Source of the DNA: an uncultured Bacilli bacterium
GTDB lineage: Bacteria; Bacillota_I; Bacilli_A; RF39; UBA660
Length of the DNA stretch: 64,000 nucleotides
Assembly (NCBI GenBank): GCA_944331895.1
Contig: CALVIX010000003.1
Coordinates: forward strand, 5,010 to 69,009
Direction: 5' to 3'
Below are positions 1 to 64,000 of the stretch, in pieces; the first letter of the stretch is position 1, and every line of letters starts with the position of its first letter. A program made the position numbers and the translations under genes. The notes beneath the pieces are model-generated. The model searched no databases and was not told the origin of the DNA. It saw nothing but the letters and a program-made list of their open reading frames with translations.

Positions 1-879
1 GGTGTCAAATGTAGTGTTCTATTCGGTGGAAGCAACCCAAAATCGCAAAAAGAAATTTTGAAAAAGCACGTACCAATCCTCGTCATCACTGCAGGAAAAG
101 CAAGTGAGCTCATAAAAGCTAAGAAATTAAAGCTAGAATATCTTTCCTATCTTGTACTGGATGAAGCAGATCTTTTGACGGAGAAAAATTGTTATCGCGA
201 CTCTGAAAATATCGTAGCAGCACTATCATCTAATACACAAGTGATCTTGTGTTCCGCAACAAAGACACCTAAATTAGAAACATTCGCCCAAAACTTACAA
301 CTTAAAATAATAGAAACAGAAGAAAAGAAAAATGAAAATATTGAACAATCTTTTTATCAAGTAGAAGAAAAGGAAAAATACGATCGTCTAAAACAATTGC
401 TAGAGAAAGAACAAGTTTTTCATGCACTTATCTTTGTTCAAACGAAAAACAAAGCTACCAAACTAGCGCAAAAATTAACAAATGATCATATTCCTGCGAT
501 CGCTTTTCACCATGATCTCGAAAAAGAAAAGCGAAAAAAAATAGCACAAATGATATCGCAAAACCAACCTCTACTACTTGTCACGACAGATATTGCTGCA
601 CGCGGACTAGATATTCCTAATTTACCATACGTTATTCAATATGATGCAGCTAATTCTACTGAAACATATTTTCATCGTATCGGTCGTACAGGGCGAAAAA
701 ATAAGGGAAATAGTATCATCTTTTTAACAAAACAAGATGACAAACTAAAACGAGACATTGAATACAAGTATCAGACTAAGATAAAAAAGAAAAAGAAAAT
801 TGATAATGAAAAGGTAATAAAAAAGAAAAAGAAGAGAAAACATACGAAGAATATTGGAAAACCACACAAGAAAAAATAG
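1..879 (+). CDS. DEAD-box RNA helicase (5' end lies outside the window)
   Basis: Frame is open from base 1 (GVKCSVLFGG...). Motifs LDEAD, SAT, TDIAARGLD, HRIGRTGR. Lys-rich tail. Confidence 0.9.
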   Translation, partial: GVKCSVLFGGSNPKSQKEILKKHVPILVITAGKASELIKAKKLKLEYLSYLVLDEADLLTEKNCYRDSENIVAALSSNTQVILCSATKTPKLETFAQNLQLKIIETEEKKNENIEQSFYQVEEKEKYDRLKQLLEKEQVFHALIFVQTKNKATKLAQKLTNDHIPAIAFHHDLEKEKRKKIAQMISQNQPLLLVTTDIAARGLDIPNLPYVIQYDAANSTETYFHRIGRTGRKNKGNSIIFLTKQDDKLKRDIEYKYQTKIKKKKKIDNEKVIKKKKKRKHTKNIGKPHKKK

Positions 880-902
880 AGACCTAGATCTCTATTTTTT
901 TA
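875..902. repeat. Left copy of 28-bp direct repeat AATAGAGACCTAGATCTCTATTTTTTTA; also a bidirectional terminator-like hairpin
   Basis: Identical to 3557-3584. Contains the helicase stop codon (TAG 877-879). Inverted arms around a 6-bp CCTAGA spacer. Confidence 0.9.
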
Positions 903-957
903 CTGGTAGGATTTTAATTATAATTCTTCTACTTTTTACAATACTAAAATACAATTT

Positions 958-3432
958 TTATCCAATCTTCCTTTTGTAAGTACATCCGTTTTGGTAATAA
1001 TTCGAACATCCAAAAAACTCGCCATATTTACTAATTTTTTTTCTCAATTGACCGCCACACACCGGACACTCAAATTGTTCTCTCTTCAGTTCGTGTTCAT
1101 AATTTTGTTTGAGCTCTAGTGCAAATTCCGATTCTTGCCCATTGATAGTGACAATAAACGTTTTCTTCTTTGCTCTCGTTAGTGCTACATAAAATAATCG
1201 TCGTTCCTCTGCATAAGGATATTGTTCACAATGTTCAAGCAACAAATCTAAAATAGGAGCATCTTGAATTTTACTTGGAAATCCCATCTTTGATTTACGA
1301 TTATTTATAATAAAAACATAGTCGGCTTGTAAGCCTTTCGCTTTATGCGCTGTCAAAAAAATTATATTCAGATCTGTCCGCATTTTTGATTTTACATCAA
1401 TAAACCCCGTTATATTGTTATACTTACATGCAAATAATCCACTGTCGCTTAGAATCTTGTTATCAAACGAATATCTTCCAATAAAATATACCGTACTTCC
1501 TTTAGGAAGATCATATAATTTTGCCGCCATAAATTTAATAACATTTTTATCAGTGTAGCCAGAAATTTCTCCAAGCGGAAATCCCTTAGTTTCAGATTTT
1601 CCTTGGATATTTTTTTTAATTTGCAGTGGATTCTGCATTATAAAATTACTACTTATTTCCGCCATCTTCTGCGAAAATCGATATGTAGTTTCTATTTTAC
1701 TAATTTCTGTTTCACCCCAATATTTTGAAAAATTAAGAATAAATCCAATATCACTACCTGTAAAGCGATATATACTTTGCCAGTCATCTCCCACACAAAA
1801 AAGCTCATAATCCTTTGATTTTCGTAAACTATCTAATAGAGAAAAATTAGCTTTTGATATATCTTGATATTCATCAACTATTACATATTTATACGGATTA
1901 GTGTATTTCCCTTGACGTACATATTCAGAAGCCAGATTAATCATATCATTAAAATCAATCTCATTGTTTGTTGTAAGATATTGACAATATGCATTAAAAA
2001 TCGGTTCTAATAACAAAAGGATAATTTTATTTGTGTATACATTATCTCTATTATAATTAAGTTTTTGAACTGTTGATATATCATATCCATTACTTTTAAT
2101 AAGGTTGATCAACGTTTCAAACAATTCAGCAAGACTTTCTAGTAAAAAATCCTCTTTATCATTAACTTGAGCCCACAGTTCTTTAGCGGGTCTTGGTTTC
2201 AAAATTACAGATGAATCTTTAAGTTTTTTTGTCAATGAATTAAGCAGATTTCCTTCACTTTTTTCATATGCATAACACTCGATCATTTTTGTTTTATATT
2301 TTCGATGGATAGTACGCTTCCACTTCATAGATGCTCGATATGCTTCTGTAGCAGTCTTTCCATTTGCTGAACTAAAATACGATGGGACTTCACCCTTTTC
2401 ATTAATACCAAAATATTCTATATATATTTTGTAATCTGGCAGATAAAAATCAGGATGATATTGTCCATACGCTTCTGTTCTCACATCAAATTCATAAGGT
2501 GCTTCATAAATATATCGAATACCATTTTGCATTAAAAAATTAGCAATGTCCATTTCTCCGTAACTTTTTACAATCTCGTGTTGAATTGTAGTAGGTGGGT
2601 TCATCTTAAGATATTCGTCATATTCTTTCTGCGATGCAAAATCAAATTCAGATTTAGCTACCACACGATTATATAACAAATAAGAATTCAATAAATCGAG
2701 GTATTCATCAGATTGCATATTAATCACAAGTTGTTTTTTAATAAATTCACGTAAAGAAATTTGCGTAATCTTTGGCATTGTCCCGTTAACTTCAGAAATA
2801 ATATTTAATCCAAGCTTATGAAATGTACAAATTGCAATATTACATTCGGTCTCAATAGCAATTCTTTCTTTCATCTCTGTTGTTGTGGCCCGTGTAAAAG
2901 ATATGACTAAAATATCTTGCGGAAGATATTTTAGCTTCTTTAATAAATATTTTATTTTTCCGATGATAATGGTTGTTTTTCCTGTCCCTGCACCAGCTAT
3001 GATTAAATGATTATGTGCTTCTTTTACGATACAAGTCATTTGTTGTTTGTCTAATTCTTTTCCACTAATATTACCAATAAGAGAATATGCCTCCTCAATT
3101 ACTTTCTCATTGTGTTGATAAATTTGGTGGGGCATCAATCGAGCTGAATTAAATAGTTCGGCCTGTTTTAAACATAGTGATTGATATTGAGCAGTTTTTT
3201 TCAATCGCTTTATTTTTTTCGCTTTGGATTCATCTAAAACAATGTTATGTCGTTTATTCCATATTTTTTCAACATTTGGATTAATGAGGCCTGATGTAGA
3301 AAATATTGAATCTCTATCAAACAAGGCAATATCAATATACGAAATCCATCGATTACAGATTTCCTCTTTTTCTTGGCACTTCTTTCGATATAATTTAATA
3401 AACTTTTGAACAATTCCCATATTTTCTCCCAT
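958..3432 (-). CDS. UvrD/helicase IV-like SF1 helicase with inserted nuclease-like domain and C-terminal topoisomerase-type C4 zinc ribbon
   Basis: AGAGTGKTT, VDEYQD, VGDDWQSIY, TAHKAKGLQ, EERRLFYVALTRAK. Insert KSYGE..IANFL...PDFYLPD..IYIEYFG. CPVCGG...GCSNY...C. Alternative start at 3420. Confidence 0.85.
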   Translation of the reverse strand: MGENMGIVQKFIKLYRKKCQEKEEICNRWISYIDIALFDRDSIFSTSGLINPNVEKIWNKRHNIVLDESKAKKIKRLKKTAQYQSLCLKQAELFNSARLMPHQIYQHNEKVIEEAYSLIGNISGKELDKQQMTCIVKEAHNHLIIAGAGTGKTTIIIGKIKYLLKKLKYLPQDILVISFTRATTTEMKERIAIETECNIAICTFHKLGLNIISEVNGTMPKITQISLREFIKKQLVINMQSDEYLDLLNSYLLYNRVVAKSEFDFASQKEYDEYLKMNPPTTIQHEIVKSYGEMDIANFLMQNGIRYIYEAPYEFDVRTEAYGQYHPDFYLPDYKIYIEYFGINEKGEVPSYFSSANGKTATEAYRASMKWKRTIHRKYKTKMIECYAYEKSEGNLLNSLTKKLKDSSVILKPRPAKELWAQVNDKEDFLLESLAELFETLINLIKSNGYDISTVQKLNYNRDNVYTNKIILLLLEPIFNAYCQYLTTNNEIDFNDMINLASEYVRQGKYTNPYKYVIVDEYQDISKANFSLLDSLRKSKDYELFCVGDDWQSIYRFTGSDIGFILNFSKYWGETEISKIETTYRFSQKMAEISSNFIMQNPLQIKKNIQGKSETKGFPLGEISGYTDKNVIKFMAAKLYDLPKGSTVYFIGRYSFDNKILSDSGLFACKYNNITGFIDVKSKMRTDLNIIFLTAHKAKGLQADYVFIINNRKSKMGFPSKIQDAPILDLLLEHCEQYPYAEERRLFYVALTRAKKKTFIVTINGQESEFALELKQNYEHELKREQFECPVCGGQLRKKISKYGEFFGCSNYYQNGCTYKRKIG

Positions 3433-3556
3433 TCTATTCTTACGTCATAACATAGGGTATCGACTCTAAAAGCAATGACACTTCAGAAATAATATTGAAC
3501 TTACATTTTGTTTTATTTTAGATCTCACTTTAAAATATCTCAATAACTATCTTATT

Positions 3557-3584
3557 AATAGAGACCTAGATCTCTATTTTTTTA
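3557..3584. repeat. Right copy of the 28-bp direct repeat
   Basis: Identical to 875-902. Overlaps the gltX stop codon (3574-3576) and last codons. Confidence 0.9.
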
Positions 3585-5226
3585 GTCCATATCTTTCCAT
3601 CATGCGATCGCGTCCAAATAACTTCATAATATCATATAAATTTGGTGTCATCGATTTCGTTGTGAGCGCTACACGTAATACCATACTAATATCTCCGATG
3701 TGTCCCTTATATTGATCTGGATTATTTTTGTATTCTTTCACTTCTCTTGCGTATCCAAATTCAGCAGCTAAATCTTTCATATGCCCAAACCAAGTTTGTT
3801 CATCCTCTTCCTCGCTATAGTACTTTTCCATGTAAGTAGATAAAATCGTTTCAATTTCTTTTGGATCTTTGATGTTTTGATATTCAAAATCTTCCTTATT
3901 TGGATGATATAATTCATCATACATATACCAAATTTGATTCTTGAGATCACTAAAACATGTGTAATCTTTTCTTGGTTTTTTCTTGTTTCTTTCGATATCA
4001 AAAATACCGATAGAATATTCTTTATACTTCTTTAAAAGATCTGCAAACTCACTATCGTATTCCTCTGCCCATGCAAGGCCTCTTTCATATACTTCCTCTG
4101 CTTTTAATCGGCTGATAAAGTTTTTAGATAAATTTAAGATCTTTTCTAGATCGAATAATGATCCACTTGGACTAATTTTCTTGAAATCCATTTTGAAATC
4201 ATCGATTTTACCAGTTGGATTCGCATCTAACCAACCTTCGAAATTAGAGTTAGCAACCGTTGCTAAATAAAGTAAAATCGCTTCGTTTGGAATTCCCTTT
4301 TCGTGATAATAACTTACTGCCATCTCTGGATCTTTTCTCTTGCTCAATTTACGACGCGCACCATTTTCTTCCTTCATCAAAGGCGAAATATGAGCATATT
4401 TTGGAGCTTTGAATCCAAATACTTGGAATAACTGTAAATGAATTGGTGCCGAACTTACCCATTCATCTCCACGAATGACGTGTGTCGTGCGCATTAAATG
4501 GTCATCGACAAGATGCGCGAAATGATATGTTGGAAGACCATCCGACTTGATGATAACGATATCCATGTCATTTTCTGGCATCTCAATTTTACCTTTAATC
4601 GCATCATTTAACACGATCTTTTTATTAAAATCACCAGGAGATTTCAAACGAATAATATATGGTGCCCCATTTTTTATTTTCTCTACTGCTTCTTCTTTGG
4701 TAAAGAAACGACTTTTTGCGAAATCCCCATAATATCCAATACGATCTTTGACAAGTTCTTGATGCTCGCGAATCTCTTTTAGTTCCTCTTCTGTTTCAAA
4801 TGCTGGATATGCGAGGTCTTGTTCAATTAAATATTTTGCGAATGCTTGGTAGATATCTTTTCTCTTACTTTGAATATATGGACCGTATATTCCCTTTTCT
4901 TCTGTTTCATTTACGACACCTTCATCAAACGTAATTCCGAAGTTATTTAAATCACGTACGATACTTTCAATTCCATTTTCGACTTCACGTTTTTTATCAG
5001 TATCCTCAATTCTTAAGAAGAATACACCATCTGTTTGGCGTGCCATCTTTCTTTCGATAAATGCTGCATATAATGCCCCCATATGAACAAATCCCGTTGG
5101 ACTTGGTGCGTAACGTGTTACGATTGCTCCTTCTTTTAAATCGCGGTATGGATATTTCTTCTCATAGTAATCCATGTCATGTTCTACATTTGGTAATAAA
5201 AAATCTGCGTATTCTTTATTTGTCAT
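3574..5226 (-). CDS. gltX: Glutamate--tRNA ligase
   Basis: RYAPSPTG, HMGA (HIGH), LRIEDTD, KLSKR (KMSKS). Start moved to ATG 5226 behind a GAAAGGA RBS. Confidence 0.95.
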   Translation of the reverse strand: MTNKEYADFLLPNVEHDMDYYEKKYPYRDLKEGAIVTRYAPSPTGFVHMGALYAAFIERKMARQTDGVFFLRIEDTDKKREVENGIESIVRDLNNFGITFDEGVVNETEEKGIYGPYIQSKRKDIYQAFAKYLIEQDLAYPAFETEEELKEIREHQELVKDRIGYYGDFAKSRFFTKEEAVEKIKNGAPYIIRLKSPGDFNKKIVLNDAIKGKIEMPENDMDIVIIKSDGLPTYHFAHLVDDHLMRTTHVIRGDEWVSSAPIHLQLFQVFGFKAPKYAHISPLMKEENGARRKLSKRKDPEMAVSYYHEKGIPNEAILLYLATVANSNFEGWLDANPTGKIDDFKMDFKKISPSGSLFDLEKILNLSKNFISRLKAEEVYERGLAWAEEYDSEFADLLKKYKEYSIGIFDIERNKKKPRKDYTCFSDLKNQIWYMYDELYHPNKEDFEYQNIKDPKEIETILSTYMEKYYSEEEDEQTWFGHMKDLAAEFGYAREVKEYKNNPDQYKGHIGDISMVLRVALTTKSMTPNLYDIMKLFGRDRMMERYGLKK

Positions 5227-5244
5227 ACTCTCATTCCTTTCTAC

Positions 5245-5445
5245 ATAAAAAAGATTCATCTGTTAAGGACGAATCTTCGTGGTACCACCTTAGTTCTCTA
5301 TTTATAAAATAGACTCAAATCCCTTAACGCGGGAAACGGAATCATCAACTCCAAAGTTTCTTCTCTATGTTCCTCGTACTTATTTTCACCAACCATAAGC
5401 TCTCTATAACGATTTCGATAGATACTCCTCTTCTTCTTCGTCTTT
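5245..5445 (-). promoter_or_regulatory. T-box riboswitch (Glu)
   Basis: Minus strand has AGAGA and GGTGA stem-I motifs, a probable GAA specifier, T-box AAGGTGGTACCACG and a terminator with U-run upstream of gltX. Confidence 0.9.
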
Positions 5446-5461
5446 TACAACTAGTATTTTA

Positions 5462-6352
5462 TCATGAACCATTTTGCTTGTCAACGGATCCCGCTTTATA
5501 ATATAGCTCGTCATCCTTATCTAACGAAAGATAATAGGTTGCTTTTTTAGGACAGGTAAAAATTAGTTTCACATCTAGTTTTTCTGGATCTTTTTCCTGC
5601 ATATTGTTTAACTCTTCTTTCAATTGTTCATTTTCTTTTTGCAATGCTTCTATTTTTGCGTTTGCTGTATTTAATAATTCCTCACAACTTGCCTCTGGGG
5701 TCGGTTCTGGTTCAGGCTCTGGTGCCGGTTTTTGAAATCCATTTAACCCTGCTTTTTTAATAATCTCTGGATAATCGTAATATGCGATATCCAAATCGAC
5801 TCTTCCCGTAATTCCTGTGATCGATCCATCAGAACTATATTGCCACATACCATGTGTAAAATCTGCTTGATCTATCGAATTCCACTGTGCTACCCATTTA
5901 TCGTAACGATCTAACACAGAACTATTCAATTTCGTACGAAACCAATTCAAGCTAGAATAAATTCCTACATAGTACCCTGCTGCTTCTATTTCCGAACAAT
6001 ACGTATTACATATCTCTGTTAAAAGATCATTTGATAACCCTGCTTGGTACTGTGGATCTTCAACATCGTAGAAAATTGGGTATGATAATTTAAAATCTTT
6101 GACTAAACGTAATGTATGAGCAACTTCACTTTTCGCATTTTCAATATTCTGAGCATAACTATATAGATAAACACCAAACGGAATTCCTAATCGTGTGCAT
6201 TCCGTTGCATTATATATAAATTGTTTATCATCATATGCTTTCAAATCTCCTGCATATCCACATCGTATGATTGCAAAATCAATTTGTGATTTTACTGCTT
6301 CCCAATTGATCACGCCCTGATGACTCGAAACATCGATTCCTCTTAATGCCAT
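5462..6352 (-). CDS. GH25 muramidase with Pro-rich linker, coiled coil and short C-terminal domain
   Basis: GIDVSSHQG, YDVE, MWQYSS, VDLD. PAPEPEPEPTPE linker. ATG 6352 after a GAGGTG RBS. Confidence 0.9.
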   Translation of the reverse strand: MALRGIDVSSHQGVINWEAVKSQIDFAIIRCGYAGDLKAYDDKQFIYNATECTRLGIPFGVYLYSYAQNIENAKSEVAHTLRLVKDFKLSYPIFYDVEDPQYQAGLSNDLLTEICNTYCSEIEAAGYYVGIYSSLNWFRTKLNSSVLDRYDKWVAQWNSIDQADFTHGMWQYSSDGSITGITGRVDLDIAYYDYPEIIKKAGLNGFQKPAPEPEPEPTPEASCEELLNTANAKIEALQKENEQLKEELNNMQEKDPEKLDVKLIFTCPKKATYYLSLDKDDELYYKAGSVDKQNGS

Positions 6353-6721
6353 ATCTCTCACCTCTAACATATGATATTCGAGAAATATTTTTTTGCATAC
6401 GCAGATACCTTTTTTTTAAATTTTTTATATAGCTATACTTTGCAATTTTTTACACAATCCATCTAAGCATACAATCGTAGATTATCATCTTCCTTATGGT
6501 ATCAAATAAAACGAAACAAGGCACTTTCACTTTACATTATGCCGTATTCATCATACAGTATATTGGAATATAGATTTCCAAACATTTTATCCACACAGAA
6601 CAACTTTACCCCTTGTTGTTCTACTCCGCGTCTTTTCAGATTGATACATCATCGAAATCTATTTTTCATTATAATAAAAGATATCATTTTCTAGAAATGA
6701 TATCTTTTTTGTATCCCTTAC

Positions 6722-6750
6722 TTGACAAGGAAACAGAAGTCATGTAAAAT
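6722..6750 (+). promoter_or_regulatory. Sigma-A promoter of tRNA-Ser
   Basis: TTGACA-17 bp-TAAAAT. Confidence 0.8.
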
Positions 6751-6762
6751 GAATATTGTTCT

Positions 6763-6853
6763 GGAGTAGTACTCAAGTGGTTGAAGAGGCGCCCCTGCTA
6801 AGGGTGTAGGTCGGGCAACTGGCGCGGAGGTTCAAATCCTCTCTACTCCGCCA
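6763..6853 (+). tRNA. tRNA-Ser(GCT)
   Basis: GGAGTAG/CTACTCC acceptor stem, GCT anticodon, long variable arm, GGTTCAAATCC, encoded CCA. Confidence 0.97.
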
Positions 6854-6916
6854 TATGAAATCAAAACACTTTATAGTGTTTTTTTTCTTTTTGTGCTATC
6901 ATATAAATGAGGTGGT

Positions 6917-8230
6917 ATGATGAGAAAAGAAATTACGATGAAAGAATTAGAACGCTTTCAAAAAAAATATCATGATGATCCTAAAAATAAGTTAATTGAA
7001 AATGCTATCACGAGATCAGGTATCGATGATGTGTGTTTCAATCGAGAAACTTTAATTGAAAATCAAAATGTATTCAATGTAGAAACAGAATTAGGAAGTG
7101 TTCAAAACCAAAAAAATAGTGGTCGTTGTTGGTGCTTTGCCGGAACGAACATGATTCGTGGAAACATCGCAAAGAACATGAATGTCGAGGTAAAAGATCT
7201 CTCTTTATCCAATGTTTATCTTACCTTTTATGATCGATTAGAAAAATTTAATAACGCCTATGAAAATTTATTTACAGTAGAAAATTTAGACTATGACTAT
7301 CTACTACAAGAGTATTATCTCATGTGTGGTGAAGGTGGGTGGTACGAATCCTTTTCTAACTTAGTTACAAAGTATGGAATTCTACCGTCCTCATATATGC
7401 CAGAGTCACACGATAGTGTCGCTTCCAATCGACTTAATACTCTTCTGCAAGAAAAATTAAAATACGATGCGAATATAATTATCGAACTCCGCAATCAAAA
7501 TACACCGATCGAAAAATTACGAAAAGAAAAAGAAAGAATGTTATCAGAAGTATATGAAATTCTATGTAAAGTATTAGGAGAACCAACGAAAGAATTTACA
7601 TTAGAATATCAAGACAAAAAGAAAAAGAAAATCAGAATCGAACACATGACTCCAATGAAATTTAAAGAACAATATTTAACAATCGATCTAAACGATTTTG
7701 TGGTATTAAAAAGTATCGATCACTATAAGAAAAAATACTATCAAAAATATCAGGATGAACGAGCTTACGGCGCAACGACGAGGAAATTTGAATACATCAA
7801 TGTTCCCCTGAAAGAATTAGAAAAAGCTGCAATCAAACAATTAAAAGATAATATGCCTGTATGGTTTGCTTGTCCTACAAACAAAATGTGGAATCGTAAA
7901 GAATGGATTTTAGATATGAGGAACTATAACTATCTTGACACCCTTGGAATGAAACTGATGGATCGCAAAACATCGTATAACTTTCACGATATTCCATCTA
8001 GTCATGCGATGTCATTCGTTGGAGTTCATCTCATCGATCATAAGCCCGTACGTTGGAAAGTAGAAAATTCGTGGGGAAATGAAAAGGATGCGAAACAATT
8101 TCTTATTATGAATCAAAACTATTTTGAAGAGCGTGTCACTGCTGTTGCAGTTCACAAGAAATATTTATCCGCAAAAATTAAAAAATGTTTGGACCAAGCA
8201 CCAATTATCATCAATATTCACGAACTATAA
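6917..8230 (+). CDS. pepC: Cysteine aminopeptidase C (bleomycin hydrolase, C1B family)
   Basis: QKNSGRCWCFA (catalytic Cys), SHAM (His), VENSWG (Asn). Confidence 0.9.
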   Translation: MMRKEITMKELERFQKKYHDDPKNKLIENAITRSGIDDVCFNRETLIENQNVFNVETELGSVQNQKNSGRCWCFAGTNMIRGNIAKNMNVEVKDLSLSNVYLTFYDRLEKFNNAYENLFTVENLDYDYLLQEYYLMCGEGGWYESFSNLVTKYGILPSSYMPESHDSVASNRLNTLLQEKLKYDANIIIELRNQNTPIEKLRKEKERMLSEVYEILCKVLGEPTKEFTLEYQDKKKKKIRIEHMTPMKFKEQYLTIDLNDFVVLKSIDHYKKKYYQKYQDERAYGATTRKFEYINVPLKELEKAAIKQLKDNMPVWFACPTNKMWNRKEWILDMRNYNYLDTLGMKLMDRKTSYNFHDIPSSHAMSFVGVHLIDHKPVRWKVENSWGNEKDAKQFLIMNQNYFEERVTAVAVHKKYLSAKIKKCLDQAPIIINIHEL

Positions 8231-8243
8231 AAAGGAAGAAGTT

Positions 8244-9278
8244 TTATTTTACTTCTTCTTTTTTTGTTGCTTTTTTATTCTTATTAACACTAATATCATA
8301 ATGTTCACGTACTTGTTCTTCCAATTCTTCTTTTAAAGCTTTGTTCGTACGTAATAACTCTTTGACATTTTCTTTTCCTTGTCCAAGTTTTTCACCATGA
8401 TATGCGTACCAAGCTCCACTCTTCTCAATAATATGAGCATCACTTGCTAAATCGACAATTTCACCTTCGACAGAGACACCCTCTCCATACATGATGTCTA
8501 CTGTTGCACTCTTAAATGGAGGTGCCATCTTATTCTTGACAACTTTAATATTTGTTTTGTTTCCGATAATGTTGGTTCCGTTTTTAATCTGTTCAGAGCG
8601 TCTAATTTCAAGACGTACAGAAGCATAGAATTTCAAAGCTCTTCCTCCAGGTGTCGTCTCAGGATTTCCAAACATAACCCCCACTTTTTCACGTAATTGG
8701 TTGATGAAAATTGCAATTGTATTTGTCTTGCTAATGACTCCGGATAATTTACGAAGTGCCTGACTCATAAGTCTTGCTTGTAATCCAACATGACTATCTC
8801 CCATTTCTCCTTCGATTTCAGCTTGTGGAACCAATGCCGCAACAGAATCGATAACAACGATACTAATTGCACCACTACGTACCAACGCTTCGCAAATTTC
8901 TAGTGCTTGTTCTCCATTATCTGGTTGAGACAATAATAGTTCATCGATATTAACTCCCAATTTTGCTGCATATTGAGGATCTAATGAATGCTCTGCATCG
9001 ATAAATGCAACTCTTCCTCCAGCTTTTTGTGCTTCTGCAATCGCATGTAATGCAAACGTCGTTTTACCACTTGACTCCGGTCCGTATATTTCGATAATAC
9101 GACCTTTTGGATATCCTCCAATTCCTAGTGCGATGTCTAATGAAAGAGAACCACTTGGAATGACATCGATTTCACGATGTTCATTTGCTCCCAACTTCAT
9201 TACAGCTCCTTTTCCAAACTGTTTTTCCATATCTGCTAAAACTTGATCTAATGTTTTATCCGCAGTTGTCTTTGCCAT
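8244..9278 (-). CDS. recA: Recombinase A
   Basis: [20 protein letters not shown]; canonical RecA sequence. Confidence 0.99.
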
Positions 9279-9325
9279 AAATTCCTCCTCTATCTATGTT
9301 GGTTTTATTTAACTCTTACATACTC

Positions 9326-9376
9326 ATTTTATCACATAGAAATAATTTGTCAATAGTTTTTGCGAACAATTGTTTG
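9326..9376 (-). promoter_or_regulatory. recA promoter with upstream LexA (Cheo) box
   Basis: TTGACA (9348-9353)-16 bp-TGaTAAAAT. CGAAC-AATT-GTTTG at 9363-9376. Confidence 0.8.
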
Positions 9377-9439
9377 CCAAAATATGTATTCCTAAATCAA
9401 CAGATAAAAAAAGAAGTATATACAAATTGATATACTCTT

Positions 9440-10057
9440 CTACTTTGTTTTTGCAGATGTACTTTGATCTTCAAAAATATATTTTTTATTCATAGTGTAA
9501 TACTGTACACCAGACACGATCGAAAGTACTGCTGCGATAATTAATAAGAAGTCTGACACCTTTAAATTCCATAATTCAAATGGTAAGTTATAGAATAAAG
9601 TGAGTGTAATTCCAACCATTAAACACGCTGTTTTTAACTTTCCAGACATGATCGCTGCAACTGCCTCACCTTTATTTCCGGCAACCATTTTAATCGCATT
9701 GACAATGCTATCTCGCACGATAACTACAACTGTAATAATTGGATGGATAAATCCTGTTGCACATAGAATAATCAATACAGAGTTTACGAGAACTTTATCT
9801 GCGATCGCATCGATCATCTTTCCAAAGTCAGTTACTAAATTGTATTTGCGAGCAATGTATCCATCTAAGAAGTCAGTTAAAGATGCGACAATAAAAATGA
9901 ATCCAGCAATTGGATATCGTATATCTACGACGATTGCCTCATTTACAAATAATTTAGGTAAAGTAATTCCAGTTGCATCAAATGGAAATAATAAGATGGC
10001 AATAATCAAAAATGCCATAAAAATTCTTAACATCGTTAATTTATTTGGTAAATTCAT
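9440..10057 (-). CDS. pgsA: CDP-diacylglycerol--glycerol-3-phosphate 3-phosphatidyltransferase
   Basis: MNLPNKLT; DFLDGYIARKYN..TDFGK..D..ADK CDP-alcohol motif. Confidence 0.96.
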   Translation of the reverse strand: MNLPNKLTMLRIFMAFLIIAILLFPFDATGITLPKLFVNEAIVVDIRYPIAGFIFIVASLTDFLDGYIARKYNLVTDFGKMIDAIADKVLVNSVLIILCATGFIHPIITVVVIVRDSIVNAIKMVAGNKGEAVAAIMSGKLKTACLMVGITLTLFYNLPFELWNLKVSDFLLIIAAVLSIVSGVQYYTMNKKYIFEDQSTSAKTK

Positions 10058-10066
10058 AAGTTCCTC

Positions 10067-10555
10067 CTAGCGAATGATAGCATCATTCATTACAACTACA
10101 TCATCTGTGAAATCATCACGTTCAATACTGGAAATAATAAAATAACCAATCAATAAGACAAGTAATCCAACTCCTACGTAAATTACGATTGGAGGAATAA
10201 AAAAACTTCTCTTCCGCTCTATCGTATAAGGTGATGCGATATGCTTTGGTTCTTCTTTTCTTTTTCCCAGTGCATTCTTCTTGGCTTTTTTTATGTCTTC
10301 AATCGATATCTTCGACGTATAATCGAATAAATATTCATTGAATTCATCGACCATATCTTCATAATCGAGACCAAGATATTTGGAATAATCGCGAATGAAA
10401 TATTTTAAATAAAATACATCTTTAAATGCTTCCATATTTCCTGCTTCGATATTTTCAATCTGCGACGGTCTCATCTTTAGATCTTCCGCAGCTTCCTCAA
10501 TCGAAATTCCGATATTCTCGCGTGTTTCCTTTAATCTCTCACCGATTTCTTTCAA
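10067..10555 (-). CDS. RodZ-like HTH membrane protein (short)
   Basis: IGERLKETRE HTH domain plus a single TM. rodZ-pgsA-recA synteny. Probable TTG start at 10555, because the longer ORF overlaps rnpB. Confidence 0.8.
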   Translation of the reverse strand: MKEIGERLKETRENIGISIEEAAEDLKMRPSQIENIEAGNMEAFKDVFYLKYFIRDYSKYLGLDYEDMVDEFNEYLFDYTSKISIEDIKKAKKNALGKRKEEPKHIASPYTIERKRSFFIPPIVIYVGVGLLVLLIGYFIISSIERDDFTDDVVVMNDAIIR

Positions 10556-10583
10556 GTTAACACCCACTTTCGTACTAGCAAAA

Positions 10584-10939
10584 AATAATATTTTATAAGC
10601 CATGTTCTGTTCCTCCGAAGAGGCGACAAACATTTATCTATCGTTTCCGATCCCAAGGCTCGTTCGTTTCCCAGCCTTTAGGTTCCCCTACCAAAATTTG
10701 GGTTTCTCGCTCGTGGGGTTTACCGCGTTCCACACCACCTGTTTCCAAGTGGTATCGTCACTATGGCACTTTATGACTAATACAACCATAACCGAGGTCT
10801 TAGGTTGCCTCGTCGCCGTTAGATTTCTCTACTACAGGTTATTTTTTCCCTGTACACGGACACTACAATCATCACAGATTGTGCGAGCATGGACTTTCCT
10901 CTACATTGCAAAGAATGCAGCGTTTGTCAAAATATTATT
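10584..10939 (-). ncRNA. rnpB: RNase P RNA, type B
   Basis: GAGGAAAGTCCATGCTCGC, AAGTGCCATAG, GGTAAACCCCAC, ACAGAACATGGCTTA. Terminal P1 pairing. Lies downstream of gpsB. Confidence 0.95.
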
Positions 10940-10940
10940 C

Positions 10941-11267
10941 TTAATCTTCTTTTCCATATATAATTTTTTCTAGATTTGATAGTCGCCTTAATAGGTCGGC
11001 GTTGCTAACATCACCTTTACTATGATCTTTTAATACATCAAGTTTCGTCTTCAAAGCACGTACTTCTTGTTTTAATTGAATATTATCTTCCATGAGTTCT
11101 TTTTTATCCATTTCTAATTCTTTCATGATGGCATTCATCTCTTCGTAATCACGAATAATAATATCTAGAAATTTATCGACTTCTTGCGGACGGTATCCTC
11201 TCGTATCGATCTTAAACTCCTTTTCCAAAATATCTTTTGTTGTCAATTCGACTCTTCCTTGATACAT
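10941..11267 (-). CDS. gpsB: DivIVA-domain cell division protein GpsB
   Basis: DILEKEFK..RGY...EVDKFLD; C-terminal N.DLLRRLSNLEK. Confidence 0.92.
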   Translation of the reverse strand: MYQGRVELTTKDILEKEFKIDTRGYRPQEVDKFLDIIIRDYEEMNAIMKELEMDKKELMEDNIQLKQEVRALKTKLDVLKDHSKGDVSNADLLRRLSNLEKIIYGKED

Positions 11268-11357
11268 GATCCTTCACCTCTTTTTATCATTACTATTTTC
11301 TCAAAAAAACAAGCATTTGTCAATTGACTTTTCCTATACATCTAGGTCATAAAAAAG

Positions 11358-11456
11358 CTACTTATATACCTCTCGGAAATAAGTAGCTAATTTAATATAA
11401 TTTACATCTTCTATCATATTGTCAAACATCATGTGAATCCTCATCTTTTCTTCCAT
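11358..11456 (-). CDS. Small ORF, 32 aa (MEEKMRIHMMFDNMIEDVNYIKLATYFREVYK), not in the ORF track
   Basis: Strong GAGGTGA RBS before the ATG. The stop codon lies in a terminator stem. Confidence 0.5.
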   Translation of the reverse strand: MEEKMRIHMMFDNMIEDVNYIKLATYFREVYK

Positions 11457-11535
11457 GTGTCTCACCTCTATATAGAGTCTAACACACGAAAATTTATCTG
11501 TCTTGCTGTTCGACAAAACTAGAAAAAACTAGACC

Positions 11536-12972
11536 TTAAATTGCGATGACAGTAACGCGATATCCAACTTGAGCATTATACGTTCCTGTTCCTGATGAAA
11601 ATGAAAATATTCCGGACGTAGCTCCACTACCTGCTCCTCCACGGATAAACCATGGCTGTGCACTCGTCACCATCTGCGCTGTATCTCCATACCATGTAGC
11701 AACTTCTTTTACTGCATCTCCATTTAAAGATACTTCATAATTTGTTGCACTATATGAACTATAATAGTCATAGTATTTGGTCTCTGGAAGTTCTGACATA
11801 TGTGACTCTCCAATCTCTCCAAGATTGTTTCCCATCACGTACTCTCCAACGCCGCCACTCATGTCGTATACCCCGTAAATATTTCCAGTTGTAGATTGCG
11901 CGACATTCGACCGGTAATTTCCCCCTCCAGTTTTTCCACTTCCATTTGCTGTAATTTCTTTTAATGTACCATATTTTGAATGTGATAAATAAGCTACTGC
12001 TCCCCATTCGCTATTCTTCATTAAATGAGTATCTGATTTTCTTTCGTTAAATCCATGACGAGATGCACTACTCGTACTAAAGCTACGAGACGATTCAAAA
12101 TAAGTGTTTAAGCTCTCTCCTGATATTGGCGTAACATTAGGTAATACTGTCGGTTGATCTGACGTTCCTGTCGTTTCAAACTTTCCAACCCAAAATCCAC
12201 TAATCTCTCTTCCACCAAAACGGAATGCTGGATGTGTAATTAAACTTTCATCACTCGTCGTTCCTAAATTAAATGAAATTTCAATCTCCGTTGGTCCCGT
12301 CGTGAATGCTCGATATTGAAATCTTGGAATCCATACGTAATAACCGACGACATCTACTGGATCAACGACATCTCCCACTTTCGCTGTCCTATACTTTTCA
12401 CGCTGCGATGGCGTTACAGTAATTGCATTCGCCCATCTTTTTTCTCCGTAATTATACCACTCATTATTCTCGTAATTTGCTTCGCTTGCAATCACCCAAG
12501 AACCTTGCGAAGCATCCCATACAACCGGATACATATTGGCAAGTAATTCTGGTGTAGATGCTCCAGAGGTATCGGCAATTTTTGGACATTCTCCCGCATC
12601 TTTCACGATAATCTCACTAGATTTAAACGGTTTAATTCCACAGAATTGTCCATTGCTCGCTTCTATTTTAGTGTTACCTTTCAGATCGATTTCAATCGTT
12701 CCATTTCCCTCGATACTTCCGTTATAATCAATTTTTTCATCATTATAAACAATTTTTCCGTTTTTAATTTCATACATATGCCGGTCATAATCGTATTCTG
12801 CACTATCTTGTGATACTGCACGTAGTACCCCCATTAAAGTTTCTTTATAGCCACTCTGGCGTGCTGTAAAAATTGCATCCATAAAATTAGGTGCAATTAC
12901 AAGTACTATGATTCCAAGTACGACAATCACGGCTAATAATTCGATTAATGTAAACCCATATCTTCGTCTCAT
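11536..12972 (-). CDS. Type IV prepilin-type protein with C-terminal CLec/FGE-like domain
   Basis: RRRYG/FTLIELLAVIVVLG. WIPRF, GFWVGKFE, KNSEWGAVAYL, STTGNIYGVYDMSGG, FIRGG...GIF...GYR. Confidence 0.85.
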   Translation of the reverse strand: MRRRYGFTLIELLAVIVVLGIIVLVIAPNFMDAIFTARQSGYKETLMGVLRAVSQDSAEYDYDRHMYEIKNGKIVYNDEKIDYNGSIEGNGTIEIDLKGNTKIEASNGQFCGIKPFKSSEIIVKDAGECPKIADTSGASTPELLANMYPVVWDASQGSWVIASEANYENNEWYNYGEKRWANAITVTPSQREKYRTAKVGDVVDPVDVVGYYVWIPRFQYRAFTTGPTEIEISFNLGTTSDESLITHPAFRFGGREISGFWVGKFETTGTSDQPTVLPNVTPISGESLNTYFESSRSFSTSSASRHGFNERKSDTHLMKNSEWGAVAYLSHSKYGTLKEITANGSGKTGGGNYRSNVAQSTTGNIYGVYDMSGGVGEYVMGNNLGEIGESHMSELPETKYYDYYSSYSATNYEVSLNGDAVKEVATWYGDTAQMVTSAQPWFIRGGAGSGATSGIFSFSSGTGTYNAQVGYRVTVIAI

Positions 12973-13045
12973 AAGATCCCTCTATTCTTTTATATTATAA
13001 CAACATTCCAATTCTTTTTCAATCAAAAGAAAGTAGCCATATCGA

Positions 13046-14809
13046 CTACTTTACAATTTTTTTCTCTTTGATTTCTTCTTCGATCATGTCGACAAATTCA
13101 TTTGCTGCAACTGTCGTTGTCTTTTGTTCTCCATGCAAACGATAACTAATTAAATTTTCGTCGCGTTCTTTATCTCCTAAAACAAGAATATAAGGAACCT
13201 TCTTCGTCTGTGCTTCACGCATACGATATCCAAGCTTCTCATCTCGATCATCTAACGTTACTCGAATATTTTTCTCTTCTAACATTGCCTTTATCTTTTC
13301 AGCATATTCTAAGTGATATTCATTATTTACTGGAATGATACTTACTTGAACAGGCGCTAACCAAGTTGGGAATGCACCCTTTGTCTCTTCTATTAAAAAT
13401 GCAGTAAATCTATCAAATGTACCAAATATTGCTCTATGAAGAACGACAGGAACTTGCTTTTCTCCCTTATTGTCAATGTATGATAAATCAAATCGTCTTG
13501 GAAGTAAGAAATCCAATTGGCAAGTTGATAATGTGACCTCTGGCCCAACCGCTGGTTTCACTTCGACATCTAATTTAGGACCATAAAAAGCAGCTTCTCC
13601 AAGTGCCTCAAAATATTCAACGCCAAGTTCATTTAAAACTTCTCTTAATCTTTCTTCAGCATTATTCCACATTTCATCATCATCAAAATATTTTTCTTTA
13701 TCTTCAGGATCGCGGAGCGACAATCTAAATTTATAATCTTTAATTCCAAAGTCTTTATATACATCGAGAATTAAATTAACAACTTTTTTGAACTCTTCTC
13801 CAATCTGTTCCGGAGTTACAAACAGATGAGCATCATTTTGGCACATGCATCTTACACGTTCTAATCCTTTCACAGCACCTGACGCTTCATATCTAAAATC
13901 TGTTGCAAACTCGCCGATTCTAATAGGCAATTCTTTATACGAATGAAGTTTATTTTTATATACTAACATATGGTGCGGACAATTCATTGGACGGAGCACA
14001 AACTCTTCTTCATCCACTTTCATAGAAGGAAACATATTTTCTTTATAGTGATCCCAGTGTCCTGAAGTCTTATATAAATCCACTGTTCCAACACACGGTG
14101 TATAGACATGTTGATATCCCATTTTTCTTTCTTTGTCATAAATATAATTTTCTAGCTCTTTTCGAACCAAAGCACCATTAGGAAGCCACAAAGGCATTCC
14201 AGCACCAACTAGTTCATGATTCATAAATATTTCTTGGTCTTTTCCTATTTTTCTATGATCTCTTTGTTTTCTCTCTTCTAACTCTTGCAAATAACAATTT
14301 AAATCTTCTTCGTTTTCAAAACATACTCCGTATATTCTTTGAAGCATTTTATTGTTAGCATCACCCTTCCAGTAAGCACCACTATGTTTAATCAATTTAA
14401 AATACTTCATTTTCTTCGTAGATTCCACATGAGGTCCTCTACATAGATCGGTAAAGTCTCCTTGAGTATAACAAGAAATAACAGTCTCTTTCTCATCCAT
14501 TCTACTAATTAAATCTATTTTATATGGATCATCTTTAAATTTTTCTAGTGCATCTTTTTTAGATATTTCTTCTCTATAAATTCTCTTATCAGCTTTCGCA
14601 CACTTTTTCATTTCCTTCTCAATTTTAATCAAATCTTCATCAGTTAAGGTTTTATCACCCAAATCTATATCATAGTAAAACCCTTCCTCAATCACTGGAC
14701 CTACCCAAAATTTAGCCTCTGGATATAAATGTTTTACCGCTTGTGCAAGTAAATGTGCACAGCTATGATTTAATACACTTAACTTTTCATTTTCTTTAAT
14801 ATTTTCCAT
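13046..14809 (-). CDS. thrS: Threonine--tRNA ligase (lacks N-terminal TGS domain)
   Basis: [35 protein letters not shown]. Confidence 0.97.
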
Positions 14810-14839
14810 AAAAAACCTTCTTTCTATTATTTCGGGAAT

Positions 14840-15050
14840 GAAAAAACACTCCCTACTATCATGTAAGGAGCGTTGATACGCGGTACCATCCTTTGTTTCG
14901 CTTAATTACGGAATAACGGTCCTAAACCGGAAATCTCTTTCGAGTTCTGCTCATAGGTAGTAATATTTTAACTTTTCTACAGGTTTCCACCACTTCCTGC
15001 TCTCTAAAAGAAAAGGTTTAAAATATCGTGTCCTAATCATCGCATTTAAT
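14840..15050 (-). promoter_or_regulatory. T-box riboswitch (Thr)
   Basis: AGAGA...GGAAA stem I, probable ACC specifier, T-box AAGGATGGTACCGCG, terminator with U-run. Confidence 0.9.
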
Positions 15051-15089
15051 AGTTTAATCATATATCTTTTTCCATTGTTTGTCAACCTA

Positions 15090-15863
15090 TTAATGATGAT
15101 GTCCACCCAACAAAACACTGACGAGTAAAAGTGCAACCCCAAGTAATACTCCTGTGATCGTTCCTTTTTCTTTTTTGTGCTCTACTAGATGTGGGAACAA
15201 TTCGAATACGGCAATATATAAAACCATTCCCGTTGTGATTGCAAGTAAAATACCAAGTAGGAATTCATTTAACATACCACTCATAAAGAACATCAAAAGG
15301 CCACCGAACAATGTAGAAATTGCAGTGAGAAATACAATAGCAATCGTTCTTTTCAAGTGTTTTTTCGATGTATAAAACGTAGATGCAATTACCATTCCCA
15401 TTGGAATATTGTGAAGCCCTACCCCGATACACATTAAAATTCCAAGTTCTAATGAACTTAAAACACTCGTATAAATTGCCATTCCCTCTATTATATTATG
15501 CAGAATCAAAGCAACACTTGCCACAATTCCAATATGTGTTAAGTTTTCTTCATCTACTTTTTCATGTTCCTTTTCGTGATGATCAGGAACAAATAAATCC
15601 AGTGCTTTTAATAGTAAGACTCCAATGACAATAAAGAAAAGCAAACATCCTACTGCTTGCCAATTTTCTAAACTTCCACTTAAATGTTCAAAACTTTCTG
15701 GTAGCAATTCCAATATAATCAGTGATGCCATCACACCAAATGCAGTACTGATAGAAAACTGTACAATCTTTTTATTATTCTTCGTAATTAAAATAATTGC
15801 GGTTCCAAATACGATAAATAATCCAACCAACAATGTTAATAAAAGTGCTGCGAACTCATTCAT
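15090..15863 (-). CDS. ZIP-family metal transporter
   Basis: LHNIIEG and LHNIPMG motifs, His-containing loop, about 8 TM. Start at MNEFAALL. Confidence 0.9.
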   Translation of the reverse strand: MNEFAALLLTLLVGLFIVFGTAIILITKNNKKIVQFSISTAFGVMASLIILELLPESFEHLSGSLENWQAVGCLLFFIVIGVLLLKALDLFVPDHHEKEHEKVDEENLTHIGIVASVALILHNIIEGMAIYTSVLSSLELGILMCIGVGLHNIPMGMVIASTFYTSKKHLKRTIAIVFLTAISTLFGGLLMFFMSGMLNEFLLGILLAITTGMVLYIAVFELFPHLVEHKKEKGTITGVLLGVALLLVSVLLGGHHH

Positions 15864-15943
15864 ATTATCCCCTCTTTCGCACATATCTATTGTATCATAC
15901 TTGTCAATATATTCTTTTTTGTAAAGTAAAAGCTTCTGAAACA

Positions 15944-16843
15944 TCAAGAAGCTTTTTGATAAAACTCTGGAAATCTTCCAAAAAAATGATCTGGATTGTC
16001 GTGGCATGTTAACACAATTTTTTGGGTTTCCTCATTTAATTTGTAATATATTTCAACGGTAAAAGTAACCTGATAATTCACTTTCTCAGAACCTCCTAAA
16101 CTTCCGATACTTTCAGCAATCATAGGTCCCCAAGCACCTAACAAAGCAGAAGCCAACATTGCTCTTTCCACACTATGATCTTCTACCTGGGATGTTTCTT
16201 CACTACTCAATGTCGTTCTTGATTTTACCGTAATTTTTTCAACCTGCTCATGTTTAATCTCATAGCGAAATTCCTCATTCGCAGCGATGATGAGCACTAT
16301 ATCTTTGCAATCTTTATTCGTCGTGATCGCACACAAATGATTAGATAACTCTGGTTTGCCTTTGATTCCAAAGCGATAAGTACCTACCATGTAATTATCT
16401 TGGCTTTGTTCTTTCATATTCTTATCCAATGCTTCTTTTTTTATTTCGGATTCCTTTTTCACTGGTTTTTGAGTTTCTTGCATCGGAAAAAATAAACTAA
16501 CGATTAAAAGTATAAAACTTGTCACATAAAGATAAAATCCGAGTTCCAAACGCACCATTTCGCCATAGATGCTATATACCGTATAAAAAGTATAACCAAA
16601 ACCTAAAAATATGATCAGTGAAGCAATAAAATAGAATTTCTTACGATTCGCAAACACAGTATATAATAAGAACAAGGATACTGTTGCTACAATGGTAAAT
16701 CCATTTACATATAAACTTGGTAAACGCTCCGAACCAATTCTTAAAAATGTTGTAAATCCTGTGTGAAATAACACAAGAAAATAAATTGCAGTTATGATCT
16801 TCTTAGCAGTGGTCTTTGGTACTACTTTTGCCTTTTGTCCCAT
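15944..16843 (-). CDS. Hypothetical protein with 4 N-terminal TMs and a soluble C-terminal domain
   Basis: AAGGAG RBS before ATG 16843; hydrophobic N-terminal half. Confidence 0.7.
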   Translation of the reverse strand: MGQKAKVVPKTTAKKIITAIYFLVLFHTGFTTFLRIGSERLPSLYVNGFTIVATVSLFLLYTVFANRKKFYFIASLIIFLGFGYTFYTVYSIYGEMVRLELGFYLYVTSFILLIVSLFFPMQETQKPVKKESEIKKEALDKNMKEQSQDNYMVGTYRFGIKGKPELSNHLCAITTNKDCKDIVLIIAANEEFRYEIKHEQVEKITVKSRTTLSSEETSQVEDHSVERAMLASALLGAWGPMIAESIGSLGGSEKVNYQVTFTVEIYYKLNEETQKIVLTCHDNPDHFFGRFPEFYQKAS

Positions 16844-16986
16844 AAAATATATACTCCTTATCACATCGATTTTTTAACTTCTATGATCAGTATACCTTTC
16901 TCTAGGCAATCTTGTCAACATAATAAAATAACTTTCAAACAAGTAAGAAAAAAAGAGAGGATAGTCTCTCTTTTTTTCACTTACAC

Positions 16987-18960
16987 CTAAGGAACAATAC
17001 CACCAATATCTGGATCAGATGTTTCGATTGGTTGCGTTGGCGGAGGCGTTGGAGTTGGTGTTGGTTTTACATCTTCTTCATCACCATCATCAGGTGTAGG
17101 TGTCGGCTTAGATGGCACCTTTTTGTCATCATCATCATCTTTTGGCTTTGTCGCTCCCACTCCAGTAGAAACATTGATCGTAATTGATTTTACATATTCC
17201 ATATCTGTCTTAGCTGGGATGCTTTGGCTAATCACCGTTCCCTTAGGTCTAGATGATGCCACTTGTTTTACTGCAACGGTAAATCCATATCTAGAACCCC
17301 AACTACGTACGATCGATTCGGTATCTCCAGAGAAATCTGGTAACAAGTTAATTCCTGTCGTACCCTTGTTCATTTTTCCAATAATCGTCTCTTCATATGG
17401 TTTGTTGATGTCAAAACTAAATTCCTTAGTTATCTTAGGTTCTTTCAATCCTAAATTTACTTTCATCGCATCGATAACTGCTTTCAAACTTTCTTCGTAT
17501 GGAACAAAATTATATAAATTCATTCGCGTTCCTTGCCCACTTCTAGGATCATAGTCATAGATATATGCATCAGCTCCACTAATATAAAGTCGTTGCATAC
17601 TCAATAAATCTTCCATTGGCGTATCGGCAGCTTTTATAATGACATCTTTACCAATATTGTATAAAGATAAAATTTCATTTGTCGTCATGTTTGTCTGCAT
17701 GTTATTTCCTAGAGTATCCATAAGTTCGTATACAGTATCCAAACTTCTAACATTCTTCAATTGATTTAAAATTCCTTTTACGACAAGTTGTTGGTTTTGT
17801 CCACGGACAAAGTCATCAAATCCTGCACTCTTTCTGTGACGTGCCCAAGCGAGTGCTTGTTCACCATTTAACACCTGGTGTCCGGCTTCCACACATTGTA
17901 AATTACCAAAATTTCTATCGCTGTCTTGCTCACAGAATCCAAGTGGTACATCTACTTCGATTCCACCTAGAGAATCTACAAGTTTTACCACTCCTTTAAA
18001 GTTGATCTTTACATAGTAGTCAATTGTAATTCCCGTAAAGTTTTGAATCGTATTGATCATACATGATTCTCCCTGCCAAGCAGCATGCGTAATCTTATTT
18101 TTTCTCTGATTCTTCATACACGCGATTGGAACATAAGTATCACGTGGAATACTTAAAATGGTAGAACTCAATGTCTTAGGGTTAAACGTAATTAACATGA
18201 GGGAATCCCCATTGTAAGAAGCTGTTCTAACATCTTCCTGCTCGGAATCTACTCCCATTAAAAGAATTGTAAAAGGTTCTTTTAAGTTAGCTCCTGCTTT
18301 CTTTTCTGCTTTTACTTCTTTTGTTTGCGTATATATGATCTTTGTTGTGTTTCCAATTTCAGCATATGTTTCAATACTACTAAACATTGCTACATAATCA
18401 GTTGGTAAGAAAACATAATCAATTTTTTCATTTAATAATGCATCTAATAAATCTGTATAAGTATCATAATCTTCTATTTTATTTTTTAGATTATTCTTAT
18501 CGATAATTTCCTCTGGTATCGTATACCCCTCGACACTTGTCTCATCCGTAATACGACCAATTTTCTTATTATTCATATCTTTGATAGAATCTACTTTGTT
18601 CGATTTTAGCGTTACGATACTTGTAGAATACAAATCATGACTCGATGTCAAGTTATCTACCTTTGAATACGTTTTAATAATAAACCCACCGATTACAATT
18701 AAAATCACTATATATATTATAGATAAAATGATACGTGGTATATATTTTGATATCTTTCGTTTCTTTAATGATCGGATATAAGAACGCAAAGTCAATAACC
18801 ATATCATTACAACTACAACAGAAACGATAAAACGTAGTGTATTTTCAATTCCATTTAATAAACTGATTGCATAGATAAAATAAACTGAAGCTCCTGTTAC
18901 GATGAGAAATAACAACATCATAATTACAAACCAACCTTTTGCTTTTTTCAATTCTTTCAC
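16987..18960 (-). CDS. LCP-family cell-wall glycopolymer ligase with PASTA-like domain and Pro/Thr tail
   Basis: 3 TM. LLMGVD, SIPRDTY, KINFKG, LNGEQALAWAR. LPDFSG...GTVISQS. PTPTP repeats. Confidence 0.9.
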   Translation of the reverse strand: MKELKKAKGWFVIMMLLFLIVTGASVYFIYAISLLNGIENTLRFIVSVVVVMIWLLTLRSYIRSLKKRKISKYIPRIILSIIYIVILIVIGGFIIKTYSKVDNLTSSHDLYSTSIVTLKSNKVDSIKDMNNKKIGRITDETSVEGYTIPEEIIDKNNLKNKIEDYDTYTDLLDALLNEKIDYVFLPTDYVAMFSSIETYAEIGNTTKIIYTQTKEVKAEKKAGANLKEPFTILLMGVDSEQEDVRTASYNGDSLMLITFNPKTLSSTILSIPRDTYVPIACMKNQRKNKITHAAWQGESCMINTIQNFTGITIDYYVKINFKGVVKLVDSLGGIEVDVPLGFCEQDSDRNFGNLQCVEAGHQVLNGEQALAWARHRKSAGFDDFVRGQNQQLVVKGILNQLKNVRSLDTVYELMDTLGNNMQTNMTTNEILSLYNIGKDVIIKAADTPMEDLLSMQRLYISGADAYIYDYDPRSGQGTRMNLYNFVPYEESLKAVIDAMKVNLGLKEPKITKEFSFDINKPYEETIIGKMNKGTTGINLLPDFSGDTESIVRSWGSRYGFTVAVKQVASSRPKGTVISQSIPAKTDMEYVKSITINVSTGVGATKPKDDDDDKKVPSKPTPTPDDGDEEDVKPTPTPTPPPTQPIETSDPDIGGIVP

Positions 18961-19135
18961 AGACAGCCCTCCTTAGATTAGCTTCTATCATTATAAAACA
19001 AAATTGTATAATAGACAAGTTTTATAGTAAAAAATCACAAAATATTTTCTGTTGCATAAAATATGATTAGAATGCTTGCACCTAATGTTATTTTCTGATA
19101 TAATTTAATTGTTCTTTTCAAGAACACATATAAAT

Positions 19136-19209
19136 GGGTCTATAGCCAAGTGGTAAGGCACGGGACTGCAACTCCCTTATCGTTGGTTCAAATCCGACTA
19201 GGCCCTCCA
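19136..19209 (+). tRNA. tRNA-Cys(GCA)
   Basis: Cloverleaf, GCA anticodon, U discriminator, encoded CCA. Confidence 0.97.
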
Positions 19210-19383
19210 TAAATAAAATAACTTACGAGCTATCATTGTTCGTAAGTTTTTTATATATTTTCTAGAAAATAGAGTCACATTTTCTCATTCAACCAGGCTA
19301 TGATTTCCCTTTTTTATAATTTTAGTTCTAAACGGGACAAAGGGTAATATACTTTACTAAAGAGATACTGGGAGGGAAAAAAT

Positions 19384-19905
19384 ATGATCAATAAAAAAAG
19401 TTTGTGGTTTCTTACATTATTTAGTTTAATTCTCGTATTAAGTGTCTACTATGTTACGATGCCAACAGAACTATTACTCACAAGTAATGGCAAGTACAAT
19501 ACAGATACCCAGGAGAAAAAGAAAGAAAATAAAAATGAAGCAACGGTAAGTATCGAAGAAAGCGAAATATTAACGTCTCTTCGAGTAGAAGCCGATGAAC
19601 AAATGGTACAGGAAATAAACGAACTAAAAGAAATCTTAACAAATTCTGAAAGTACGACAGAAGAAAAAAATCAAGCTTTTGAAAAAATGAAAAATCTAAA
19701 TGTGGTACGTGGTGAAGAAGAAACACTAGAGAAAAATATCAAAAGTGAATTTGATTTAGAAGCTTTCGTTAAAATTGATGGTGATCAAATCCGTGTCGTA
19801 GTCGTCGCAGATAAACTTGATAACAAACAAGCTAATAATATCATGCGCAGTATTCAAAAAAACTATGATACGAAAAAATATATCTCTGTCAAATATCAAA
19901 AATAG
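19384..19905 (+). CDS. spoIIIAH: SpoIIIAH-like protein
   Basis: KKSLWFLTLFSLILVLSVYY N-terminus; C-terminal AFVKIDGDQIRVVV ring-building-motif-like region. Confidence 0.85.
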   Translation: MINKKSLWFLTLFSLILVLSVYYVTMPTELLLTSNGKYNTDTQEKKKENKNEATVSIEESEILTSLRVEADEQMVQEINELKEILTNSESTTEEKNQAFEKMKNLNVVRGEEETLEKNIKSEFDLEAFVKIDGDQIRVVVVADKLDNKQANNIMRSIQKNYDTKKYISVKYQK

Positions 19906-20002
19906 ATGCCTCATCTATTTTTATATTGAGCGAAAATCCCGCACGAAAAAACTGTTCGCACATAAAATAATATGAGAAAGTAAAAACCACCCAACTTAGG
20001 AA

Positions 20003-20221
20003 GTGAGGGAAATCGTGAACAAAAGCATATTAACCAAAAGAGAAAAACAAGTTTTTGAGTTGCTCATATTAAATAAGTCGACAACAGAAATTGCAAAAGA
20101 GCTACACATTAGTGAGAAAACAGTCCGCAATCACATTTCGAACGCCATGCAAAAGCTTGGGGTGAAAGGACGTGCTGGAGCAGTTGTAGAACTTTTGAAA
20201 CTTGGAGAAATTTCATTATAA
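20003..20221 (+). CDS. gerE: GerE LuxR-type HTH regulator
   Basis: LTKREKQVFELL...ISEKTVRNHISNAMQKLGVKGR..AVVELL..GE closely follows GerE. Alternative GTG start at 20015. Confidence 0.88.
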   Translation: MREIVNKSILTKREKQVFELLILNKSTTEIAKELHISEKTVRNHISNAMQKLGVKGRAGAVVELLKLGEISL

Positions 20222-20270
20222 AATCGTATTAAAATACGATTTTTTTCATATAGTTAGTTAGAGGTGACTT

Positions 20271-21248
20271 ATGATCAAACGAATCTTATCACGTAAAGTA
20301 ATTGTCGCTACATCTGCCCTATTTGCTTTATTTTTAGTCTACATGATTCCTAAAGACGAAATAAAGCAATTAGAAAATATTCCTGAAAATATCGAGTATG
20401 TTGAAAGTCAAGTAGAAGAACAAACTGTATTTTTACTCAATCGAGATAACTTACTTGGAAGAACACAGGTGGTGGCGAGTGAGACGACTGACCCACTCTC
20501 AAAAGTCAAAGATGCCTTACAAACCCTCATTCAAGAAGGACCAAACGAATCTCGTGTTCCCAATGGGTTCAAAGCAATCATTCCGAGCGATACAAAAATC
20601 AATAGTATCGATTTGCAAGACGGCATACTAAAAGTAGATTTTTCCAAAGAGCTTCTCGACGTCAAGGAAGAAATGGAAGAAAAAGTAGTAGAAGCGATCG
20701 TCTATACCGCAACGAACATTAAAGAAGTAAAAAATGTGATCATCTTTGTCGATGGAGATGTTTTAACAAAACTTCCTAAAAGTGGGATCAATTTGCCTAG
20801 TATACTCAATCGATCCTTTGGCATCAATAAAGAATATGATCTTACGAGTACTGATAGCATCAATCAAGTAACTGTTTATTATGTAGATGAATATAACGAC
20901 ACTTATTACTACGTACCTGTCACTAAATATTTAAATGACGATCGTGATAAAATTAAAATTATAATCGATGAACTGACTAGTGCAAACATGTATCAAACCA
21001 ATCTGATGAGCTTTTTAAATAGCAATACAAAATTATTAGATATTCAGCAGAGCGAAGATGTCTTATCGTTAAATTTCAACTCCTATATTTTTAATGATGC
21101 AACAAAAAAAGATATTTTAGAAGAAGTTATTTATACGATTTGTCTTTCAGTTGGAGATAATTACAATGTCGAAGAAGTCATATTTCAAGTAGATACGGAA
21201 GAAGTATATAAAACAGGCATACAAGATGTAGAAGAAAGCGAAGAATAA
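20271..21248 (+). CDS. gerM: GerM-like protein with two GerMN domains
   Basis: LIQEGP...GFKAIIPSDT, VDFSKE, YYVPVT; adjacent to gerE. Confidence 0.85.
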   Translation: MIKRILSRKVIVATSALFALFLVYMIPKDEIKQLENIPENIEYVESQVEEQTVFLLNRDNLLGRTQVVASETTDPLSKVKDALQTLIQEGPNESRVPNGFKAIIPSDTKINSIDLQDGILKVDFSKELLDVKEEMEEKVVEAIVYTATNIKEVKNVIIFVDGDVLTKLPKSGINLPSILNRSFGINKEYDLTSTDSINQVTVYYVDEYNDTYYYVPVTKYLNDDRDKIKIIIDELTSANMYQTNLMSFLNSNTKLLDIQQSEDVLSLNFNSYIFNDATKKDILEEVIYTICLSVGDNYNVEEVIFQVDTEEVYKTGIQDVEESEE

Positions 21249-21341
21249 GCTTTCTTTTTACATTTTAGAGAAAATAGATAAAAACTATTGAATAAAATTT
21301 ATTTTTGAGGTATAATCATTATGTTTCCAAAAGGAACACGT

Positions 21342-21418
<77 letters not shown>

Positions 21419-21527
21419 CTTATGAAATATACTAGATAGTAATATCTAGTTTTTTTATACTTCTATCTTGCGTACATTAACAAACTAAGATAAAATAAAC
21501 TTAAGTACATAGAAAGGATACGATGAC

Positions 21528-22769
21528 ATGAAATTTACAGAATTATCAAAAGAAGAATTTCGATCATTCTTAAAAACACAGCCACTCAACGACTTTGTAC
21601 AAGCTCCAGAAATGGAAGAGATCGGAAAACAACACAATTGGAAAAGTTACTATGTTGGGGTGAAAAAAGATGACAAAGTCATAGCAGCTAGCAGAATTAT
21701 GGCACGGAAAAGCCATTTTGGAAAACAAAATTTCTACGCTCCACGAGGACTTATTTTGGATTACCACGATAAAGATTTACTTGCTTTTTTTACGAAAGCA
21801 TTAAAAAATTTCATCAAAAAAAGACACGGATATATTCTTACGATCGATCCTGCCCTTCTCTATCAAGAAAGAGATATCGATGGAAATATCGTCGAAGGTG
21901 GAATCGATAACAAAGATGTTGTAGATACATTAAAATCTCTCGGATATCGTCATCTAGGTTTCCCAGTCAAAATGGATGTATCATCACAAGTACGATTTAC
22001 TTTTGTTTTAGATCTTAAAGATGAAACCGAGGAAAGTATTTTAAAAAATATGAAACCAAATACGCGAAACTTAATTCGTAAGACGATGAAGGATGGTATC
22101 GAAATACGAGAATTAGAGTACGACGAACTTGATCGATTCAAAAAAATTACCGAAGCAACTGGAGAACGTCGAAATTTTTCCGATCGTACTTTAGCATACT
22201 ATCAAAAAATGTATCAATTATTTCATCCGAACGATGAGGTACACTTCTTACTAGCAACTTTAAATTTGGAGAATCTTATATCACAATTAGAAGAACAAAA
22301 AGAAGAAGAACAAGAGAAACTCGATCTTCTAATAGAACAAAATAGCGATGGTAAAAAAGCAAAGGCACAGCGAAGAGAATCAGAGCAATTGATTCAAAAC
22401 CTAGAAAATAAGATTAAAAATTATAAAAAAATGATGGATGAAGATGGAAAAGTGATCGATCTTTCTGCTGCTATGTTTATGACATATGGAAACGAAGTCG
22501 TTTATCTATTTAGCGGAAACGTTGCAAAATACATGAAATTTAATGCTCAATATCTTATTCAATGGTACATGATACAATACGGATTAAAACACAAATTTCC
22601 AAGATATAACTTTTATGGAATCTCTGGAATTTTCGATCGTAATGACCCAGACTATGGTGTATATGAATTTAAACGTGGATTTAATGGGCATGTAGAAGAA
22701 TACATTGGAGAATTTGAATTACCTATTTCCAATTATTACTATATTCAAAAAATATTGCAAAAAAAATAA
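21528..22769 (+). CDS. FemAB/MurM-family peptidoglycan bridge aminoacyltransferase
   Basis: YAPRG, coiled-coil arm, YNFYGISG, GVYEFKRGF, EYIGEF. Confidence 0.92.
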   Translation: MKFTELSKEEFRSFLKTQPLNDFVQAPEMEEIGKQHNWKSYYVGVKKDDKVIAASRIMARKSHFGKQNFYAPRGLILDYHDKDLLAFFTKALKNFIKKRHGYILTIDPALLYQERDIDGNIVEGGIDNKDVVDTLKSLGYRHLGFPVKMDVSSQVRFTFVLDLKDETEESILKNMKPNTRNLIRKTMKDGIEIRELEYDELDRFKKITEATGERRNFSDRTLAYYQKMYQLFHPNDEVHFLLATLNLENLISQLEEQKEEEQEKLDLLIEQNSDGKKAKAQRRESEQLIQNLENKIKNYKKMMDEDGKVIDLSAAMFMTYGNEVVYLFSGNVAKYMKFNAQYLIQWYMIQYGLKHKFPRYNFYGISGIFDRNDPDYGVYEFKRGFNGHVEEYIGEFELPISNYYYIQKILQKK

Positions 22770-22828
22770 AAGCCATCTGAATGATGTAGACTATATTTGA
22801 TAGGCATCATCTGGATAGCTTTTTTTGA

Positions 22829-23845
22829 TTATTTATTTTTATAGATAGAATAGATATAGACACTCTCATCTTTAACGTAGAAGATAGCGACTTTGCGATT
22901 TTCGTAGTAAAAGATTGGACTACTAGAATTGATCGACATTGTTAATAATTCTGTAAAATCAGTGATATCAATGACTTCTACATGATCTAAATCTGGTGCG
23001 GTTTTCGTATTGACAATATAGTCATCATATTTTTTTAAATATGTATGAATTTCTTTTTCCTCTTCACTGAGATTTTTTGTTAACGCTTTCGATAATAATA
23101 CAATATCTATCGTCGCTAATATGACGAGTACTGTCATCATCATAATAACTTGTACATACGAAATTTCTTCTGCCTGTTGATAAAATTCTCTATCTTGACT
23201 GGTTTCCCCTTCTACGTTGATTGCAAAAACATCACGTAAAAGTGGGATATCGATCGTTGTCAAATAGGATGACTTTACCTCATCTTTTCCTTCGATACTC
23301 ACTTGATATGCAAGTTCTAAAGTAGAAGTTAGAGGAAACTCTGTCGCTCCTTTAAAATCCGATACTATTTGCTCATATTGTGCAAGTGAAATATCGTTTA
23401 CAAGTTCTAACTTCTTTTCCTTTTCATCTATATCAAAGTTCCCTTCATCCAATATATATTCTTTCGTAAAAATTTCTGGATTTTCTTCGTCGTTAATACT
23501 GTTTCTATAAGATGCTCTCAAAGTTGCAACTAATTGATAAGTTCCATAATATGTTTGTTCTATTTTATTTTCGATACGATATTGGTATTGAAAACGAATA
23601 AAATCGACGTAATTTGTAATATAATTTTTTCCTTTCTCCATCACAGAGTCTTCTATATAATCATTTTCTTTTAAATGTACTTCGTAGTTGACATCAGCTT
23701 TTTCTGTATATTTCCCTATCAATTTTCGATTCTGATGCATTTGAGTGAAATAGTTAATTGTCATAACAAGACAAGCAATCATAACTGCTGTATTGATTAC
23801 TGTTAAAAGAAAATATATCATTTTTCTCTGCTTGATCAGATCCAT
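22829..23845 (-). CDS. DUF5305-like two-TM membrane protein
   Basis: N-terminal TM, ADVNYEVHLKEN, C-terminal TM, YLKKYDDYIV...FTELL...PI. Last gene of the sipW operon. Confidence 0.7.
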   Translation of the reverse strand: MDLIKQRKMIYFLLTVINTAVMIACLVMTINYFTQMHQNRKLIGKYTEKADVNYEVHLKENDYIEDSVMEKGKNYITNYVDFIRFQYQYRIENKIEQTYYGTYQLVATLRASYRNSINDEENPEIFTKEYILDEGNFDIDEKEKKLELVNDISLAQYEQIVSDFKGATEFPLTSTLELAYQVSIEGKDEVKSSYLTTIDIPLLRDVFAINVEGETSQDREFYQQAEEISYVQVIMMMTVLVILATIDIVLLSKALTKNLSEEEKEIHTYLKKYDDYIVNTKTAPDLDHVEVIDITDFTELLTMSINSSSPIFYYENRKVAIFYVKDESVYIYSIYKNK

Positions 23846-23863
23846 ATAAATCACCACCCAATT

Positions 23864-24994
23864 TTATTCATGTAATTGTTCGTATAACCAAACGGTTGGA
23901 TACCCTATATATTTTACGGTTCCGATTACTTCTCCTAACACTTGGCTTTCCTCTACAGGCACCAAATCTACAGTGTCATTATTATCTCCTTGCGTTACGT
24001 AATAAATATCTTGATTTCTTTTCGTTACTTTTACGATACGATGAATATATGTCTTATTGTTTTTCGTTGGAAATTGAATAATATCTCCTACTTGATATAT
24101 ATCATCCTTGTTTTCTTTTAAAATAACAACGTCCCCTTTTGAAAAAGTTGGAGACATACTATTACTGGCAATCGCAAGTGGATAAATTGGAAATAAACGA
24201 TTGATAAATAGTACACTAAAAACTAAAATTACCCATATTCCTACGCTGAAAACAGAACTGGTATAAGATTTCTTTATTGGAAAATTTGGTTGTTCTAATT
24301 TCCCTATCAGGAAGTATAAAAATACTGGGATCGAGACTGTAATTAGACTCGTTACAATCCATGGAATCTTAGGTAATATCGGCAAAATCATACGAATGAA
24401 CTGTGGAACCAACATATAGGTATATACACCTATTGTAGCTCCTTTTAAACATGCATAGCTAAGCATAAAACTAATCACAATATTAGGCAATAATTGCTCG
24501 TAAAAACGAACGACTGTCATTCCGATATTAGAAGTAATATAGCTATTTAAATTACAATACCCTAGTGCTAGCAGAATAGAAATTACTATGACGTAATATC
24601 GGTTTTCTTTTTGTGGAATTGCGTGAAGCAAGCGAATTCGCATAAATTCTTGTGCCAATACAATAACAATAAGATAGAAAAAATTTAATATTAATTTTTC
24701 TAATGTTAATTGCAAGGGGTTATGAGCAAACCCAAAAAAGATCCCAGCGCCAAACAATAATATTTCTACAATGATAATTCCAACGACAAGAAATAAATCA
24801 ATCAGTTTATGATCCAACCATATCAATTTACGATTTGGAATAAGATAGCATAAAATAATCGCGCTTAACAAATACATGAAAGGTTTAATACAGTAATAAA
24901 AAATTTCTCCAATCATATACCCCAATATGTTTGAAAGTACCAATAACATAAATAAAAATACAAGAAAAAAATATATTTTATTTTTATTTTTCAT
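23864..24994 (-). CDS. sipW: SipW-type (S26B) signal peptidase I fused to an N-terminal multi-TM domain
   Basis: IASNSMSPTFSKGD (Ser), IHRIV (His), TQGDNN. About 270-aa hydrophobic N-terminal extension. GAGGGAG RBS. Confidence 0.85.
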   Translation of the reverse strand: MKNKNKIYFFLVFLFMLLVLSNILGYMIGEIFYYCIKPFMYLLSAIILCYLIPNRKLIWLDHKLIDLFLVVGIIIVEILLFGAGIFFGFAHNPLQLTLEKLILNFFYLIVIVLAQEFMRIRLLHAIPQKENRYYVIVISILLALGYCNLNSYITSNIGMTVVRFYEQLLPNIVISFMLSYACLKGATIGVYTYMLVPQFIRMILPILPKIPWIVTSLITVSIPVFLYFLIGKLEQPNFPIKKSYTSSVFSVGIWVILVFSVLFINRLFPIYPLAIASNSMSPTFSKGDVVILKENKDDIYQVGDIIQFPTKNNKTYIHRIVKVTKRNQDIYYVTQGDNNDTVDLVPVEESQVLGEVIGTVKYIGYPTVWLYEQLHE

Positions 24995-24995
24995 A

Positions 24996-25607
24996 CTACG
25001 CTCCCTCAAACTTGAAATTAAAGATAAACTCTCTTGTCTCTCCATTGACATTATAGCGGAGTACTGATTGAATCTCCTCTCTTGCTGTACTAATTACCCT
25101 TAGAGAAAATTTAATATGAAACGTTACGACTTCACCTGGCTGTAGAGTTGATTTATCGATAGAAGATTCGTCAATAGAAAGAGCGATTAGGGTATCTCTT
25201 TCTTCGGATGTATCAATTGTTCCATCTGTGTATGTATAATTACTTACATTTTTAATTTTTATCGTCCATTCAAACGTCGTTGCAGGTTGGAAAATTTGAC
25301 CAAATTGATAAGATTTACCAAAAACAACATTATATGTATTTCCTTCCCAAGATTCGCTTTTTACATTCATGCGATCTGTTAACTGTGTCCCGGAAAAGTA
25401 ATGGTCGCTTCCTTCGTCGATTACTGGTAAATTTGGCAATTGTCCATCTGGCCATTGATACCCTTCTATCGCAATAACTCCATTCATTTGCAAAGTTGTG
25501 GAAAACCAAGAATACGATATTCCAAGCGTCACAATAAAAATAAGATAAATAACAAACACAAAGCGAGAAATCTTTGCTTTGTGTATAAAATTATTTTTGT
25601 GTTGCAT
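24996..25607 (-). CDS. Secreted protein with SipW-class signal peptide
   Basis: Hydrophobic stretch ending GISYS/WFSTTL; beta-rich mature region with LQPGE. Confidence 0.7.
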   Translation of the reverse strand: MQHKNNFIHKAKISRFVFVIYLIFIVTLGISYSWFSTTLQMNGVIAIEGYQWPDGQLPNLPVIDEGSDHYFSGTQLTDRMNVKSESWEGNTYNVVFGKSYQFGQIFQPATTFEWTIKIKNVSNYTYTDGTIDTSEERDTLIALSIDESSIDKSTLQPGEVVTFHIKFSLRVISTAREEIQSVLRYNVNGETREFIFNFKFEGA

Positions 25608-26082
25608 TAATTGTTGCAGTAAATGTAATATCTTTTTTAGCCGCTACGGAATCAGAATCCCAAGTAACCGTGATCGTTCCATCTTTTGTTCCCTGACTCG
25701 CAAGATCTCCTGCAATCACTGATGGTGTAATTGTGACATCTGGGTCATCAGCTCCTGCTGTAATAGAAAGTTCATTCAATGTCGCATCAATAGATCCATT
25801 ATTAGTGATTTGATAATTAACAACTTTACTATCTCCAGGCTTTGCTAAAGATATCTTCCATGTTAGTGTTTGTCCATCATCAGTGATCGTCGCTGCTTCA
25901 TCTGATTGTTCAGCAGGTGTAGGTGTAATAGAAGCGCTATTAAAGATGACTTCAAAATCACCAGTCAAAGATGCTGTTCCACTAATGTTTAAAACTGTTG
26001 TAAATGCTGCAAATCCAACTCCTAATAATAAAACTGCGGCAAGGGCTATCATTCCCACTTTCATGTTATTTTTGTTTTTCAC
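25591..26082 (-). CDS. TasA/camelysin-like secreted subunit with SipW-class signal peptide
   Basis: LLGVGFA/AFTTVLNISG; L.KPGD....Y.ITNNGSIDA; ends INATQK. Confidence 0.75.
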   Translation of the reverse strand: MKNKNNMKVGMIALAAVLLLGVGFAAFTTVLNISGTASLTGDFEVIFNSASITPTPAEQSDEAATITDDGQTLTWKISLAKPGDSKVVNYQITNNGSIDATLNELSITAGADDPDVTITPSVIAGDLASQGTKDGTITVTWDSDSVAAKKDITFTATINATQK

Positions 26083-26138
26083 ATTCTCACTCCTCTTCTA
26101 TATAATTGCATAGGCATCTCTACCTACTTTTCACATAT

Positions 26139-26167
26139 ATTATAATTTTGATTATTTCTTATGTCAA
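26139..26167 (-). promoter_or_regulatory. Consensus sigma-A promoter of the sipW operon
   Basis: TTGACA-17 bp-TATAAT. Confidence 0.8.
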
Positions 26168-26206
26168 TTGTCTGTTTACAATATGTTGTCATCCCTATTA
26201 GAAAAT

Positions 26207-27121
26207 CTATTTTTGCTCTGCACTTTCGATCGCATTTTTCACAACTTGAATCGAATGCTGTAATTTTTCGGACTCCTTTTGCGTCAAAGATACCCATATT
26301 TTCTCTCTTACGCCATGTCGATTGATTACTGTTGGTGTACTAATATAGACATCGTGATCTTTATCGTAACTAGATACAGTCATAATACTATTTTGATTAT
26401 CTAAAATCGCATTCGTGATGCGAACCAAACACATTCCAATTCCGTAAGATGTATCTCCTTTTCTCTTTTGAATTTCATATGCTGAATCACGTACACCTTG
26501 ATAGATTTCTTCAAGTTCTTCCTCGCTTAAAAATTCACGAATATTTTGTAATCCCACAGATGCATTGCTCCAAGGAACAAACTCACTATCGCCGTGTTCT
26601 CCCATGACGTAAGCATGGATGTTCTTAGGACTCACTTCTAACTTTTTTCCTATCAAATAACGCAAGCGTGAAGTATCCAGTGTCGTTCCTGATCCTAATA
26701 CTCTATGTGCTGGAAGTCCTGAATATTTCCATGTAAAATAAGTTACAACATCGAGTGGATTGGTTGCAATCAAGAAAATTCCATCAAACCCAGTCTTCAT
26801 AATTTCAGGAATCATAGATGCAAATAAATCGTGATTCTTTTTTAATAGATCCATTCTCGTCTCCCCTACTTTTTGTGGAATACCAGCAGTGATCACGACG
26901 ATGTCTGCATCTTTACAATCTGCGTATGTTCCTGCTTTGATGCTCATTTCATGTGGTGCAAAAGAAAGACCATGGTTTAAATCCATCACTTCTCCAACGA
27001 CTTTATCTTCTTTGATATCGACTAATACGAACTCCATCACCGAAGTCTTTTGATTTAATAATGCATATGCATAACTCATTCCAACAGAGCCACATCCAAT
27101 TAAAACTACTTTATTTTTCAT
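26207..27121 (-). CDS. ldh: L-lactate dehydrogenase
   Basis: GCGSVG, ATNPLD, LDTSR, GEHGDS. Confidence 0.93.
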   Translation of the reverse strand: MKNKVVLIGCGSVGMSYAYALLNQKTSVMEFVLVDIKEDKVVGEVMDLNHGLSFAPHEMSIKAGTYADCKDADIVVITAGIPQKVGETRMDLLKKNHDLFASMIPEIMKTGFDGIFLIATNPLDVVTYFTWKYSGLPAHRVLGSGTTLDTSRLRYLIGKKLEVSPKNIHAYVMGEHGDSEFVPWSNASVGLQNIREFLSEEELEEIYQGVRDSAYEIQKRKGDTSYGIGMCLVRITNAILDNQNSIMTVSSYDKDHDVYISTPTVINRHGVREKIWVSLTQKESEKLQHSIQVVKNAIESAEQK

Positions 27122-27181
27122 AACTCATCTCCTATTTTTAGTATAGCAAGAAATCTTGAAACATACAAAAAAAGTTGTAAA

Positions 27182-28603
27182 TTACTTTACAACTTCTCCA
27201 TCCATACTCCATGTTTTCACATCTGTAATTTTTACATTTTGAATTGTACCAATATCTTTTGGATCTCCTTTGACATTGACTAGTTTCATCGTGTCGGTAT
27301 ATCCCATCAACATATCGTGATTATTCTCACTATATCCTTCTAATAAAACAGGTGCCACTGTTCCAAGATAACGATCATTGGCAATTTTAGAGTAACGATT
27401 GACAATTTCATTCAGACGATGTAATCTTTCATTTTTTACTTCTATGCTAACATCGTCTTGCATTCTGCATGCTGGTGTTCCAACGCGTGGAGAAAAGATA
27501 AAGGTAAATGCTGAATCATACTTACACTCCTCGTATACATCTAGCGTATCTTGAAAGTCTTCTTCTGTCTCCCCAGGGAAACCTACGATAATATCTGTCG
27601 TAATCGAAGAATATGGCATTGCCTTTTTGAGCTTATGGTAAAGCTCTAAATAGGATTCTTTCGTATAACGTCTTCCCATCAATTTTAAAATGCGATTACT
27701 TCCACTTTGTAAAGGAAGATGAATATATGGCATGATATTATCGTATTTTGAAATCACATCGATCATACCATCCGTAAAATCCCATGGATGACTCGTAACG
27801 AATCGAACGCGTGAGATACCCGTTTTTGCAACATCTTCTAATAACTGTTCCATTCCATAGTCCATGTTCAAATCTTTTCCATACGCATTTACATTCTGCC
27901 CAAGTAACGTTACTTCCTGATATCCATCTTTTACAAGTTCTTTTACCTCACTTAAAATGTATTCAGGTTTTCTACTTCTCTGTTTTCCTCTCGTATATGG
28001 AACGATACAATAAGTACAAAACTTATCACATCCATACATGATATTGACCCATGCCTTATATTTATTATCGCGTTTAACAGGAACATTTTCGATAATGTCT
28101 CCCTCCATCGATAATACATCTACTTCAGTTTTTGGATTTTGGAAAGCATGTTCTAGAATCGTTGGCAATTTGTGAATATTATGTGTTCCAAAGACAAGAT
28201 CTAGAAAACGATATTTCTTTAAAATCTCATCTACAACTACTTCCTCTTGTGCCATACATCCACAGATACCTGCGACTAAGTCTGGTTTTTCTTCTTTCAG
28301 ATGTTTAATTCTCCCAATCATTCCAAATACTTTGTTATGAGCATTTTCACGAATCGCACAGGTATTTAAAAGAATGAGATCAGCATCTTCCATGCGATCC
28401 GTCTCTTCGTAGGACATATCTTCTAAAATTGCTTTGATATTCTCCGTATCATGTTCGTTCATTTGACATCCATATGTCTTAATAAAGTATTTTTTTCCTT
28501 GTCCAAAGTTTTGTAAATGTTTTTCTACGATATATTCATTCGTCTTTACTAATACCTCTTGTTTCGTTCTTTTTTGCGCTTCTTTTAGATTTGGTAATTT
28601 CAT
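27182..28603 (-). CDS. miaB: tRNA-2-methylthio-N6-dimethylallyladenosine synthase
   Basis: TYGCQMN, CDKFCTYC radical-SAM motif, TRAM domain. Confidence 0.96.
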   Translation of the reverse strand: MKLPNLKEAQKRTKQEVLVKTNEYIVEKHLQNFGQGKKYFIKTYGCQMNEHDTENIKAILEDMSYEETDRMEDADLILLNTCAIRENAHNKVFGMIGRIKHLKEEKPDLVAGICGCMAQEEVVVDEILKKYRFLDLVFGTHNIHKLPTILEHAFQNPKTEVDVLSMEGDIIENVPVKRDNKYKAWVNIMYGCDKFCTYCIVPYTRGKQRSRKPEYILSEVKELVKDGYQEVTLLGQNVNAYGKDLNMDYGMEQLLEDVAKTGISRVRFVTSHPWDFTDGMIDVISKYDNIMPYIHLPLQSGSNRILKLMGRRYTKESYLELYHKLKKAMPYSSITTDIIVGFPGETEEDFQDTLDVYEECKYDSAFTFIFSPRVGTPACRMQDDVSIEVKNERLHRLNEIVNRYSKIANDRYLGTVAPVLLEGYSENNHDMLMGYTDTMKLVNVKGDPKDIGTIQNVKITDVKTWSMDGEVVK

Positions 28604-28671
28604 ATTATCACCCATTTCCCACTTCTATTTTTCTATCCTTTATTCCAAGAAAAGAAACACGCAAAGTGTCT

Positions 28672-30318
28672 CTATACTTCCTGGATTACAATAAGTATCA
28701 TCGGCTTACATTCAGTTGCTTGATATAGATATTTTCCAAGCTTATCACGTACTCCGTTTTTAATCTTATTGAAATCAACATAATTTGGTTTGATGTTTTC
28801 TTCTATGACAGCAAGTGAAATCTTTTCCGCTTCCTTAATTAAGTCAATATTATCTTTTACGTATACAAATCCTCTTGTTAAAATTTCTGGCCCAGCCAAA
28901 ATCTTCTTGCTTGCTTTATCCAATGTCGCACATACTAATACGATTCCATTATCACTTAGTAACTCACGATCCTTTAATACAAGATCTCCAATATCTCCAG
29001 CTGTCTTTCCGTCAACTAAAATATCGTCTACTTTTACCTTTTCATTCGTATCGATATATTCCCCATTTTCAAATGTTACCACTTGTCCATTTAATTTTAA
29101 TAATACATTTTCTTCTTTCATACCAATCGCATAAGCAACTTTCGCATTTTCCACTTGATCCCTATAATCTCCGATTACCGGCATATAGTATTTTGGATTG
29201 ATCAAATCGATCATCATCATCAAGTCCTCACTGGAAGCATGATGATCCAAATATTTCTTCGTCGGTAAAATGACTAAATTCGCACCGATCTGAGCAATTC
29301 TATCAAAAATGCGTGTCGCACTCTTCTCAAGTCCTTCGTAAACAGGAGATGCAAATACAACGGTATCTGTATCTTTGATCTTTACAAACTTGTCATATCC
29401 TTTTACGATACGGTCCATATTAGAAAATTGTTTTTCTCTTTCATCTGAAATTAGTACGAAGATATTATCATCGTTCACTTGACGAATCGATTTGATTCTA
29501 TTTTTATCGAACTTCACATACTTCATATCGATTGCTTTCATAATCGTATTTTCTAGTCTCTTCCCTACGATTACAACGTTGCGATCTGTCTTCATTAAAA
29601 CATTTAATACCTCTTGAATACGATACAAATTAGATGAAAAAATACTACATAAAATACGTCCCTCTTTTTTATTGATCGTCTCACTTAAAATCGGCGTGAT
29701 TCGATGATTTGGAGATGTATACCCCTTTCTCGGTGCATAGAGAGATTCACTCATCAAACAAAGTACTCCTTGCTTTCCTACGTATGCTAATTTCCCAATA
29801 TCCGTTTTATATGGCCCGATCATCGTTGGATCAAATACAAAGTTTCCCGTATATACAATCGCACCATCCGGTGTATTTAATACATATCCAACCGCATCTG
29901 GAACTGAGTGTGTTACACTAATTGGAAAGACGCTATTCTTTCCAAATTTAATCTTGCGATGTGGTTTTAACTCAACTAATTGATCTAATTTTAGCCCGTC
30001 TTCTAATAATTGTGGTTTTAACATTTCTAATGTAAATGGAGTTCCATATACTTTTACTTGTTTTAACTCCGATAACATATCAGGAATCGCACCCATTTGT
30101 TCATCGTGTCCATGGGTTAGAAAAATCCCTTGAATTCTTTTCTCGTTTTCTTTTAAATAATCGTAATTAGGTAAAATGTAATCGACTCCTAACATGAAGT
30201 CATCCGCATATTTTAATCCCGCATCAAATACAAATATATCTTGGTCTACTTCGACCACATACATGTTTTTCCCAATTTCGTTTAGTCCACCTAAACTGAA
30301 TATTTTTATTTTGCTCAT
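28672..30318 (-). CDS. rnj: Ribonuclease J (J2-like, degenerate metal site)
   Basis: LGGLNEIGKN, THGHDEQMG, HSVPD, GPEILTRGFVY. Confidence 0.9.
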   Translation of the reverse strand: MSKIKIFSLGGLNEIGKNMYVVEVDQDIFVFDAGLKYADDFMLGVDYILPNYDYLKENEKRIQGIFLTHGHDEQMGAIPDMLSELKQVKVYGTPFTLEMLKPQLLEDGLKLDQLVELKPHRKIKFGKNSVFPISVTHSVPDAVGYVLNTPDGAIVYTGNFVFDPTMIGPYKTDIGKLAYVGKQGVLCLMSESLYAPRKGYTSPNHRITPILSETINKKEGRILCSIFSSNLYRIQEVLNVLMKTDRNVVIVGKRLENTIMKAIDMKYVKFDKNRIKSIRQVNDDNIFVLISDEREKQFSNMDRIVKGYDKFVKIKDTDTVVFASPVYEGLEKSATRIFDRIAQIGANLVILPTKKYLDHHASSEDLMMMIDLINPKYYMPVIGDYRDQVENAKVAYAIGMKEENVLLKLNGQVVTFENGEYIDTNEKVKVDDILVDGKTAGDIGDLVLKDRELLSDNGIVLVCATLDKASKKILAGPEILTRGFVYVKDNIDLIKEAEKISLAVIEENIKPNYVDFNKIKNGVRDKLGKYLYQATECKPMILIVIQEV

Positions 30319-30394
30319 GTTTTCTCCTTTCTTTTTCATTTGTATATAAAAAGACTTCTACATTATATCAAAAAATAACGAAGAAGTCTAATTT

Positions 30395-30817
30395 TTACGA
30401 CATATTTAAACACGCATGATACGTCTCTTGATTTTTATCTGCAACCTTGATTACTTTGCTATCTACAAGGGTAATTTGCTTGTCATCGAAAAACAAAGCA
30501 CCACTGAAGTACCCTCCTACTTGTATCAAATCCATACAATCAGGAAGGTTTCCCTTCATATCTAAAGTCCATTCGTAATCGTTTCGAATCTTATTTAGAT
30601 TTTTCGTCTCTCCATATAATCCTTTCATCTCAATATCTTGTTTCAATCCCTCTATAAATTGAGTTGCCAAAAGTTCATATGCCTTATTTTCTGTTTCATT
30701 CTTTTTTTCTACTACTTTCTTTGCATGATCTTGGTATTTCGTCCATACTTGAAATCCCACTGCCATTACGCCACATATTATCAGTAAAGCAATTACCATA
30801 ACTATAACTTTTTTCAT
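30395..30817 (-). CDS. Hypothetical membrane-anchored protein
   Basis: N-terminal TM; AGGTG RBS; starts 5 bp after the DHHW gene. Confidence 0.7.
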   Translation of the reverse strand: MKKVIVMVIALLIICGVMAVGFQVWTKYQDHAKKVVEKKNETENKAYELLATQFIEGLKQDIEMKGLYGETKNLNKIRNDYEWTLDMKGNLPDCMDLIQVGGYFSGALFFDDKQITLVDSKVIKVADKNQETYHACLNMS

Positions 30818-30821
30818 TTTA

Positions 30822-31922
30822 TCACCTAATTTCTAACCATGCGTTATTTTGATCGATATGATTCATCGTCGCTATGTAAAGAAGATCTGTAACCTTCTCA
30901 TGATCTTTGACCCAATCACTTAAATTCTTTGCCTCATCAACATTTAACACATATACTTTTTCGTAATGTTGACTTAGGAATGGAACAATTTCATTCCCGC
31001 TATCATCCTTGACAATCAAAAGTTCTTTTCCATTATGAACCTCAGGATTGGTAATCGTTATCTCTCCATCATCTTCTCCTAAAAAGAATCCTTTTTTATG
31101 AACTTGTTTTAAATAATCATTCTGATAAAACGTATCTTTCTCGTGTTCTTTTTTCGTATAAGAAACTTGATACTTCGGTTCATCTTTCACAAATTGATAG
31201 ATCGTATCCGCAGGAATTGTTCCATCTAACGTCTTATAATATAAATCTCCATAATACGTTTCCGAAACCTTTTTGATTTCATATTCCGTCATCGGAACTG
31301 ACTCGATATCATTTTTTTCACAATATTCTAAATATGCATAATATGATCCATAGCTCGTCCAAGTAAAATCTGTTCGATAGTAAAGTGGATAATCATTTTT
31401 CTTTCCCGTCAATGTCTGAACGAGATTGATATCGTTAATCGCGAGATTATAATATAATTCGTTCATCTCTTCTACTTCCGAACTAGATACGTGATCTGGT
31501 TGATACTCTTTATAAATACTTGATTTGGATGGAATCAGCATCAACGAACTATTGATGTAATTAAACTTTTCTTGCACTTTATTTAATGTTTGAATCATTT
31601 TCTTTCCGTTCGCCTGAGGCACCGTCTTCTCTACTAATTGATCCTGTTTTCCAAAATAAACATCATTTTGCTCTTTTATTCCGAATGCTTGTTCTACATT
31701 GGTTGCGATCTTGCGAAACGACGTACGGAGTGGAAAATGATCTTCTAAATAACTTTGATAATCTTTTGCGTAATTTCCATTCCATAATTCCGCCATCGTA
31801 AGATTAGGTTTCTGCTCTAACTTTTTATCCTCTTCGCTTGAATAGTTTTCACTCCCCAACGATAGATAAAATAAAACGAGAAATGGAATGAGGCAAATCG
31901 TAATTTTTAATTTATCTTTCAT
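30822..31922 (-). CDS. DHHW-family (AlgJ/PatB-like) protein with degenerate active site
   Basis: YYRTDFTWT (family DHHW) and LLIVKDDSGN (family KDSYAN). ATGA overlap with the upstream gene. Confidence 0.8.
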   Translation of the reverse strand: MKDKLKITICLIPFLVLFYLSLGSENYSSEEDKKLEQKPNLTMAELWNGNYAKDYQSYLEDHFPLRTSFRKIATNVEQAFGIKEQNDVYFGKQDQLVEKTVPQANGKKMIQTLNKVQEKFNYINSSLMLIPSKSSIYKEYQPDHVSSSEVEEMNELYYNLAINDINLVQTLTGKKNDYPLYYRTDFTWTSYGSYYAYLEYCEKNDIESVPMTEYEIKKVSETYYGDLYYKTLDGTIPADTIYQFVKDEPKYQVSYTKKEHEKDTFYQNDYLKQVHKKGFFLGEDDGEITITNPEVHNGKELLIVKDDSGNEIVPFLSQHYEKVYVLNVDEAKNLSDWVKDHEKVTDLLYIATMNHIDQNNAWLEIR

Positions 31923-33211
31923 ACACTCACCTGCCAAAAATAAACACATAAAAGAACGAAAAGAAGAATTGAAATAAGAATCATCAAAATTGTCATGAGA
32001 CGTGCAACCCATTTATTTTCTATCTTCTTTTTCTTCCATGGAATCGCACATAAAATCGTAACTAGATAGAATAATCCATATTGTAAGATTTGATATAACG
32101 TCATATTTCCTATAAATGGAAGATGTTCTAATCCAATCATTGCTTTTAAATACGTCATACCATCTGCACCTAATAGGAATAGCGTAACAATACTTACTAT
32201 TATAAAATAAATTGTATAACGCACCCATCCTGGTCGTTTTTGTACCCATGGAATCGCATCGCAACTAACAAGGATTCCAAGAATCATACCACCCCAAAGA
32301 AATGCGAAACTCGGATACAAACAGAAGGCAAATAAAGCTGTAAGGCAAGCAATTGATAGTGCATACTTCCTACTCCAACCATTCTCATATTGAATTGGAA
32401 TATGTGATAACAACGATGGATAAAGAGCGATCACAAACTTGTGAAGTGGCTGTAAGAAACTGACCGGACTCTTCTCTTTTTTCAATTCTAATCCTGCCAT
32501 CATCCATAGTCCATCCGATAGTTGGCGAAGACCGATCCAAATATGATAACAAGAGAGAACGAAAAGTGGTAAAAAGATCCATAACGTGAAAACAGATTGC
32601 TCCATCATATGAGAAATCAAATATCGTACGATCTCAATTCCAACCATTCCAAGCAATATCGCATGACACATTCCAAAAAAGAAACGCTTTCCTCCATTTT
32701 TAAATTGTTCCCATGTCACATCTTTATGATAAAGCCTTTTAAATTTTGAATACTCCATATAACGAGAAATCCAAATACGTGGGAATCCAATCAGATAAAA
32801 TCCATATAAATCTATTTCTTTTACAGGTGTGATCCGTCCTTGAAAAACATCGATACTATATTTCATTGCATGCAAGAAGACAAGTAAAAGTGAAATAGAA
32901 CCTAAGAAAAACTCTTGAAACGCTCCACTTCCCCATAGAATATTCCACAAAACAAAGTATAGTAACATCTCCGATAGAAAAATGAGTTCTTTTTTTCTTC
33001 GATCGACCCGAATCTGGTATAACCATCTGCTTCCTCCCCACGAAGTTAGAAACATTCCAATCATCACAAGGGAAACTACTGGCGAAAGGATAAACCAACA
33101 GAGGATACTTCCTAAGAAAAGAATCCAATTTTTTCCTTTTGGAATCCAGCAAGATAGCATATATATCAAAGGTAAAATACCAAGACAAAGCAAATACATC
33201 ATCTCAATCAT
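31919..33211 (-). CDS. MBOAT-family (AlgI/PatA/DltB-like) membrane protein with degenerate active site
   Basis: AMKYSIDVFQG, FYLIGFP and RFFFG are retained; DFSGYSD, FWRRWH and WHG are absent. Confidence 0.75.
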   Translation of the reverse strand: MIEMMYLLCLGILPLIYMLSCWIPKGKNWILFLGSILCWFILSPVVSLVMIGMFLTSWGGSRWLYQIRVDRRKKELIFLSEMLLYFVLWNILWGSGAFQEFFLGSISLLLVFLHAMKYSIDVFQGRITPVKEIDLYGFYLIGFPRIWISRYMEYSKFKRLYHKDVTWEQFKNGGKRFFFGMCHAILLGMVGIEIVRYLISHMMEQSVFTLWIFLPLFVLSCYHIWIGLRQLSDGLWMMAGLELKKEKSPVSFLQPLHKFVIALYPSLLSHIPIQYENGWSRKYALSIACLTALFAFCLYPSFAFLWGGMILGILVSCDAIPWVQKRPGWVRYTIYFIIVSIVTLFLLGADGMTYLKAMIGLEHLPFIGNMTLYQILQYGLFYLVTILCAIPWKKKKIENKWVARLMTILMILISILLFVLLCVYFWQVSV

Positions 33212-33286
33212 ACTCTAACTTCCTTCCATGATCTATAGGTTATCGTATCAAACAAAATTATCCTTGTCAATCAAAGAAAAGGCAAC

Positions 33287-34312
33287 TTATTCGTCGCCTT
33301 TTTGAAATATAGATCGATATTTTTTTGCAGCCTGTCGAAGATGGGTTACTTCTTCCTGTTTTCCTACACCTCTTAAAAATGTTACGAAGTCCTCTCCATA
33401 TTTTTCTATCATGTCGTAAAAAAGATAGTCTTCGATGAATAAACGCATGTCCTCTTCAGAATAATCGATATCATGATCATCGTTGAATCGTGATAAACAA
33501 CGATTAGAGATCGCTTTTAAACTCCCCTCTTTCCAATCTTTATCATAGGAAGCTGCATACGGACTTTCCGCTAATACCTGTGATACTTTCTGGTAAGAGC
33601 TCTGAATCGCATGATATTCCTCCGGTAAAAACCGGTAAAGTATTTCTGCTTTATCGATCAATTTAAATTGGTTTACAAAACGCATCGATAAAATACTCGC
33701 ACAAATATCACGTGGTGTATTTTCCTCAAACGGCATTTGGGAAACATAGACATGATCTAATTCATGATAAATATACTCTAAATAGTAAATTCCATGTGCA
33801 TCCTTCTGCCTTAATATTTTCTGATTGACAGCGATCGCACAACGCTCGTTTTCATAATCGTGAATCATCGAAAATACAGCGATTCCCATCTCTGACTGTC
33901 CTATAGATTGAGACTCAAATACTGGAACTTCTGGTAATTTTTCTTTTTCACAATTCAAACGCACCAACTCTCTAACCAAATAAATTCTCGTAGATACTTT
34001 CACACATGGGAAAATACTCCCTAAAAACATATTCTCTATCAATTTTATCTTTTCATCTAAATTCATTTTCTGATATCCCGGATGATGATCAAAAATCCAC
34101 GGTAAATATTTTTGACATGCTAACAAGTCTCTCGGTGATAAATCACTTTTATCCCATAATTGATTTGTACTACGTAATCGATATACTTTATATTGCTGTA
34201 AAAATGATTCTCCCATACTATGATATTGTTTTAATATCTCATTTCTCTTAGAAAGGGGTATGTGGAGGAGTTCTATTGCAAAGTCAAATTCCTTTTCTAA
34301 TTCTTCATTCAT
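33287..34312 (-). CDS. Hypothetical protein with HExxH zincin motif
   Basis: IAVN...YIYHELDH; downstream PEE..A. Confidence 0.7.
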   Translation of the reverse strand: MNEELEKEFDFAIELLHIPLSKRNEILKQYHSMGESFLQQYKVYRLRSTNQLWDKSDLSPRDLLACQKYLPWIFDHHPGYQKMNLDEKIKLIENMFLGSIFPCVKVSTRIYLVRELVRLNCEKEKLPEVPVFESQSIGQSEMGIAVFSMIHDYENERCAIAVNQKILRQKDAHGIYYLEYIYHELDHVYVSQMPFEENTPRDICASILSMRFVNQFKLIDKAEILYRFLPEEYHAIQSSYQKVSQVLAESPYAASYDKDWKEGSLKAISNRCLSRFNDDHDIDYSEEDMRLFIEDYLFYDMIEKYGEDFVTFLRGVGKQEEVTHLRQAAKKYRSIFQKGDE

Positions 34313-34322
34313 CGATCATGAC

Positions 34323-34478
34323 CTACTTTTGACTTTCGCAAATCTTACGAAATTCCTTTACCTTTTCTTTATATTGTCTCATAATAAGATCGATAATTTG
34401 ATTCCTAATTTCTAAGTGTGATGATAGTAAATCATATCCAATTTCCATTTCCAATCTTATTTGTTTTTCTGTTATCAT
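34323..34478 (-). CDS. Small ORF, 51 aa (MITEKQIRLEMEIGYDLLSSHLEIRNQIIDLIMRQYKEKVKEFRKICESQK), not in the ORF track
   Basis: GAAGGGA RBS. Upstream TTGACA...TGaTAAAAT promoter. Ends 10 bp before the zincin start. Confidence 0.7.
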   Translation of the reverse strand: MITEKQIRLEMEIGYDLLSSHLEIRNQIIDLIMRQYKEKVKEFRKICESQK

Positions 34479-34571
34479 TGCTATCCCTTCTTTTATACAC
34501 GCTATGATATTTTATCACAACTCGATGAATTGTCAAATCAAAAGCACATTGAAAACTCAATGTGCCTTCTT

Positions 34572-35825
34572 TTATTTATCGTTGTTTTCCTTTAATGCTT
34601 CAATTGCTTTACGCATTTTTTGATCATATTTGATCATATCGAGTCCACCAAACATCTTCAAGAACTCTTCTTTTTCCATCTGATATTTCTCTGCTAACTT
34701 TTGAGCCTCTTCTTCAGCTTCTTTATCAGTGATATCGATCTTTTCAGCTTTTGCTACTTCTTCTAACATGAAGCGAGACAATACTCTCTTTTCTGCTTCT
34801 TCGTGCATTTGATCGCGAAGTGCTTGCTCATCAGAATTTGTGAACTGGTAGAATTGTTCTAATGTCAATCCTTGCATTCTTAAATTCTCTTCATATTGAC
34901 GAAGCATACGATCGATTTCATCGTGAATCATAACATGTGGTACATCCACTTCGATTTGTTTGATTGCTGCTTCGATTAAATCATCGATAAATTTATTTTC
35001 AACATTTGCCTCTTTACGAGTTTTAATCATATCTTTTACTGTTGCTTCTAATGTCTCTTTAGAATTAACTCCTTCTAATTCTAAGTCAGCATAGAATTCT
35101 TCTCCTAATTCAGGAATCACAGTTGTTTTAACATCATTTACTTTTACTTTAAATGTTACTTCTTTTCCTTTTAAATCCTCTGCATGGTAATCTTTTGGGA
35201 ACGTTACTTTAATCTCTTTTTCGTCTCCCTTTTTCATACCTACAAGTTGTTCTTCAAATCCAGGAATAAATGTTCCACTTCCGATTTTTAAAGAGTAGTT
35301 TTCTCCTTTTCCACCATCGAATGCAACTCCATCTTTGAATCCTTCAAAATCGATTACAGCAGTATCTCCATCCTCTACTGTCTCGTTTTCTTTATTCATT
35401 GTTTCTGCATAACGACTACGCATTTCATCGATTGCATGGTTCACTTCTTCCTTCGTTACCTTAGCTGATTCTTTCTTAACTTTTAATCCTTTGTATTTTT
35501 TTAATTTTACTTCTGGACGTGTCGTTAAAGTAAAATTGAATGTAACACCTTTCTCATCGATACTCTTAAGTGCGATCTCTGGTTGTGCTACTAATTCAAC
35601 ATCTTTACTTTTCTTTAACATTTGTTCATATGCATCGTTTAACACTGCATCTGCTGCATCCATGTAAAGAGATTCTTTTCCATATTTCTTTAAGAACACT
35701 TCTTTTGGTGCATGTCCTGGACGAAATCCATCGATCTTAGCTTTTTTGTTTGCCTTTTTAAATGCTTTATCTAATGCATCTTCCCATTTCTTACCGTCAA
35801 TTTTAATTTCAATTTGTTTTTCCAT
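34572..35825 (-). CDS. tig: Trigger factor
   Basis: GFRPGHAP; FKBP domain GSGTFIPGFEEQL. Confidence 0.97.
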   Translation of the reverse strand: MEKQIEIKIDGKKWEDALDKAFKKANKKAKIDGFRPGHAPKEVFLKKYGKESLYMDAADAVLNDAYEQMLKKSKDVELVAQPEIALKSIDEKGVTFNFTLTTRPEVKLKKYKGLKVKKESAKVTKEEVNHAIDEMRSRYAETMNKENETVEDGDTAVIDFEGFKDGVAFDGGKGENYSLKIGSGTFIPGFEEQLVGMKKGDEKEIKVTFPKDYHAEDLKGKEVTFKVKVNDVKTTVIPELGEEFYADLELEGVNSKETLEATVKDMIKTRKEANVENKFIDDLIEAAIKQIEVDVPHVMIHDEIDRMLRQYEENLRMQGLTLEQFYQFTNSDEQALRDQMHEEAEKRVLSRFMLEEVAKAEKIDITDKEAEEEAQKLAEKYQMEKEEFLKMFGGLDMIKYDQKMRKAIEALKENNDK

Positions 35826-35936
35826 ATTAACATCCTTTCAAATACCCTTATAGTATATAATAAAATTCCTACTTTGACAAGCCTTGAGTTCTAAAAAAAG
35901 TACCTAGAGAAGGTATCGTTTTGCCTCTCTTAGGTA

Positions 35937-36407
35937 CTATTTAATATCCATGATTTCTACATCGTATGTTCCGCTTGGACTTTCGACTGTAACGACATCT
36001 CCAACTTTTTTATTCATAATTGCCTGCGCTATTGGAGACTCATTTGAAATCTTGTTCATAAACGGATCTACTTCTTTACTTCCTACGATAGAATAATCAT
36101 CTGTATCTCCATCTTCTACGTATTTCAAAGTTACAGTAGTACCAATCGTTACTTTTGAAGTATCAACCTTCGTCACAACGACAGCATTCTCGATCATCTT
36201 TTCTAACTCTTTGATCTTAGCTTCGACCATAGCCTGTTCGTTACGTGCTGCATCATACTCTGCATTTTCACTTAAATCTCCTAAGGCACGTGCCTCTTTT
36301 AACGCTTCGATTACCTCAGGGCGTTTCTCTAATTTTAAATAATCTAATTCTTTCTTAATATCATCTAACCCTTGTTGTGTTAAATAAACTTCTTTTGTGT
36401 TTGACAT
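35937..36407 (-). CDS. greA: Transcription elongation factor GreA
   Basis: GDLSENAEY, ISNESPI. Confidence 0.98.
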   Translation of the reverse strand: MSNTKEVYLTQQGLDDIKKELDYLKLEKRPEVIEALKEARALGDLSENAEYDAARNEQAMVEAKIKELEKMIENAVVVTKVDTSKVTIGTTVTLKYVEDGDTDDYSIVGSKEVDPFMNKISNESPIAQAIMNKKVGDVVTVESPSGTYDVEIMDIK

Positions 36408-36506
36408 AATCTATTCCACCTCACTATGTTATTTATTTCATGAAACCTACAAAATAATACTACGAAATAATTGTTTTGTCAACTTAAATTTTTCATTCCC
36501 ATTAAC

Positions 36507-37715
36507 TTATGTTTCGAGAGTGTGATTTATGCGCATCATCGCCCATTTTTCCACCTCTTTTGGAACTTTAATATAAACGTTCTGCCTAGGATGGTTCACT
36601 ACGTCAAGCGGCTTTTTCTCTTCATCTAGAATCTCTTCGATCGTAAACGAAATTGTCTCTTTCTCAGGCCCAAAAATCTCTACACGATCTCCTTTTCGGA
36701 AGAAGTTTCTCTCTTCTAAGAAAGCGTATCCAGTCTCTTTATCGTAATCTAAAACAACTCCTAGAAAATCCTGGTTAGACAATTCGATACGTCCATTGTA
36801 ATACTGTGTATCCACTCCTTCGCTTCCATCGAAAAATTGAACAGTCGATTCTCGATTCGCACAGTTTGTTAAAATTCTTTCGTACGCTTTATTATATGCG
36901 TAGCCATCTTTCTCGTTCCAATATTCATCGATCGCACGGCGATAGATATTTACGATCGTTGCAATATAGTAAATAGAACGCATGCGCCCTTCTATTTTAA
37001 AAGATGTAATACCAAGCTCTATCATTTGATCCAACACTTTTAACATAGAGAGATCCTTCGTACAAAAAGTAAATGGCTTTTCTCCATGTAAAGGTCGATC
37101 TTCATTATCATATAAATCAAAATCCCAACGGCAAATTTGACTACATCCTCCACGATTGGCATCTCTCATCGTTAAAAAATTAGATAGCACGCATCGTCCA
37201 CTGTAAGAAGCACACATAGCTCCATGAATAAAACATTCAATTTCGATATCCACACGATCTCGAATTTCTCTAATATCTGCTTTCGATGCTTCTCTTCCTA
37301 ATACGACACGCGTTACTCCTTCATCTTTCCAAAACTGAACTGCCTCATAATTTAATGTGGATTGTTGTGTCGATAAATGAATCTCCAGTCCTAGTTTTTT
37401 AGCAATGGATATCATGCCAGGATCACTAATAATAATCGCATCGATATCACACTCTTTCAGTGCTTTTAAATATTCCTTCAACTCTTTTACTTCTCTATTA
37501 TGCATGACGATATTGACAGTGACGTAAACTTTTTTTTGATGAGAATGCGCGAACTTCACTCCTTCTTTGATCTCATTTATAGAAAAATTATTCGCATTCG
37601 CACGAAGACCAAATGCAGGCCCACCTATATAAACCGCATCAGCTCCATATAGGATGGCTATTTTAAGACGTTCTAAATCCCCCGCAGGTGCTAATAATTC
37701 AGGTTTATTTTTCAT
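36507..37715 (-). CDS. Peptidase U32 family, large subunit (YrrO/TrhP-like tRNA hydroxylation protein)
   Basis: PELLAPAG, HGAMCASYSGRC, NRGGCSQICR, KIEGR. Confidence 0.92.
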   Translation of the reverse strand: MKNKPELLAPAGDLERLKIAILYGADAVYIGGPAFGLRANANNFSINEIKEGVKFAHSHQKKVYVTVNIVMHNREVKELKEYLKALKECDIDAIIISDPGMISIAKKLGLEIHLSTQQSTLNYEAVQFWKDEGVTRVVLGREASKADIREIRDRVDIEIECFIHGAMCASYSGRCVLSNFLTMRDANRGGCSQICRWDFDLYDNEDRPLHGEKPFTFCTKDLSMLKVLDQMIELGITSFKIEGRMRSIYYIATIVNIYRRAIDEYWNEKDGYAYNKAYERILTNCANRESTVQFFDGSEGVDTQYYNGRIELSNQDFLGVVLDYDKETGYAFLEERNFFRKGDRVEIFGPEKETISFTIEEILDEEKKPLDVVNHPRQNVYIKVPKEVEKWAMMRINHTLET

Positions 37716-38586
37716 TTTTCTTCACCCTAAATACCGTCTCTTTATAAAAGAATCCTTTATCGGTATTCCCTTTCAACATATGATCTATCTTCTCCTCTTC
37801 TAAAAGGACGTTTTCCCTCGTAAGAGAACGATATGATTTTAAAACTTCTACCATACATTTTGGTTCAATATGAAATGAATAGAATAAGAGATAAGAAATA
37901 TCTTCATCCCTTAAAAGGAGACTTTCTTCCATACCATTTAAAATATGAGAAGAATAGACTTGCGTCCCCATTTCATCGTTTACAATAGGATAAGTATACC
38001 CTTCTTTTTTTATTTGATACTCTATCCCTCTTCCCTCTAATTGAAAACGTTCTATATAGTTCTTTACCAGATTTCTCTTTGAGACAAACATCGGAAGATA
38101 ACCAAAGATAGGAACGATCAACCCCATCTTGGTATTCTGCTTTATCTCTATTATCTCTTCTAATGTGATTTCACTCGATAAACATGCCATTGATACACCT
38201 TGTTTCTCCCAAAAATTACATGTTTCATAATTTGTCGTCATGTGTTCCTGGTGCCACACGAGTGGTAGATCAAACCATCCGTCCTTCTTTAGTTTCACAA
38301 GAGAGATATCATAGTAAAAAATGCCATCTATTTTTAAAACTTCACATTCTTTTAATAATACCTTTAATGGCTCCAAATCAGAAGTATGCATGTTTTTATT
38401 GATCGATAAGAAGACTTCTTTTTGATTCTTTTTTAACTCTACAATCAGAGGTTTTAACTCTTCCAACGTATAATAATGCTCAAAATTTCTACTAAATCCT
38501 TTGATTCCAAATAAGTAACTATCCACGTATGGAAGCGTCTTTAATACTTCTTTTTCATCTTTAGGTGTTAACATATATTTTGTCAT
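37705..38586 (-). CDS. Peptidase U32 family, small subunit (YrrN-like)
   Basis: LSSEITLEEI, GYLPMFVSKR, GFFYKETV. No Cys cluster. Overlaps its partner gene. Confidence 0.85.
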   Translation of the reverse strand: MTKYMLTPKDEKEVLKTLPYVDSYLFGIKGFSRNFEHYYTLEELKPLIVELKKNQKEVFLSINKNMHTSDLEPLKVLLKECEVLKIDGIFYYDISLVKLKKDGWFDLPLVWHQEHMTTNYETCNFWEKQGVSMACLSSEITLEEIIEIKQNTKMGLIVPIFGYLPMFVSKRNLVKNYIERFQLEGRGIEYQIKKEGYTYPIVNDEMGTQVYSSHILNGMEESLLLRDEDISYLLFYSFHIEPKCMVEVLKSYRSLTRENVLLEEEKIDHMLKGNTDKGFFYKETVFRVKKNEK

Positions 38587-38620
38587 ATTCCACGTCCTCT
38601 CTTAGACATTTATCAACAAC

Positions 38621-38649
38621 ATTCTATCAAACGAACGCACGTTCGTCAA
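38621..38649 (-). promoter_or_regulatory. Sigma-A promoter containing a perfect LexA box
   Basis: TTGACG-17 bp-TAGAAT with TG extension. CGAAC-GCAC-GTTCG at 38632-38645. Confidence 0.8.
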
Positions 38650-38727
38650 TGCTTTTTTGCATATGCTCGAGAAGCTTCGTCTGTGAACATCCTAACTTTT
38701 CAATCGTTCTATATAAAAAGAAGAACA

Positions 38728-39312
38728 CTAGCGTATTCTTCTACTAATTCCGATTCCATCTCCTACTTCGTAAAAATCTGTATGGAACTCTTTATTTTCA
38801 TGTAAAAATGTAATATATTTATTTAGCTTTTGAACCAATTGCCTTAAATTTTTGCTCTCGATTCTCTCTTTCTGATGTGTATATCCATGAAAGTCTAAAT
38901 TATCTGAAACGATCACTCCGTCTTTTTTCAAGTATTTTTTATACTGTTCGAAAAACTTAATATATTGTGCTTTGGCAGCATCGATAAAAATAAGGTCAAA
39001 TGTATCTTCTAAAACGACATCAAAAGCATCTTTATGAATCAGTTCAATCTGCTCTTCTAAATGAGCTTTGTGTACATTTTCTACTGCCATCTGATAACGT
39101 TTTTGATCTCTTTCGATCGTGACAACATGTACTTTCGGATCCACTAGCGCCATCTTGATCGCTGAATACCCAATTGCTGTTCCGATTTCTAGAATTTTAG
39201 TTACTTGATTTTTCTTTATATAGTCGGTTAAAAAAGCAATTCCATCTGGAAGCATGATAGGAACATGATTTTCCTTCGCATATGCTTCTATTTCTTCTAA
39301 TAAGTGTACCAT
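38728..39312 (-). CDS. trmR: SAM-dependent O-methyltransferase (YrrM/TrmR-like)
   Basis: LEIGTAIGYSA, FIDAAKAQY; synteny with the U32 pair. Confidence 0.85.
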   Translation of the reverse strand: MVHLLEEIEAYAKENHVPIMLPDGIAFLTDYIKKNQVTKILEIGTAIGYSAIKMALVDPKVHVVTIERDQKRYQMAVENVHKAHLEEQIELIHKDAFDVVLEDTFDLIFIDAAKAQYIKFFEQYKKYLKKDGVIVSDNLDFHGYTHQKERIESKNLRQLVQKLNKYITFLHENKEFHTDFYEVGDGIGISRRIR

Positions 39313-40388
39313 AATCCTTGATCCTTTAATGTTTGAATAGTCTTATCATGCTCTTTTGCTGTCGTAGAAAAATATGTCTTTTTATTTTTATCTGCTACGA
39401 AATATAAATAATTATGCTTTTTCGGATTCAATGTTGCTTCAATCGCAACGATAGATGGATTACATATTGGTCCTACCGGTAACTTCCCAGCCATCTTACT
39501 AGAACGTGTATTATAGGCATTATAATCATTCAATTCCGATTGATATAAATCTCTTTCGTTTAAATCAACTTGAACGGCATAATATGTCGTAACATCACTT
39601 CCAAGTGCCCATCCACCTTCTAATCGATTGTAAAATACGCCAGCGACTCCAGCTCGATCATCACTATGTGCTGCTTCTAACTCGATAATAGAAGATAATG
39701 TTAATAGTTGATGAATCGTATAAGGACTATTTTCAAGTTGTGTTCGATAAGGTTCTAATTTACGATCCGTATTATCTAATATTTTTTCTATTAAATCTTT
39801 GAGTGGAACATCTTTATTTACAAACTCGTAAGTGTCAGGATATAAATATCCTTCGAGAGAATAATAAATTTCTTGATTTTTGATCTCATCCGTTAAGAAC
39901 CAATATTTTGATATCAACTCCGTTAGATACCCATCGTCTTTTAATAATGCATACAATTCTTGTTCCGTATGATTGGTCGATTCTGCAATCTGACGTGCGT
40001 ACCAACGCATATTTCTTCCTTCTTTGAATGTAATTCGAACGACATTTGACTCGTATAATTCATCCCCCGATAAAGAGGTAATAATTTGATCTAAATTCAT
40101 CGATCTATTTAACGTATAATTTCCTTCTTTTAAACCACTCGGATTTTTCATTTTCAAAAACAACTTGTAGAACATCTCCGAACGAATCAGATTTTGCTTT
40201 TTCAATTCTGGTGCTAGAGAGCTATAAGTATCACCTTTCTCAACTGTAATTACTACAGTTTCATTCATACTTCCCGTTCCCGACGTCATATAGTTAAAAA
40301 ATAAAATACCGCTTACAACAATAACTAAGAGAATTAAAATAGCAAGTGCAAACTTTCCATTTTTATTTAACTTCCTTTTTTTCTTCAT
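39297..40388 (-). CDS. mltG: Endolytic transglycosylase MltG
   Basis: LEGYLYPDTY, SIIELE, VFYNRL, LPVGPICNP, YLYFV. Confidence 0.95.
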   Translation of the reverse strand: MKKKRKLNKNGKFALAILILLVIVVSGILFFNYMTSGTGSMNETVVITVEKGDTYSSLAPELKKQNLIRSEMFYKLFLKMKNPSGLKEGNYTLNRSMNLDQIITSLSGDELYESNVVRITFKEGRNMRWYARQIAESTNHTEQELYALLKDDGYLTELISKYWFLTDEIKNQEIYYSLEGYLYPDTYEFVNKDVPLKDLIEKILDNTDRKLEPYRTQLENSPYTIHQLLTLSSIIELEAAHSDDRAGVAGVFYNRLEGGWALGSDVTTYYAVQVDLNERDLYQSELNDYNAYNTRSSKMAGKLPVGPICNPSIVAIEATLNPKKHNYLYFVADKNKKTYFSTTAKEHDKTIQTLKDQGLWYTY

Positions 40389-40408
40389 TTTATCAACAAA
40401 AAGCGAGC

Positions 40409-40717
40409 TTATGCTTGCTCGTTGTTTCCTCCTTCAGCCGCAACTTGTTCTCTTGCTTCTGCTTGTAATTCACTCAAGATTGTTTCGATAATTTTCCACT
40501 CTTTCTCAGTTTCAATCGGTTGTAAAACTGTCGATTCTTGATTTGGTTCATAAATAGAAGCATACACTTTTGTATTTCCTTGTTCGTCTGTCGTATTGTC
40601 AGTATATACCATGTAATTTTTCTTCGTCTCGTCAGATTCGAATGTAAATAATACTTCGCATTCTACCTCTTTTCCTGCATCGTCAGTTACTGTAAAAGTC
40701 ATTCTTTGATCGTTCAT
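40409..40717 (-). CDS. DUF1292 (YrzB-like) protein
   Basis: VLFTFES...K.Y.VY; L.PIETEKEW; synteny. Confidence 0.85.
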   Translation of the reverse strand: MNDQRMTFTVTDDAGKEVECEVLFTFESDETKKNYMVYTDNTTDEQGNTKVYASIYEPNQESTVLQPIETEKEWKIIETILSELQAEAREQVAAEGGNNEQA

Positions 40718-41142
40718 AAATTCATCCCTTTCTCTTTATCTAAATATGTCTGCAAGATAATATTCGCAGCTAAACTATCGATTTTCTTTTTCCTTTTCTT
40801 TCTAGAAATATCAGCAGCGAGCATATAATTTGTCGCTTCTACTGTCGACAGCCGTTCATCTTGCATCACGACCTTTTTTCCTAAGTACTCCTCTAATTTT
40901 TTTTGGAAGGCAAGCGTCGTCTCAGCACGCTCTCCCATACTATTATTCATATTTTTTGGCAATCCTAACACTAATGTTTCAACTTGATACTCTGTCACAA
41001 TCTCTTTTAGTTGTGGAAGCAAGCTATCGTAATCTCCCTCTTCAAAACGAATTGTCTTCAAAGGAGAGGCAATCGTTCCCGTTATATCCGATAACGCTAA
41101 GCCCAGTGTTCTCGTTCCTAAGTCAAGTCCTAAATAACGCAT
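40714..41142 (-). CDS. ruvX: YqgF/RuvX-family nuclease
   Basis: LGLDLG, GLPKNM, DERLST, ID..AA..ILQ. Confidence 0.95.
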   Translation of the reverse strand: MRYLGLDLGTRTLGLALSDITGTIASPLKTIRFEEGDYDSLLPQLKEIVTEYQVETLVLGLPKNMNNSMGERAETTLAFQKKLEEYLGKKVVMQDERLSTVEATNYMLAADISRKKRKKKIDSLAANIILQTYLDKEKGMNL

Positions 41143-41384
41143 TATTTTTGTAATGATTTCCGTACCAAGTATTCTAAAATTTTAGAGCGATCGTATTTTG
41201 TAATACGACTACGTGCTTCCTTATTACTCGTGATAAATCCAGGATCTCCACTCATCAGATATCCAACCATTTGATTGATGGCATTGTATCCTGTATCCTC
41301 TAAAATTTCATACACATCTTTTAACGTCTCTTCGATCATCGCGTCTTTTAGCTCGTTTGTTCCAAATACTTTCGTTTGGTCCAT
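41142..41384 (-). CDS. reoM: IreB/ReoM (DUF965) phosphoprotein
   Basis: DQTKVF phosphosite motif; GYNAINQMVGYLMSGDP. Confidence 0.9.
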   Translation of the reverse strand: MDQTKVFGTNELKDAMIEETLKDVYEILEDTGYNAINQMVGYLMSGDPGFITSNKEARSRITKYDRSKILEYLVRKSLQK

Positions 41385-41512
41385 ACCATCACCTACTTTA
41401 TGAATACAATTACATTTTAACATGTTTCTTTTTTTTTTACAATCATTTTCCCTATAAAAATAGAATAATAATCTGTTCTTTTATGATATAATATAGCGCG
41501 AAAGGAGGCAGT

Positions 41513-42094
41513 ATGAACACAATTCACATTTTTCTCGCAGAAGAACACCAAAGACTTACTGGTCATTTGAAAAAATACGATGATGCGATACAGAACATTC
41601 ATATGCAACACGCATATAAATTCGACATTGAAAACAACGTTCTTTTTTTCGACATCAACAGTTTAACACCTGAACTTAGGATGGATTACGAATGGTACGA
41701 AAAAAAGAAAATAGAGTGTCAGACCAAATTACATATCTTTTACAATGTATTACTACAACACACACAATTAGAAACACGTAGTCAACATCACTATCCATTA
41801 GGTGAGAAAGTGAAACATAGTCTATCATGTGATCAAATTTCACTCGATCCGGAAGAAAACACCCCTTTTGCTGTCCAAGCAGGGCCTATTTTCATATGCA
41901 GTCCAAGGGAAATGTCTGCATCCGAGTATATAAGTTACTATCATCAAGCATTTAAAAAAGCGCTTTTACTATGTTTCGCTAACGAAGACTTCACGAAAGA
42001 AGAAGAGGATGACATCATCAAAGAATCATGTACATCGTTTTTTCAAACTGAAATTTTGAAAAAAGAAAAAGGATACCAAAAAAATATGCAATAA
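41513..42094 (+). CDS. Orphan hypothetical protein inserted between alaS and reoM
   Basis: AAAGGAGG RBS and TGaTATAAT promoter. Opposite strand to the conserved block. Confidence 0.75.
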   Translation: MNTIHIFLAEEHQRLTGHLKKYDDAIQNIHMQHAYKFDIENNVLFFDINSLTPELRMDYEWYEKKKIECQTKLHIFYNVLLQHTQLETRSQHHYPLGEKVKHSLSCDQISLDPEENTPFAVQAGPIFICSPREMSASEYISYYHQAFKKALLLCFANEDFTKEEEDDIIKESCTSFFQTEILKKEKGYQKNMQ

Positions 42095-42111
42095 TCTGCA
42101 TATTTTTTTAT

Positions 42112-43878
42112 TTATTCCTCTGTTAAAATTGCTTTAATTCTTCTGACTCCTGCGCTGCTTGCTTCCTCTTTTTTAATCTTGAAATGTCCAAGTTCTCTAG
42201 TGTTCTCAACGTGTGGTCCACCACAGATTTCCAATGAGACATCCCCTATTTTATAGACTGTGACAGTATCTCCATACTTTTCGATAAATTGTGCTTCCGC
42301 ATGCATATCGATTGCCTCTTGTTTCGTCGTCTCGAAATGAGTTACTGGAATTGCCTCACGAATCCATTCATTGACTAAATTTTCAACAGCTTCTTTTTGC
42401 TCAGGTGTAAGCTTACTATCATGAGAAAAATCAAAACGCATTCTCTCTGGTGTAATATTACTTCCCTTTTGATGAACGTGATCTCCTAACACTCTTTTTA
42501 AAGCTGCATTTAACAAGTGGGTCGCAGTATGGTATTTAATGTCCATTTCACTATTTCCAGAAAGACCACCCTTAAATTTTTGAGCTGATCCCATACGAGA
42601 TTTTTCTTGATGTTCTTTAAACTTTTGATGGAACCCTTCGATATCCACAGTTAAATTCTTTTCGTGTGCTAACTCTTCCGTTAGTTCGATTGGAAATCCA
42701 TATGTATCATATAAATGAAATGCATTTACAGCATCTATCGTCGTTCCAGATAACTTTGATGTGATCTTTTCAAACTCTCTAAGTCCTTTTTCTAATGTAC
42801 GATTAAATTTTTTCTTTTCCGTTGAAAGTACGTTACGAATGACTTCTTGATTGCGCTCTAGTTCAGGATAATATTCTTTATATTGATTGATAAAGATATT
42901 TGCAATCTCTACATCCCAATCACTATTGATATCGATATCTAACTGTTTTGCATAACGAATTGTTCGACGAATCAAACGTCTCAAAATATATCCTTGATCT
43001 GTATTTGAAGGCTTGATTCCGGCATCATCTCCAGCGATAATCACGATTGCACGAATGTGATCTGCGATAATACGCATCGCTCTTTTTTTTGTTTCATCTT
43101 CGTAAGATGCATGGGCCACTTCTTCGATTTTTGCAATTGCTTCTTTAAATATTGATGTTTTATAGTTATCGTCAACACCTTCTAATACTGCTGTAATACG
43201 CTCTACTCCCATTCCTGTATCTACATTCTTCTTCGTAAGTGGAGTCACTGTACCATCTTCGTTTCCATTATACTGTGTAAAAACATTGTTCCAAATTTCT
43301 ACCCAACGTTCATCTTTTGGATCGAAAACGACAGGAGCTTTCTCATCACTGCGCCAATAAAAAATCTCTGTATCTGGTCCACATGGACCTACTCCACCTC
43401 CGAGACTCCACCAGTTATCTTCTACTCCAAGAAACGCGATTCTTTCTTTTGGAATACCCAAACTCATCCAAATATTTGCACTTTCTTCATCAGCAGGAAC
43501 AACATCATTTCCTTTAAATACTGTAACCGCTAATTTTTCTACAGGAATATTTAACTTCGTCGTTAAAAACTCAAAACTCCATGAAATAGATTCTTTTTTG
43601 AAATAATCCCCTAACGACCAATTTCCTAGCATTTCGAAAAACGTATGATGTGTCGTATCTCCGATTGCATCTAAATCAGTTAAACGAAAACATTTTTGGA
43701 AATTTGTAAGTCTCGTCCCGAGTGGATGTGGTTGTCCCATTAAATATGGTACCAATGGTTGCATTCCCGCTGTATTAAATAAGCAAGTTGGGTCATTTTC
43801 AGGAATGATTGGTGCACTATTTAATTTCTTATGTCCCTTTGACAAGAAAAAATCTATATATAAATCCTTAATCTTCAT
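42112..43878 (-). CDS. alaS: Alanine--tRNA ligase, short form lacking the C-Ala domain
   Basis: AGMQP, HHTFFEMLGN, GPCGP, DTGMG, HTATHLL, ICGGPH; ends right after GVRRIKA. Confidence 0.95.
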   Translation of the reverse strand: MKIKDLYIDFFLSKGHKKLNSAPIIPENDPTCLFNTAGMQPLVPYLMGQPHPLGTRLTNFQKCFRLTDLDAIGDTTHHTFFEMLGNWSLGDYFKKESISWSFEFLTTKLNIPVEKLAVTVFKGNDVVPADEESANIWMSLGIPKERIAFLGVEDNWWSLGGGVGPCGPDTEIFYWRSDEKAPVVFDPKDERWVEIWNNVFTQYNGNEDGTVTPLTKKNVDTGMGVERITAVLEGVDDNYKTSIFKEAIAKIEEVAHASYEDETKKRAMRIIADHIRAIVIIAGDDAGIKPSNTDQGYILRRLIRRTIRYAKQLDIDINSDWDVEIANIFINQYKEYYPELERNQEVIRNVLSTEKKKFNRTLEKGLREFEKITSKLSGTTIDAVNAFHLYDTYGFPIELTEELAHEKNLTVDIEGFHQKFKEHQEKSRMGSAQKFKGGLSGNSEMDIKYHTATHLLNAALKRVLGDHVHQKGSNITPERMRFDFSHDSKLTPEQKEAVENLVNEWIREAIPVTHFETTKQEAIDMHAEAQFIEKYGDTVTVYKIGDVSLEICGGPHVENTRELGHFKIKKEEASSAGVRRIKAILTEE

Positions 43879-44437
43879 GTTCCACCTCTTCTACTAATTT
43901 TATTGCTTTTTCTCTCAACTCGTCCAATGTTCCATCATTTATGATCGTAGCATCGTATCCATCAAAGTTTACAAGGCCTTGCTCTGTAGCATGATGTTTC
44001 TGCTCTTCCGTTAAACCATCGTCATAGTTTGGTCGCACGATATGGATCACATAAGCATTGGGAAAACGATCTTTTACATATGTAACTTCGTCAGCAAACC
44101 GACCATCTGTAATCGTTAAAACATCGTAATAGAAAGAAAACACTTGAATATCTTCTACCATGCGGTGAGCAAAGAAATTAGAATCGATCTCTTTACGAAT
44201 TACATCGGTTCCTAACTGTTGCAATACAGTGCGCGGTTTCGTTTCATCTCTTCCGTCCCAACCAGTTAACTGTTTGGCATAATCCTTAATATAATAACTA
44301 TATTGTAAAACCGTCGCTTTTTTTCCATACTTAGATTCGTAGTACTCTCGAATATAAGAACCTAGTGTATCCTTTCCCTGTCGTGCTGAACCACAAATAA
44401 TAAAGATCCGTGGTGTGTGCTTTATTGCTTCTAACAT
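43868..44437 (-). CDS. P-loop nucleoside-monophosphate kinase, phage dNMP-kinase-like
   Basis: ICGSARQGKDT, RTVLQQLGTD, TDGRFADE, HATE, INDGTL. Confidence 0.7.
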   Translation of the reverse strand: MLEAIKHTPRIFIICGSARQGKDTLGSYIREYYESKYGKKATVLQYSYYIKDYAKQLTGWDGRDETKPRTVLQQLGTDVIRKEIDSNFFAHRMVEDIQVFSFYYDVLTITDGRFADEVTYVKDRFPNAYVIHIVRPNYDDGLTEEQKHHATEQGLVNFDGYDATIINDGTLDELREKAIKLVEEVEHED

Positions 44438-44438
44438 A

Positions 44439-45587
44439 TTACTCTTCCTCACTATTTAATATATTATATTTATCGTCGAAAAATTGAAAAAATGATTTCA
44501 CCGCTGAAATAATCGGCGTTGAAACAACCATTCCGACAATTCCCCAGAAGTGACCGAAAATCAAAAGTCCCAACATGATCGTAACTGGATGTAATTTTGT
44601 CGTACGACTCATGATCAACGGCTGTAAAAAATTTCCTTCCAAGAATTGAATAACGACAATGACGAGCAAAGTCAAAAGTCCGATCGTAGGACTCTGAGAG
44701 AATCCGACGATAACTGCTGGTGCTCCGCCTATATATGGTCCCGCATATGGAATGATATTGGTGATTCCACAGAACAACCCAAACAATACAAAACCTTTTA
44801 ATCCGACAATCCATAAAAAGAACGTCGTAATGATAAAGATGAAAGTACAGTCCAAAAGAGCACCTTGCACAAAATTTCTCATAGATTCATTCATGCGTGA
44901 TAATAACTCCTTCGTATCTGATTGAATTCTAGGTGGAATAAATACCATCAACATATCGTGAACTCCATCGAAACTCACGAGTAAGTAAAATCCAATAATC
45001 AATCCAATGACAAAAATCCCAATACCTGAAAAAATAGATTGTACAACATCGATCGTTATGTTTGGAAGATCTTTCGTCAACCCAATTCCAAATTCATTGA
45101 TCTGCGAAAAAATATCCTTTTTCATCGCGATCGCATCGAAGTTTTCAATATGATCTAACTGATCAAAGACTCCATCTAACCATCCTTTAATGTTATCAAA
45201 TATACTTGGCAACATGTTGACAAAATCGTTGATCTGTTGCGATAAAATCGGAATGATCGCGCCAATTACGATCGCGAGAGCTCCCAAAAATAACACATAG
45301 GTAATAAACGCTCCAAGGCCTCTATGAATTCCTTTTTGCTGTAGGAAACTGACAAACGGATGAAACAACCAAGCGATCAAGAGCCCTACAAATAAAGGTG
45401 ATACAACCCCTAGAATCGTAAATAAAAACGACTTGACATTCCACTCCTTAAAAATCATGGTAATCGCATAAATACCAATAATTGCAATCAAAATGTAAGC
45501 GATCTTTAAAATATTTTTAGAAAGTCCTATGACTTCATTTAAACTTTTATAGTCCACTTCTTTTTCTTTGTTGCGTCTACCTAACAT
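44439..45587 (-). CDS. AI-2E family transporter (YrrI-like)
   Basis: NIIPYAGP, QFLEGN...P, LHPV, WG..G. Confidence 0.92.
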   Translation of the reverse strand: MLGRRNKEKEVDYKSLNEVIGLSKNILKIAYILIAIIGIYAITMIFKEWNVKSFLFTILGVVSPLFVGLLIAWLFHPFVSFLQQKGIHRGLGAFITYVLFLGALAIVIGAIIPILSQQINDFVNMLPSIFDNIKGWLDGVFDQLDHIENFDAIAMKKDIFSQINEFGIGLTKDLPNITIDVVQSIFSGIGIFVIGLIIGFYLLVSFDGVHDMLMVFIPPRIQSDTKELLSRMNESMRNFVQGALLDCTFIFIITTFFLWIVGLKGFVLFGLFCGITNIIPYAGPYIGGAPAVIVGFSQSPTIGLLTLLVIVVIQFLEGNFLQPLIMSRTTKLHPVTIMLGLLIFGHFWGIVGMVVSTPIISAVKSFFQFFDDKYNILNSEEE

Positions 45588-45678
45588 AAGTTTCACCTCA
45601 TTCTTAGTATATCATTATACGCCTTTATTGTAAATAAAAAAACCATTGTTTTTCAATGGTGCAAAGTCTATATTTTCA

Positions 45679-46179
45679 TCAATTTTCGACAATTGTTTTT
45701 CTTTTTTTCTGAAGATGTTTCTCACCAAACTTTTTCACTAAATCTTTTTGACATACAAGATAACTCCCTTCATTCGAAGCAATTTCATACTGCATCCTCA
45801 TTGCAACACGTAAAGATGCTTCATGATCACGTGGAATTTCCAATATCGTTTTTTGAACACCCTGCTCGTATAAAAGTCGCTCCATCTTTTCTATCATCCG
45901 ATCGATATGTCCCCAACCGCGATATTCTGGTAAGAGACAATAAAGTAATTCTGCTTCTTTTGTGTTAGAAGAAAAACCGTAAGAGATCCAACCGATGTAA
46001 TCATTCTCTTCTTTTACGTAGTAATTATGATAGTAATGGTTTGTCTTTTCAAATCGTTTCAAATAATTATAATCGTACGAGAAACATTCAAAAATATTGC
46101 GAATATCTTCTACTTGTAATAATGACTGAATAAATTTTTTCTGCATTTTACTATCTTCTTTAAACTTCCGAAATTTCAT
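45679..46179 (-). CDS. GNAT-family acetyltransferase
   Basis: LLPEYRGWG motif A; H.ASLRV. Confidence 0.8.
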   Translation of the reverse strand: MKFRKFKEDSKMQKKFIQSLLQVEDIRNIFECFSYDYNYLKRFEKTNHYYHNYYVKEENDYIGWISYGFSSNTKEAELLYCLLPEYRGWGHIDRMIEKMERLLYEQGVQKTILEIPRDHEASLRVAMRMQYEIASNEGSYLVCQKDLVKKFGEKHLQKKRKTIVEN

Positions 46180-46236
46180 AAGATCACCTAGTGACGTATT
46201 ATAACACAAATCTCTCTTTTATCAAATAAAAAGAAC

Positions 46237-46785
46237 TTATACACTCATAAGTTCTTCTTCTTTAACTTTTAATTTCTCATCAATGATCTTATTATAGCGA
46301 TTAATCAACTCTTGAACATCCTCTTGACCATCTTTTTTGTCGTCTTCTGTCATATCATCCGCTTTTTTAATATCGTTATTTGCATCTTGTCTTGCATTAC
46401 GAAGCGCGATACGAGCATCTTCAGCAATCTGCTTCGCTTGTTTTACATATTCTCTTCTCGTCTCCTCTGTCAATGCAGGAATATTTAAGATAATTACTTC
46501 TCCATTGTTATTTGGCGTAAGTCCAATATTAGCTTCGTAGATTCCCTTTTCAATTGCATTTAAACAAGAGCGGTCAAATGGTTTAATAGAAAGTTGACGT
46601 GCTTCAGGTATAGAAATCGTCGCTAATTGTTGTAATGGAGTTGGAGTTCCATAATACTCTACCATCACGCTATGTAAAATGGCTGGATTAGCTCTACCTG
46701 CTCTAATATTAGTAAGACGCTTTTCCATGTTTTCAATCGCCTGTTGCATCGCTGTTTCTGCTTCTAATAAAATGTCATCTATCAT
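46237..46785 (-). CDS. frr: Ribosome recycling factor
   Basis: IRAGRANP, P.LTEE.R, RNAR. Confidence 0.98.
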   Translation of the reverse strand: MIDDILLEAETAMQQAIENMEKRLTNIRAGRANPAILHSVMVEYYGTPTPLQQLATISIPEARQLSIKPFDRSCLNAIEKGIYEANIGLTPNNNGEVIILNIPALTEETRREYVKQAKQIAEDARIALRNARQDANNDIKKADDMTEDDKKDGQEDVQELINRYNKIIDEKLKVKEEELMSV

Positions 46786-46826
46786 AATTCATTCTCCTTT
46801 ATCTCTACTCTTATTATACGAATAAT

Positions 46827-47831
46827 TTATTTTAGTGTCAATTGTTTTTCTCGGACTTCCTGATACTCTGTTTCACACGGAATATTGGTAAGCATCAGCA
46901 TCTCACAGTCTGATACATCCTCTCGAATAAGAGGATTAGAATATGGCTTAAATGCTTTTAAAATCTCATAAATATCTTGCATTCTTTTTTGATTGATTCC
47001 CAATGCATATACATCAAATAAATTTCTTAAAGCAGTTCTATATTCTACACTATAAAGCATCAAGTAATTTTGAATAATTCGTTTTTCCAATTGTATTTGA
47101 TGACTCTCTAAAATTCCTTTCTCAGCATAGTTCACTGCGATTTGTCCATATTCATTTAACAAGCGATAAGCATCTGTTAAATTAGATGTCATCGATAATC
47201 CGTTTTGATGACGTATGTAAATATATACGTAGGTTGGAATATCTACTACTATTTTTGCATCCGCATATGCATATAAATTAAAAAGATGATCTTCTCCTTG
47301 TTGTAAATTAACAAAATAATGATCTTTTATTAATGTCTTTTTATAAAGGGCACTCCACATTGGAATATTTTGAGATTGAAATGATTGTTTGCTTGGGCCA
47401 TCGAACTGTCTTCCAAAAAAGCCTAGTGGCATAGAACAAATTTCTAAAGCATGTTTTATATCTTCATCATATAAACTATAAAAGTGTCCTCTCACAATAT
47501 CAGCGTTTTCCATTTCTGCTGCCCATGCCATATCTGCTATTCCATTTGGAGTAACATAATCATCAGCATCGACAAAGTAAACATATTCTCCTGTCGCTTC
47601 TTGAAACCCATGTCTTCGTGCATAAGTAACTCCAAGTTTTTCCTCTTTCACGACTTTAACCCTGGGATCGATCATTTGGTAGTAACTTACTTTTTCATAA
47701 CTACGATCCGTTGAAGCATTATCGACAAAAATGATCTCTAAATCTTTATAATTCGAACGATATAGAGACGTATAAAGTCTCTCGATCGTATTTTCTGCAT
47801 TGTGCATCGGAATAATTACGCTTACTAACAT
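46827..47831 (-). CDS. GT2 glycosyltransferase
   Basis: VSVIIPMHN, VDNASTD, FVDADD, GED. Confidence 0.9.
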   Translation of the reverse strand: MLVSVIIPMHNAENTIERLYTSLYRSNYKDLEIIFVDNASTDRSYEKVSYYQMIDPRVKVVKEEKLGVTYARRHGFQEATGEYVYFVDADDYVTPNGIADMAWAAEMENADIVRGHFYSLYDEDIKHALEICSMPLGFFGRQFDGPSKQSFQSQNIPMWSALYKKTLIKDHYFVNLQQGEDHLFNLYAYADAKIVVDIPTYVYIYIRHQNGLSMTSNLTDAYRLLNEYGQIAVNYAEKGILESHQIQLEKRIIQNYLMLYSVEYRTALRNLFDVYALGINQKRMQDIYEILKAFKPYSNPLIREDVSDCEMLMLTNIPCETEYQEVREKQLTLK

Positions 47832-48746
47832 CTATCTCACCACTTTCTGTTTACAGTTTACAGCTTCATTTAAATTCAACAATCGAATGATATCATCTAC
47901 TTCCTGTTTCATTTCTTTTAGTTTAGAATACGAATATGGACTTTTCTCTGCTCCATGATATAACGAAGCGAGTTTTAACTTCAGAAATAAAAGTTGTTTT
48001 AATATCAGACGATTTAGACTATTTTCATATTGTTCCATCCATCCCATTTTAATACACTCTTGATAAAGTTTAACTGCATAGTGCATAAATGTATAAGGTT
48101 CCACCGCGTAATGATTAGAAGATAATCCACTATCTTTCATTTGATAAAAATAAACAGGTTCTGAAATACATACCACTCTATTTGCATTTAAAAATGCATG
48201 CCAGTTAAATAGATGGTCTTCGAATTGATTCAAGGGAACGAAGAAGTCATCTCTAATACAAGATCTACGGTATAGATGTTGCCAAAGTGGTGCCGAAATT
48301 CCCTCGAGATCATGAATTTCCCACTTACTATAAGGACTCTTCTCTACACTTCGTCGGACAATGGTTGCTAATTGATGATCATTCAAGTAAGTATTATAAT
48401 TTCCTTCGACGATATCTGCATTCGTCTTGATCGCTGTTTCTACTAAATATGAAATACCATTTGGTGCAACGCAATCATCACTGTCGATAAAATATAGATA
48501 TTCTCCATTTGATGCATGAAATCCTTTCTTTCGCGCATAACTAACTCCTTGTGTCGGCTCTTTTAAAACTCGTACACGTGGATCATTTTTAGCAAAAAAG
48601 CAAGCTTTTTCATAACTGTGATCTTGTGAATTATTATCGACAAAAATAATTTCTAGACTGTCGTATTCTTGATATTGTAATGAAGCATATAAATTGTCTA
48701 AATACTTTTCCGCATTATACATTGGTATGATCACACTTACTAGCAT
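47832..48746 (-). CDS. GT2 glycosyltransferase (tandem paralog)
   Basis: VSVIIPMYN, VDNNSQD, FIDSDD, FED. Confidence 0.9.
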   Translation of the reverse strand: MLVSVIIPMYNAEKYLDNLYASLQYQEYDSLEIIFVDNNSQDHSYEKACFFAKNDPRVRVLKEPTQGVSYARKKGFHASNGEYLYFIDSDDCVAPNGISYLVETAIKTNADIVEGNYNTYLNDHQLATIVRRSVEKSPYSKWEIHDLEGISAPLWQHLYRRSCIRDDFFVPLNQFEDHLFNWHAFLNANRVVCISEPVYFYQMKDSGLSSNHYAVEPYTFMHYAVKLYQECIKMGWMEQYENSLNRLILKQLLFLKLKLASLYHGAEKSPYSYSKLKEMKQEVDDIIRLLNLNEAVNCKQKVVR

Positions 48747-48828
48747 ACAACCCTCTCCTTTTTCATTTCTAGGTGTGTATTATACCATACCAATTTTATT
48801 TGTCAAAAAAAAGAAGTCTCCTTCTTTT

Positions 48829-50997
48829 TTATAAGCGCATTGGTGATAGATCAATATCTAAATTCACTTTGCGATGTGGTTGATAAAGGTCGATTAAAAA
48901 ATGACACATTTGCAATAAAGGCTTCGTATGTTTATACTTTATCATAATTTGAACAGAGTATATTTGATTTACCTTTGGCATAGAAGATGCATTAGGTCCT
49001 AAAATAATCTGATCCTTTTCATTTTCCTTACGTAAATACTTCGCGATCTTGGTAATTTCCTTCCATACTTCCTTTTCGTCTTTTCCCGTCATTTTAATGA
49101 GTGCTAAATTTTGATATGGTGGATACCCTAGTTTTTTTCGCAATGACATCTCCTGCTGATAGAAGGCCTGATAATCATGCTTGGCAGCTGTTTTTATACT
49201 GTAATGATCTATATTAAAGGCTTGAATCATAACTTTACCAGGTTTTTCTGCACGTCCTGCTCTCCCTGCAACTTGATTTAATAACTGAAATGTTCTCTCT
49301 GCGCTGCGAAAGTCAGGTAAGTTCAAAGAGGCATCTCCATTGATCACACCAACTAAAGTAACATTAGGAAAATCTAATCCTTTCGCAATCATCTGCGTTC
49401 CAATTAAAATATCATATTCATGATTCTGAAAAGAACGAATAATCTTCTCATGGCTTCCCTTTCGGGTTGTCGTATCGATATCCATGCGGATCACTCTCGC
49501 GTTTGGATAACGCTCTTCTATCATTTCCACTAACTTCTCAGTTCCAAGACCTCGCCCATTGATATCATGTTCATGACAAACAGGACACTCTGTTAACAAT
49601 CTCGTTCCATACCCACAATAATGACATCGCATCGTATGACTTGTTTTGTGATATGTAAGTGGTATATCACAATTTGGACAATTATGGACAAACCCACAGT
49701 GATGACAGGAAATGACCGTTTGATATCCCCTTCGATTTAAAAGAAGAATCGTCTGTTCCTTCTTTTCCAAACGATCTTGGATTGCATCTTCCAATGCAGA
49801 AGACAAAATCGAATGCCCTTTTTTTATCTCTTTTCGCATGTCAATACGAATCACTTCAGGTAAATTAGAAGAAACACGATGATGCATCTCCAACAAGTGA
49901 TAAATACCTGTTTTCGCACGTGTATAACTTTCAATTTGGGGAGTCGCACTTCCTAAGATGACTGGAATTTGATAATACTGTCCTCTTTTGAGTGCAATAT
50001 CGATCGCATGATACTTCGGATGATTTTCTTGCTTATAAGTCATAGAATGTTCTTCATCTATGATAATCATCCCAAGATTCGTAAATGGAGCAAAAATCGC
50101 ACTGCGAGCACCAATTACAATATGGACTTCTCCATTTTCGATCTTTCTCCATTCATCATATTTCTCTCCTTGTGATAAACGACTATGTAAAATAGCAATA
50201 TCAGATCCAAACCTCTTTTTAAAATGATCTACCATCTGTGGCGTTAAACTGATTTCTGGAACAAGTACAATTGCTTCTTTTCCTTCTTTTACAACTTCGC
50301 CAATCCACTGCATATAAACTTCTGTCTTCCCGCTTCCCGTTACTCCATGTAATAAACAAGGATAAAACTGAGTTCGATGAGAAAATACATCCTCCCAAAC
50401 TTTTTCTTGTTCTTCAGTCAAAGGAAATGGTTTTTCCAATACATCGACTTCATCTTGTAATCTGTAAACTTCTTCCTGAAACTCAGTTAATACCTCTTTT
50501 TTAATTAACGTTTGTACTGCCGAAGCAGAAATATTACATGCTTCTTTTTTTTCAATATATGTACGCATTTCAAATAAATCTAAAATCTTCTTTTGAAGTG
50601 GCGTCTCATTTCCACTCACTTTATTTATCTTCAAATATGTTTGATATTTCTTAGGAACTGAAACCCCAACGCGTGCCTTTAATGCGGTAGGAAGCATCGT
50701 TTGATAACAAAAAATTTTCTTAGAAAGCGTCTTTTTACTCATATAATCGCCAAGCTTTAAAAGTTCTTCTGTCAATACTGGTTTTTCATCTATCATCGTT
50801 TCTATTTCTTTCAATTCGTACGTTCCATTTTGTTCTTCCAAAAGTGCTGTCACAAACCCTTCCAAAGTCTGCTTTCCAAAAGGAACACGAACTCGACATC
50901 CTACTTTTATTTTTGGCTCCATTTCTCTTGGAACGAGGTAAGAAAATGTCTGATCTATATTTTTGGCTTTGCTCTCCGTTAGTACTTCTGCTATCAT
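48829..50997 (-). CDS. priA: Primosomal protein N'
   Basis: GVTGSGKT, DEEH, four CxxC, QVAGRAGR. Confidence 0.97.
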   Translation of the reverse strand: MIAEVLTESKAKNIDQTFSYLVPREMEPKIKVGCRVRVPFGKQTLEGFVTALLEEQNGTYELKEIETMIDEKPVLTEELLKLGDYMSKKTLSKKIFCYQTMLPTALKARVGVSVPKKYQTYLKINKVSGNETPLQKKILDLFEMRTYIEKKEACNISASAVQTLIKKEVLTEFQEEVYRLQDEVDVLEKPFPLTEEQEKVWEDVFSHRTQFYPCLLHGVTGSGKTEVYMQWIGEVVKEGKEAIVLVPEISLTPQMVDHFKKRFGSDIAILHSRLSQGEKYDEWRKIENGEVHIVIGARSAIFAPFTNLGMIIIDEEHSMTYKQENHPKYHAIDIALKRGQYYQIPVILGSATPQIESYTRAKTGIYHLLEMHHRVSSNLPEVIRIDMRKEIKKGHSILSSALEDAIQDRLEKKEQTILLLNRRGYQTVISCHHCGFVHNCPNCDIPLTYHKTSHTMRCHYCGYGTRLLTECPVCHEHDINGRGLGTEKLVEMIEERYPNARVIRMDIDTTTRKGSHEKIIRSFQNHEYDILIGTQMIAKGLDFPNVTLVGVINGDASLNLPDFRSAERTFQLLNQVAGRAGRAEKPGKVMIQAFNIDHYSIKTAAKHDYQAFYQQEMSLRKKLGYPPYQNLALIKMTGKDEKEVWKEITKIAKYLRKENEKDQIILGPNASSMPKVNQIYSVQIMIKYKHTKPLLQMCHFLIDLYQPHRKVNLDIDLSPMRL

Positions 50998-51059
50998 AGT
51001 CTCACCTCTTTATCCTACTATATCATTCTAAACAAAAGATCGTCAACAAAAAAAGATTT

Positions 51060-52220
51060 CTAAAAAACCTTTTTCCTCTTTTGAAATTGAATTAACTCTT
51101 CCACATCTTCTCCGATTTTATAAAAAATAGGTGTGGGAAATCTTTCCATTAAATCTTCGTTAAAATGTGGCACAAACACACCTTCTTCAACGTCTTCTAA
51201 AAACATATTTCCATAAGTTGCCAACACTTTGTTATCTTTTAAATATTCATTATTATTCGCGTAGCAATATTGATTTATCATTTTTAAAATTTCATAAATT
51301 AAATTAGAGTAATCTACATTGATTCCCGTTTCTAAAAGATCGGATAAAAAATCGGTAAGTGCAAATAATCGATCAGGATTTAATGTAGGATCAATTAAGC
51401 GTAGTTCATTTTTTACGAAATTAAAATTGCCTGTATTATTCGCAACATGAAATAAATTAGGATCGATCATTTCAGATAACATGGATATCACCAAAGCTGG
51501 CACTTTATAGTATAAATCATCGATCAGAGGATACCCATAATACTCTGCCGAGATTAAATCAGCAAGCCCCTCCGTCGTTTTATATCCAATTTCAGAATTT
51601 TTTTGAACGCCACAACTTCCCTTTTCTTTGTGATTTGTAAGTAAATGTATCTTTTCATGATCCAAAAGAAATTGTTCTTTTTCTTGATATCCCAACAAGT
51701 TGCATGATTGATCATAAGTTCCCGAAAAATTATCGCGAAAATCTTTTTGCCTCATGCGTACAGTTCGATAAAGTTCGTATAATCTTTTAAAGTCCATGCA
51801 AGGAGCTGTCTTCAAATAATAGTTTAATTGATAAAGCTGATCTTTTTCCCACTGTGATAGTCTTTTATTTTTCTCAATTGCTTGATTTAACAATAAAATT
51901 CTTTCTCTTTTTGACATTGTCTTAATGTCTATACTTTTTTTATTAAATGGATTTTCAAAAGAAATAATAAATTCTCTTCCACGTTGAATTAAGTATTGTA
52001 ATTCTTCCTTCATACAATATAATACTATCATATACTGATGACCAAAGTTAATACCTTCACTATGAAGTAAATGTGCGTTATGATTATTCCCTTCATATTC
52101 GCCTAGAAATGTATCGACAAGTTGGCTTCCTCGAAACAGATAAGTTTCTGATTCGTATGAATATGATACTTCGATCGTTTCTCCATGATATTCGATTTTT
52201 CCTAAATATAATTCATTCAT
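51060..52220 (-). CDS. Orphan gluzincin-like metalloprotease
   Basis: HEKIH followed by TEGLA (third ligand). GAGGGG RBS. No signal peptide. Confidence 0.7.
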   Translation of the reverse strand: MNELYLGKIEYHGETIEVSYSYESETYLFRGSQLVDTFLGEYEGNNHNAHLLHSEGINFGHQYMIVLYCMKEELQYLIQRGREFIISFENPFNKKSIDIKTMSKRERILLLNQAIEKNKRLSQWEKDQLYQLNYYLKTAPCMDFKRLYELYRTVRMRQKDFRDNFSGTYDQSCNLLGYQEKEQFLLDHEKIHLLTNHKEKGSCGVQKNSEIGYKTTEGLADLISAEYYGYPLIDDLYYKVPALVISMLSEMIDPNLFHVANNTGNFNFVKNELRLIDPTLNPDRLFALTDFLSDLLETGINVDYSNLIYEILKMINQYCYANNNEYLKDNKVLATYGNMFLEDVEEGVFVPHFNEDLMERFPTPIFYKIGEDVEELIQFQKRKKVF

Positions 52221-52291
52221 GCAATCCCCTCACATAGTGGTCTATTATAACAAAAATAAAACAGAATGAAAAGATCATTCTGTCGTTTTAA

Positions 52292-52639
52292 CTAAAACAC
52301 TCCGAACAATTCTGCAACGAAATTAACCATAAACGACTGTACGACAATCGTTGTCAATACTGAAAAAGCTGCAAAACTTATTTTGATAAAAGCATTCTTT
52401 TTTTCCTCGATGGAACTAATGATATAAAATAGTGCTATAACAAAAATTAAAATATTATCTATCCAAAGCAAAATATTAAATGGTGTAGAAACTAATAGTT
52501 CATTGAGTCCCATCGTATCATAGGAACAATTATAAATCATGTTAGTAAATAATAGTGCATTGATTACAAGACTAATACCTGTTAAAACAACTAAAATAAT
52601 TCCTACCATCTGATTAAAATTTTTAATCTCTCTTTTCAT
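52292..52639 (-). CDS. Small 3-TM membrane protein
   Basis: AGGAGG RBS; three hydrophobic segments. Confidence 0.75.
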   Translation of the reverse strand: MKREIKNFNQMVGIILVVLTGISLVINALLFTNMIYNCSYDTMGLNELLVSTPFNILLWIDNILIFVIALFYIISSIEEKKNAFIKISFAAFSVLTTIVVQSFMVNFVAELFGVF

Positions 52640-52686
52640 CTTGTCCTCCTATTATCATTATAACACGATCAAAAAAAAGAAATCAA

Positions 52687-55262
<2,576 letters not shown>

Positions 55263-55460
55263 GTTTTCACCTTCCTATTTCATTATAACATTATTCTTTT
55301 TCTTTGTTAATATACAGACATTTTCTTGACAAAAAAACATGTGCGATATATCTTCTAATTTCGACAAAAATACAAGTAAAAAGGTGTTTTTTTCTCAATC
55401 TCGTCTTTATGTTTTACATAATCCATGATATAATATTTCTATAAGAGAGGATGAGGGGCA

Positions 55461-56711
55461 ATGTCTATTAGAGAGTTATCTACAGAAGAGTTCAATCTAT
55501 TTATCAACGCATTTCAAAAGACAAGCGTGTATCAGACAAGCGAATATGCTCTTGCTATGAGTCATCAAGAATATCAATCTTTATTATTAGGTCTCGTAGA
55601 TGAACACAGTAACATTTATGGCGCCACTTTAATCCTCGTCGAAAAATTAGGTGGTTTTAAATATGCAACCGCACCACGTGGGTTCTTAATCGATTATAAC
55701 AATCCTGAACTCATATCCATCTTTACGAAAGAAATCAAAAAATATCTCGGAAAAAAAGATATTATTGCAGTTAAAATCGCACCAATCATCGAACGCATGC
55801 GATATCAGATCAACGAAAAAACAAAAACAACGACGACAAACTATGATACAACGTTCGATGTACTCAAAAAAAACGGATACTTTCACATGGGATATAACAA
55901 TTACTTTGAATCTATACTACCTAGATACGAAGCAGAATTAAAATTAAATGTTCCATACTATACTCTGTTTGAACAACTCAATCCAGAACTACAAGAACAC
56001 ATTCGTTTTTCTGAACAAATGGGAGTTAAAATATATAAAGGTAATCAAAATCACCTAGAATACTTATATTTAGAAGTAAAAGATGAATATCCAAGGGATT
56101 TAAATTTCTTGAAACAATTTTATCAGTACTTTGATACAAGGCAAGCAGTTGAATTTTACTATGCCAAGTTAGACACGGAAGTTTACTTGAAAAAATCACA
56201 AGAACTCTATCAAGAATACGAGGCAAGATCAAATGAACTCAATACTCTTTTATTAAGACAAGATCTTTCAAAAGAAAAAGTGATCAATGAAAAAATGCGT
56301 GTTGATCGTTTATTCGATCAATATAAAAATCAGCTGATTCAAGCAACAAATCTTCTAAGAGAATATCCAAAAGGAGTGATTTTATCTTCCCTACTCATCG
56401 TTAAACATAAAAAAACAGTCTATACTATACTCGATGGTTATAATCACCAAATGAAAGAATTTTCAGCAAGACATTTACTCTTCTGGAAAGTAATCGAAAA
56501 ATATTCTCGGCTCGGATTTGAGACATTTAACTTTGGTGGCGTTGCGAACCCGACATTAGCGGAAAATAAAATGAAAGAATTAAACGACTTTAAAACTTCT
56601 TTTCATACTGAGATCGTCGAATACATTGGTGATTTAGAACTTATTACAAATGCACCACTCTATTTCATGTATCGCAATACAGCACCACTTAAAAATATAT
56701 TTAGTAAATAA
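55461..56711 (+). CDS. Second, divergent FemAB-family protein
   Basis: APRGFLIDY, coiled coil, FNFGGV, FKTSF, EYIGD. Confidence 0.85.
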   Translation: MSIRELSTEEFNLFINAFQKTSVYQTSEYALAMSHQEYQSLLLGLVDEHSNIYGATLILVEKLGGFKYATAPRGFLIDYNNPELISIFTKEIKKYLGKKDIIAVKIAPIIERMRYQINEKTKTTTTNYDTTFDVLKKNGYFHMGYNNYFESILPRYEAELKLNVPYYTLFEQLNPELQEHIRFSEQMGVKIYKGNQNHLEYLYLEVKDEYPRDLNFLKQFYQYFDTRQAVEFYYAKLDTEVYLKKSQELYQEYEARSNELNTLLLRQDLSKEKVINEKMRVDRLFDQYKNQLIQATNLLREYPKGVILSSLLIVKHKKTVYTILDGYNHQMKEFSARHLLFWKVIEKYSRLGFETFNFGGVANPTLAENKMKELNDFKTSFHTEIVEYIGDLELITNAPLYFMYRNTAPLKNIFSK

Positions 56712-56770
56712 ACGTGAGAAAATATCTCACGTTTTTATTTAACTAAAAAAAGAATCCGAAGATTCTTTTT
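56710..56770. terminator. Back-to-back intrinsic terminators (fem gene and tuf)
   Basis: AACGTGAGA/TCTCACGTT with T-run; AAAGAATC-CGAA-GATTCTTT. Confidence 0.75.
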
Positions 56771-56776
56771 GTTTTA

Positions 56777-57961
56777 TTATTCAACGATTTCAGAAACGTT
56801 TCCAGCACCAACTGTACGTCCACCTTCACGGATTGAGAATTTCGTTCCGTTTTCGATAGCGATTGAGCTGATTAACTCTACTGTCATTTCTACGTTGTCT
56901 CCTGGCATTACCATTTCTACTCCTGCTGGTAACTCGATTACTCCAGTTACGTCAGTTGTACGGAAATAGAATTGTGGACGGTAATTTGAGAAGAATGGAG
57001 TATGACGTCCACCTTCTTCTTTGCTAAGTACATAAACTTGAGCTTTGAATTTCTTGTGTGGAGTCACTGAACCTGGTTTAGCTAATACTTGACCACGTTC
57101 TACATCTTCACGAGCAATACCACGTAATAATACTCCGGCATTATCTCCTGCTTCTGCATAGTCTAATTGTTTACGGAACATTTCAATTCCTGTAACAACA
57201 GATTTTTGAGTTGGTTTAATACCAACGATTTCAACTTCGTCGTTAAGTTTTAATTGTCCACGTTCTACACGACCTGTAACAACAGTTCCACGTCCTGTAA
57301 TTGTGAATACATCCTCAATTGGCATTAAGAATGGTTTGTCAGTATCACGAGCTGGAGTTTCGATCCAGTTATCAACTGCATCCATAAGTTCGTTGATAGC
57401 TCCAGTCCATTTTTCATCACCTTCAAGAGCTTTTAAAGCAGATCCACGGATGATTGGAGTGTTATCTCCATCGTATCCATATTCGCTTAATAACTCACGA
57501 ATTTCCATTTCAACTAAGTCTAATAATTCTTCATCATCTACCATATCACATTTGTTCATGAATACAACCATGCGAGGTACTCCAACTTGACGTGATAATA
57601 AGATGTGTTCACGAGTTTGGGCCATAGGTCCATCAGTTGCAGCAATAACTAAGATTGCTCCGTCCATTTGAGCAGCACCTGTGATCATGTTCTTTACATA
57701 ATCGGCGTGTCCTGGACAGTCTACGTGAGCGTAGTGACGTTTGTCAGTACGGTATTCAACGTGAGCAGTGTTAATTGTAATTCCACGTTCTCTTTCTTCT
57801 GGTGCCTTATCGATATCAGCATATCCTTCGAATTGAGCATATCCTTTATCAGATAATACTTTTGTAATAGCAGCAGTTAAAGTAGTTTTACCGTGGTCAA
57901 CGTGTCCGATTGTACCAATATTAACGTGTGGTAACGAACGGTCAAATTTTTCTTTTGCCAT
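56777..57961 (-). CDS. tuf: Elongation factor Tu
   Basis: [18 protein letters not shown]. Confidence 0.99.
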
Positions 57962-58090
57962 AATAATTTCCTCCTTATATTTAACTTACATATTATATTT
58001 TATATGAACTCATGAGAAATATCAAGCATTTTTCATGAATTTATATCGAATTATTGGAAACCTTTGGAAAAAGGAACCCCCTTTTCCAAA

Positions 58091-60169
58091 TTAGTTTTGG
58101 CTTCCACCATTTTTCTTGATGATCTCTTCTGCAATGTTCTTTGGTACTTCTTCATAATGATCGAATACCATTGTAAATTGTCCACGTCCTTGCGTGTTAG
58201 AACGTAAGCTTGTTGCGTATCCAAACATCTCTGCAAGTGGCACTGTAGCATTGATTGCAAGTGCATTTCCACGTGATTCTTGACCAAGTGGACGTCCACG
58301 ACGTGAAGTAATGTCTCCCATAACATTTCCAAGATATTCATCTGGAACAATGACTTGTACTTTCATGATTGGTTCCAAAAGTACTGGAGCACATTTTTTC
58401 TTTGCTTCTTTTAATGCTAATGAAGCAGCAACTTTATATGCCATTTCTGATGAATCGACATCATGGTAAGAACCATCGAATAATGTTGCTTTAACGTCTA
58501 CCATAGGGTATCCAGCAAGCACACCTGTCTTCATTGCATCTTGAAGTCCTTTATCTGTTACTGGAATGTATTCACGAGGAACGACTCCACCAACAACAGC
58601 ATCAACGAACTCATATCCTTTATCTGGGTTTGGTTCAAACTTGATCCATACGTGTCCATATTGTCCACGTCCTCCAGATTGTTTAATGTACTTACCTTCA
58701 CACTCAGCAGCTTGCGTGATTGTCTCACGGTAAGATACTTGTGGTTGACCAATGTTAGCTTCTACACCAAATTCTCTTTTCATACGGTCAACGATGATAT
58801 CAAGGTGTAACTCACCCATTCCAGCGATGATCGTCTGTCCAGTTTCATGGTTTGTACTAGCTCTAAATGTTGGATCCTCTTCACTTAATTTCTGTAAAGC
58901 AATTCCCATCTTGTCTTGGTCACCTTTAGATTTTGGTTCTACTGCAAGTTCGATAACTGGTTCTGGGAATTCCATTGATTCCAAAATAACAGGATGTTTC
59001 TCATCACATAATGTATCTCCAGTTGTCGTATTTTTAAGACCTACTGCAGCAGCGATATCTCCAGCATATACATCTGTAATTTCTGTACGGTTGTTTGCAT
59101 GCATCAATAGTAAACGTCCGATTCTCTCTTTCGTTCCTTTCGTTGCATTCAATGTATAAGAACCACTACTTAAATGTCCTGAGTATACACGGAAGAATGT
59201 AAGACGTCCTACATATGGATCTGTCATTACTTTAAATGCTAATGCACTGAATGGTTCTGAATCACTTGGATGTCTTTCTACTTCATTTCCATCTTTATCT
59301 GTTCCTTTGATAGATTCGATATCAAGTGGAGATGGTAAATAGTCGACAACTGCATCTAGAAGTAATTTTACTCCGATGTTTCCAAGTGCAGTACCACATA
59401 ATACTGGGAAGAATTCAACAGCAAGCGTACCCTTACGGATCGCACGTTTGATTAAATCAACGCTAATTTCTTCATCCCCAAGATATTTTTCCATTAATTC
59501 GTCATCGAATTCAGCAACTGCTTCGATTAATTCGTTACGTTTTTCGTTTGCGATATCAACTAAGTCAGCTGGAATATCGATAACTTCTGGATTCTCTTCT
59601 TGTTTTCCATCATAATGGTATGCTGTCATCGTAACTAAATCGATAATACCATTAAATTCACTTTCTGCACCAATTGGCCATTCAATTGGTTTGGCATTGA
59701 CACCTAATCTTGAATCGATTGTGCTTAAGCTGTATTCAAAGTCAGCTCCCATCTTATCCATCTTGTTACAGAAGATCATACGAGGAACTTTGAATTCAGT
59801 TGCCTGACGCCAAACTGTCTCAGTTTGTGGCTCAACTCCTGCTTGTGAGTCGAGTAATGCCACTGCTCCATCTAGTACACGAAGAGAACGAGATACCTCA
59901 ACTGTAAAGTCTACGTGTCCTGGAGTGTCGATGATATTAAATCTATGACCTTTCCAGAAAGCAGTCGTAGCAGCTGATGTAATGGTAATTCCACGTTCTT
60001 GTTCTTGTTCCATCCAGTCCATCTGAGATTCTCCATCGTGAGTTTCTCCGATTTTGTGAATTTTACCAGTATGGAATAGTACACGTTCTGTACATGTTGT
60101 CTTTCCGGCATCGATATGCGCCATGATTCCAAGGTTACGTGTATTTTCTAAACTATATTCACGAGCCAT
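58091..60169 (-). CDS. fusA: Elongation factor G
   Basis: [19 protein letters not shown]. Confidence 0.99.
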
Positions 60170-60195
60170 ACGTCTCTTCCTTTCCTATAATATTA

Positions 60196-60663
60196 TTACC
60201 AACGGTAGTGAGCAAATGCTTTGTTTGCCTCTGCCATGCGGTGAGTATCTTCACGTTTCTTAACAGCTCCACCTGTACCGTTAGATGCATCGATAATTTC
60301 GTTTGCTAAGTTTTCTGCCATAGAGTGTCCACCTCTTAAACGTGCATATTGTACTAACCAACGAAGTCCTAATGCTTGACTACGATCAGGTCTTACTTCG
60401 ATTGGTACTTGGTAGTTTGCCCCACCAACACGACGAGATTTAACCTCTAATGCAGGTTTGATATTTTCCATTGCAGCTTGAAATACTTCCATTGGATCTT
60501 TTCCAGTTTTCTCTGCAACGATATCAAAAGATTTATAAAGAATTGTTTGTGCTTTTCCTTTTTTACCATCTACCATTAAACGGTTGATTAATTTTGTAAC
60601 TAATTTTGAATTGTACATAGGATCAGCAAGTACATCTCTTTTTACTGCTCTTCTCTTACGCAT
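60196..60663 (-). CDS. rpsG: 30S ribosomal protein S7
   Basis: [21 protein letters not shown]. Confidence 0.99.
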
Positions 60664-60689
60664 AATATCCTCCTTCCATCGTTTTTTTA

Positions 60690-61109
60690 TTATTTACTTG
60701 ATTTTGGTTTCTTTGTACCATATTTACTACGTCCTTGACGACGAGCATCAACTCCAGCTGTATCTAATGTTCCACGGATAATGTGATAACGAACTCCGAC
60801 TAAGTCCTTAACACGTCCTCCACGAATCATAACAACGCTATGTTCTTGTAAGTTGTGTCCTTCTCCTGGAATATAAGCAGTTACTTCCATTCCGTTTGAT
60901 AAACGAACACGAGCATATTTACGTAAAGCTGAGTTTGGTTTCTTTGGTGTCATTGTTCCAACACGAGTACATACTCCACGTTTTTGAGGAGAATTTTGGT
61001 TTGTTGCTTTCTTCTCTTTGCTGTTATATCCTCTGTTAAGTGCTGGTGCTTTTCCTTTGTATTTTTTTGCTTGTCTTCTTTTCTTTACTAATTGGTTAAT
61101 CGTTGGCAT
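60690..61109 (-). CDS. rpsL: 30S ribosomal protein S12
   Basis: MPTINQL, PKKPNSA, Firmicute-type N-terminal insertion. AAAGGAGG RBS. Confidence 0.99.
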
Positions 61110-61201
61110 GTAGGTCCTCCTTTCTTTACACACTTCCAGGTGTTTCATTTTAACCCTTAATTAAAGATTTACCGAAGTAAACCTTAATTAAATGCAGTAA
61201 T

Positions 61202-61230
61202 AATATACCATTTTAATATATGATTGTCAA
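61202..61230 (-). promoter_or_regulatory. str operon promoter
   Basis: TTGACA-17 bp-TATATT with TG extension. Confidence 0.75.
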
Positions 61231-61253
61231 CACAATTTTTGCATATTTTTTTA

Positions 61254-61580
61254 TCAATTCAAAGATATATATTTTTCGTACTCTGCTGTAATCTTTTTGT
61301 TTTGTTTAAACAGAACTGAGTAAATCAAATATTCGTCCCATAAGACGAGTTGTTCCTGTGTTCTTTCGTCTAAAGCTGAAAAATCTTTTAAGAAATTCTT
61401 TAATCCTTCTAAATGTGTATTGATCTTTTCTCCCCTTCTACTGCGTACATCAGAATTTATCTTATATTTAATGAAAAATACAATTTCAGAGAGTATCACT
61501 GTTCCGATAAATAAAAGTACAAATACGGGTATCATGATAAGAACACATGCTCCTATCATCATAATAATATCACTATACAT
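61254..61580 (-). pseudogene. C-terminal fragment of a DUF2207-like membrane protein
   Basis: GLKNFLKDFS...LWDEYLIYSVLF. Only 108 aa, with an in-frame stop 6 codons upstream of the ATG. Confidence 0.55.
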
Positions 61581-61639
61581 CAGAGCTCCTACCCATTATA
61601 AAAAACAAGAAATCATGTGATCGACCATGATTTCCTTTT

Positions 61640-62515
61640 CTATTTCACTTCTGGTTCTACTGTCTCTACCTGTTTGAATTGCACATATGAATCATCTCTA
61701 AGTTCAAATGTAAATTTCAAACCAGCTAACTGATCTGCGTACTTACTAATCATTTCTTTTTCCTGGCTTATTCCAGATCCATAATCTTTACCATTGTTAT
61801 CAAAGGTTAACGAGAATAATACTCCACCCCTGTTTTCATATAAACGATATTGGTAATTAATATAATTTGTCGTTTGACCAGCTCTTTGTCGATAATAATA
61901 TTTCACCGTAGCTGTTACGATATTTCCCTCTTGTTGATAATCTGTTGAATAAATTACATACTGACTCAAAGGTGTAGTTCCACCGTTTCTATAACACATA
62001 TAATCTCCTGTCATGGTTACAGTTCCATCATTTGTATTATATGTCATTTTAGCTGGTTCAAAATTTGTTACTGATTTTAAATTAACATTAGCGTTTGTTC
62101 TTGACACTACATTTCCAGTTCCAAAATAATTTTCTAAAATTGCCTCGTATTCTTCTATATATAAAGTTAATTGTTGACATCCTGTCCCATCATCTGTCAT
62201 CGCTGAATCTTGATAAGTTTTAAATTCTCGAATCAATAAAAGTGAGATCAATCGTTTTTGTTCATCTGTTAACTGCTCCGGTTTTACCAACGATTGTTCA
62301 TAAAATGAATTATTGGAATTCATATACGCTCCGACAAATAAATTAATTTGTTCTTCTTGCACTTCTTTAAACTCTGTATTTGCATTTCCTTTGTTACCTT
62401 GATTATTCTCACTTTTCGTAAAAAAAGATCCAATAATCGTCAATAAAGTTACGATAATAACGGCGATTCCCAAATATAACAATGTCTTTTTCTGCTTTTC
62501 TTGTTCATCTAACAT
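61640..62515 (-). CDS. Hypothetical membrane-anchored surface protein
   Basis: N-terminal TM; Asn/Thr/Tyr-rich ectodomain; AGGAG RBS. Confidence 0.75.
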   Translation of the reverse strand: MLDEQEKQKKTLLYLGIAVIIVTLLTIIGSFFTKSENNQGNKGNANTEFKEVQEEQINLFVGAYMNSNNSFYEQSLVKPEQLTDEQKRLISLLLIREFKTYQDSAMTDDGTGCQQLTLYIEEYEAILENYFGTGNVVSRTNANVNLKSVTNFEPAKMTYNTNDGTVTMTGDYMCYRNGGTTPLSQYVIYSTDYQQEGNIVTATVKYYYRQRAGQTTNYINYQYRLYENRGGVLFSLTFDNNGKDYGSGISQEKEMISKYADQLAGLKFTFELRDDSYVQFKQVETVEPEVK

Positions 62516-62569
62516 AATAACGCTCCTATCTTTTTTTATTATAACTGATATCTAGATAAAATTCAACGA

Positions 62570-64000
62570 TTAAAAGTACCAACTTTCAAACCATCTGCGA
62601 TCTTTTGCTACATCTTGCGTTATATTCGCTCCAGAAGAAACTGGATAAAAATAGACAAATAACAATATCGTACATAGAAGAACCGTTGTTAAGATTGCTC
62701 TGCTCTTTGTAATTTGTTGTATTTTTTGAACAAACCAAACCAGCAGTAACATAATAAACGGTAACACTGGAAAATAATGATATAAAAACATATCTCGAGT
62801 AATTGGGATATAGGAAAAGAACAAACATCCAATCGCTATTAAACATACTGGTATTTCTTTTTTTCTCTCTTTTATATAGTGCATTACATATGCCAATAAT
62901 GCGATTATTCCACCCCACCATACGAGTGGATTTCCAATTCCACTAATCGTCTGATAATGAGGCCCTGTCGTATTTGCGTAATACCATACAGGTCGTGCCA
63001 TTACTGGCCATGTATACCATGGCGATGAAAATGGATGAGTCTCTTTTAAACTACTATGATACTCAAAGACTTCTTGTGTTATATCAATAAGGCTTGAAAA
63101 ATTATTAACGTAATGTCCCGATACTTTTGGAAATAAGAAATAACTACCTATATAGATACAAAGTGGTAAGAGAACAAAGACAAAACAACAAAAGATGATC
63201 GTCTGTGTTCCTTCTTTATCCCATTTTTTCTTACGGTAAGTTTGATATAAACGAATAAAGAATATAATCGCAAGCCCTAACCCGGCAAACAATCCTGTCC
63301 ACTTCGTTGCGATCGCACAACTAATAAATAAGCCACATAAGAACAAAGTGCGAAGTTTTCTTTGAAATGAATCTTCATCCTTCAATTTGATATAGCGATA
63401 CATCATCCAGTAAGAAAGCAAGATGAATAAAACCAAATGTGTATCGACCGTTCCCATTCGGGACTGTGCGAAATGAAAATTATCGAACATCATAAAGGAA
63501 GCTGCAAGAAGTGCGTAACTTCTATGATGAAACATATTCTTTGCAAAACAGTACATTACGACAATAAGCAAAATTCCAGAAATATTCCCCATCATTCGGA
63601 AAGTAAAAGGACTCATACCAAACAGAGATACAGGAATTGCTTGAATCAATTTTCCGAGTGGTGGATGCACCCATTCGTAAGCTGGAAGCCCATTCGCATA
63701 ATCATAGGCAGTTCTAGCAAAATAGACTTCATCGAAATAAGCACTATTCATATAACTAATTTCCATTGGAACCGTATCTTTTTCATCCGTTAGTTTGTCC
63801 GTCCCGGTTACCTTAGTCAACAGTGGGTTTTGACTTTGATATACTTGTATTTCTCCAATTTGACTTCCCTCTTCAACCGATTCTATTTTAATGTATTTTG
63901 TCCGTTCTTTAATCTCTATGTCATTCCAAGTAAATACATACTTTTCTGATTCTGTAGGAAGCATCGTATAAATTTCTCCATCCGAAGAAATAGAAATATT
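62570..64000 (-). CDS. PMT/GT39-like protein O-mannosyltransferase (5' end lies outside the window)
   Basis: YFDEVYF, HPPLGK, SRMG..D, TKW.G, HPFSSPWYTWP, R.MFLYHY.P. Confidence 0.88.
   Translation of the reverse strand, partial: NISISSDGEIYTMLPTESEKYVFTWNDIEIKERTKYIKIESVEEGSQIGEIQVYQSQNPLLTKVTGTDKLTDEKDTVPMEISYMNSAYFDEVYFARTAYDYANGLPAYEWVHPPLGKLIQAIPVSLFGMSPFTFRMMGNISGILLIVVMYCFAKNMFHHRSYALLAASFMMFDNFHFAQSRMGTVDTHLVLFILLSYWMMYRYIKLKDEDSFQRKLRTLFLCGLFISCAIATKWTGLFAGLGLAIIFFIRLYQTYRKKKWDKEGTQTIIFCCFVFVLLPLCIYIGSYFLFPKVSGHYVNNFSSLIDITQEVFEYHSSLKETHPFSSPWYTWPVMARPVWYYANTTGPHYQTISGIGNPLVWWGGIIALLAYVMHYIKERKKEIPVCLIAIGCLFFSYIPITRDMFLYHYFPVLPFIMLLLVWFVQKIQQITKSRAILTTVLLCTILLFVYFYPVSSGANITQDVAKDRRWFESWYF

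Follow-up and report, generated by a model that had tools for sequence, protein, structure and literature searches.

A helicase-nuclease gene between two copies of a host terminator hairpin: a probable target duplication in a gut Bacilli genome

A perfect direct repeat with inverted arms around a single gene may be read as a recombinase attachment site or as a piece of the host chromosome copied when foreign DNA came in. Which of these applies is the question raised by a locus near the start of a 64,000-nt stretch of DNA (hereafter the window) from an uncultured Bacilli bacterium (G000; assembly of 1.12 Mb, 83% complete). The initial annotation described a one-gene islet set into a bidirectional terminator, and this description holds: a single long ORF lies between the repeat copies, and the hairpin stands between convergent genes. 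We conclude that the footprint is that of an insertion of a type already described, and rare, not a recombinase attachment site, and that the repeat is very probably a target duplication made at insertion. The features of the locus are listed below; G001 and G002 are two species of the same genus as G000.

1..879, + strand: 3′ part of a DEAD-box helicase gene, frame open at window start (Pfam DEAD 2.3e-15, Helicase_C 2.1e-25; ORF list)
875..902, no strand: left copy of the probable target duplication (exact repeat; fold; single copy in G001 and G002)
903..3556, no strand: inserted DNA, 2,654 bp (alignments of the flanks with G001 and G002 break off at 902 and resume at 3557)
958..3432, − strand: cargo gene, 824 aa (sole long ORF between the copies; Pfam)
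997..1071, − strand: C4 zinc ribbon of topoisomerase I type, residues 788-812 (Pfam Zn_ribbon_Top1)
2203..2598, − strand: predicted nuclease-fold core, residues ~279-410 (AF2 model, VIA-align, invariant columns)
3433..3556, − strand: cargo upstream region within the insert (consensus scan)
3557..3584, no strand: right copy of the probable target duplication (exact repeat; fold)
3574..5259, − strand: class I Glu/Gln-tRNA synthetase gene (gltX-like), 561 aa (Pfam tRNA-synt_1c 2.8e-71)

The 28-mer AATAGAGACCTAGATCTCTATTTTTTTA occurs in exact copies at 875-902 and 3557-3584 and nowhere else in the window, where no further copy was found with up to 3 mismatches allowed; two matches arose by chance in none of 100 shuffles. 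The search for extra copies suggested with the annotation returned the same two places from the whole assembly (22-nt core, ≤2 mismatches). As annotated, the left copy contains the stop codon of the DEAD-helicase gene (TAG, 877-879, frame 1..879) and the right copy that of the synthetase gene (CTA at 3574-3576, frame 3574..5259, − strand). The inverted arms were also correctly described, AATAGAGA and TCTCTATT being 8 bp each with a 6-nt spacer between them. Folded as RNA, the left copy reached −12.4 kcal/mol on the + strand and −12.1 kcal/mol on the − strand, which none of 200 shuffles equalled in either direction. With an A-run before the hairpin and a T-run after it, this copy can serve as terminator for both the DEAD-helicase gene (+) and the inserted gene (−). 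The right copy folds at −9.3 kcal/mol on the − strand, without a U-run after the synthetase gene.

The two-copy structure is not an assembly artefact, a possibility raised at the outset, because an independent 10,900-bp contig from a separate study (run X2) spans window positions 1-5400 and carries both copies. Compared with the window, this contig has 131 differing letters and a left copy whose T-run is longer by one T. Furthermore, an 815-bp contig from run X10 crosses the left junction (478-1292).

Alignment of relatives revealed the empty site in both G001 and G002. In each, the locus consists of the DEAD helicase, one hairpin and gltX, and lacks the insert, so that the case in which all relatives carry the helicase does not apply and the insertion is polymorphic within the genus. 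Left and right flank alignments to these genomes overlap by exactly 28 bp, and the single hairpin between the same two genes bears out the prediction that collapsing the copies regenerates one common terminator. The synthetase shows 98% protein identity in G001 and G002, neither of which has a cargo orthologue; their best matches are a paralogue (E 2.3e-53 and 5.9e-52). The hairpin loop reads CCTAGA in both copies of G000, CGCACA in G001 and CTTACA in G002. Since the loop varies among three species yet the two G000 copies are identical (28/28, loop included), the repeat appears to be a recently duplicated host terminator rather than an att core borne by the element. In a strain 2.4% diverged, the repeat copies differ by one T only.

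At gltX, G000 is 90-92% identical to each of G001 and G002, which share 94%. Because G000 is the outgroup of the other two, parsimony alone is indecisive between a gain in G000 and one loss in the common ancestor of G001 and G002. Under the latter history, the helicase with two terminators would be the older state, and recombination between the 28-bp copies would have removed the gene, leaving exactly one copy as a deletion between direct repeats should. We regard this as improbable. An earlier insertion with duplication would still be required to create the repeat, the same history would be needed for two more islets (see below), and the loop evolves fast, yet the G000 copies are identical. 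Nor does the neighbourhood offer support, as a DEAD-helicase match within 1.5 kb on either side of gltX was found at 0/23 other long-form gltX loci in other genera (L006-L026, L028, L029). In one genome of the same class (L030), a 33% DEAD match lies beside a distant 32% gltX relative.

The annotation had taken the repeat for the attL/attR core of a tyrosine recombinase. Xer-dependent integrated elements and dif modules have no recombinase of their own and use 28-bp sites with inverted arms and a 6-bp spacer. The helicase islet resembles them in each of these respects, and G000 encodes tyrosine recombinases scoring as XerD (371.7 bits) and XerC (337.4 bits). The 28-mer could thus be an Xer core at a dif-like site, or the core of an integrase acting in trans, and the islet a cassette able to excise and reintegrate. 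This we consider most improbable. The repeat consists of host DNA, its spacer differs from species to species and its arms are 8 bp; other islets have repeats of other sequence and length (25 and 28 bp), and repeats at relatives of the cargo are unrelated, that at locus L086 not being a hairpin. The site is not dif-like, because GC skew (negative) and gene strand bias (− strand) are the same on both sides rather than flipping as at a replication terminus. Direct copies of an active Xer site, if perfect, should resolve, yet the islet is kept in the 2.4%-diverged strain. A search for junctions had been proposed; the empty site was found in relatives, whereas the contigs of 4 runs, which drop rare forms, contained neither an empty-site nor a circle junction. 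Stand-alone tyrosine recombinases were likewise sought, and XerC and XerD were the only two in this 83%-complete assembly, from which another could be missing. Mobilisation in trans would point to a hairpin-duplicating transposase as its agent instead of a tyrosine recombinase. An att core shared by element and target would be independent of local host sequence; here both copies have the G000-specific loop, and the loops of relatives differ.

The insert is probably of foreign origin: its GC content is lower than that of the genome (0.303 vs 0.338), and the closest relatives of its cargo in named genomes (≤72%) come from Clostridia and other phyla. As first noted, it contains no recombinase; its only long ORF is the helicase, and no transposase, integrase or other mobility gene was detected in it or beside it, its neighbours being the DEAD-helicase and synthetase genes. 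Positions 903..3556 contain neither terminal inverted repeats nor IS ends. The suggestion that the islet is the remnant of a larger island fared poorly: the gene is intact and preceded by a promoter-like site (TTGAGA-17-TAAAAT at 3543..3515, − strand; 10/12 consensus positions, a pattern match only), and the non-coding end gave weak chance matches only against 61 family genomes (G000 included).

Whole-genome comparison of G000 with G002 identified 12 clean G000 insertions. In three of these, one of them the helicase islet, the flanks overlap by 25-31 bp. Both G001 and G002 have the empty site for each of the three, and each lies on a terminator-like hairpin that was copied whole. Exact duplication of host sequence recurs at two other terminator hairpins in the same genome. 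One of these islets carries a pilin-like gene within a 28-bp duplication and has no transposase and no terminal inverted repeats. The other (islet 3, contig C5; 3.6 kb, 25-bp duplication) contains an IS30-family insertion sequence. The repeats of the helicase and pilin islets both start with ATAGAGA. AGAGA stems occur in the hairpins of these two islets and of an IS site in G001, and are rare in G000 (12/379 terminator-like hairpins).

The transposase of islet 3 belongs to the IS30 family (194.1 bits, cut-off 80), and the IS directly adjoins the duplicated hairpin. The same IS, 99% identical, is flanked in G001 by a 22-bp duplicated hairpin at a site that is empty in G000, and its relatives in two other genera have whole hairpins duplicated on either side, over 29 and 32 bp. 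Thus the local IS group, which is present in this genus, duplicates whole terminator hairpins of 22-32 bp. Among 5 further IS30-type loci, 3 had no flanking duplication, being partial, degenerate or near a contig end. Because IS targets in genomes G080 and G102 have no AGAGA stems, the motif may be due to chance or to a different determinant.

Can this IS group have moved the helicase islet? Alignment scores of the helicase- and pilin-islet ends against the IS ends stayed within the range of shuffles, the two helicase-islet ends did not match each other beyond shuffle level, and the IS inverted-repeat core is absent from both islets. No IS30-family transposase was detected within 903-3556. In addition, IS duplications are centred on the palindrome and the 28-bp duplications shifted by 1.5-3 bp towards the T-run. 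Since a DDE transposase requires terminal inverted-repeat ends, transposition by the local IS, direct or in trans, is unsupported. Mobile insertion cassettes (MICs) are passenger genes moved in trans by an IS transposase and bounded by IS inverted repeats; the helicase islet shares with them a passenger gene without transposase and a target duplication, but not the IS inverted repeats.

The footprint itself has close precedents. The title of Calcutt 1999 states that IS1630 targets and duplicates inverted repeats, and its target duplications are given as 19-26 bp in a figure legend (Furuta 2010, PMC2853133, Fig. 1); 16-26 bp is the range reported for IS1630, an element of Mycoplasma fermentans, and ISMhom-1, both of the IS30 family (PMC2853133, PMC3317919). 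The inverted repeats or terminators that IS1630 and its kin duplicate in full vary in sequence, and the 3′ ends of flanking genes are left intact, as seen here with 28 bp comprising stop codon, hairpin and T-run. These elements also have an IS30 transposase and 26-27-bp terminal inverted repeats; the helicase islet has neither, consisting of cargo only, and the transposase is found in islet 3. PMC10132070, where pdif and dif-site elements are mentioned, reports similarly long duplications (16-28 bp) for subgroups of the IS1202 family. IS1272 also targets inverted repeats but, as described in PMC5678879, leaves no duplication. A Pfam rve search for transposases missed even the known IS30 gene.

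Our leading account, to which we give somewhat less than an even chance, is that foreign helicase-nuclease DNA entered the DEAD/gltX terminator and that the hairpin was duplicated via staggered opening by an IS1630-type transposase, whose IS, we infer, has since gone. That the cut was made by a transposase of IS30 type is itself a tentative proposal that may well be wrong. In the lineage of this species, the 2,654-bp DNA would have inserted into the two-way terminator hairpin that the DEAD-helicase gene shares with gltX, the target being cut 28 bp apart on the two strands so as to flank hairpin and T-run. Fill-in of the gaps would then have placed the whole terminator on both sides of the insert. 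Such a duplication would leave a complete terminator to both the DEAD-helicase and cargo genes, and to the synthetase gene a hairpin stripped of its U-run.

An alternative is insertion with long target duplication but no transposase, in which foreign DNA, taken up for example by transformation, is caught at a staggered break or by a template switch at the hairpin, and repair synthesis copies the stretch between two break points. Nobusato et al. in 2000 reportedly described such insertion of restriction-modification genes, for which the class is known. We consider this possible, if rather doubtful, at the helicase islet. The lack of IS ends and terminal inverted repeats fits it, and so do duplications at relatives of the cargo, not all of them hairpins: 5/110 helicase ORFs vs 2/184 neighbouring ORFs are flanked by duplications of 26-94 bp, a small difference, and L219 and L220 are possibly duplicate entries of the same sequence. 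At L086, in another genome, a relative of the cargo lies between copies of an addB-like 5′ end duplicated over 36-47 bp. In G002, a 22-bp repeat that is not a hairpin surrounds a NUDIX gene, single genes without transposase domain at L116, L078 and L127 are likewise flanked by duplications, and prepilin-type proteins whose N-terminus weakly resembles ComGC are encoded in G000. Capture without a transposase leaves unaccounted for, however, why three islets lie exactly on terminator-like hairpins and why two share the 28-bp length and the ATAGAGA start, in a genus that has an enzyme of precisely such habit. According to the discussion in Furuta 2010 (PMC2853133), no mechanism has been demonstrated experimentally for insertions of this class.

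The long-target-duplication class resembles the helicase islet in several ways: its repeats are a single copy in the empty genome (here the 28-bp overlap with G001 and G002), its units are small and lack a mobility gene, its repeats may include the last bases of a neighbouring gene, and its cargo is nuclease-bearing and of a kind that moves between genomes. The class differs in its restriction-modification cargo, here replaced by a helicase with a Vsr-like nuclease fold, and in its repeats of >30 bp, in many cases hundreds, compared with 28 bp here (PMC2853133). The >30-bp limit is a working threshold meant to keep out repeats that stem from site-specific recombination (Furuta, Abe & Kobayashi 2010, PMC2853133). 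In addition, the duplication at the helicase islet is exactly a terminator hairpin, a situation recurring in the genome.

The locus links two phenomena treated apart, long-target-duplication insertion of defence genes and IS1630-type hairpin duplication; if real, this link would provide a testable enzyme for the former. In small-genome gut Bacilli, hairpin-recognising machinery (an IS1630-like transposase or other) might more generally direct single foreign genes into terminators, cutting with a 22-32-bp stagger, joining DNA without IS ends and rebuilding the terminator on both sides. We rate this general route as unlikely. Were it true, new genes would arrive insulated and without harm to any host gene, and its products would include the three IS-free or IS-poor islets of G000 as well as duplicated-terminator single genes in other Firmicutes. 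Clean empty sites in a streamlined 1.1-Mb gut bacterium show single-gene gain without integrases, here of a candidate defence or repair helicase-nuclease and of a surface pilin-like protein, each in a terminator hairpin whose copying leaves the neighbours a hairpin after their stop codons. Annotators should be wary of inferring an att site whenever a gene lies between perfect palindromic direct repeats.

The cargo was annotated as a helicase-nuclease, and domain searches and modelling agree. It is a UvrD/helicase-IV-like SF1 helicase (Pfam UvrD-helicase 4.4e-44, UvrD_C 6.9e-14) with a PD-(D/E)XK-fold insert and a C-terminal zinc ribbon; its best NCBIfam model is DNA helicase IV (NF008276; 7e-101, 338.8 bits, below the cut-off of 543). 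An AF2 model of residues 239-486 (pLDDT 91.2) gave no Foldseek match at E ≤0.001 and aligned by VIA-align with the catalytic domain of I-Bth0305I (Z 10.2, rmsd 2.5, 97 aligned), Vsr (Z 8.4) and TnsA (Z 7.2). The PADLOC model HEAT_CxxC_PD-DEXK also matches this domain (2.2e-7), in which, among 29 relatives, E339 does not vary at all and D328 hardly does (conserved in at least 90%). The insert domain is thus predicted to adopt a Vsr-like PD-(D/E)XK fold with conserved acidic residues, making it a candidate nuclease. No methyltransferase was detected in the cargo. The zinc ribbon scores just below the cut-off of Zn_ribbon_Top1 (3.3e-07, 30.4 bits; cut-off 32), and its cysteines are invariant in 14 relatives. 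Most likely the helicase-nuclease serves in repair or defence and did not bring about its own insertion; a pilin-like gene is the sole cargo of another islet that shows this footprint. Relatives of solved structure, by sequence, are UvrD, PcrA and Rep; the cargo shares with these and with HelD the SF1 UvrD-like motor, and differs from them in the ~250-residue insert of predicted PD-(D/E)XK fold and the C-terminal zinc ribbon.

The 28-bp sequence AATAGAGACCTAGATCTCTATTTTTTTA occurs at 875-902 and 3557-3584, with no third match in the window at up to 3 mismatches; none of 100 shuffles reached two matches. The genes concerned are as follows.

1..879, 5'-open, plus strand: DEAD-helicase gene (DEAD and Helicase_C domains), stop codon TAG at 877-879 inside the left copy
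958..3432, minus strand: cargo ORF of 824 aa, the one long ORF between the two copies
3574..5259, minus strand: tRNA synthetase gene (tRNA-synt_1c, 2.8e-71), stop codon at 3574-3576 inside the right copy

The exact match and the position of these stops confirmed the initial annotation, which had described a duplicated 28-mer holding the stop codons of both neighbouring genes. Further genome copies, for which it had proposed a search, were not found: the 22-nt core of the repeat occurs at these two places only in the whole assembly holding the window (G000; 1,124,790 bases in 13 contigs, 83% complete). Together with the A-run before it and the T-run after it, the left copy folds as RNA at -12.4 kcal/mol on the plus strand and -12.1 kcal/mol on the minus strand, matched by 0 of 200 shuffles in each direction. 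On the minus strand, the right copy retains the 9-pair stem (-9.3 kcal/mol) and the U-run is gone.

An assembly artefact, which the initial annotation had kept in view, was ruled out by an independent contig across the whole structure. In sequencing run X2, from another study, a single 10,900-bp contig spans window 1-5400 with 131 differences and shows one extra T in the T-run of the left copy. The duplicated 28-mer is therefore real. An 815-bp contig from run X10 crosses the left junction, and contigs from runs X18 and X8 terminate at 901/902. A joint across 903-3584 was absent from the Logan contigs of four runs, which carries no weight either way.

Two of the 40 relatives searched, G001 and G002, belong to the genus of G000, and their synthetase shares 98% protein identity with its own. 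Neither possesses an orthologue of the 824-aa cargo; their best matches, over residues 466-784 (E 2.3e-53 and 5.9e-52), correspond to a paralogue also present in G000 on contig C4. In BLAST comparison of window 1-5400 with the G001 and G002 loci, 5-902 and 3557-5400 matched neighbouring stretches with an overlap of exactly 28 bp, and both genomes show the order DEAD helicase, single hairpin, synthetase gene. The predicted empty site, with the repeat collapsed to one terminator, was thus seen in both. The hairpin stem and T-run are identical across the three genomes, and the loop reads CCTAGA in both G000 copies, CGCACA in G001 and CTTACA in G002. Since both copies carry the host lineage's own fast-changing loop, the repeat is duplicated target rather than a core site brought by an element. 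The duplication evidently postdates the species split.

Synthetase gene identity is 90-92% between G000 and either relative and 94% between G001 and G002, which places G000 outside the other two. Because of this outgroup position, parsimony alone is compatible with one loss in the common ancestor of G001 and G002. Other genera gave no outgroup, as a DEAD-helicase match within 1.5 kb either side of gltX was found at none of 23 other long-form gltX loci. The 3 kb left of the islet (G000 C3:2816-5911; window approximately -2200 to 902) matches G001 and G002 at 82-85%, against ∼93% between those two there; to the right of the islet G000 is 90-92% identical to both. No sharp breakpoint was seen that would mark a co-transferred tract as the source of the left-flank divergence. 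Within the synthetase gene, ∼200-300 bp at window 3911-4111 is 99-100% identical to G001, with flanks at 90-92%, which looks like a recent inter-species recombination tract; the X2 strain shows a cluster of differences at this stretch.

Recurrence of this arrangement was examined by two scans of G000. Exact flanking repeats of at least 16 bp around all 735 ORFs of at least 200 aa were found in three cases: the helicase, a CRISPR-array artefact and a 294-aa prepilin-type protein on C2, the last flanked by the 28-bp TATAGAGATTGAGATAATCTCTTTTTTT, which comprises a stop codon, hairpin and T-run as at the helicase islet (the 903..3556 insert). The 40-bp 'flanking repeat' on C4 proved to be the CRISPR array itself. 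Searching for exact repeats of any kind, at least 18 bp long, added a 25-bp perfect palindrome, AAAGTACTTGAATATCAAGTACTTT, bounding 3,558 bp on C5. At both the pilin and C5 sites, G001 and G002 are empty with one hairpin. We then aligned G000 with the whole of G002 (1,007,187 bp in 123 segments). Flank overlaps of 25-31 bp were confined to the helicase, pilin and C5 islets, three of 12 clean G000 insertions; at the remaining nine, the flanks overlapped by at most 9 bp or stood up to 52 bp apart in G002, with the sequence between them unaligned. Among 44 G002 insertions, one, around a single NUDIX gene, showed a perfect 22-bp repeat; exact repeats at others were 17 and 14 bp (two), 9 bp, the seed floor of the scan (two), or none (three). 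The additional inserts are listed here.

G000 C2:23002-24109 (L151 3003-4110): pilin islet, 294-aa prepilin-type gene; insert not in G001 or G002
G000 C5:5853-9460 (L158 2354-5961): C5 islet, 3,558 bp between 25-bp palindrome copies
G002 C11:47467-48679 (L302): NUDIX-hydrolase insert, 1.17 kb, perfect 22-bp direct repeat, no clear hairpin; empty in G000

A possible fourth insertion in G000, where G002 has a TAGAGA hairpin (C3:27780-31215), was rejected as a substitution without repeat. A search of G000 and G002 for a donor of the three islets yielded only pilin N-terminal similarity and a 55-bp repeat. Self-insertion by the cargo nuclease was discarded as a requirement, since the footprint is shared by the pilin islet, which encodes no nuclease. 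The prepilin gene is preceded by a promoter-like TTGACA ... TATAAT pair whose spacer contains a run of 11 G, and slippage in this run could turn prepilin expression on and off.

One of the two readings offered in the initial annotation made the 28-mer an attL/attR-type tyrosine-recombinase core. Against this stand the host-specific loop in both copies, the differing repeats at the other G000 islets and the stability of perfect copies in a diverged strain. Moreover, the stand-alone tyrosine recombinases that might have served such a site were not found, the only two tyrosine recombinases detected in the 83%-complete G000 assembly scoring as XerD (371.7 bits) and XerC (337.4 bits). We regard this reading as very improbable. 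The interpretation stood in part, as a recent single-gene islet at a terminator with an empty site, and was not supported as to the recombinase core. A chromosomal dif site was also rejected, as GC skew stays negative and the minus-strand gene bias unchanged on both sides of the hairpin. Elsewhere, G000 encodes one Cas1 and one large serine recombinase. Duplication by Cas1 was dismissed because the C4 Cas1 accompanies a CRISPR array of 36-bp repeats, a misfit in length, and no link to the islet was found. This array (C4:8962-11250), near the Cas1 gene, contains 168- and 300-bp blocks of several spacers and repeats, each present twice within it.

Besides part of an OLD/PtuA-like ATPase, an XRE regulator and a membrane protein of 276 aa, the C5 islet encodes an IS30-family transposase, which scores 194.1 bits (cut-off 80) and lies within a 1,022-bp insertion sequence (IS) with 26-bp inverted ends. 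The IS right end adjoins the right hairpin copy, and the islet starts on its left with CTTAAATTAA, the 10 nt with which the left end of the IS itself starts. A second hairpin directly precedes the IS. A 55-56-bp sequence beside the IS (L158 4838-4893) recurs at 100% at four G002 contig ends (both ends of C2, the end of C7 and the start of C9) and at 88% at the start of C4, which points to a multi-copy repeat left unassembled in G002. In G001, a 99% identical IS stands alone, flanked by the 22-bp duplicated hairpin AAGAGATGTGCAAGCATCTCTT, and the orthologous G000 site has one hairpin and no IS. Relatives of the transposase were detected in nine of 121 family genomes, G000 counted. At two of five further IS loci (in genomes G080 and G102), the whole hairpin is duplicated, over 29 and 32 bp; the other three, partial, degenerate or near a contig end, showed no flanking duplication. 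The local IS shares the habit of whole-hairpin target duplication with IS1630, a mycoplasma IS30-family element whose target duplications are 19-26 bp (PMC2853133, Fig. 1 legend); another source gives 16-26 bp for IS1630-type elements (PMC3317919). A literature search on IS30 elements duplicating terminator or inverted-repeat targets found nothing related. A Pfam rve search of G000 gave no match and was uninformative, as it also missed the known IS30 gene.

Could such a transposase have made the helicase insertion? An IS30-family IS flanked by whole-hairpin duplications resides in the genus, at the C5 islet and in G001, and an AGAGA stem, present in 12 of 379 terminator-like hairpins of G000, is common to the helicase islet, the pilin islet and the G001 IS site; the G080 and G102 target hairpins lack it. 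However, the helicase and pilin islets have neither transposase nor terminal inverted repeats, the IS inverted-repeat core is absent from both, and their ends resemble IS ends no more than shuffles do. Their duplications are also shifted 1.5-3 bp towards the T-run, whereas IS duplications are centred on the palindrome, and long non-hairpin duplications occur as well, at L086 (a locus of a cargo relative) and the G002 NUDIX gene. An IS1630-type transposase is thus only a candidate for the enzyme, one to which we give somewhat less than an even chance. A transposase-free route, insertion with long target duplication as described for restriction-modification genes, is possible but somewhat doubtful; Furuta 2010 describes the mechanism of that class as not known (PMC2853133). 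The helicase islet lies between these two described phenomena. It is a real, recent single-gene acquisition, its 28-bp repeat a target duplication of the host terminator.

The cargo matches UvrD-helicase (4.4e-44) and UvrD_C in Pfam, with a topoisomerase-type zinc ribbon slightly below cut-off. Among NCBIfam models DNA helicase IV scores highest, at 338.8 bits where 543 are required, the solved structures related to it by sequence are UvrD, PcrA and Rep, and PADLOC and ESM Atlas returned only generic UvrD-type matches and generic UvrD clusters, respectively. An insert at residues 239-486 matched no Pfam family (top match Phage_endo_I, E 0.068). Its model, built from a 29-sequence alignment (pLDDT 91.2), gave nothing in Foldseek at E ≤0.001, the weak list being rich in PD-(D/E)XK nucleases. 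A Foldseek-independent structure search matched it to the I-Bth0305I catalytic domain (Z 10.2, rmsd 2.5, 97 aligned), Vsr (Z 8.4), NGO0050 (Z 7.4) and TnsA (Z 7.2), and PADLOC matched the domain to PDC-S69 (6e-9) and HEAT_CxxC_PD-DEXK (2.2e-7). In the same 29-sequence alignment D328 is nearly invariant and E339 invariant. These model matches, PADLOC hits and residues bear out the helicase-nuclease assignment at fold level, and support the cargo as a predicted helicase-nuclease.

The cargo family is large, with 2,506 proteins at E ≤0.001 among 8,000 candidates scored, and one protein, P0002, is 89% identical to the cargo. Its distribution is patchy: the 259 genome loci found include Clostridia, Bacilli, Saccharibacteria, a Muribaculum MAG and an Eggerthellaceae MAG, these at 50-73% identity. 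We took 80 genome loci for a flank test. Of the 69 with both flanks, L086 alone showed a long, tight repeat, 36 bp when exact and 47 bp at 96% identity. The copy downstream covers the beginning of an addB-like 1,097-aa ORF through its first 12 codons, the one upstream is a truncated duplicate, and this repeat too is duplicated target, of another, non-hairpin sequence. No empty site was found for L086 among 25 relatives of its genome, at most 66-77% identical in DNA. In 80 metagenome loci, 63 with both flanks, several were flanked by 26-165 bp repeats. A uniform test found flanking repeats at 5 of 110 helicase ORFs and 2 of 184 neighbouring ORFs (at least 300 aa), too few to claim enrichment in the helicase family, and L219 and L220 in this test may be one sequence filed twice. 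Compared by eye, the upstream and downstream non-coding insert ends of ten loci (the window, L086 and eight more) showed no likeness, and the upstream non-coding end of the window insert gave only weak AT-rich chance matches in 61 family genomes including G000.

Other features were noted beside cargo relatives. A distant helicase relative lies on a 4,619-bp metagenome contig (L246) that begins and ends with copies, 91% identical, of a 165-bp direct repeat (6-170 and 4455-4619). At L091, a 21-bp tRNA 3'-end sequence lies either side of the helicase homologue (3340-3360 and 6903-6923), and at L034 a tRNA gene (∼3007-3080) follows the homologue of genome G003; some family members may reside in tRNA-linked islands. 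In three Clostridia loci (L053, L055 and L057, ∼3780-4000), a short XRE-type helix-turn-helix ORF lies upstream and reaches up to, or overlaps, the beginning of the helicase homologue; at L056 only a remnant of this ORF survives. Finally, beside a helicase homologue of a rumen Clostridia MAG, a 588-aa ORF matching no Pfam family (L116 6530-8566) is flanked at either end by AAAAAGCGCCCCTCGGGGCGCTTTTT, a perfect palindromic terminator of 26 bp.
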